Shown: piece by piece, positions 1-24,000 of the stretch
How the letters are laid out: each line of letters begins with the position of its first letter
How positions within the stretch are numbered: position 1 is the first letter of the stretch
Source of the DNA: Geosporobacter subterraneus DSM 17957
Lineage (GTDB): Bacteria; Bacillota; Clostridia; Peptostreptococcales; Thermotaleaceae
NCBI RefSeq assembly: GCF_900142145.1
Contig: NZ_FQZV01000042.1
Location: forward strand, 1-24,000
Length of the DNA: 24,000 nt
Direction: 5' to 3'
The notes under the pieces: generated by a model
Told to the model about the DNA's origin: nothing
What the model saw: the letters and a program-made list of their open reading frames with translations, nothing else
The model's database searches: none
Made by a program: the position numbers and the translations under genes

Positions 1-280
1 TAGGTTGTAGGGGTGGAGGACCCTGTCCACCCGGGCAGCAAGATTCCTGCAACCCGCTTTATGATTTGTCATCCTGAACGGAGTGAAGGATCTGACCTTT
101 AAAATTCTAGACCCGTTCGCTCCGCTCAGGGTGACAGCTTTATGAGGATGATAAAGTAGGGTTGGGTCTCAGGCCCAATCAGGTTCAAAACCCAATGGCG
201 GGCATGGAAACCCGCCACTACGCATGAATGACATATTTCAATGGTAGGGAACCACGCCCCCGTGGTTCCGCCTTACGTCG
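1..280. repeat. Cluster of REP-like modules (GTAG followed by a short hairpin) plus an inverted GTCAYCCTGA...GAAGGATC module; truncated by the window start
   Basis: GTAG(7-10)+GGGTGGA(11-17)/TCCACCC(26-32). GTAG(156-159)+TTGGG(162-166)/CCCAA(174-178). GGCGGG(197-202)/CCCGCC(211-216) followed by ACTAC (GTAGT on minus). GTAG(244-247)+GGAACCAC(248-255)/GTGGTTCC(262-269). GTCATCCTGAACGGAGTGAAGGATCTGAC (68-96) faces the related inverted copy at 115-137. No ORF of 60 aa or more. Confidence 0.7.
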
Positions 281-337
281 TATTCTTCCTAAACAATGTA
301 ACAATGTCCGGCTATATGCTTAACCCTCATTATAATT

Positions 338-916
338 CTATAAATCTCCCTTTAGCCCGATTTCTTCCGAAACCTTCTGCATTCCTTTTATGGTTTCTTC
401 AATAACTGCATCTAATTCCATTCCTATCATGCTGGCACCTTCTTCAATCACCTCGCGGTTTACTCCGGCAGCAAAGCCTTTTTGCTTCCATTTCTTTTTA
501 ACGGATTTAACCTCCGTATCCAATATGCTTTTGCTTGGCCTCATCAATGCGGTGGCTGCAATCAGCCCTGTCAATTCGTCAATGGCATACAGCACCTTCT
601 CCATTCGCTCTATGGGCTCAACATCTGAGCAGAGCTTCCAGCCGTGACTTACTATAGCCCGTATATAAGCTTCCGGCCAGTTCCTTTCAGTAAGAATCTC
701 TTTTACTTTTTTGCAATGCTCCTCCGGGTACATTTCATAGTCAAGGTCATGGACCAGTCCTATAATCCCCCATTTTTCCTTATCCTCTCCAAAAAGCTCA
801 GAAAAGTGGACCATCACCCCTTCAACAGCCAGGGCGTGTCTGATTAATGCTTCATTCTTATTGTACTCCTTGAGCAGTTCAAAGGCTTCTTCTCTTGTTG
901 GTATCATCGGTCTCAT
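338..916 (-). CDS. HD-domain metal-dependent phosphohydrolase (192 aa)
   Basis: Intact ORF. Contains H...HD pattern (RHALAVE ... GLVHDLDYE) typical of HD/HDIG hydrolases. 19-nt gap to the upstream gene suggests an operon. Confidence 0.75.
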   Translation of the reverse strand: MRPMIPTREEAFELLKEYNKNEALIRHALAVEGVMVHFSELFGEDKEKWGIIGLVHDLDYEMYPEEHCKKVKEILTERNWPEAYIRAIVSHGWKLCSDVEPIERMEKVLYAIDELTGLIAATALMRPSKSILDTEVKSVKKKWKQKGFAAGVNREVIEEGASMIGMELDAVIEETIKGMQKVSEEIGLKGDL

Positions 917-935
917 CCTCTCTTTCTTCTAGTAG

Positions 936-1670
936 TTACCTAACTTTCTTTTTATATTTTATGCTTTCTTCAATCAACCCACTAAAAAGCTTTAAAAACT
1001 TTGGATGTTTTGTCACCAATGCTTCTGGATGCCACTGCAGCCCCATAGCAAATTGCTGATGTTCAGTCTCTATGGCCTCTATGATGCCGTCCTTTGAGAA
1101 AGCAGTTGCCTTGAATCCCTCTGCAATCTTGTCAACCGCCTGATGGTGAAAGGAATTTACGTAGATTTTCTCTTCTTTGAACAGGTCATGGAGTTTGCTG
1201 TCCCTCTGAATCTCTACTGCATGGTGCAACTGATCCATCCCTGTATACAAAGGATAATGCCCTAACGCTCCCGGTACCTGTTTCTCAATATCCTGATATA
1301 GTGTCCCACCAAAAGCAACATTCATAACCTGAAGACCCCTGCAAATACCTAAAATAGGTATGCCTTTTTCATAAGCTTCCTTACAAAGGCTGATTTCCTG
1401 CTGATCCCGCTCCCAGGATATCCCCGCTGTTTCTTTTAATGGCTCTTCCTTATAGAGCAGCGGTGCTATATCACCCCCGCCTGAAAGTAATAAACCGTCT
1501 ATGATTTCCGTATACTGCAGCTGCGCTTTCCACTGATGGACGATGGGAATCAATACTGGAACACCCCCCGCAAGGATAATACTATGGACATAACAATTAT
1601 CTACTCCGCAAAGGATCTCCTTATCTTCATAATAGTGATGAAAAGTTGTAATCCCTATGACTGGTTTCAT
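936..1670 (-). CDS. Gamma-glutamyl-GABA hydrolase-like class I glutamine amidotransferase (peptidase C26 family)
   Basis: MKPVIGIT... N-terminus and GICRGLQVMNVAFGGTLYQDI nucleophile-elbow motif, plus HH(Q)AV near the C-terminus. Start moved to ATG at 1670 because AAGGAGG lies 6 nt upstream (1677-1683, read on minus). The 27-aa extension in the ORF track lacks an RBS and covers the upstream terminator. Confidence 0.8.
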   Translation of the reverse strand: MKPVIGITTFHHYYEDKEILCGVDNCYVHSIILAGGVPVLIPIVHQWKAQLQYTEIIDGLLLSGGGDIAPLLYKEEPLKETAGISWERDQQEISLCKEAYEKGIPILGICRGLQVMNVAFGGTLYQDIEKQVPGALGHYPLYTGMDQLHHAVEIQRDSKLHDLFKEEKIYVNSFHHQAVDKIAEGFKATAFSKDGIIEAIETEHQQFAMGLQWHPEALVTKHPKFLKLFSGLIEESIKYKKKVR

Positions 1671-1710
1671 GAATGACCTCCTTGATCTATTGTATCTCGC
1701 CCTATACTTA

Positions 1711-1739
1711 GAAAAATAGCAGGCAGACACATGGCCTGC
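1711..1739 (-). terminator. Intrinsic terminator after the phosphofructokinase gene
   Basis: GCAGGC(1719-1724)/GCCTGC(1734-1739) stem with a 9-nt loop, followed on the minus strand by a T-run (A-run 1711-1718 on plus). Confidence 0.6.
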
Positions 1740-1792
1740 CCTGTAAAACAAACGAATCGCTCTGAAATGCTTATATCAATACAATCAGAACC

Positions 1793-3022
1793 TTACTCCT
1801 GACTATCGGCCCGAAGAATTTTTGGCGCTCTCGGTGCTCTTAACCGATGGGCAGAATGAAGGTCCGATCCCAATAATGGTCTTAAATAGGATTTAAATGC
1901 AGAGGTAACATTGGTACCCTCTGGCGTGATAAATTCGTCGGGCATCAGCTTTGTCTTGGCTGCCACCTGGTGCAGCGGTGTTATCCGATAATCTACGGAA
2001 TAGTCCCCTGTTCTATGGATCGTAATGGAACCGTCGATGTTGTGCCAAATCGCAAATTGTGCTGCCTTTTCTCCAACTTCTCTGGCTTCATGCTGATCTA
2101 CATCGGAAACACATCCAAAGAAAGAACGCTGTAAATATCCAAAGGTATCCGACCTTACACGCTTAATATTTAATCTTTCCTTCACAAGATTTGCCAGCAG
2201 ATCCCCTAATGCGCCCGTACCTGACAGAATTGCATTGCCATGGGCATCCTTTTCAACATTATTTGTTAATCCAAGGGCTATTGGTTCCCCTTTTTCATTT
2301 ACAATTCCTTCTGATACTGCAATGAGACATCTTCCATGCTTCTCATATATGCGCTTAACGTCGCTTAGGTATTGATCCACGTTAAAAGGTCTCTCAGGAA
2401 GATAAATTAGATGGGGACCATCATCGGGATATTTTTGGGCCATTGATGAAGCAGCTGTTAAGAATCCGGCATTTCTTCCCATGATAACACCGATATGCAC
2501 CCCGGGTAGGGCTCTATTGTCAAGGTTTAATCCGATAAAAGCCTGTGCCACAAATTTCGCCGCAGAACCGTATCCGGGAGTATGATCATTAACCATCAAA
2601 TCATTGTCAATAGTCTTAGGAATATGGATCGCTCTAAATTCGTAATCCGATTGCTCTGCCTGTTCGTTAACGATTCGTACAGTATCTGCAGAATCATTTC
2701 CACCTATATAAAAGAAATATCTTACATCATGGGCTTTCAATACATTGAAAATTTCCTTACAGTATTTCACATCCGGTTTATCCCTTGTAGAAAATAGTGC
2801 AGAGGATGGGGTTACGGCTACCTGCTCCAAATTGTGAGTTGTTTCCTGGGTCAGATCCAGAAAATCTTCATTCACAATTCCGGCCACACCGTTAATAGCG
2901 CCATAAACCTTCGACACCTGTTCAAATTTTCTTGATTCCAGCACGACACCTACCAGCGATTGATTAATAACTGCAGTTGGTCCTCCCCCTTGTGCTACGA
3001 CAACCTTTCCATCTAACTTCAT
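1793..3022 (-). CDS. pfp: 6-phosphofructokinase family protein, possibly pyrophosphate-dependent (409 aa)
   Basis: N-terminal GGGPTAVIN nucleotide loop, GGNDS and PKTIDND motifs, MGR(N)AG motif. Lys in PKTIDND is the residue associated with PPi-type enzymes. RBS AAGGAGG upstream of the ATG. Confidence 0.8.
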   Translation of the reverse strand: MKLDGKVVVAQGGGPTAVINQSLVGVVLESRKFEQVSKVYGAINGVAGIVNEDFLDLTQETTHNLEQVAVTPSSALFSTRDKPDVKYCKEIFNVLKAHDVRYFFYIGGNDSADTVRIVNEQAEQSDYEFRAIHIPKTIDNDLMVNDHTPGYGSAAKFVAQAFIGLNLDNRALPGVHIGVIMGRNAGFLTAASSMAQKYPDDGPHLIYLPERPFNVDQYLSDVKRIYEKHGRCLIAVSEGIVNEKGEPIALGLTNNVEKDAHGNAILSGTGALGDLLANLVKERLNIKRVRSDTFGYLQRSFFGCVSDVDQHEAREVGEKAAQFAIWHNIDGSITIHRTGDYSVDYRITPLHQVAAKTKLMPDEFITPEGTNVTSAFKSYLRPLLGSDLHSAHRLRAPRAPKILRADSQE

Positions 3023-3107
3023 GCTTCTACCTCCTTTATGTAATGTTTATCAATAACATTCGCAGACCTGCATATTTTCCAAAGAATACCTTTTTTCCCT
3101 AAACACT

Positions 3108-3134
3108 ATTATACACCAATTTACCCAAGTTCAA
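3108..3134 (-). promoter_or_regulatory. Candidate sigma-A promoter with extended -10 for the phosphofructokinase gene
   Basis: Read on minus: TTGAAC (3134-3129), 15-nt spacer, TG-n-TATAAT (TG 3115-3114, TATAAT 3113-3108). Confidence 0.5.
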
Positions 3135-3164
3135 TAGTTTGATTTTTTAGAAATTTCTCTACAC

Positions 3165-3200
3165 AAAAAGACACCCCATGTTCTAATTCCATGAAGTGTC
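3165..3200 (-). terminator. Intrinsic terminator closing the PTS operon
   Basis: GACAC(3170-3174)/GTGTC(3196-3200) and CATG(3177-3180)/CATG(3190-3193) stems with a 9-nt loop. T-run on minus (A-run 3165-3169 on plus). Lies 19 nt after the HPr stop. Confidence 0.65.
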
Positions 3201-3218
3201 CTATAGCGTGCTTCTTCA

Positions 3219-3488
3219 CTAATCAATTTCTTGCTCTAATATGCTGATCAGTTCCTTTACTGCGGCTTCTTCATCCACACCACTTGCAGTGATTGTCAGC
3301 TGATCGCCTTTGTAAACCCCTAGGCTTAATATGGATAAAATGCTTTTGGGATTACAGCTTTTTCCCAAATCTCCGTTTTTGATCATCTTAAGATCTGACT
3401 GATATTTATTGGCAGCTTTTGAAAACAGCCCTGCTGGCCTTGCATGCAAGCCATTGGCATTTTTAACGATGATGGAAGCTTCTACCAT
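3219..3488 (-). CDS. ptsH: HPr-family phosphocarrier protein (89 aa), operon-encoded
   Basis: Active-site motif NGLHARPAG (His15 equivalent) and KSILSILSLG (Ser46 equivalent). RBS AAGGGGGA 8 nt upstream of the ATG. Confidence 0.9.
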   Translation of the reverse strand: MVEASIIVKNANGLHARPAGLFSKAANKYQSDLKMIKNGDLGKSCNPKSILSILSLGVYKGDQLTITASGVDEEAAVKELISILEQEID

Positions 3489-3506
3489 TGCTGTATTCCC
3501 CCTTTA

Positions 3507-4769
3507 CTAATCCACTGATTTATTTGCTAACAAGTATTCCTCCGCTTCTGCTGACCATAGTCCGTTATGCCTCTCCACAATTCGGCTAAGCTCTGCAAAA
3601 AACGGATCTTCCTTTCCTTTTTTCTCAAAATCTTCTATGGCAGTCAGTTCCATTTCAACATTGCAGTAAACCAACTTCTTTCCTCCAGGAATTTCCGGAA
3701 GGTTCAAGGTTGTATCGATCACACTGTCCAATCCCCCTACATGGGTAACCATTACAGCCGGATTAATCAAACCTTTAGCTGACATTTCCAAGGATTCGAG
3801 CATATCGTCTGCATTTCCACCGGTGGAACCCATGATATGGGTAGGTGTGTAGTGCACATTATAAAAGTTTACTTCTGCTTTGAACTGGGTATCTGTGGGA
3901 CCTGCAAAAAAGTTGAGGCATCCATCCTTACCCAGGATGGCATCTGCATCCTCTATCACTGAACGTACCGGAGCATAGACAAATACGTCATCAAACCCGG
4001 TTCCATCTGTCAGCTCCTTTAGATAAGCTGCTGAGTTTTCCAGCTCCCTCGTATTCACATAGTGGAGCTTCACACCATTCCGCAGCCCTTCCTCTACAGG
4101 GAAGAGCTTTTCTGCCCGCTTCAATCGTTCATCATCAATATCTGTGACTACCAGCATTCCCGGCTTTCTATCGCAGTGCAGGGCATAGTCGATAGCCCCC
4201 AGGCCCATGGGCCCGCAGCCTGCAAGGAGGGCCATTTTCCCTCCCTTTACAATACCCATGTGGTGTACATATTTGCCTGTCTCCGTATGATAATTTGAGT
4301 GAAATCCACCGATAACGCAGGACATGGGTTCCGCTAAGGAAGCTTCATAGAAGCCTTTTCCTTCATAGTTAAGCAAAAACCCTAACTCCATTACTTCCTG
4401 CGGGATAATGATATAGGTTGCATTGCCGCCAAAATAAGGATAGGAATAACCGGGAGCATAGGGGCTCCCTTTATAATTAAGGGCCGGCTGCAGTGCAAAT
4501 TTTTGACCCGGCTTAAACTGATGCTGCCACTTCTTTCCTACCTGAACAATAACGCCAGCAAATTCATGTCCTATAATCGTTGGATTCTCAGCAATATCCT
4601 CAGGTACACGCTTGTGTTTATTTCCTAAGATTACAGCCTTATAGGTTGACATACAAATACTATCTGAAACCACTCGGGCTAATATTTCATCCTCCCGAAT
4701 CTCCGGAAGCTCAAACTCTTCTAATCGTAAATCCCTTTCTCCATATAATCGTACAGCTCTTGTTTTCAT
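3507..4769 (-). CDS. Zn-dependent medium-chain dehydrogenase, L-sorbose-1-phosphate-reductase (SorE)-like (420 aa)
   Basis: GHEFAGVIVQVG zinc-ADH signature, Cys in SDSICMS, GCGPMGLG Rossmann motif, and unusually long (about 420 aa) like SorE-type enzymes. Start set to ATG 4769 (MKTRAV...), preceded by GGAGGG. The 5-codon upstream extension overlaps that RBS. Confidence 0.8.
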   Translation of the reverse strand: MKTRAVRLYGERDLRLEEFELPEIREDEILARVVSDSICMSTYKAVILGNKHKRVPEDIAENPTIIGHEFAGVIVQVGKKWQHQFKPGQKFALQPALNYKGSPYAPGYSYPYFGGNATYIIIPQEVMELGFLLNYEGKGFYEASLAEPMSCVIGGFHSNYHTETGKYVHHMGIVKGGKMALLAGCGPMGLGAIDYALHCDRKPGMLVVTDIDDERLKRAEKLFPVEEGLRNGVKLHYVNTRELENSAAYLKELTDGTGFDDVFVYAPVRSVIEDADAILGKDGCLNFFAGPTDTQFKAEVNFYNVHYTPTHIMGSTGGNADDMLESLEMSAKGLINPAVMVTHVGGLDSVIDTTLNLPEIPGGKKLVYCNVEMELTAIEDFEKKGKEDPFFAELSRIVERHNGLWSAEAEEYLLANKSVD

Positions 4770-4787
4770 GATTTCTCCCTCCATAAG

Positions 4788-5723
4788 CTAACAATACACG
4801 GTTTTAATGTTAACTTGCTCTTTTAAATATTCTACTTGTTCTAAGGTTCCCATTTTAGTTCCTTCATTGCTAATTGTAGCCGCAGCTGCTGCCACAGCCA
4901 GCTTTATACCCTCTTCAAGAGTCATTTTTTTACTGACCGCATAGGCCAATGCACCAACCATAGAGTCACCTGCCCCTACGGTGCTCTTCACATCTATCTT
5001 CAGCGCTTCAGCAACGAAAGCTTTATCTCTGGTGACAAACACACTTCCCTCTTCTCCCATAGAAACCGCTATGATCTCAATGCCGGTCTTCAATAAGGAT
5101 TGTGCTGCCTCAATGATCTGCTCAGTTGTTTCAATTTTTCTTTCCATATACATTTCCAACTCATGTATATTAGGCTTAATCATATAAGGACCTGCCTTAA
5201 TCCCTTCCCGAAGTGCCTCCCCATCAGCATCCAGGATGGCTTTTATTCCCTTTGATTTAGCGATTGCTATCCACTTTCCGTAGATGCTCTTCTCCACATT
5301 TTGAGGTGTGCTGCCGGAAAATACAATCACATCATTTTCTGTCATAGGGCCAAACACTGAATCTTCCAGCTCCTTGAGCGCCTTTGCTGAAACAGGGGCC
5401 CCTGGCTCATTAATATCCGTATACAGACATTTCTCTTTATCGACAATCTTAATATTTGTTCTTGTGTTGCCTTCTACCTCAACAAATTCATGTTTGATAC
5501 CCATTTGGTCTAACTGGGAACGTATTTGTGCACCGGTGTGTCCTCCAAGAAATCCTGTGGCCAAGGTTTCACCTTGAAGATTTCGAATCATTTTTGAAAC
5601 ATTAATGCCTTTTCCCCCGGCATCTACTCTTTCTTGACAAACCCGATTCACACTTCCCTCTTTTAGTGTATCTAATACAATGGTCTTATCCATTGCAGGA
5701 TTTAGCGTAACTGTAATAACCAT
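4788..5723 (-). CDS. fruK: 1-phosphofructokinase / PfkB-family ketohexose-phosphate kinase (311 aa)
   Basis: MVITVTLNPAMDKT N-terminus, GGKGINVS, and C-terminal TVGAGDSMVGA (PfkB signature 2). RBS AGAGGAG upstream. Confidence 0.85.
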   Translation of the reverse strand: MVITVTLNPAMDKTIVLDTLKEGSVNRVCQERVDAGGKGINVSKMIRNLQGETLATGFLGGHTGAQIRSQLDQMGIKHEFVEVEGNTRTNIKIVDKEKCLYTDINEPGAPVSAKALKELEDSVFGPMTENDVIVFSGSTPQNVEKSIYGKWIAIAKSKGIKAILDADGEALREGIKAGPYMIKPNIHELEMYMERKIETTEQIIEAAQSLLKTGIEIIAVSMGEEGSVFVTRDKAFVAEALKIDVKSTVGAGDSMVGALAYAVSKKMTLEEGIKLAVAAAAATISNEGTKMGTLEQVEYLKEQVNIKTVYC

Positions 5724-5750
5724 AGAATCGCTCCTCTAGTTTTCCATATC

Positions 5751-7646
5751 CTATTTCTTAGTAAAGAGTGTATAAACATATTCTAAATCTTCTGTTGTCT
5801 TAAGACGCTCTGCAATCTCATCTTCCTCCATAATAGAAGCCAGATTAGATAAAATAGCTAAATGCTCATTGCCCACGCCTGCGATTCCCACAACCAGATA
5901 AGCTAGCCCTTCGCCAAAGTCTACGCCATCGGGAAACTGGAGGATGGAAATACCAGTCTTTCGAATTTGCATTCTGCCGCTGGCTACTCCGTGAGGTATG
6001 GCAATCCCATTGCCTATATAGGTGCTCAGATCATTTTCCCGTTGAATCATTGCATCGATATATTCCTCAGCCACATATCCGCTGTCTGCTAACAAGCGTC
6101 CAGCCATTTTAATGGCTTCCATCTTCTCCACGCTTCTTTGTCCTAAAAGAATATTCTTTTTCTGCAGTACAGGCAATTCTTCAGTGCCGATCGGCTTTAC
6201 CTGGGATTCCTGCTGCTTCTCTTTGATTTCCACAAGGCGCTCTACCAATAAATCATATACAGGGTTTTCTATGAAATCCTGAATAGAAATATGCTCTGCC
6301 TGCGGAGCTGCCAATTTGGCTCTAGCCGTTAGATTCTCATGAGTTATAACAATCTGGGCATCCTCCGGTATATTTTCAATTGCGTCATTGCTAACCTGCA
6401 CATGTATGCCCTGCTTCTTAAGTTTATTGCGCAGCGTACTTGCTCCCATAGCACTGGAACCCATTCCGGCATCACAAGCAAAAACAATCTTTTTTACCGC
6501 GACATTTAATTTAATTGCTGTTTCTGTCTCGGTTTTCTTTCCCTTCATACCCTGAAGCTGTGTTTTTGCAGCTTCCAATTTTTCTTCATCTGCTGCATAA
6601 CCCCTTGCTTTTATGATCGGCGCAGAGAGGAAGAAGGTTACGGCAGTAGATACTAAGACTCCCGCCAGCACGGCCAATAATCCACCCCGTGGTGCCATAG
6701 CCATAAGGGCAAAAATACTACCCGGTGAAGGTGTTGCCACCAGTCCTGCGCCTAAAAGCGCAAAGGTGAATACACCGCTGGCGCCTCCCGCAATCACAGG
6801 AATAATCAGTAAAGGATTCATTAAAACATATGGAAAATAAATTTCATGAATCCCGCCTAAAAAGTGAATGATAATCGCCCCCGGTGCAGATTGCTTGATC
6901 ATTCCTTTTGCAAATACATAGTAAGCAAGCAGCAGGCCTAACCCAGGTCCGGGATTTGTTTCCAGCAGGAAGAAGATAGATCTTCCCGTTTCAGTAGCCT
7001 GTTGCATTCCCATAGGGCCCAGCACCCCATGGTTTAGTGCATTGTTCAAGAACAATATCTTTGCCGGTTCAATCACCAAAGAGGCAATCGGCAGCAGACC
7101 TACATTTACTACTGTCTCTACTGCACCTTTTAGAATCAGGTTAAGGGACAGTACAACAGGGCCTATGACTTTGTAGGCTGCCACAGCTAAAACTGCACCC
7201 ATAATCCCTACAGAGAAGTTATTCACCAGCATCTCAAATCCTGCCGGTACCTTATCTTTCAACATATCATCTACTTTACGCATCACAAATCCGCCCAAAG
7301 GCCCCATGATCATTGCTCCAAGAAACATGGGTACATCAGCGCCTACAATTACCCCTGCAGTTGCAACGGCTCCTAAAACTCCGCCGCGAAGATCTCCAAT
7401 CATTTTGCCTCCCGTGTATCCAATCAAAATCGGAAGCAAATAAATGATCATCGGTCCCACCAGCTTCGATAAATTCTCATTTGGCAGCCAACCGGTAGGA
7501 ATAAACAACGCCGTTATCAGTCCCCAGGCAATAAATGCTCCGATATTCGGCATCACCATTCCACTCAAAAATCTGCCCATTCGTTGTATATTCAAACGCA
7601 TCTTACCCGATGCATGCATTTCATTCGTGTTAACTTGCGTTTCCAT
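5751..7646 (-). CDS. mtlA: PTS mannitol-family transporter subunit EIICBA (631 aa)
   Basis: MPNIGAFIAWGLITALFIPTGW and HFLGGIHEIYFPYVLMNP (MtlA-type EIIC). EIIB Cys motif FACDAGMGSSAMG. EIIA His motif GNGIAIPHG. Start set to ATG 7646, 8 nt after AGGAGG. The track start is a GTG inside the RBS. Confidence 0.9.
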   Translation of the reverse strand: METQVNTNEMHASGKMRLNIQRMGRFLSGMVMPNIGAFIAWGLITALFIPTGWLPNENLSKLVGPMIIYLLPILIGYTGGKMIGDLRGGVLGAVATAGVIVGADVPMFLGAMIMGPLGGFVMRKVDDMLKDKVPAGFEMLVNNFSVGIMGAVLAVAAYKVIGPVVLSLNLILKGAVETVVNVGLLPIASLVIEPAKILFLNNALNHGVLGPMGMQQATETGRSIFFLLETNPGPGLGLLLAYYVFAKGMIKQSAPGAIIIHFLGGIHEIYFPYVLMNPLLIIPVIAGGASGVFTFALLGAGLVATPSPGSIFALMAMAPRGGLLAVLAGVLVSTAVTFFLSAPIIKARGYAADEEKLEAAKTQLQGMKGKKTETETAIKLNVAVKKIVFACDAGMGSSAMGASTLRNKLKKQGIHVQVSNDAIENIPEDAQIVITHENLTARAKLAAPQAEHISIQDFIENPVYDLLVERLVEIKEKQQESQVKPIGTEELPVLQKKNILLGQRSVEKMEAIKMAGRLLADSGYVAEEYIDAMIQRENDLSTYIGNGIAIPHGVASGRMQIRKTGISILQFPDGVDFGEGLAYLVVGIAGVGNEHLAILSNLASIMEEDEIAERLKTTEDLEYVYTLFTKK

Positions 7647-7671
7647 GTAAAACACCTCCTATATTTCTGAT

Positions 7672-9783
7672 CTACATCATCTTCTGCTGATAAAATCGTC
7701 CCAGGATTAAGCTAAGATCATTAAATATCTCTTCCTTTGATCCTTCTATAATCGCTGCTGAAAAACGATCGTTTTCAATCAATCCCTTCGTGATTTCACT
7801 TAATACTTCCAAGGCGACTTTCTCTGCATCGTAAGGTGCCAGCATCACAGTTCCCGCTTGGATTTTTTGGACTTCTCCCTCTATACCGCTTATATAGATG
7901 GGATTTGCCAGTCGAAATGCAGCAAAATAAAGCTCCTTCACTACTGTCGTTCGACAATGCAATAGCATAATCTCTTTTTGCTTTAATAAGGTACTGCCTT
8001 GTTTTTCTCTATTTTTCAAATCCTCATAAAGCTTGTTTCGCTTTTCAGAACCCTCAACGAACCTATTGCTTATCTCTTCGATTAAAGAATCCACATCTGC
8101 TGCATCAACGGCTTCTAATAACTTAAAATGGTCTAGAACCTGCAGGATTCTTTGATTGCATATACTCAACATCTCAAATTTTTCTTTTAGATGCAGGCCG
8201 CTCTGCTTTGAGCTTCCTTGCTCCTTTTGTCCGGCAGAAAAGTTCCGGATAAAGGTCTCCAAGTTTTTTTGATCTTCTTGATGAAGAAGTGGATTTACCA
8301 TAATATACGGAAACTGACAATCTGGTATATGGGTGGTAGCAATAATAAAATCAATTCCAGCTTCTGTGAGATTTTCCTCGTATAGGTTAATAATCGAAAT
8401 CAAATCTACAATCTCCAAATTGCTAAACTCTTTTTCTATTCTGCTGGAAAGCAGTCTCGATGCACCGATTCCGCTTGTACAGGCGATTGCCACCCGATAC
8501 TTAATTTGACGTTCCTTTTTCTTCTGCTCTACTACAGCACCCAAATGCATTGCTATATATCCAATCTCAGACTCCGGTACCTTTATAGCTTCTTGATCTT
8601 CAATGACCCTTACACACTTTCTTGCAGTTTCAAAGAGTTTGGGATAAAAGTCCTTGATCTCCTCCAGCAGCGGATTCCGGATGTCCAGATTCAACTTGAT
8701 CCGGTTAATCGCCGGCCCCAAATGCTGTACAAGGCCCAGCAATAATTTATCATTTTCCTCCAAATAACAGCCTGTTTCCATTTCAGCAATATGCATCATC
8801 TTTTTGGCCAGGCGCACCAGTTTAAAATCCTCAGTAATAGAGCTCTCACTGTTGTTAAAAATATTTCTTCCCTTAGAGCCCTTCAAGTGCATGGTGATAT
8901 AGCCGATCTCCGCCGATGGAATCTCTACGTTAAAAACCCCCCCGATAGTACGGGCCAGTTCTTTCGCAATAGCAAATTCCTTTGTACTGCGCAGCTGCTG
9001 CAAAATAGCATCATCCATGACAATCTTTTCATTATTGCGGATACGCTGCAGTGCAATGGCCAGGTGTACGATCAAGGCTGAGTAAGCATCGTCAGCCAAT
9101 TGATATCCCAAGGGCTTTTCAATTTTCTTGATAAGCACTTCTAATTTTTCAACAATATCAGGATTAATAAAATCATAAATTGGATTTTGCGTAACAGGAT
9201 TTATGGCAGGCCTTTCAGCTGCAGCTTTATCCGCCCGTTTGCCGATTAAGTTCAATACTTGGTTTTGTCCGGCATTCTCATAGAATATATCCGTCACGGC
9301 ACGCCGTATATCCTTCTCCCTGCCTTCAATGAAAATACCTAAGCCAGGCTTACGAATCAATCTCAGATGGTATTTTCTTAACCGTTCTTCGATCTTATCC
9401 AGATCATGGCTTAAGGTTCCTTCCGTTACATGAAACATCCGAGTGAAATAATAGATTTTTGTTATTTCATTATTCATAAGCAGTTCACTCAGCATCATCG
9501 CCTGTCTCTCTTCAGGCGTAAAGCTTTTCTCTACCTTCTCGTTCTGGAGTAGTGCAATAATATTCTCCCTTGCTTTCTGTCCCTCGTTGAGTCGAATGCC
9601 CGTTCCCTTTTTCGTCTCCAGCGCATACCCTTTCGCTGCAAGCCATGTCTCAACGGCAGTCAGCTCCCGTAAAATGGTGCGGGAACTGACCTCCAATTGA
9701 TTACTGATGGTTTCAATCGTTATATATTCATTTTGTTGGCATAGAATCTGAATGATTTGTTTTGTACGGGAACTGATATTCAT
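7672..9783 (-). CDS. mtlR: MtlR-type PRD-domain transcriptional activator (HTH, PRD1, PRD2, EIIB-Gat-like, EIIA-Mtl-like; 703 aa)
   Basis: N-terminal HTH. Four PRD histidine contexts (LIVHLAIAL, ITMHLKGS, LVQHLGPA, IAMHLGAV). EIIB-like Cys (IACTSGIGASRL). C-terminal EIIA-like region (MLLHCRT). Sits between two Mtl-type EII genes. Confidence 0.85.
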   Translation of the reverse strand: MNISSRTKQIIQILCQQNEYITIETISNQLEVSSRTILRELTAVETWLAAKGYALETKKGTGIRLNEGQKARENIIALLQNEKVEKSFTPEERQAMMLSELLMNNEITKIYYFTRMFHVTEGTLSHDLDKIEERLRKYHLRLIRKPGLGIFIEGREKDIRRAVTDIFYENAGQNQVLNLIGKRADKAAAERPAINPVTQNPIYDFINPDIVEKLEVLIKKIEKPLGYQLADDAYSALIVHLAIALQRIRNNEKIVMDDAILQQLRSTKEFAIAKELARTIGGVFNVEIPSAEIGYITMHLKGSKGRNIFNNSESSITEDFKLVRLAKKMMHIAEMETGCYLEENDKLLLGLVQHLGPAINRIKLNLDIRNPLLEEIKDFYPKLFETARKCVRVIEDQEAIKVPESEIGYIAMHLGAVVEQKKKERQIKYRVAIACTSGIGASRLLSSRIEKEFSNLEIVDLISIINLYEENLTEAGIDFIIATTHIPDCQFPYIMVNPLLHQEDQKNLETFIRNFSAGQKEQGSSKQSGLHLKEKFEMLSICNQRILQVLDHFKLLEAVDAADVDSLIEEISNRFVEGSEKRNKLYEDLKNREKQGSTLLKQKEIMLLHCRTTVVKELYFAAFRLANPIYISGIEGEVQKIQAGTVMLAPYDAEKVALEVLSEITKGLIENDRFSAAIIEGSKEEIFNDLSLILGRFYQQKMM

Positions 9784-9818
9784 TAGGATCAGCTGCCTTT
9801 CAAATAATTTATCTGAAA

Positions 9819-11228
9819 TTATTTTAGCTGCTGAATAAGTTCATCATACTGTTTGCCATCAACAAAATTCTGGATAGACATATGATCTGCATGAGGTACT
9901 TTCTCTTTTGCTCTAGAAGTCAGGCTTTCATGTGTAATCACCATCTGTGCATCCTGCGGAATATCATCAATCGAAGTATTCACTACCTGGATGTTTAGCC
10001 CTGCCTTCTTCAGCTTGTTTCTCAAAGTAGTAGCTCCCATGGCACTAGAACCCATTCCGGCATCACAAGCAACGACAATTTTTTGAATCTTCGTGTTTTT
10101 CACCTTGCTTATTTCTGCATCCACATCTTTCTTTCCTTTTAATGTCTGGGTCTTTTCTTTTGCTGCAGCAAACTCTGTTTCACTCTCTTCACCGGTTCCT
10201 CTCTTAATAAAGAAGGCGGCTACAAAGAAGCTCACTGCCGCAGATACAGCTACACCCAATATCACCGGCAGAAAGCCTCCCTTTGGTGTCATGGCAAGCA
10301 GTGCAAAGATACTTCCCGGTGAAGGTGTTGCGATAAGCCCGGCACCCAATAAACTGAAAGTAAATACTCCACTGGCACCGCCGGCAATCACTGCTAAAAT
10401 CAGCAATGGATTCATCAGCACATATGGGAAATAGATTTCATGAATACCGCCTAGGAAGTGTATGATCACTGCACCTGGCGCAGATTGTTTAACCATTCCC
10501 TTGGAAAATACCCAGTAGGCCAATAATATCCCTAGGCCTGGCCCCGGATTGGTCTCTAACAGGAAGAATATAGATTTTCCTATTTCATTAGCCTGTTGAA
10601 TGCCTAAAGGCCCTAAGACCCCATGGTTGATAGCATTATTCAAAAATAGTATCTTACCTGGCTCGATAAACACAGAGGTTAAAGGCAGCAGCCCTGCATT
10701 CACAATCCCTTCTACTCCGGTCTTCAAGAAGTTATTAAGCCCCAGTACGATAGGGCCTATCCCTAAATAAGCCACCAATGTGATGATCATTCCTATGATC
10801 CCTGCTGAAAAGTTATTTACCAGCATTTCAAATCCCGCAGGCACCTTTCCGTCTACCCATTCATCGAACTTCTTGATGCAATAGCCCCCTAAAGGACCCA
10901 TGATCATAGCGCCTATGAACATAGGAATATCTACCCCTACTACGACCCCCATGGTTGCTACAGCACCAAGCATGCCGCCTCTGGTCCCTGCAACCATCTT
11001 ACCGCCGGTATAACCGATCAATAATGGCAATAAGTACAATATCATAGGTCCGACCAGCTTAGATAAATTTTCATTCGGTGTCCAGCCTGTAGGTATAAAT
11101 AATGCAGTAATCAATCCCCACGCAATAAAAGCCCCGATATTTGGCATTACCATTCCGCTTAAAAACCGTCCAAATTTCTGTACTGAACCTTTCATGTCCT
11201 TTTGTGAATAAGCTGTGGCTGTTGACAT
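9819..11228 (-). CDS. mtlA: PTS mannitol-family transporter subunit EIICB (469 aa, no EIIA domain)
   Basis: Same EIIC signatures as 5751-7646. EIIB motif VACDAGMGSSAMG. Ends after EIIB. RBS GGGAGGG upstream of the ATG. Confidence 0.9.
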   Translation of the reverse strand: MSTATAYSQKDMKGSVQKFGRFLSGMVMPNIGAFIAWGLITALFIPTGWTPNENLSKLVGPMILYLLPLLIGYTGGKMVAGTRGGMLGAVATMGVVVGVDIPMFIGAMIMGPLGGYCIKKFDEWVDGKVPAGFEMLVNNFSAGIIGMIITLVAYLGIGPIVLGLNNFLKTGVEGIVNAGLLPLTSVFIEPGKILFLNNAINHGVLGPLGIQQANEIGKSIFFLLETNPGPGLGILLAYWVFSKGMVKQSAPGAVIIHFLGGIHEIYFPYVLMNPLLILAVIAGGASGVFTFSLLGAGLIATPSPGSIFALLAMTPKGGFLPVILGVAVSAAVSFFVAAFFIKRGTGEESETEFAAAKEKTQTLKGKKDVDAEISKVKNTKIQKIVVACDAGMGSSAMGATTLRNKLKKAGLNIQVVNTSIDDIPQDAQMVITHESLTSRAKEKVPHADHMSIQNFVDGKQYDELIQQLK

Positions 11229-11300
11229 AATATCCCTCCCTCAGATTTATTCATTTTTGATCATGACATGTCATTTTAAAAATACTTAAGTATTGATTTC

Positions 11301-11369
11301 ATTATATGTTGATATTCCAAGGCCTACAAGCCAAAGATATGTAGTTGTGTCACTATACAAAAGTGACAA
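11301..11369 (-). promoter_or_regulatory. Candidate activator-dependent promoter plus inverted-repeat operator for the PTS operon
   Basis: Read on minus: ATTGTCAC-N9-GTGACACAA inverted repeat (11369-11345), then TTGTAG (11329-11324), 17-nt spacer, TATAAT (11306-11301). Confidence 0.5.
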
Positions 11370-11489
11370 TATTATGGAACCTTATTCTGACTTATTTAAG
11401 GCCCCATATCCTAGAATATTTTGTATGAATATTTAGTTTTTAATATCTTGAAACGAAAAATTGCGTTTATTGTCGAGTTTCTAAAGGGG

Positions 11490-11538
11490 CAAAAAATAAA
11501 AAGTTAGGCAGCATTCCATTAGAACACTTACCTAACTT
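11490..11538 (-). terminator. Possible intrinsic terminator downstream of the HesB-like gene
   Basis: AAGTTAGG(11501-11508)/CCTAACTT(11531-11538) 8-bp stem with a large 22-nt loop. Long T-run on minus (A-run 11491-11500 on plus). Confidence 0.45.
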
Positions 11539-11661
11539 TTATGTCTTTCGTTGAAGGAATATAATTTGCTTATGCAAATTATTTTTGCAACTTGTTCATG
11601 TGCAGCCTGTTTTTGAGGCTGAAATTCCCTCTAGCTTGATATGATTTATCCATAAAGCCTA

Positions 11662-11982
11662 TTACTGACAACTGTCTCCACAACTGTCACCGCAGCTCCT
11701 TGCACCTGTAGATATCGTAAAGCCTTTCCCCCGGGCATTATTCACGAAATCTAAACTCAGCTCCGGCACTCCTTCCAGTACTTCCTTAGCTACAATTACG
11801 CTAAAGGTACCGCAGTCCTCCACATGGTCTTCCTCTTTTAGCTCATCCAGAGCCATTCCGAAGGTTGGGCCTGCTCAACCATACCCTGTAATATACAGTC
11901 TTAAACCTTTGTTGGTCATGTCATAATTCTTTAACTGCTGTTCCAATTCCGTTTTTGCTACCTCTGAAATTTTTACGTTCAT
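11662..11982 (-). CDS. HesB/IscA-like selenoprotein (106 aa) with in-frame UGA (Sec) at 11877-11875
   Basis: ATG at 11982, 6 nt after AAGGAGG. Translation: MNVKISEVAKTELEQQLKNYDMTNKGLRLYITGYG-U-AGPTFGMALDE...GKGFTISTGARSCGDSCGDSCQ. The UGA sits where HesB/IscA proteins carry the conserved Cys (G-G-C-x-G). The frame is continuous across it (321 nt = 107 codons). The ORF track shows only the last 64 aa. Confidence 0.8.
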
Positions 11983-12153
11983 GATCATCCTCCTTCTCCC
12001 CTATACCTTATAGTATAGTTCTAGAATTTTCATTTTTATCCTCTTTTAATCCATCAGTTTTCTAGCGGTTAATATATTCACGGACTTTGTCGGTACATCT
12101 CTTGTATATAATCATGAATGTTCCCCCTCAATCCCCTCTTTTTTAGTTCAAAA

Positions 12154-12684
12154 CTACATGGATTCCGCCTTCTTGTAAATCCGCTCTATTTCTGCCTGAT
12201 CCGCAAAAGTGCATAAAACATAGGCTATGAGAATGATCCCCGGGATATCTACCAGCAGCCTTGTCAGCGCAAACTTTGCACCTAAAGCAGAGATTTCAAA
12301 AAGCAGCATGGGGATCTTGGTAGTAGACCAGGCTCCAATAAAAATCAGTACATTACTAAATTTGACTCCCTTTTTCATAAAGACTGCTGCTACGGGAAAA
12401 GCACCGTAGAGTGGCCCTGCTGCTGCAGAACCTATTAAAAATGCCAATAGAATACCCTTCAACCCCGAATCTTCCCCCATATACTTGATCATCGTCTCCT
12501 TTGGAACCCATACATCTAATAATCCCAAAAGCACGAAAATAGGCGGTATAACTAGAATCATCTCCTTTAAACTGTATCCGGTAATGCTGATGGCTTCTAT
12601 TCCCAGTTCTCTATTCCTCAGTACTAGAATTGACAGAAATAAAGCCGCTATTAAAAAGAATCTATATCGCTTTAATAACTTCAT
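12154..12684 (-). CDS. Permease subunit (COG0701-like two-component membrane permease), 176 aa
   Basis: Polytopic hydrophobic protein. ATGA start/stop overlap with the upstream permease gene indicates translational coupling. Confidence 0.65.
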   Translation of the reverse strand: MKLLKRYRFFLIAALFLSILVLRNRELGIEAISITGYSLKEMILVIPPIFVLLGLLDVWVPKETMIKYMGEDSGLKGILLAFLIGSAAAGPLYGAFPVAAVFMKKGVKFSNVLIFIGAWSTTKIPMLLFEISALGAKFALTRLLVDIPGIILIAYVLCTFADQAEIERIYKKAESM

Positions 12685-13166
12685 AGCCCCCCGACCACCT
12701 TTCCAATGACATATGCTACAGCAAAAGAAAAGAAAAAGGCCAAAACATTTCTCATGAGGGTCATCCTCTTTCCAAAATATTGGACTTCAACAGGGGCAGT
12801 GATGACGCCTACCATCATTAACGTTGATACAAATGCGCCAATCTGCATATATCCCGCTCCACTGTTTAATAATAGTGCAGCGGTAGGAAAAGCTACGAAT
12901 CCAGGAATCAAAGTGATCGCCCCAACGAGGGCAGAAAAAACCACTCCCAGCCATCCAGATTCATTTCCGATGAGCCGCGATATGAGCACTGCATCAAATA
13001 TGGCGAGCATGATTCCTACTAGGATGAGTACACCAAGCAATTGGGGCAAAATGTTTTCAAAGGATTTCCAAGCTTTTAATAAAGCCATTTTTGTTTTTTT
13101 CCGATCCTTATAGTAAGAAACCATCAAAAGCAGGATAACTAAACCGTACATCAGATATCCGTTCAT
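12681..13166 (-). CDS. Permease subunit (COG0701-like two-component membrane permease), 161 aa
   Basis: Polytopic hydrophobic protein. RBS GAGGTGGA 4 nt upstream of ATG 13166. Overlaps the next gene by ATGA. Confidence 0.65.
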   Translation of the reverse strand: MNGYLMYGLVILLLMVSYYKDRKKTKMALLKAWKSFENILPQLLGVLILVGIMLAIFDAVLISRLIGNESGWLGVVFSALVGAITLIPGFVAFPTAALLLNSGAGYMQIGAFVSTLMMVGVITAPVEVQYFGKRMTLMRNVLAFFFSFAVAYVIGKVVGGL

Positions 13167-13184
13167 TCATCCACCTCAATTCTA

Positions 13185-13406
13185 AAAAGAGACATCTATC
13201 CCAGATAGGGCCACTGAAAAAGTCCAGGTTTTGTCATTCTGAATGAAACGCAGTGAAATGAAGAATCTTTGAAGTGACTTAAATACTCAGATTCTTCGCA
13301 AGCTCCTTCGCTATCGCTCAGGACTAAAGGCTGAGAATGACAGTCCTGTGGATACAACGTATTATTTGACTTTTTCAGTGGTCTCCTCCAGATAGGTGTC
13401 TCTTTT
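13185..13406. mobile_element. Miniature inverted-repeat element nested in a terminator-like hairpin
   Basis: Perfect 14-bp terminal inverted repeats CCACTGAAAAAGTC (13211-13224) / GACTTTTTCAGTGG (13368-13381). 9-bp direct repeat CCAGATAGG at 13201-13209 and 13388-13396. Outer arms AAAAGAGACATCTATC (13185-13200) / GATAGGTGTCTCTTTT (13391-13406). The interior is itself a long imperfect palindrome with GTCATTCTGA...GAAGAATCT modules. Confidence 0.7.
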
Positions 13407-13423
13407 AATCTCTACCCTTAATG

Positions 13424-13792
13424 TTAATGACCGCAACCATGATGACTGCAGCTATTATGGACAGCAAACTCTTGAAGCTCATTATTCTTTAGACGCTCAA
13501 TATTTTGAAGTACGGTTTCATTCGTAACCCGGTAGGCTTTTACGCCTTGGTTATTCAGCTTTGTCAACGCTCCTGCGCCTATGCCCCCTACCAGAATCGC
13601 TTCCACTGCTTCTCCGCCTAAGGCTTTTAAGGGCTGGCACATGCCATGGACATGGTGCAAATCCTTATTCTCGATCACCTTATGCTCTTCCTTCTCCAAA
13701 TCATAAATCAAAAAAAATGGAGCTGAACCAAAATGGCTGTAAGCGATGCTGTCTAATCCCTTATTTTCTTCTATAGGTATACATATCTTCAT
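13424..13792 (-). CDS. NifX/NifB-like (dinitrogenase Fe-Mo cofactor family) small protein with Cys/His tail (122 aa)
   Basis: MKICIPIEENKGLDSIAYSHFGSAPFFLIYD ... ILVGGIGAGALTKL pattern of the NifB/NifX/MTH1175 family. Tail HNSCSHHGCGH. Start set to ATG 13792 (RBS AAAGGGG). The longer track ORF overlaps the ArsR gene. Confidence 0.75.
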   Translation of the reverse strand: MKICIPIEENKGLDSIAYSHFGSAPFFLIYDLEKEEHKVIENKDLHHVHGMCQPLKALGGEAVEAILVGGIGAGALTKLNNQGVKAYRVTNETVLQNIERLKNNELQEFAVHNSCSHHGCGH

Positions 13793-13794
13793 AT

Positions 13795-14178
13795 CTATTC
13801 CCCTTTCTTCTCTAAAACCCTTATTTTTTTGCAGCATTTGTTTTTCGTTACGCTGCAGGATTCGGCACATTCTTTCGGTATATGCGTGTCTAAGGGACAA
13901 CTGCCCTGCATATGGCTGTTTTTTATCTGTTCTATGAACTGTGCTGTTTCAACCAGACTAGATTCCTGCAAATCGTATTGAACAAAATATCCCACCTTTT
14001 CGCCAACAATAATTCCTGCATCTTTGAGAATTTTTATATGCTGTGATACAGCTGCCTCTGAAATACCTAAATGCTTGGCAATTCCTTTGGCGCAAATTCT
14101 TCTTCTCGAGAGAATAATGAGTATTTTTAACCTCGTTTCATCCCCTAGCGCCTTCAATAACTGAACAATCCGGTCCAT
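13795..14178 (-). CDS. ArsR/SmtB-family metalloregulator with Cys-rich C-terminal extension (127 aa)
   Basis: LKALGDETRLKILIIL...ICAKGIAKHLGISEAAVSQHIKILKDAGII winged-HTH signature. C-terminal CPLDTHIPKECAESCSVTKNKCC. Confidence 0.85.
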   Translation of the reverse strand: MDRIVQLLKALGDETRLKILIILSRRRICAKGIAKHLGISEAAVSQHIKILKDAGIIVGEKVGYFVQYDLQESSLVETAQFIEQIKNSHMQGSCPLDTHIPKECAESCSVTKNKCCKKIRVLEKKGE

Positions 14179-14196
14179 TATTCACCCCCAATCCAG

Positions 14197-14246
14197 TTAA
14201 GCGATTGCTTAATTAAAATACTATTCCTCTTTTTTCTATTTGTCAA
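14197..14246 (-). promoter_or_regulatory. ArsR-operon promoter with overlapping palindromic operator
   Basis: Read on minus: TTGACA (14246-14241), 17-nt spacer, TAGTAT (14223-14218), then the perfect 16-bp palindrome TTAAGCAATCGCTTAA (14212-14197) between the -10 and the RBS. Confidence 0.55.
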
Positions 14247-14335
14247 GGATATAATGAATCTATTGGCATAAAATTATGATAATTTCTTATAACATAAGCA
14301 GCGGATGGTTTCTGGACAAGTTATTTCGAATCAAA

Positions 14336-14356
14336 AAATAGCTGCTAGAGCTATTT
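14336..14356. terminator. Short hairpin with flanking A-run and T-run (possible bidirectional terminator or insulator)
   Basis: AAATAGCT(14336-14343)/AGCTATTT(14349-14356), 5-nt loop. A-run upstream and T-rich tract downstream. Confidence 0.35.
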
Positions 14357-14490
14357 CTTTCAATAAATCTTATCAGTTCATCTTATTTTTTTCCCCACTG
14401 TTTAAAACCTCTAAAGGGTGGTATATAATTAATAAGAAAAATCAATTGATAATCATAATCAAATCAATTTCTTTCAGAGAAGGTGATTTT

Positions 14491-14610
14491 ATGAAATTAG
14501 GTACTACGAACATCTTAACCATAACAAAGCTTAACAGTTATTTGCAATCCCATCTTTATCAGCAGAAAACATCCAATACCAATAATAATAAAATTTCTAA
14601 GAAATCATAG
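14491..14610 (+). CDS. Candidate small protein (39 aa), hydrophilic and Asn/Thr/Lys-rich
   Basis: ATG 14491 preceded by GAAGGTGA. Candidate promoter TTTAAA (14401-14406), 17 nt, TATAAT (14424-14429). Followed by a strong plus-strand terminator. No recognisable family. Confidence 0.3.
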   Translation: MKLGTTNILTITKLNSYLQSHLYQQKTSNTNNNKISKKS

Positions 14611-14636
14611 ATAACACATACCCCCCTTATTTTTGA

Positions 14637-14670
14637 TTCCAAATGTACCCCCTACATTTGGAATTTTTTT
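14637..14670 (+). terminator. Intrinsic terminator
   Basis: TTCCAAATGTA(14637-14647)/TACATTTGGAA(14653-14663), perfect 11-bp stem, CCCCC loop, T7 run 14664-14670. Confidence 0.8.
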
Positions 14671-14709
14671 ATTAAATAAAAGGGCCCCTTGCAACCTATG
14701 AAGTCTATA

Positions 14710-15339
14710 TTATATCTTCTCTGCTTTAAATCTCAGCACCGTTTTCAGCTTATGTGCTTCCGTTTTTCTAGGATCTGACAGATAAATCTCCCGATGGGTA
14801 TGTTCTATTCTCTTAAAACCATTTTCTAAGCAAAATGATTCCATCCTGGCAAAGCTTGCAGGCTCATCATCATAGCTCCCCATGTGCATCATCTGAATAC
14901 ATAAGCCTTCCTCTATGCAGCCGAAACGAACTCTGTCTAAAGCCGGATTTGGCTTCTTTCTTCTCGTTTTTTCCAGGATTTCGGCAGCAAGCTGATCCGT
15001 TACAAACTCCGGCTGCCGTATCATGATCGTATAAACTAATTTGTTTTTATCCAAGATAGTAAAATCCTTGGCATCATCCTCCAAATCCCATACTCCTTCC
15101 AGTGGAAAGACCGTATACTCAAAATATCCTTCCGGGGTCATGCCTCCTTTGGGCGCCATCTTTATCCCATAAGAAAGAGAATATAATGCCTGTATCTCTT
15201 CTCCAAAGGCCTCACCATTGGGATCTCCTTTTCCGTCGATCATGAAGAATTTCATCTCCGGCACCTGAACAACCATAGGTTTCTGGGGCGGAAGATACAA
15301 TTCCTTATAATCCTTCTTATAATCAACCTTTTTTTCCAT
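14710..15339 (-). CDS. GyrI-like small-molecule-binding domain protein (209 aa)
   Basis: N-terminus DYKKDYKELYLPPQKPMVVQVPEMKFFMIDGKGDPNG is the characteristic opening of stand-alone GyrI-like (SOUL/effector-binding fold) proteins. Confidence 0.75.
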   Translation of the reverse strand: MEKKVDYKKDYKELYLPPQKPMVVQVPEMKFFMIDGKGDPNGEAFGEEIQALYSLSYGIKMAPKGGMTPEGYFEYTVFPLEGVWDLEDDAKDFTILDKNKLVYTIMIRQPEFVTDQLAAEILEKTRRKKPNPALDRVRFGCIEEGLCIQMMHMGSYDDEPASFARMESFCLENGFKRIEHTHREIYLSDPRKTEAHKLKTVLRFKAEKI

Positions 15340-15595
15340 CTATAGACACCTCACTATAAAAATTCTTTAAGGACTCCTTTGTCCCACTGTCTAAATAGTG
15401 CCACCGAACATTTTGAATCGCACCCTCCAGGGCATACAGGGTATTGACTCAAGTGGTAGGATCTATAAATCTTAGACGCTCGAAGGCTTCTCTGCTCCCT
15501 GCTTCCCTCAATTCCTCTATGTTGGCTATGCCTACCCGCTCCAGCATTTCTGCCGATACCTTCCCGATGTTTGGGGACTTTTCCAATTCTCTCAT
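15323..15595 (-). CDS. TfoX C-terminal-domain protein interrupted by one in-frame TGA (15451-15449): candidate selenoprotein or pseudogene (90 codons)
   Basis: ATG 15595 with GGAG about 10 nt upstream. Translation: MRELEKSPNIGKVSAEMLERVGIANIEELREAGSREAFERLRFIDPTT-TGA-VNTLYALEGAIQNVRWHYLDSGTKESLKNFYSEVSIDGKKG. Helix-hairpin-helix-like PNIG...GI...EL and LYALEGAI..(R)WH motifs of TfoX_C lie on either side of the TGA in one frame. The stop overlaps the GyrI-like start by 17 nt. Confidence 0.55.
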
Positions 15596-15763
15596 TTGTT
15601 TTTCACTCCTCTCAGAGATCCACCATATATTTTGAAAGATGCCTTAACCTGTATTATTTAGAAAAAGGAATTGTATTACTAAGAATATATTACAAGATAA
15701 ATATGACATCTATATGTCAGCTTTTATTTTGTTTCATAAAATTTTCTTCATGTACCTGATGAT

Positions 15764-15901
15764 TATAGATATGTGATTGAGATTCCTAATTTATGTTCGG
15801 AACGACGAGGCGTCGATCCCTACCTTTCTATTAAGGTTTACGTAGGGAACGGACTCTGTGCCGTTCCGCTGAATGTTAGATTTCTTAATCACGGATCTAT
15901 A
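15764..15901. repeat. REPIN/MITE-like element (copy 1): two inverted GTAG-hairpin REP modules inside terminal inverted repeats
   Basis: Ends TATAGATATGTGATTGAG / CTTAATCACGGATCTATA. REP modules at 15799-15823 (minus orientation: GTAGGGATCGACG..CGTCGTTCC) and 15842-15867 (GTAGGGAACGG-N8-CCGTTCC). Highly similar to the reverse complement of 22251-22390. Confidence 0.75.
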
Positions 15902-15930
15902 TGACTTGCCGGTCAGCAAGCAACAACATT

Positions 15931-15969
15931 ATTAAGAAATATTTAAGAATTCTTTAAGCGATCTTTAAG
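15931..15969 (+). promoter_or_regulatory. Four helically phased direct repeats (A/T)TTAAG with exact 11-bp period upstream of uppP
   Basis: ATTAAG 15931, TTTAAG 15942, TTTAAG 15953, TTTAAG 15964. A TATAAT box lies at 16092-16097 with a poor -35. Confidence 0.4.
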
Positions 15970-16153
15970 CTTATTTGATTATACTAAAAACACCGGCAGT
16001 ACATAAAGCTATTTAAAACTGAAGACTAGACATTGACCCAGCAGTTTTGGAAAATTCCAGTCAAAGTATATGCTTTATCTTATTCTTCCGCTATAATACC
16101 TAGTATGGAGTGGTTGTGCCGGAATATAAAATTGTTAAGGAAAAGGAGATCCT

Positions 16154-17002
16154 ATGGAATCTATATTATTCATTTTTAAATCTATAATACTTGGCATCGT
16201 AGAAGGCTTGACAGAGTTCTTGCCCGTATCCTCAACAGGCCATATGATTATTGCGGGAAGTCTGTTAGACTTTCAAGGAACAAATCCAAATTATGTTGAA
16301 ATGTATACCTATGTCATACAGTTGGGTGCCATACTGGCAGTAGTAATCCTCTACTGGAAGAAGATATGGGATACCCTGATACATTTCTTCCCCAAACAGG
16401 TGGGGTATGAAAAATCAGGGTTCCGGTTTTGGTTTATGATTTTTATTGCCTGTATCCCAGGAGCCATAGGCCAGCTGCTTTTGGATGATATTGCAGAGCA
16501 GTACCTGTTTAATCCAATCTCTGTAGCGATTACCCTGTTCTTCGGCGGAATATTGATGATCTATGCAGAAAACAGATTCAGAAATAAAAATGCCCATAGA
16601 AAAGGACTAATCATCTCCAGCAAACAAGCATGGACCATTGGATTATTCCAATGCTTAGCCATCATCCCCGGGATGTCCCGCTCGGCCTCTACCATTATCG
16701 GGGGATGGGTTTCCGGACTTTCTACCGTTGCTGCTGCTGAATTCTCCTTCTTTTTAGCCATCCCAGTCATGTTTGGCATGAGCTTTTTAAAGATCATTAA
16801 ATTTGGTGGATTCACCGCTTTAACTTCCTTAGAATTGATTTCACTGGTGGTAGGCTTTTTCGTTTCATTTGTGGTGGCGCTCATAGTTATTGGAAAATTT
16901 ATCTCCTATCTTAAAAAGAGACCCATGCGGATCTTTGCAGTCTATCGCATGCTGTTTGCCGTGATCGTCCTACTGTCGGGAGCTTTAGGCATATTTCACT
17001 AA
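16154..17002 (+). CDS. uppP: Undecaprenyl-diphosphate phosphatase (BacA/UppP), 282 aa
   Basis: GIVEGLTEFLPVSSTGHMII motif, PGMSRSASTI(I)GG motif, 8-TM hydrophobic profile. RBS AAAGGAG 6 nt upstream. Confidence 0.95.
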   Translation: MESILFIFKSIILGIVEGLTEFLPVSSTGHMIIAGSLLDFQGTNPNYVEMYTYVIQLGAILAVVILYWKKIWDTLIHFFPKQVGYEKSGFRFWFMIFIACIPGAIGQLLLDDIAEQYLFNPISVAITLFFGGILMIYAENRFRNKNAHRKGLIISSKQAWTIGLFQCLAIIPGMSRSASTIIGGWVSGLSTVAAAEFSFFLAIPVMFGMSFLKIIKFGGFTALTSLELISLVVGFFVSFVVALIVIGKFISYLKKRPMRIFAVYRMLFAVIVLLSGALGIFH

Positions 17003-17037
17003 TGCAGCCGATACCTATCCAAATATAAAGGGGTACA

Positions 17038-17085
17038 TAAAAAGCCGTAGGGTTTGATGTTTTCCAAGCACCCACGGCTTTTTCC
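17038..17085. terminator. Bidirectional intrinsic terminator
   Basis: AAAGCCGT(A)GGG (17041-17052) / CCCACGGCTTT (17071-17081) with an A-run before and a T-run after. Confidence 0.75.
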
Positions 17086-17095
17086 ACGAGTTATT

Positions 17096-17236
17096 TTAAT
17101 AAATCAAAGCATAGCACCCACCAAGGCCAGTTGATTTTGAATCATCCGGCAGCACGGTATTCGACGGCTTACTGAAACAACCTGATAAAGCAAGTAATAC
17201 ACCTAATCATAGACATAAACAGTATAGCTTTCTCAT
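17096..17236 (-). pseudogene. Small lipoprotein-like ORF with an in-frame TGA in the signal peptide (probable pseudogene)
   Basis: ATG 17236 after AAGGAG / GGGGTGAG. Translation: MRKLYCLCL-TGA(17209-17207)-LGVLLALSGCFSKPSNTVLPDDSKSTGLGGCYALIY-TAA. LALSGC is a lipobox. Confidence 0.3.
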
Positions 17237-17462
17237 ATCTCACCCCGACTCCTTTATTTTCCTTAACCCATTGTATATAAGCATCCTGATCATATTTAAT
17301 TCCTTACATTCGATTACTATCATTTTTCAATCATTCGATTTTTTTCGACAAGTCGACATGTTTTTTATCCTAACTAGCAGTATGTTCCTTTCATAGGGAA
17401 ATGCGGAGCAGGGAATTCTAGTAATATGCAGATATTATTTGATATTAAAGGAGCGTAGTGGA

Positions 17463-18005
17463 ATGAGGAATTATGTTAGATATACACTTCTGGCTTTAGC
17501 AATCCTGTTTGTTTTTGCATCTATTCCAACCAAAGCATTGAATCTCGGCAGCTTTATACGAAACAACATATTCACTGATGGCATAGATGATACTACTTCC
17601 GGTGGTGAACCGGTGTCTATGCAGCAGCTGAAAGCACAGGTTGATTTCTTCAAACAGGCCTTGGATGAATTTGGCGCCATCAGTCCCATGCAGGCAGCTC
17701 AGCTATGGGCGAAAAGCCGTGAAACGAGAAATGGTGTCTATCAATATGCGGTAGCCTGCCCCAATCTAAAGCAAGTCATTGAGCGTAAATGGGGAAAAGC
17801 AGATGAGAATTTCTGGATCATCGGTGGTTCCAGTCCATGGGTACAAAAATATGAAATCACCCATATCAAAAAGATAAACAGCAATACCTATGAGCTTACG
17901 ATCAAATATTACTGGGCCACCTCTGCAGGAGATTCTGACCCCAGTTATGATATCTTAACCATAGGCAGAGAGAATAACTATTGGTGTGTACAGGCCGTGC
18001 GGTAG
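17463..18005 (+). CDS. Secreted hypothetical protein (180 aa) with N-terminal signal peptide
   Basis: ATG 17463 lies 9 nt after AAGGAG. MRNYVRYTLLALAILFVFASIPTKA signal-like N-terminus. No family recognised. The track start is an upstream TTG overlapping the RBS. Confidence 0.65.
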   Translation: MRNYVRYTLLALAILFVFASIPTKALNLGSFIRNNIFTDGIDDTTSGGEPVSMQQLKAQVDFFKQALDEFGAISPMQAAQLWAKSRETRNGVYQYAVACPNLKQVIERKWGKADENFWIIGGSSPWVQKYEITHIKKINSNTYELTIKYYWATSAGDSDPSYDILTIGRENNYWCVQAVR

Positions 18006-18036
18006 TAATGCTCCATAGCGGCCTACAATACCACCT

Positions 18037-18086
18037 AAAAAAGGGCTGATAAAGGAACCGCATTTGAATTCCTTCTCAACCCTTTT
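18037..18086. terminator. Convergent-gene terminator hairpin
   Basis: Outer arms AAAAGGG / CCCTTTT (18080-18086). Inner arms AAGGAA (18052-18057) / TTCCTT (18069-18074). Lies between the convergent stops at 18005 and 18174. Confidence 0.5.
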
Positions 18087-18173
18087 ATCAAACAGTATCT
18101 AAAGCATTTATTACCGGACTAACGACAAAGTTCTTTCACTAAACCGGAGGTATATGTTTGGCTTTCCCTTTTC

Positions 18174-19067
18174 CTACAGTTTTTTGACTGGCTTCAGTAC
18201 CATGTATCCCTCTGCTTCTGTATCGTCCTCATAAACAGGATTTACTTCGTCATACCATTCCCATCCATGGTCTTTCGGATTCCATAGCTCGCTGACATTC
18301 CAGACCGCTTCCGTCACTGCCTCATGCATCTCCTCTTTATAGGGAGGATGACAGAACTTTACATAATCACAGGCAGATGCAATCACCGTTTCCAGCCCTT
18401 CAGGAATCGGTCCATTATAGTCCAGAGGCACTTCTACGCCCCAGACATATCTGGTTTCTCCATTTTCATTTAGCCATCCGCAGATCACGCCGCCTAGGGT
18501 CCCCTGCATGCTTACCAGTGTGCCCCACATTTTTTCAGCACCTTCGGTCTCACAGAGTTCATGATAATCATTGGCACCTTCTCTGTGCATAACCAGCATT
18601 TTTCGTTCAGGCTTTGCAAGGAATGTAATTTTCACATCCTTCATCATTTCCTCCTGCATTGAACAATCATCTCCTTTTTTGATATGCTGGTGGTTGATAT
18701 TGCACTCTAAAAACAGCGGGATTGGATTCTTGCGTTTCCTATATGCCCCCGGCGTAATGTCAAATGCGTCGGTGAAGGCTCTGGTAAAAGCCTCCTGAGA
18801 GTTATAGCCGAAATCCAGGGCGATATCGAGAATACGTCTTCTGGTGTCCCTCAGCTGTAGTGCTGCTGCCGATATTCTGCGCAGACGGATAAATTCCTTC
18901 ATACTCATCCCTGCTTCAATATGAAAAGCCTTGGAACAATAAAACTTAGAGTATCCCACCTGGGCTGCCACATCCTCCAGCAGGATATCCTCTTTCAGAT
19001 GCTTCTCAATGTAATCAATCATTTTTTGCACGCATACCTTCCATTCCAATCCGATCACCACCTTCAA
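18174..19067 (-). CDS. AraC-family transcriptional regulator with C-terminal effector-binding (GyrI-like) domain
   Basis: MIDYIEKHLKEDILLEDVAAQVGYSKFYCSKAFH...FGYNSQEAFTRAFTDAFDITPGAYRK = two AraC HTH units. Start uncertain: TTG 19067 overlaps an AAGGTGGTGA RBS, so TTG 19049 or ATG 19022 are more likely. Confidence 0.8.
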   Translation of the reverse strand: MKVVIGLEWKVCVQKMIDYIEKHLKEDILLEDVAAQVGYSKFYCSKAFHIEAGMSMKEFIRLRRISAAALQLRDTRRRILDIALDFGYNSQEAFTRAFTDAFDITPGAYRKRKNPIPLFLECNINHQHIKKGDDCSMQEEMMKDVKITFLAKPERKMLVMHREGANDYHELCETEGAEKMWGTLVSMQGTLGGVICGWLNENGETRYVWGVEVPLDYNGPIPEGLETVIASACDYVKFCHPPYKEEMHEAVTEAVWNVSELWNPKDHGWEWYDEVNPVYEDDTEAEGYMVLKPVKKL

Positions 19068-19122
19068 TAACAGTATATCTAAAGGAGCAGTAGCTTTTTT
19101 GATTTCAATTGCACAGTTTCCA

Positions 19123-19152
19123 TAAGAAAGACAAGGGATTGACTTCCTTGTC
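19123..19152 (-). terminator. Intrinsic terminator after ybaK
   Basis: GACAAGGGA(19130-19138)/TTCCTTGTC(19144-19152) with one mismatch and a 5-nt loop. T-rich tract on minus. Confidence 0.55.
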
Positions 19153-19190
19153 CAGTATTAAAAGCATTTAATTCATATCTTTTACTGCTT

Positions 19191-19679
19191 CTACTTTTGT
19201 ATAATAACATTCTCTAGCTTACAGTCAAGGAGCCCTGCCAAATCTTGAGGTTTCAGTTCAATCTGATATCCTATTTTTCCTGCACTGACAATCATAGCAT
19301 CTAACGTGCTGCAGGAGCTGTCTAATACAGTTTTATACTCTTTTTTCATACCGATGGGTGAACATCCTCCCCGTATATATCCTGTAATCTTATTGATATC
19401 CGCAACCTTTATCATCACAACAGCCTTCTCACCTACTGCTTTTGCTGCCGCCTTTAGATCAAGTTCGCTGTCAACAGGAATAATGAAAACATAGTATTCT
19501 TTACTGGTTCCCTGGGTAACCAAAGTTTTATAAACCTTTTCAACAGGCTGACCAATTTTAGAAGCGACGGAAATACCATCTACCAGCCCATCCTTATGAT
19601 CATAACCATATGTTTTATACGGAATTCCCGCCTTATCAAGAATCCGCATAGCATTTGTCTTCAAGTTTGCCAATGTCAT
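19191..19679 (-). CDS. ybaK: Cys-tRNA(Pro)/Cys-tRNA(Cys) deacylase YbaK/EbsC family
   Basis: KTNAMRILDKAGIPYKTY opening and GGCSPIGMKK motif characteristic of YbaK. Exact start uncertain (GGGGG abuts ATG 19679; in-frame TTG 19673/19664 or ATG 19649 are alternatives). Confidence 0.85.
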   Translation of the reverse strand: MTLANLKTNAMRILDKAGIPYKTYGYDHKDGLVDGISVASKIGQPVEKVYKTLVTQGTSKEYYVFIIPVDSELDLKAAAKAVGEKAVVMIKVADINKITGYIRGGCSPIGMKKEYKTVLDSSCSTLDAMIVSAGKIGYQIELKPQDLAGLLDCKLENVIIQK

Positions 19680-19734
19680 CCCCCGCTTTTGTACTTGTCT
19701 CGTTTTCTGCTTGTATCCCTAAATGTTCCTTAAA

Positions 19735-19953
19735 CTAAGATTCTCGTATAACAACGATTTCATTGTTCAACTTCAATATGCTGTCAAGAATTCTTTTCTT
19801 CATATCAGGATTAGAAAATGTTAAAACATAGTTCTTATCAGTACCTGTTTTAATAAACAAGGTTTCTCTTGCCAAATTAAACATAGTAGTCAGGTATATA
19901 ATTGCTTTGCCATCATAATATCTCCCCCTAAAATTCAAACATCTCTCAACCAT
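19735..19953 (-). CDS. Hypothetical protein (72 aa), AT-rich, no RBS
   Basis: Open frame only. No Shine-Dalgarno upstream and no recognisable motif. Could be a gene fragment. Confidence 0.3.
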   Translation of the reverse strand: MVERCLNFRGRYYDGKAIIYLTTMFNLARETLFIKTGTDKNYVLTFSNPDMKKRILDSILKLNNEIVVIRES

Positions 19954-20148
19954 AGATTATTTAACTAGAGATTCTATGAAAATACATAGGTCGAATAAAG
20001 TGTGATTGAAATTCTTCTTAATTTGTCTTTTATATCCAGTTTATTCCACATTGTATATACTGTCAATGTGTTAAGCAAAGCTAAGGTCAGTAAATGCTTC
20101 ATATAATGCGGCAGGAGATTGTTTTTGGTTAAAGAAATTCTATATAAT

Positions 20149-20172
20149 AGAAAAACACCCAAACCTGGGTGT
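20149..20172 (-). terminator. Intrinsic terminator after the 142-aa hypothetical gene
   Basis: ACACCCA(20155-20161)/TGGGTGT(20166-20172), 4-nt loop. T-run on minus (A-run 20149-20154 on plus). 7 nt after the stop at 20179. Confidence 0.75.
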
Positions 20173-20178
20173 TTATGT

Positions 20179-20607
20179 CTAGACGCTTCTTTCTGTTAGA
20201 ATCTGTACATCGTCTCCAAATACAATATCCAATGCCTTTACGGTTCCCACTACCTTTCCTTCGCTTTTTTCGATCGGCAGCTCCAAAATGGCAATGGTAT
20301 AGCCCTCTTGGATTTTTTCTGCAGCTTCTTCCGTAATCCAGTCAATGTAGATAGAAATTCTATCGTTCATGCTAAAGGCTTTTGTAGAATTGGAGTAAAA
20401 ATTTTTATCATGCTCCAGTTGATCTACTGACGTGATACTTCTTAAGGCATATTTTTCGATTTTCTTTTGGGTAGCTTCGTCAATATTCTTATATGCTACA
20501 ATCAATACCTTATACTTATCCTTGGACTTCATATCCAGAATCATCCCCTTGTTGTTCTGTATTTTATTTATTATCCTATTTCTACATGCCACATCTAAAT
20601 CCTCCAT
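20179..20607 (-). CDS. Hypothetical protein (up to 142 aa; may start at an internal Met)
   Basis: Intact ORF with its own terminator. No SD before ATG 20607. AAGGGG precedes the internal Met22/Met26. No family recognised. Confidence 0.5.
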   Translation of the reverse strand: MEDLDVACRNRIINKIQNNKGMILDMKSKDKYKVLIVAYKNIDEATQKKIEKYALRSITSVDQLEHDKNFYSNSTKAFSMNDRISIYIDWITEEAAEKIQEGYTIAILELPIEKSEGKVVGTVKALDIVFGDDVQILTERSV

Positions 20608-20782
20608 TTTTGTAAAAAAGTTATCTAGGTGAATTATATTTCTGATTCGTTCAAATATGCTTAACTTCCACTAAAACAACATATTCTACAAGGAATTTTA
20701 TTCAAAATTCTTATTCTTTTATCAAAATCCTGACATATCTTGTATATTTGCAAAAAGGAATGCTTAATAGCACTGCCTAGCC

Positions 20783-21258
20783 TTGCAGAGTCTCTCCCTC
20801 TACCAAATCCTCGGTGGCAATTCGCAGCAATTGATAGGAAAAGGTATTTTATATGTGGCTAATTCTGCATGGCTGCTGGATTCTTTAATCCTCAGCACAT
20901 CATTGTATATAGTCCATTACACCAGAGTTTCTGCCATATATAGAAGACAAGCATTGTCCATGGTTATAGGCTCCATAGGAGCGGTTGCTGGCTATTCCAC
21001 CTATGCTATCGGATTAGTTCCTTGGGACCTGGATTTAGGCTCAATGATCATTGCATTAAACGGTTCTATTTTCGCCTTCGGTATTCTGTATTTTGGTCTG
21101 CTTGATGTTTCGGCCATAGCCAGAGATCGGCTATTTGAAAGCATGCAGGAGGGTGGGAAAAAACCTTAGAAGAGCTAATGAAAGAGGCAGATCATTCTCT
21201 GTATATAGCAAAAAATAGCGGCAGAAATAGAGCCTGCTTTGCATCAGAAAAGGGATAA
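20783..21258 (+). pseudogene. Remnant of a membrane-anchored diguanylate cyclase (7TM-type sensor N-domain fused by deletion and frameshift to the last ~29 aa of a GGDEF domain)
   Basis: 20783-21169 encodes TM helices ending in LLDVSAIARDRLFESMQEG (the usual 7TM-to-PAS junction). From 21169, in another frame: EELMKEADHSLYIAKNSGRNRACF (canonical GGDEF C-terminus) to TAA 21256-21258. PAS and GGDEF core are absent, and stops lie upstream of the TTG start. Confidence 0.7.
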
Positions 21259-21275
21259 GTGAACTTATCCCTTTT
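21248..21275. terminator. Bidirectional intrinsic terminator
   Basis: AAAAGGGATAAGT(21248-21260)/CTTATCCCTTTT(21264-21275) with loop GAA. Confidence 0.75.
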
Positions 21276-21359
21276 ACTTTAGTATCTAGATCTTTCATGT
21301 TCATGCTTCACTTTAAACTTTAATACTTGTAGTTATCTACATTATATGTGCCTGCTGCG

Positions 21360-22205
21360 CTACTCGATAATATAGCTTATTCCCAAAGCTTTCTTACCGC
21401 AGTGGCTTGATATTACACAACCGGCATTTGTTACTTCAACATTTCCTACATTAAATCTGTTATGTATTTCTTGTTTTATATGCACTGCATCCTCTTCTGC
21501 AAAGGAGTTTACCACAAATAATCTGCTGGTATCTATTCTTTCAACATCACGTTGGACCTGCTGCAGCAGGGAGGATATTACCTTTTTTCGCCCTCGCTGT
21601 TTATCGTATACAGTGATCTTTCCGTCTACAAGCTTTGTAATTGGCTTGATCTGAAGCATGCTGCCCACAAGCCCCTGTATGGCGGAACACCTTCCCCCTT
21701 TGTAAAGGTACTCAAAGGTGTCAATGGTAAAATAAGTAGTGACCTTTGGAACCATTTCTCTCATAGACTCCGCTATTTCTCCTGCTGCCAGACCTTCTCT
21801 TATCATGTCTGCTGCTTTCATCACCAGTATTCCTACCCCGGTAGACAAATTCAACGAATCGATCACATTTACCCTTCCCTCCGGAAACTCCTGGGCTGCC
21901 AGCAAAGCGTTTTGTATAGTTGAGGACAGCTGAGAGGATAATCCAATATAAAGGATATCCTTTCCCTCATCGATAAAAGGTTTGAATGCCTCATAGAAAT
22001 CGGCAGGCGTTGGGGCTGCGGTCTTAGGAAGCACGCCCAACTCCTCCACCTTGCTGTACAGTTCTGAGGTATCCATATCTATACTGTCCTTGTAGCTTAG
22101 CCCGTTAAAGATAATATATAAGGGCACTACGGAGATATCATGTTCTGCAAGCATTTCTCTAGACAGATCACAGGTACTATCGGTAAATAGTTTCACATTA
22201 TTCAT
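21360..22205 (-). CDS. DegV-family fatty-acid-binding protein (281 aa)
   Basis: KLFTDSTCDLSREMLAEHDISVVPLYI opening, length and overall pattern are typical of DegV/EDD-fold proteins. Confidence 0.9.
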   Translation of the reverse strand: MNNVKLFTDSTCDLSREMLAEHDISVVPLYIIFNGLSYKDSIDMDTSELYSKVEELGVLPKTAAPTPADFYEAFKPFIDEGKDILYIGLSSQLSSTIQNALLAAQEFPEGRVNVIDSLNLSTGVGILVMKAADMIREGLAAGEIAESMREMVPKVTTYFTIDTFEYLYKGGRCSAIQGLVGSMLQIKPITKLVDGKITVYDKQRGRKKVISSLLQQVQRDVERIDTSRLFVVNSFAEEDAVHIKQEIHNRFNVGNVEVTNAGCVISSHCGKKALGISYIIE

Positions 22206-22250
22206 ATTGCTCTCCTTTAACTATCATTTTTTTTACTATTCCGTCCCTAG

Positions 22251-22390
22251 TATAGATGTGTGATTAAGAAATTTAACATCCAGTGGAACGGCACAGGGGC
22301 CGTTCCCTACGTAAACCTTAACAGAAATGTAGGGATCGACGCCCTCGTCATTCCGAATATTCATTAGTCTTCTCAGTCACTATCTAGATA
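22251..22390. repeat. REPIN/MITE-like element (copy 2), inverted relative to 15764-15901
   Basis: REP modules GGAACGGCACAGGGGCCGTTCCCTAC (22285-22310) and GTAGGGATCGACGCCCTCGTCATTCC (22329-22354). Ends TATAGATGTGTGATTAAG / CTCAGTCACTATCTAGATA. The reverse complement aligns with copy 1 over its whole length with scattered substitutions. Confidence 0.75.
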
Positions 22391-22392
22391 AC

Positions 22393-22722
22393 CTAGGATG
22401 CTTTTAGCTGACTATTCTCCAGCAAATATTTCTCCCTGCACTCCCAGCTGCAAAAGTAATGGGTTTTCCCGGGACCATCAATGATCAGGTATGCCTGATC
22501 TTCCGGCATATACACTTTGCAGCATTCCACTTCAACCATATCTACGATGCTTTCCCTATGGGTGCGTATCTCTTCTGCCAAGTTTCTCTTTTCTTCTGTT
22601 TTATCAGGTCTATGCCCATTATCCTTTGGTGTATTGGTCCGCAGCAGTCCAACCTTTTTTAAGATATGTTGAACCATCATCCACAATACAACCATCCACA
22701 TCAATTGAAAAAATGCATTCAT
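22393..22722 (-). CDS. Small membrane-anchored TRASH/YHS-type metal-binding-domain protein (109 aa)
   Basis: One N-terminal TM (MNAFFQLMWMVVLWMMV). C-terminal C-X22-C-X3-C (CKVYMPEDQAYLIIDGPGKTHYFCSWEC) fits the TRASH motif. Start set to ATG 22722, 7 nt after AGGGGG. The longer track ORF overlaps the RR gene. Confidence 0.6.
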   Translation of the reverse strand: MNAFFQLMWMVVLWMMVQHILKKVGLLRTNTPKDNGHRPDKTEEKRNLAEEIRTHRESIVDMVEVECCKVYMPEDQAYLIIDGPGKTHYFCSWECREKYLLENSQLKAS

Positions 22723-22763
22723 CCTCATTCCCCCTGACTTCATGACATTTTTTAACCCTTTTA

Positions 22764-23453
22764 TTACCCCTTGAATCGATATCCAGAACCCCAAAGAGTT
22801 TCAATATATCTCGGATTGGAGGGGTCCCGCTCAATTTTCTCCCGAATCTTCCGGATATGCACTACTACTGTTGCGATATCCCCGGTGGAGTCCCATCCCC
22901 ATATCTTTTCAAATATTTCATCTTTACTAAATACCCTCTCGGGATTTTGGGCCAACAGACATAGCAGGTCGAACTCCTTTGTAGTCAACAGCTTTTCTTC
23001 CTGATCTATAAAAACCCTTCTTGAGGCTTTATCAATGTGCAAACTGCCTATGACAATTTGCTCCTTTTTACTATCATCTCCGGAAGTCAATCTTTCAAAT
23101 CTTGAGATATGTGCCTTCACCCTTGCTACCAGCTCACTTGGACTAAAGGGTTTGGTCACATAATCATCAGCACCCAAGCCCAGACCTCGGATTTTATCAA
23201 TATCTTCTTTTTTGGCAGATACCATTAGTATAGGGATATCTTTTTTCAGCCGGATCTGCTTGCAAATCTCAAAGCCATCCTTCCCGGGCAGCATAAGATC
23301 TAGGATTACCAGATCATAGTGATCCTCTAAGGCCTTTCTTAGTCCATCATCCCCTGTAGTTTCTATGTCTACCTTGAATTGATTGATTTCCAGATAGTCT
23401 TTTTGCAGCTCTGCAATGCTGATATCATCTTCTATGATGAGTATTTTCTTCAT
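22764..23453 (-). CDS. OmpR/PhoB-family response regulator (229 aa)
   Basis: MKKILIIEDD, DLVILDLMLPG (phospho-Asp), KPF, and C-terminal winged-helix LTTKEFDLLCLLAQNP...IETLWGSGYRF. Confidence 0.95.
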   Translation of the reverse strand: MKKILIIEDDISIAELQKDYLEINQFKVDIETTGDDGLRKALEDHYDLVILDLMLPGKDGFEICKQIRLKKDIPILMVSAKKEDIDKIRGLGLGADDYVTKPFSPSELVARVKAHISRFERLTSGDDSKKEQIVIGSLHIDKASRRVFIDQEEKLLTTKEFDLLCLLAQNPERVFSKDEIFEKIWGWDSTGDIATVVVHIRKIREKIERDPSNPRYIETLWGSGYRFKG

Positions 23454-24000
23454 AGAACCTCCTCCTTTGCTGCTTTTCCTAACGTAAAGAAGATACTTGT
23501 GCCCTGGTTAGTCTCACTTTCTATCCAAACCTTTCCCCCATGCTCCTCTATGATTTTCTTAATAATAGCCAGGCCAAGTCCACTACCATAGGTATTCATA
23601 TTTCTAGATGGATCTGCCCGATAGAATTCATCAAAAACGTAGGGCTGTGCTTCCTTTGAGATACCTTTTCCATTATCTCTAAATTCCAGAAGCACCTGAT
23701 CCGCCATCTCTTTAATGCTAATGAAAATGCGGACTTGATTATGTCCTGCATATTTTATAGAGTTGTCTATGATGTTCATGACCACTCTTCTTAGATTGTT
23801 TCCATCTCCAGTGACGATGAGCTCCTTATTAGGATAATCCAACTCCAGTTCTACACCCTTTTTCTGCAGATCAAACTGTAGCTCCTCTCCCATGTCCCTT
23901 ATATAATGGACGATATCAAAGGCCTTAAAATCAAAGCTGTACTTTTGTAGATCCAGTTTGGAATAAAAAAATAGATCATCGATTAATTCGTTCATATCCT
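23450..24000 (-). CDS. Sensor histidine kinase, C-terminal part (5' end outside the window)
   Basis: HATPase_c N-box (MNIIDNSIKYA), G1 (FRDNGKGI), F (FDEFYR) and G2 (GSGLGLAI) boxes. ATGA overlap with the RR gene. The ORF is still open at 24000. Confidence 0.9.
   Translation of the reverse strand, partial: DMNELIDDLFFYSKLDLQKYSFDFKAFDIVHYIRDMGEELQFDLQKKGVELELDYPNKELIVTGDGNNLRRVVMNIIDNSIKYAGHNQVRIFISIKEMADQVLLEFRDNGKGISKEAQPYVFDEFYRADPSRNMNTYGSGLGLAIIKKIIEEHGGKVWIESETNQGTSIFFTLGKAAKEEVL

Follow-up and report, generated by a model that had tools for sequence, protein, structure and literature searches.

Operon layout and control elements

The window analysed here is a stretch of 24,000 nucleotides from Geosporobacter subterraneus DSM 17957 (contig NZ_FQZV01000042.1, positions 1 to 24,000). 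Positions 3161-11369 form a single minus-strand transcription unit, in which six genes lie between an MtlR-type operator/promoter and a strong terminator in the order EIICB(Mtl), MtlR-type activator, EIICBA(Mtl), FruK, Zn dehydrogenase and HPr. The first-pass annotation had described such a six-gene minus-strand operon, and profile matches place all genes where it had put them; its bounding promoter/operator and terminator were also borne out by sequence reading and folding. In the direction of transcription, the features are as follows.

11345..11369, minus strand: MtlR-operator-like inverted repeat, TTGTCAC-N9-GTGACA(CAA), 15 nt upstream of the -35
11301..11329, minus strand: promoter, -35 TTGTAG (11329-11324), 17-nt spacer, perfect -10 TATAAT (11306-11301)
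11263..11293, minus strand: 5' leader with two small palindromes, ATACTTAAGTAT and ATGACATGTCAT, from sequence reading
9819..11228, minus strand: mtlA, mannitol-family PTS EIICB, 469 aa (TIGR00851, 550 bits, cut-off 468; NF011663, 732 bits)
7672..9783, minus strand: mtlR, PRD-type activator, 703 aa (HTH_11, Mga, two PRD, EIIA_2-like)
5751..7646, minus strand: EIICBA(Mtl), second permease, about 631 aa (NF011663, 811 bits, cut-off 589; ORF open to 7655)
4788..5723, minus strand: fruK, 1-phosphofructokinase, 311 aa (TIGR03828, 352 bits, cut-off 292)
3507..4769, minus strand: YggP/SorE-type NAD-dependent Zn dehydrogenase, 420 aa (ADH_N and ADH_zinc_N; ORF open to 4784)
3219..3488, minus strand: HPr paralogue, 89 aa (PF00381, 93 bits; GLHARPA His-15 motif, KS(I) Ser-46 motif)
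3161..3202, minus strand: intrinsic terminator, 13-bp stem (3168-3202), 9-nt loop, U-run

Inverted repeats of the TTGNCA-N8-11-TGNCAA type are also present upstream of the related operons of Defluviitalea saccharophila, V. okinawensis, L048 and L088, as well as of the canonical mtlA-R-F-D operons L130, L131 and L133. The -35 is weak, with three of six consensus matches, and the promoter is for that reason absent from the consensus-scan list; such a -35 is usual for activator-dependent promoters and fits activator dependence here. The MtlR-type PRD activator probably drives expression from the conserved operator upstream of it. The leaders of D. saccharophila and V. okinawensis both retain the element CACTTAAGTG, and that of D. 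saccharophila also has GACATGTC. The terminator folds at -22 kcal/mol (z = -5.1), and none of 200 shuffles folds equally well. The PPi-type PFK gene downstream (1793-3022) was ruled out as an operon member, as it has a separate promoter (TTGAAC-17-TATAAT) beyond the terminator.

Permeases, phosphocarrier and the likely substrate

The EIICB is 62% identical to Escherichia coli MtlA over 465 aa and 56% identical to CmtA. The second permease, which most likely starts at ATG 7646 behind the RBS AGGAGG, is 67.5% identical to its EIICB paralogue and carries, as a fusion, the only EIIA(Mtl) domain; the two-permease layout is common to the D. saccharophila operon. Both permeases pass NCBI mannitol-specific models, and the position and architecture of mtlR match those of canonical mtlA-R-F-D operons. 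Uptake and phosphorylation of mannitol by this Mtl-family PTS (EIICB, EIICBA and the HPr paralogue) would yield mannitol-1-phosphate. The first-pass annotation had regarded a pathway-dedicated HPr as unusual, which did not hold up: the genome has nine stand-alone HPr genes, the operon's included, and two Enzyme I genes, and the HPr is unremarkable. In the operons of relatives, the HPr slot also holds Enzyme I.

Mannitol is likely the operon substrate, as is strongly suggested by the similarity of the EIICB to MtlA, the MtlR-type operator and the lack of a sorbitol-6-phosphate dehydrogenase. The earlier wording of "mannitol, glucitol or another polyol" can therefore be kept for mannitol, while the same evidence narrows the choice against the others. 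An operon for another hexitol or ketose, such as glucitol, L-sorbose (via sorbose-1-phosphate to glucitol-6-phosphate) or a rarer polyol, with Mtl-type permeases shifted in specificity, is unlikely. Homologues of the dehydrogenase are often auto-annotated as 'L-sorbose 1-phosphate reductase', members of its family also serve in a number of other sugar contexts, and two diverged permeases could mean two substrates; however, the EIICB resembles MtlA and passes the mannitol-specific models, and both the regulator and the operator correspond in type to those of canonical mannitol operons. Moreover, searches of this genome and those of D. saccharophila and V. okinawensis gave no sorbitol-6-phosphate dehydrogenase match above cut-off, so a sorbose/glucitol-6-phosphate route would be without an exit.

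A YggP-type dehydrogenase in the mtlD slot

No MtlD was found in the genome, with no NF002652 match at E <= 1e-40. The only two Mannitol_dh-family genes were rejected as MtlD, one being UxaB (NF002969, 708 bits) and the other a 537-aa gene beside uxuA; an mtlD elsewhere in the genome, whose strict requirement had been named beforehand as a case against the proposed reading, was thus looked for and not found. The dehydrogenase instead occupies the mtlD slot of the mtlA-R-F-D order. Compared with the canonical Firmicute mtlA-mtlR-mtlF-mtlD operon, the permease family, PRD activator and operator type are all shared, as is the order of the genes before the dehydrogenase slot. Where that operon has the long-chain mannitol-1-phosphate 5-dehydrogenase MtlD, a Zn-MDR enzyme and FruK are found here, and a second copy of the permease carries the EIIA as a fusion.

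The same enzyme type is found together with Mtl-PTS genes at ten other Clostridia loci. It directly follows mtlA-mtlR-mtlF at four of them (L043, L057, L060, L088) and comes after an intervening fruK in L048, D. saccharophila, L068 (where the contig ends inside mtlF) and L051 (where mtlA/mtlR are fragmentary), while in V. okinawensis it follows mtlR-EIICBA-fruK, and L086 has the order fruK-dehydrogenase-DeoR-EIICBA. Among 399 sampled Clostridia genomes, 18 carry an Mtl-type EIIC; 6 of these have a canonical operon with a true MtlD and 8 a YggP-type enzyme beside the EIIC, and the two occur together in none of the 18.

The dehydrogenase, which has no NCBIfam equivalog match, most likely starts at ATG 4769, 6 nt behind the RBS GGAGGGAG, and is then 420 aa long. 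This start is favoured by homologues beginning with MKT and by a database cluster with a 420-aa member that, lacking both accession and name, is marked as the product of the window itself. It is 56% identical to E. coli YggP over the full length and 80% identical to the D. saccharophila enzyme. The Zn ligands C44/H73/E74/E152 are invariant in the alignment, as is D215, the acidic residue after the Rossmann beta-2 strand, which indicates NAD; the invariant K49, H57, R59, K369 and K370 are candidates for phosphate binding. The AF2 model (pLDDT 93.6) has an MDR polyol-dehydrogenase fold.

In the tree, the Mtl-PTS-linked enzymes and E. coli YggP form one clade (SH-aLRT 100), separate from the clades linked to E1/E2/E3 complexes, FGGY kinases and class II aldolases; YggP, L088 and L102 lie on long branches. 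The earlier label "SorE-like" is right as to the YggP/SorE family, but the closest named relative among the sequences compared is E. coli YggP, and "YggP-type" is the better term. Enzymes about 70% identical occur in a DeoR-E2-E3-E1 operon with a SrlD-like SDR or beside FGGY kinases, and just four alignment positions separate the clades, so that substrate specificity is unreadable from homology. In the literature search, no paper turned up on YggP or the rest of the PTS(Mtl)-linked clade, or on the route proposed below.

A proposed route from mannitol-1-phosphate to fructose-1,6-bisphosphate

MtlD oxidises mannitol-1-phosphate at C5, giving fructose-6-phosphate, while SorE forms D-glucitol-6-phosphate from L-sorbose-1-phosphate by reducing its C2 keto group. 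To our knowledge, the latter is the sole characterised activity in the family, and it acts at the carbon beside the phosphate. SorE shares the size class of the window enzyme (about 410-425-aa Zn-MDR), and its reaction at the C2 carbonyl next to the C1 phosphate is the reverse of the one proposed for the window enzyme; unlike that proposal, its physiological direction is reductive, and its gene partners are a mannose-family sorbose PTS and a sorbitol-6-phosphate dehydrogenase, neither of which is in the window. By derivation, SorE stereochemistry applied to D-fructose-1-phosphate would give D-mannitol-1-phosphate; C5 is the sole point of difference between these two ketose phosphates. D-glucitol-1-phosphate would have the wrong C2 configuration, which also speaks against a glucitol operon.

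The dehydrogenase is proposed to be a fructose-1-phosphate-forming mannitol-1-phosphate 2-dehydrogenase, which would replace MtlD by oxidising C2, next to the phosphorylated carbon; we infer this regiochemistry from the linkage to FruK and from what is known of the family's chemistry. The operon's own FruK would subsequently convert fructose-1-phosphate to fructose-1,6-bisphosphate. Taken together, the locus is probably a non-textbook mannitol catabolic operon, with a route via C2 oxidation to fructose-1-phosphate and then FruK. The core of the first-pass proposal, from a hexitol-1-phosphate via fructose-1-phosphate to fructose-1,6-bisphosphate without MtlD, is supported by the absence of MtlD, the slot, the mutual exclusion, the fruK linkage and D. 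saccharophila; the lack of a tagatose-bisphosphate aldolase, which it had also brought forward for a fructose product, is a weak argument.

The kinase matches the tagatose-6-phosphate kinase and PfkB models far below their cut-offs. Another FruK of this genome is encoded in a fruR-fruK-fruA operon on contig C110; the two are distinct paralogues with 47% identity and share the last step from fructose-1-phosphate to fructose-1,6-bisphosphate, whereas in the window operon the fructose-1-phosphate would come from polyol-phosphate oxidation and not from fructose PTS uptake. Among Clostridia operons with a YggP-type enzyme, 6 of 11 contain fruK, as against none of the 6 canonical mtlD operons in the census.

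These counts also bear on the quite improbable case that the dehydrogenase is a non-orthologous MtlD analogue, oxidising C5 to give fructose-6-phosphate, with the PfkB-family kinase otherwise used, e.g., as an ATP-dependent fructose-6-phosphate kinase in an organism that would otherwise depend on a PPi-type PFK. Mannitol-1-phosphate is chemically symmetric except for the phosphate, so sequence cannot tell the regiochemistry; a PPi-type PFK gene lies immediately downstream, and fruK is missing from four YggP-type operons. However, the kinase passes the 1-phosphofructokinase cut-off and is far under that of PfkB 6-PFK II (158 vs 353), canonical MtlD operons lack fruK, and SorE is established to act beside the phosphate. 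Moreover, in the D. saccharophila genome CP121687.1, which lacks MtlD, the same operon is present and contains the sole FruK, while the type strain of the species, which may differ from the strain behind CP121687.1, ferments mannitol and not fructose. This genome also carries a fructose-type EIIC. D. phaphyphila ferments mannitol well, and the pathway legend of its authors lists 'MPDH' and 'FRUK'; mannitol fermentation in Defluviitalea fits the operon and argues against another substrate.

It is very unlikely that the dehydrogenase is mainly reductive, turning fructose-1-phosphate into mannitol-1-phosphate either to make mannitol or to act as a redox valve, in an operon not primarily catabolic. 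The characterised relative SorE is a reductase, and sister clades co-occur with MtlD-like paralogues, where a shunt from fructose-1-phosphate via mannitol-1-phosphate to fructose-6-phosphate is conceivable; yet the window gene shares its transcript with uptake permeases and is controlled by an MtlR-type activator, MtlD is absent from the genome and a mannitol-1-phosphatase partner from the locus, and FruK uses up fructose-1-phosphate instead of supplying it. The catabolic route via C2 oxidation may point to a widespread path from mannitol to glycolysis that standard annotation has overlooked.

In the E. coli K-12 cluster cmtB-cmtA-yggP-yggF-fumE-yggC, the EIICB CmtA adjoins YggP (a 425-aa putative zinc-binding dehydrogenase inside the PTS(Mtl)-linked clade), as in the window, and MtlD is likewise missing from the cluster. 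Mutants of E. coli without mtlD are not known to grow on mannitol despite having cmt-yggP, and the cmt cluster is regarded as cryptic. This point was counted against the proposed route, as were the four YggP-type operons without fruK, in whose genomes FruK is encoded elsewhere in each case. The cmt cluster lacks an MtlR-type PRD activator, fruK and HPr, and has an FBPase (YggF), FumE and a P-loop protein (YggC); in contrast to it, the window operon looks fully functional and self-contained.

Gene content of the mannitol operon

In the mannitol PTS operon of the window, the place of MtlD, the textbook mannitol-1-phosphate 5-dehydrogenase, is taken by a YggP/SorE-type dehydrogenase of predicted activity together with 1-phosphofructokinase (FruK). 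Six co-directional genes occupy the minus strand from 11228 to 3219, separated by 3 to 35 nt, and their identities were assigned from Pfam and NCBIfam profile scores against curated cut-offs, as follows.

11369-11345, minus strand: inverted repeat TTGTCAC-N9-GTGACA upstream of the operon, candidate MtlR-type operator
Upstream of the operon, minus strand: promoter with a weak -35 (TTGTAG), a 17-nt spacer and a perfect -10 (TATAAT)
9819-11228, minus strand: EIICB(Mtl), 469 aa (TIGR00851, 550 bits; cut-off 468)
Minus strand: regulator, 703 aa, with HTH_11, Mga, two PRD and an EIIA_2-like domain (Pfam)
5751-7646, minus strand: EIICBA(Mtl), start ATG 7646 (NF011663, 811 bits; cut-off 589)
Minus strand: 1-phosphofructokinase FruK, 311 aa (TIGR03828, 352 bits; cut-off 292)
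3507-4769, minus strand: Zn-dependent medium-chain dehydrogenase, 420 aa, matching no NCBIfam equivalog
Minus strand: HPr, 89 aa (Pfam and NCBIfam scores)

The second permease also passes TIGR00851 (523 bits against 468), and its PTS_EIIA_2 domain at residues 496-633 means that EIIA(Mtl) is fused rather than free-standing. FruK was told apart from LacC (173-177 bits against 410-469) and PfkB (158 bits against 353). The start of EIICBA was corrected to ATG 7646, and that of the dehydrogenase to ATG 4769 behind GGAGGGAG, giving 420 aa. At its 3' end the operon closes with a hairpin of 13-bp stem and U-run (-22 kcal/mol, z = -5.1). With these two starts corrected, gene identities, terminator and upstream elements confirm the first-pass annotation, which had described six minus-strand genes between a promoter/operator and a terminator. 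The operator type TTGTCAC-N9-GTGACA is common to the window operon and canonical mtlD operons. Between the -10 and the ribosome-binding site lie two leader palindromes, ACTTAAGT and GACATGTC (11263-11293), both kept in Defluviitalea saccharophila and the former also in Vallitalea okinawensis; comparison with the cre consensus gave no fit for either.

MtlD is found neither in the operon nor in the genome (G000; 3.86 Mb, 119 contigs, 100% estimated completeness), where NF002652 returned no match at E <= 1e-40. The two Mannitol_dh-family (PF01232) genes of this genome are tagaturonate reductase UxaB (NF002969, 708 bits) and a 537-aa gene beside uxuA. A canonical fruR-fruK-EIIA-EIIBC-HPr operon is present on another contig, and the window FruK, a second paralogue, shares 47% identity with the FruK encoded there. 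A third FruK-like gene (G000:C22:4798-7547, locus L013), which scores just below the TIGR03828 cut-off at 290 bits, adjoins a sigma-54 activator and a serine-dehydratase-alpha-like gene.

Other features of the PTS genes and of the flanking region may be added. The two Mtl-type permease genes bracketing mtlR are 67.5% identical to each other, while those bracketing mtlR in D. saccharophila (L123:2868-4256 and 6412-7971) are 87% identical, and no IIB domain is recognisable in the second; V. okinawensis carries a single Mtl-type permease. This pattern suggests repeated duplication or gene conversion of the Mtl permeases. The dedicated HPr had been regarded as unusual, a view that did not hold, as HPr is encoded nine times in this genome as a stand-alone paralogue and twice within fusions of ~680 aa, alongside two Enzyme I genes. 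It is the general PTS protein set, spread over contigs C37, C110, C58, C26, C49, C81, C50 and C67, that is unusually large. Downstream, and with a separate promoter past the terminator, a PPi-type phosphofructokinase gene (1793-3022; NF010675, 486 bits) adjoins the very operon that would bypass phosphofructokinase via fructose-1-P.

The dehydrogenase, its substrate and the predicted route

More than 8000 close homologues of the window dehydrogenase were found, mainly in Clostridia, and they are named 'zinc-binding dehydrogenase' or, by automatic assignment, 'L-sorbose 1-phosphate reductase'. The best named matches are from D. saccharophila (80% identity), a Candidatus Epulopiscium MAG (80%) and V. 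okinawensis (77%). No solved structure of the family was among the PDB matches, the nearest being sorbitol dehydrogenase and ketose reductase at E ~1e-12. In the AlphaFold (AF2) model (pLDDT 93.6), the protein adopts the MDR fold of polyol dehydrogenases and adds a helical C-terminal extension; the structures that match it best, at 17-22% identity, are butanediol, sorbitol and threonine dehydrogenases. With solved relatives at no more than ~22%, the structure search yielded the general MDR fold only and was uninformative on specificity. All 82 family members compared keep the catalytic Zn ligands C44, H73, E74 and E152 unchanged. The equally invariant D215, past the second Rossmann strand, indicates NAD rather than NADP as the likely cofactor, and the invariant basic residues K49, H57, R59, K369 and K370 are candidates for holding the phosphate.

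The enzyme had been called SorE-like in the first-pass annotation, but YggP-type fits better as a label, since E. coli YggP falls in the same clade and is 56% identical over the full 420 aa with one gap. In E. coli K-12, the cmtB-cmtA-yggP-yggF-fumE-yggC cluster has the same core pair as the window, an EIICB and the dehydrogenase. YggP itself carries no annotation beyond putative zinc-binding dehydrogenase, and one open-access paper refers to it in passing. With the canonical mtlA-mtlR-mtlF-mtlD operon, the window shares the mannitol EIICB, the PRD activator with its operator, and EIIA(Mtl), but not MtlD. With SorE systems it shares the Zn-MDR fold with Cys/His/Glu ligands, whereas the sorbose (mannose-family) PTS and sorbitol-6-P dehydrogenase to which those systems are linked are absent from the window, whose PTS is of the Mtl family.

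EIICB shares 62% identity with MtlA of E. coli, a characterised permease, and 56% with CmtA. No sorbitol-6-P dehydrogenase above the NF009050 cut-off was found in the genomes of G. subterraneus (best score 183 against 307 bits), D. saccharophila or V. okinawensis, which would leave a sorbose or glucitol-6-P route without an exit. SorE has been reported to convert L-sorbose-1-P to D-glucitol-6-P. This chemistry would set the C2 hydroxyl as in D-mannitol-1-P, so that the stereochemistry agrees with a mannitol substrate. L-sorbose-1-P and D-fructose-1-P differ at C5 only. Klebsiella SorE reportedly also reduces fructose-1-P to mannitol-1-P. MtlA identity, operator type, lack of sorbitol-6-P dehydrogenase and stereochemistry together point to mannitol as the putative substrate.

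The window operon probably runs from mannitol-1-P through fructose-1-P to fructose-1,6-bisphosphate (FBP): the YggP/SorE-type NAD-dependent dehydrogenase would oxidise mannitol-1-P to fructose-1-P in place of MtlD, and FruK would then convert fructose-1-P to FBP. No description of a route from mannitol-1-P to fructose-1-P was found in the literature. In D. saccharophila CP121687.1, the layout is EIICB, MtlR, EIIC-EIIA, FruK, dehydrogenase, HPr and Enzyme I; MtlD was not found in this genome, and the FruK within the Mtl operon is its only copy. The type strain of D. saccharophila, from which CP121687.1 possibly differs as a strain, ferments D-mannitol but not D-fructose. Moreover, vigorous mannitol fermentation has been described for D. 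phaphyphila, and the pathway legend of its authors names 'MPDH' and 'FRUK' without comment.

MtlD and the YggP-type enzyme in Clostridia

Naive counts of MtlD are inflated by MtlD-like paralogues. When sampled Clostridia were first screened with NF002652 at E <= 1e-40, MtlD and SorE-like enzymes apparently co-occurred in 54 of 65 'MtlD-positive' genomes, and this fell on inspection of 20 MtlD loci. Only six score higher than the curated cut-off, and these are true MtlD genes within mtlA-mtlR-mtlF-mtlD operons (fruK in 0/6); all but two of the other 14 hold a paralogue that resembles MtlD (31-40% identity to the E. coli enzyme) without an adjacent Mtl-PTS gene; the co-occurrence was therefore an artefact of counting these paralogues. 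Clostridia often carry such paralogues, which score under the NCBIfam cut-offs and for the most part are not linked to a mannitol PTS (L135, L138-L146); at two loci (L046 on G039:C9, L107 on G073:C35) a paralogue of this kind is flanked immediately by a DeoR regulator on one side and a SorE-like enzyme on the other.

The census was restricted to genomes bearing Mtl-type EIIC, which are 18 of 399 Clostridia. True MtlD occurs in six of them and a YggP-type enzyme adjoining EIIC in eight, with both in none; the remaining ones are fragmentary or different. Two more genomes (G194, G372) have a YggP-type enzyme with Mtl-PTS genes, though outside the census count, as one locus is cut by a contig end and the other has a fragmentary mtlA.

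The dehydrogenase family as a whole is present in 102 of 400 sampled Clostridia genomes (>= 43% identity). About 20 kb was fetched around 80 of its genes, neighbouring ORFs were clustered, and frequent clusters were annotated, giving four main contexts. The dominant one comprises DeoR, dehydrogenase, E2, E3 and fused E1 of a 2-oxoacid/acetoin-type complex, together with an SDR scoring above the cut-off of the sorbitol-6-P dehydrogenase model (370 bits against 307). The Mtl-PTS context consists of mtlA-mtlR-mtlF, fruK in some, the dehydrogenase, then HPr and Enzyme I in some. In the other two, the dehydrogenase is followed by an FGGY kinase, or preceded by a SorC-type regulator and a class II aldolase.

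In the maximum-likelihood tree, all enzymes linked to Mtl-PTS fall into one clade (SH-aLRT 100) separate from the other contexts, which persists after adding D. saccharophila, V. okinawensis and E. coli YggP, the last on a long branch. Twelve of its 14 rows are linked to Mtl-PTS, and the operon with a YggP-type dehydrogenase is widespread. FruK is encoded inside the operon in the window, at L048, L051, L068 and L086, and in D. saccharophila and V. okinawensis; four genomes without operonic fruK encode FruK elsewhere. With somewhat less confidence than for the window operon itself, we favour the reading that the YggP clade is a mannitol-1-phosphate 2-dehydrogenase forming fructose-1-P, which would constitute a second, undescribed mannitol PTS route at least as frequent in Clostridia as the MtlD route and would supply a function for E. 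coli cmt-yggP.

Mannitol is one of the main carbohydrate stores of brown algae, and guts and sediments commonly contain this polyol; genome and metagenome surveys read mannitol use from MtlD (EC 1.1.1.17) or mannitol 2-dehydrogenase. A fish-gut study, for instance, discusses exactly the presence versus absence of MtlD. Among sampled Mtl-PTS-bearing Clostridia, the YggP-type enzyme is commoner than MtlD, brown-algae fermenting Defluviitalea included. If the YggP-type enzyme with FruK works as an alternative, surveys limited to those two enzymes would systematically miss it and many mannitol fermenters would be mis-scored, while the names 'L-sorbose 1-phosphate reductase' and 'threonine dehydrogenase-like' would have to be changed on thousands of proteins. 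In addition, yggP and the long-unexplained cryptic cmt cluster of E. coli would gain a testable function. The same PTS product would enter glycolysis at FBP via fructose-1-P instead of at fructose-6-P, bypassing phosphofructokinase, which may matter where the organism depends on a reversible PPi-type enzyme.

Sister-clade operons and an unlinked clade member

The DeoR-dehydrogenase-E2-E3-E1 operon was seen at L044, L053, L067, L076, L083 and ~33 more loci (e.g., L044:2738-11573), with E2 a lipoyl acyltransferase and the fused E1 alpha-beta a protein of 823 aa. Its dehydrogenases belong to sister clades of the window enzyme, at ~65-70% identity, and the operon ties a sugar-phosphate enzyme pair to an acetoin/pyruvate-dehydrogenase-like complex in strict anaerobes. 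As well, one member of the Mtl-PTS-linked clade (L092, G192:C1, 3768-10579) is without an adjacent PTS and neighbours a type I phosphodiesterase-family protein and an ABC sugar-uptake system.

What the first reader, a model, noticed from the sequence alone, without database searches (positions are those of the whole stretch)
11662..14246. ArsR / NifX-like / split permease / HesB-Sec cluster in which every soluble protein carries a Cys-rich tail
- **Seen in the sequence.** Five same-strand genes: an ArsR-family repressor with tail CPLDTHIPKECAESCSVTKNKCC, a NifX/NifB-like protein with tail HNSCSHHGCGH, two translationally coupled permease halves (ATGA overlap), and a HesB-like selenoprotein with tail SCGDSCGDSC.
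- **Repressor layout.** The ArsR promoter carries a perfect 16-bp palindrome immediately after its -10, which is a classic autorepression arrangement.
- **Inference.** Three unrelated folds all carry thiol/His-rich C-terminal extensions, alongside a Sec-containing cluster-carrier homolog and a dedicated permease. This suggests a metal-, metalloid- or selenium-responsive trafficking or detoxification module rather than housekeeping Fe-S assembly.
- **Unknowns.** The ligand is not identifiable from sequence, and I do not know of a characterised system with this composition.
Basis: partly seen in the sequence, partly recalled or inferred. Interest (0 to 1): 0.65.

Follow-up and report, generated by a model that had tools for sequence, protein, structure and literature searches.

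The report
ArsR–NifX-like module joined to split permease
The five genes are real, but they are three separate evolutionary units: a widespread, uncharacterised self-repressed ArsR regulator plus small NifX-like metal-binding protein pair, a common cysteine-free two-piece permease joined to it in one small lineage, and a known HesB-like selenoprotein that is only a neighbour.

Summary
All five minus-strand genes, their Cys/His tails, the ATGA overlap and the in-frame TGA exist as described. The palindrome is imperfect (7 of 8 pairs).

Comparison with other genomes splits the "cluster" into three modules.
1. **ArsR–NifX-like pair.** It keeps one promoter/operator layout (TTGACA-17-TATAAT, then TAATTAAGT-N4-ACTTAATTA) in about 20 sequence-distinct loci, most without any permease. 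ArsR has near-invariant C29, C104-x3-C108 and CC115-116. The NifX-like protein has invariant C115-x4-C120-x-H122.
2. **Split permease.** This Cys/His-free ArsP_1/DUF318 pair is always paired (80/80 loci). Its neighbours vary: ars-type genes, CDF, MFS.
3. **HesB-like selenoprotein.** This is a known family. It lies near the other genes only in Geosporobacter, and its "tail" is the family's normal C-terminal cysteine region.

Modules 1 and 2 are joined in the window, five genomes and three metagenome contigs. A conserved terminator hairpin always sits between them. In the window a MITE with 34 genomic copies lies in its loop.

The most likely function is a thiophilic-ligand-derepressed sequestration unit, with read-through to an exporter. 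The ligand is unknown. No expression data could be obtained.

The parts
14218..14246 (-). Sigma-70-type promoter: TTGACA, 17 nt, TAGTAT
   Evidence: The same TTGACA-17-TAtaAT layout appears in orthologous promoters.
14197..14212 (.). ArsR operator. It is an imperfect inverted repeat, TTAAGC-GATT-GCTTAA, 5 nt after the -10.
   Evidence: One search gives the sequence (7 of 8 pairs). Searches show conservation as TAATTAAGT-N4-ACTTAATTA in about 20 sequence-distinct loci. The window's T>C / A>G change is symmetric. One search shows the motif occurs once in the 3.86-Mb genome.
13795..14178 (-). ArsR/SmtB-family repressor, 127 aa. Conserved cysteines are C29, C104, C108, C115 and C116.
   Evidence: NF033788, 73 bits against a cut-off of 55. 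(nearest solved structures are Lmo1102, SmtB, CmtR, CzrA, NmtR and CadC). One search gives Cys conservation in 24 orthologues.
13424..13792 (-). Small NifX/ORP-fold protein (Nitro_FeMo-Co, COG1433-type), 122 aa. Its start lies 2 nt after the ArsR stop. Its tail is C115-x4-C120-x-H122.
   Evidence: PF02579, 75.9 bits. One search lists the invariant residues. Searches give the structural neighbours TM1816, TM1290, the orange protein, NafY and NifX. One search shows a confident core with low confidence at 47-52 and 113-122.
13180..13410 (-). Intrinsic-terminator-type hairpin between the two modules. The arms are 13391-13406 and 13185-13200, followed by a T-run.
   Evidence: One search shows an equivalent hairpin plus T-run in all five orthologous operons, and in the window once the insert is removed.
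13209..13396 (.). MITE-like repeat element inserted in the loop of that hairpin
   Evidence: One search found 34 matches in the window's own genome at 73-94% identity. One search found terminal inverted repeats at 13211-13224 and 13368-13381.
12681..13166 (-). PermA, the first half of a split ArsP_1/DUF318-type permease (161 aa, no Cys, no His)
   Evidence: weak PF03773 match, 17.7 bits. One search shows it paired with PermB in 80 of 80 loci..
12154..12684 (-). PermB, the second half (176 aa). It overlaps PermA by ATGA.
   Evidence: PF03773, 54 bits against a cut-off of 32.3. One search found more than 6,300 homologues. One search shows it aligns best with the Cys-free second repeat of full-length ArsP-type paralogues.
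11989..12153 (-). PermB-HesB spacer. No terminator and no consensus promoter were detected.
   Evidence: (fold z-score -1.2).
11662..11982 (-). HesB-like selenoprotein gene. The Sec codon is at 11877-11875. A small conserved hairpin lies at 11839-11855.
   Evidence: One search shows the hairpin, but the fold is not better than shuffles. One search shows nucleotide conservation after the UGA. One search compares the family.
11486..11540 (-). Strong intrinsic terminator after hesB
   Evidence: z-score -5.2; the stem is followed by UUUUUAUUUUUU.

Best explanation
**What the locus is.** It is a composite of three units.

**Core unit.** The core is a self-repressed two-gene unit, arsR plus a NifX/ORP-fold gene.
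- Without its ligand, the ArsR dimer sits on the inverted repeat that overlaps the transcription start.
- A thiophilic ligand (soft metal, metalloid or metal-sulfur species; identity unknown) binds the conserved Cys set C104-x3-C108...C115-C116, possibly with C29. This releases the repressor.
- The NifX-like protein is then made. It captures the same ligand through its flexible H47-x-H49-G-M-C52 loop and its C115-x4-C120-x-H122 end. It would act as a buffer or carrier, in the way SmtB controls SmtA or a repressor controls a chaperone.

**Permease.** In the window's lineage a Cys-free heterodimeric (4+4 TMS) DUF318-type permease has been placed downstream, behind a conserved terminator. It can be expressed only by read-through. 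This gives high sensor/carrier output and low exporter output.

**HesB.** The hesB-Sec gene is a separate, known selenoprotein gene. It happens to lie next door and may pick up read-through.

**Shown:** gene content, conservation of the pair, the operator, the terminator and the Cys/His positions.

**Inferred:** ligand binding, the sequestration role, the direction of transport and read-through.
For: **Operator and promoter.**
- The layout is conserved in about 20 sequence-distinct orthologous loci. This includes loci whose ArsR is only 41-50% identical.
- The motif is unique in the genome.

**Linkage of ArsR and the NifX-like gene.**
- ArsR is directly upstream (gap 6-38 nt) in 4 of 4 diverse genomes that have no permease.
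- It is upstream in about 20 of 24 loci whose NifX-like protein is at least 58% identical.

**Conserved residues.**
- ArsR: C29 in 24/24, C104 in 23/24, C108 in 23/24, C115 in 22/24, C116 in 24/24.
- NifX-like protein: invariant C4, H20, H47, H49, C52, C115, C120 and H122.
- The model has a confident core. Only the two Cys/His segments are low-confidence.
- The fold neighbours carry metal-sulfur cofactors: orange protein, NafY, NifX.

**Exporters.**
- Different exporters follow the pair: the split permease (window, 5 genomes, 3 contigs) or a His-rich CDF (L141, L142, L144).
- DUF318 relatives act in zinc resistance (bioRxiv 10.1101/072470) and organoarsenical efflux (PMC6205960).

**Terminator.** It is conserved between the modules, and no room remains for a promoter before PermA.
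Against: - No expression or binding data exist.
- The permease halves have no His and essentially no Cys, and they lack the TPFCSCS motif. They therefore offer no obvious soft-metal ligands.
- More distant NifX-like homologues with similar tails sit beside sulfur-handling genes: CoA-disulfide-reductase/rhodanese, DsrE, YeeE and NifU. Their regulator is DUF134 rather than ArsR. The ligand could therefore be a sulfur or Fe-S species.
- The terminator could mean that the permease is not co-regulated at all.
Confidence: 0.55

Rival explanations
1. **Fe-S or cofactor-carrier homeostasis.** The four tail cysteines of ArsR hold an Fe-S cluster, making it a SufR/IscR-like sensor. The NifX-like protein carries an Fe-S-type cluster. 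The HesB-like A-type carrier next door is then a genuine partner.
For: - The NifX/NafY/ORP fold is known for carrying metal-sulfur clusters.
- C-x3-C...CC gives four Cys ligands.
- HesB aligns with IscA over its ligand positions.
- NifU_N genes lie near some distant homologues.
Against: - HesB linkage is confined to one genus and is interrupted there.
- Exporters (split permease, CDF) follow the pair, and these do not fit Fe-S assembly.
- No suf, isc or nif genes lie adjacent in any locus examined.
Confidence: 0.15
2. **Reactive-sulfur or selenium sensing.** ArsR works like BigR/SqrR, through Cys persulfidation or bridging. The NifX-like protein carries a sulfane-sulfur or selenium species. 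The permease moves a sulfur or selenium anion.
For: - Distant NifX-like homologues sit next to Pyr_redox_2+Rhodanese (16 loci), DsrE and split Sulf_transp/YeeE genes.
- The Cys-free permease suits an anion better than a soft metal.
- The organism decodes Sec, and a selenoprotein gene lies adjacent.
Against: - The BigR model scores 28 bits against a cut-off of 155.
- BigR and SqrR are absent from the PDB hits at E<1e-3.
- The sulfur genes accompany only the 45-56% identical homologues that use DUF134, not the ArsR-linked subfamily.
Confidence: 0.15
3. **The first reader's version.** All five genes form one dedicated trafficking or detoxification system in which the selenoprotein is an integral component.
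For: - All five genes are on the same strand.
- No terminator was detected between PermB and hesB.
- A strong terminator follows hesB only.
- The order is retained in G. ferrireducens.
Against: - In G. ferrireducens two unrelated genes (GNAT, YjbR) separate PermB from hesB.
- Four other genomes carry ArsR-NifXl-PermAB but have no orthologue of this HesB.
- No other HesB-like locus examined has these partners.
- No operator copy lies near hesB.
Confidence: 0.1

Closest known systems
SmtB-SmtA (cyanobacterial ArsR/SmtB repressor controlling a metallothionein) and repressor-plus-chaperone pairs such as CopY-CopZ or ArsR-ArsD
   Same: An ArsR/SmtB-type repressor sits on an inverted repeat at its promoter. 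It controls a small Cys/His-bearing protein that would bind the inducing ligand. SmtB is among the nearest solved structures.
   Different: The controlled protein has a NifX/ORP fold, not a metallothionein, ferredoxin-like or ArsD fold. The two genes are co-transcribed. The sensor cysteines lie in a C-terminal C-x3-C...CC tail. That SmtB-SmtA works this way is from general knowledge and was not tested here.
AfArsR / SpArsR-type ArsR repressors, with a C-terminal vicinal Cys pair that binds As(III) or MAs(III)
   Same: There is an invariant vicinal CC pair near the C-terminus plus further tail cysteines. PMC6514093 describes the Cys101-102 site in MAs(III)-selective ArsR.
   Different: No ars genes (acr3, arsB, arsC, arsM) are in the operon. 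The spacing and number of Cys differ. The canonical alpha3 C-x-C site is reduced to a single Cys29.
ArsP (TC 2.A.119, organoarsenical efflux permease) and the SO_0444/Shew_3410-type Cu/Zn efflux DUF318 proteins
   Same: Both belong to the Pfam ArsP_1 superfamily, with a 4+4 TMS repeat architecture (PMC7176098). In other genomes the split pair often lies in ArsR-controlled operons beside ArsP, ArsE-type thioredoxin, Acr3 and ArsC.
   Different: The protein is split into two genes. There is no TPFCSCS Cys pair and no His. NF033936 scores only 20 bits against a cut-off of 300. The substrate is unknown.
COG1433 small NifX-like proteins (TM1816, TM1290, MTH1175, MJ0327, PH0822) and the Desulfovibrio orange protein
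   Same: Same fold: Foldseek E 1e-9 to 1e-5, TM-score 0.7-0.8. Same HFG-AP core motif.
   Different: This subfamily adds an invariant C-terminal C-x4-C-x-H and a fixed ArsR partner. The structural-genomics members have no assigned function (PMC2954228).
HesB-like selenoprotein family (TIGR01911 / NF038090)
   Same: Sec replaces the first ligand Cys in a U-x-G-P motif (PMC13188914). The family is common in anaerobes (PMC1794560).
   Different: It scores below both curated cut-offs: 49.8 against 66.35, and 64.7 against 85. It carries a C-x3-C-x3-C end, where most members have a single terminal Cys.

Membership tests
ArsR/SmtB metalloregulators | Winged-helix HTH_5 domain that scores above the curated cut-off | tested here: met
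   NF033788 at 73 bits (cut-off 55) and PF01022 at 53 bits (cut-off 22).
ArsR/SmtB metalloregulators | Inverted-repeat operator overlapping its own promoter (autorepression) | tested here: met
   The repeat lies directly after the -10 and is conserved in about 20 sequence-distinct orthologous promoters. Binding itself was not tested.
ArsR/SmtB metalloregulators | A recognised ligand site (alpha3 C-x-C, alpha3N, alpha5, or C-terminal Cys as in AfArsR/CmtR) | tested here: inconclusive
   The alpha3 site is reduced to a single C29. A conserved C-terminal C104-x3-C108...C115-C116 is present, but it does not match a characterised spacing.
ArsP organoarsenical efflux permease (TC 2.A.119.1) | Pfam ArsP_1 domain above the gathering score | tested here: inconclusive
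   PermB scores 54 bits (cut-off 32.3). PermA scores 17.7 bits, below the cut-off.
ArsP organoarsenical efflux permease (TC 2.A.119.1) | Conserved Cys pair in the TPFCSCS motif of the first repeat | tested here: not met
   PermB has AAAGPLYGA in the aligned position, and PermA has a gap there. About 24 of 80 loci carry a full-length neighbouring paralogue with TPFCSCS. That this motif defines ArsP is from my recollection of Chen et al. 2015; the paper is not held.
SO_0444-family Cu/Zn efflux transporter | NF033936 equivalog score | tested here: not met
   20 bits against a cut-off of 300.
NifX (nitrogenase cofactor chaperone) | TIGR02663 equivalog score | tested here: not met
   20.6 bits against a cut-off of 112. 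Only the general PF02579 domain is met. No nif genes lie adjacent in the window or in related loci.
HesB-like selenoprotein (TIGR01911 / NF038090) | Sec in the U-x-G-P motif, in an organism with Sec machinery | tested here: met
   G-Y-G-U-A-G-P, a tRNA-Sec and SelB at 388 bits.
HesB-like selenoprotein (TIGR01911 / NF038090) | Curated HMM cut-off | tested here: not met
   49.8 bits against 66.35, and 64.7 bits against 85, with C standing in for U. It is a divergent subfamily.
HesB-like selenoprotein (TIGR01911 / NF038090) | Bacterial SECIS hairpin downstream of the UGA | tested here: inconclusive
   A 6-bp hairpin with a UGGAU loop starts 19 nt after the UGA, and its sequence is conserved in G. 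ferrireducens. The fold is no better than shuffles (z = 0.1), and the two sequences give no covariation.
BigR/SqrR persulfide-sensing ArsR repressors | NF040642 equivalog score | tested here: not met
   28 bits against a cut-off of 155. Neither protein is among the PDB hits.

The most novel reading that the evidence does not exclude
The ArsR-NifX-like pair would be a widespread, undescribed two-part 'sensor plus carrier' system of anaerobes. It would handle a metal-sulfur or soft-metal species. The small COG1433-type protein would bind the ligand through its invariant C-x4-C-x-H end and its HxHGMC loop. This would be the first function for a structural-genomics family that has had none for over 20 years. 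The regulator slot would be interchangeable (ArsR in Clostridia/Fusobacteria, DUF134 in other lineages). The output would be pluggable into different exporters (split DUF318 permease, CDF).
Probability: 0.22. Interest if true: 0.7.

Novelty: new variant of a known kind. Interest (0 to 1): 0.4.

Why it matters
- **It corrects an attractive over-reading.** The apparent five-gene selenium/metal system is a juxtaposition of modules.
- **It isolates a testable unit.** The unit is a repressor with a defined operator and conserved Cys ligands, always paired with a small NifX-fold protein that has an invariant Cys/His terminus.
- **It offers an entry point to an unassigned family.** Small NifX-like (COG1433) proteins are common in anaerobes and have several solved structures, but no function outside nitrogen fixation and the orange-protein complex. 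A fixed regulator partner with a known DNA site makes their ligand findable by simple induction and binding assays.
- **It shows the split permease is its own clade.** The Cys-free DUF318 pair is very common (over 6,300 homologues) and uncharacterised. It differs from ArsP in the motif thought to bind arsenicals.

Tried and rejected
- **Rfam.** A scan of the window at gathering thresholds found nothing.
- **SECIS by thermodynamics.** The fold was not better than shuffles. I kept it only as a conserved small hairpin.
- **HesB homologues by the word-index search.** Only 3 hits came back, because gene callers truncate at the TGA. I replaced this with a six-frame genome search.
- **Class-wide sampling for the NifX-like orthologue.** Only 4 of 399 genomes had one. 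I used metagenome loci and encoding contigs instead.
- **ArsP membership.** Rejected on the missing TPFCSCS motif.
- **NifX proper, BigR and SO_0444 membership.** Rejected on curated scores.
- **A promoter for PermAB.** Only about 20-40 nt remain after the terminator, so there is no room.
- **A second operator copy near PermA or hesB.** None exists in the whole genome.
- **A NifX-like tree to test for a single origin of the permease fusion.** It was too poorly resolved. The fusion is clustered (2 of 500 shuffles), and one origin is neither shown nor excluded.
- **The ArsP primary paper.** It is not held.
Full report
**Anatomy**

All genes are on the minus strand.
- A sigma-70-type promoter, TTGACA-17-TAGTAT, lies at 14246-14218.
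- Five nt downstream is an inverted repeat at 14197-14212.
- arsR occupies 14178-13795.
- A Nitro_FeMo-Co (NifX-like) gene occupies 13792-13424. Its ATG is 2 nt after the arsR stop.
- A 257-nt gap follows.
- Two permease halves follow: PermA (13166-12681) and PermB (12684-12154). They overlap by ATGA.
- A 171-nt spacer follows (measured to ATG 11982).
- A HesB-like gene occupies 11982-11662, with an in-frame TGA at 11877-11875.
- A strong terminator lies at 11540-11486 (z = -5.2).

- ArsR: NF033788, 73 bits against a cut-off of 55.
- NifX-like protein: PF02579, 75.9 bits.
- PermB: PF03773 (ArsP_1), 54 bits.
- PermA: the same family, but only 17.7 bits.
- HesB-like protein: 64.7 bits against 85 for NF038090, and 49.8 against 66.35 for TIGR01911. 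Both are below cut-off.

The genome decodes Sec. It has a tRNA-Sec and SelB at 388 bits.

The "perfect 16-bp palindrome" is not perfect. TTAAGCGATTGCTTAA has 7 of 8 complementary pairs.

**Is the five-gene set a conserved system? No**

I collected 80 genome loci that encode a PermB homologue of 64-80% identity. I then searched each for all five proteins.
- PermA-PermB are paired in 80 of 80 loci. The usual junction is an ATGA or 1-nt overlap.
- The window's order, ArsR-NifX-like-PermA-PermB, occurs in only five genomes: Geosporobacter ferrireducens, Thermotalea metallivorans, a Natronincolaceae MAG, Clostridiaceae bacterium 35-E11 and one Bacillota MAG.
- HesB appears only in G. ferrireducens. 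There a GNAT acetyltransferase gene and a YjbR gene lie between it and PermB.
- The other four genomes with the four-gene operon have no orthologue of this HesB. Their best matches are 29-34% identical and lie elsewhere.

HesB-like Sec genes are common. In a sample of 399 scored Clostridia genomes, 43 had one (the window's own plus 42 others).
- 29 of those loci were read with 1.5-kb flanks. None has ArsR, NifX-like or permease genes.
- The one other member of the window's subfamily (53% identity) lies between an EamA gene and a YhcN gene.

The window and G. ferrireducens are colinear over the whole region, from the GyrI-like gene to the PTS genes. HesB adjacency is therefore inherited gene order, not evidence of function.

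**The real conserved unit is ArsR plus the NifX-like gene**

The 122-aa NifX-like subfamily has more than 120 database clusters at 61% identity or above.
- In four diverse genomes an HTH_5 gene lies directly upstream and no permease lies downstream. These are Gottschalkia purinilytica, a Fusobacteriaceae MAG, Dehalobacter and Mobilisporobacter senegalensis.
- Among loci from metagenomes and other sources, ArsR is upstream in about 20 of 24 loci whose NifX-like protein is at least 58% identical. Not all of these loci are independent. The permease follows in only three.
- In L141, L142 and L144 the pair is followed instead by a His-rich CDF exporter.

The promoter is strikingly conserved. TTGACA-17-TAtaAT is followed by TAATTAAGT-N4-ACTTAATTA in about 20 sequence-distinct loci. 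This holds even where ArsR is only 41-50% identical.
- The window's version, TTAAGC...GCTTAA, changes both arms symmetrically.
- The motif occurs once in the 3.86-Mb genome.

This is good comparative evidence for autorepression.

**Conserved ligand candidates**

ArsR keeps five cysteines across 24 orthologues:
- C29 in 24/24. It aligns with the first Cys of the alpha3 C-x-C motif.
- C104 in 23/24.
- C108 in 23/24.
- C115 in 22/24.
- C116 in 24/24.

The NifX-like protein has invariant C4, H20, H47, H49, C52, C115, C120 and H122, its last residue.

An AlphaFold model was built from 21 sequences, with mean pLDDT 80. The core is confident. Only two segments are low-confidence: 47-52 (the HxHGMC loop) and 113-122 (the tail). 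These are exactly the Cys/His segments. That fits a site which orders on ligand binding, but this is inference.

The structural neighbours are TM1816, TM1290, the Desulfovibrio orange protein, PH0822, MJ0327, MTH1175, NafY and NifX. Where the function is known, this fold carries metal-sulfur cofactors. The small COG1433 members have no assigned function (PMC2954228).

**The HesB "tail" is a family trait**

It aligns with the canonical C-G-C ligand region of IscA-type proteins. Other HesB-like proteins end either in a single Cys or in C-x2-3-C-x2-3-C, in both Sec and Cys forms. The "three unrelated folds with thiol tails" argument therefore reduces to ArsR and the NifX-like protein.

**The permease**

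- Each half has about four hydrophobic segments. This matches the 4+4 repeat of the ArsP family, in which half-size members are known (PMC7176098).
- PermA has no Cys or His in 50 of 59 orthologues. PermB has one non-conserved Cys.
- Full-length paralogues that carry TPFCSCS lie beside the split pair in about 24 of 80 loci.
- The split halves lack that motif. They are therefore not ArsP in the strict sense.

Putative same-strand operons were called with a gap under 200 nt. In these, the split pair's partners vary:
- ArsR: 25 loci
- Thioredoxin_3 (ArsE-type): 14
- MFS: 12
- NifX-like: 8
- Acr3: 5
- Pyr_redox_2: 5
- CDF: 4
- DGC, DsbD_TM and ArsC also occur.

Operons containing ArsP, ArsE and DGC are arsenic-induced in Pseudodesulfovibrio mercurii (bioRxiv 10.1101/2022.10.17.512643). 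A DUF318 relative matters for zinc resistance in Shewanella (bioRxiv 10.1101/072470). The substrate of the split clade remains open.

**Operon structure**

The NifX-like/PermA gap holds a hairpin with an A-run before it and a T-run after it.
- The same terminator-type hairpin is present in all five orthologous operons. It also appears in the window once the insert is removed.
- In the window its loop carries a roughly 180-bp inverted-repeat element with 34 matches in the genome.
- Only about 20-40 nt separate the T-run from the PermA start, so no canonical promoter fits.
- PermAB must therefore depend on read-through. This would give a built-in high/low expression ratio. It also marks the seam where two modules were joined.

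Between PermB and hesB I found no terminator (z = -1.2), no consensus promoter and no operator copy. Read-through into hesB is possible but untested.

**More distant relatives**

NifX-like proteins of 45-56% identity keep Cys/His ends, such as CAGHSGGGCAH and NACAQHGCH. Their context differs:
- DUF134, a predicted DNA-binding protein, is the commonest nearby same-strand gene (38 loci).
- Pyr_redox_2+Rhodanese: 16 loci.
- A SAM methyltransferase: 14 loci.
- DsrE, split YeeE-type Sulf_transp and NifU_N genes also occur.

This keeps a sulfur or Fe-S ligand in play. It also suggests a general "DNA-binding protein plus NifX-like carrier" design.

**Verdict**

Autorepression and an uncharacterised handling module for a thiophilic ligand are supported.
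- It is wrong on scope. HesB is not part of the system, and the permease is an add-on in one lineage.
- The ligand is unknown.
- I rate this a new variant of a known kind: an ArsR-controlled resistance or homeostasis unit whose effector is a NifX-fold protein.

Noticed in passing
window 13209-13396; G000 contigs C96, C106, C49, C40, C42 and others: A MITE-like element of about 175 bp with 14-bp perfect terminal inverted repeats. It has 34 matches in the genome at 73-94% identity, some covering only half the element. Here it lies in the loop of a conserved terminator.
   Followed up: partly
G000:C23:16212-16517 (minus strand): A second HesB-like selenoprotein paralogue, 34% identical with one in-frame TGA, lies elsewhere in the same genome.
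   Followed up: no
L141, L142, L144 (metagenome contigs): An ArsR-NifX-like pair is followed by a CDF exporter that has a very long His-rich N-terminus (HEHKHEHIHNH...). The same sensor/carrier pair is coupled to a different exporter.
   Followed up: partly
L150-L217 (metagenome contigs): NifX-like genes with Cys/His ends are preceded by DUF134 genes whose N-terminus is Cys-bearing (RP..CR / CCRR). They often occur as tandem NifX-like duplicates and lie beside CoA-disulfide-reductase/rhodanese genes.
   Followed up: partly
about 24 of loci L009-L088, e.g. L027:4470-5480: Full-length ArsP_1 permeases with the TPFCSCS(S) motif lie immediately upstream of the Cys-free split pair. A Thioredoxin_3 (ArsE-type) gene often follows. 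The fused and split versions therefore co-exist in one operon.
   Followed up: partly
window 14710-15339 (minus strand): A GyrI-like small-molecule-binding protein gene (PF06445) lies upstream of the promoter. Its position is conserved in G. ferrireducens, where a metallophosphoesterase gene is inserted between it and arsR.
   Followed up: partly
L011, L012, L013, L014, L022 and others, promoter spacers: Many orthologous promoters carry an extra AATTAAGT half-site between the -35 and the -10, which suggests a second overlapping operator. The window lacks it.
   Followed up: no
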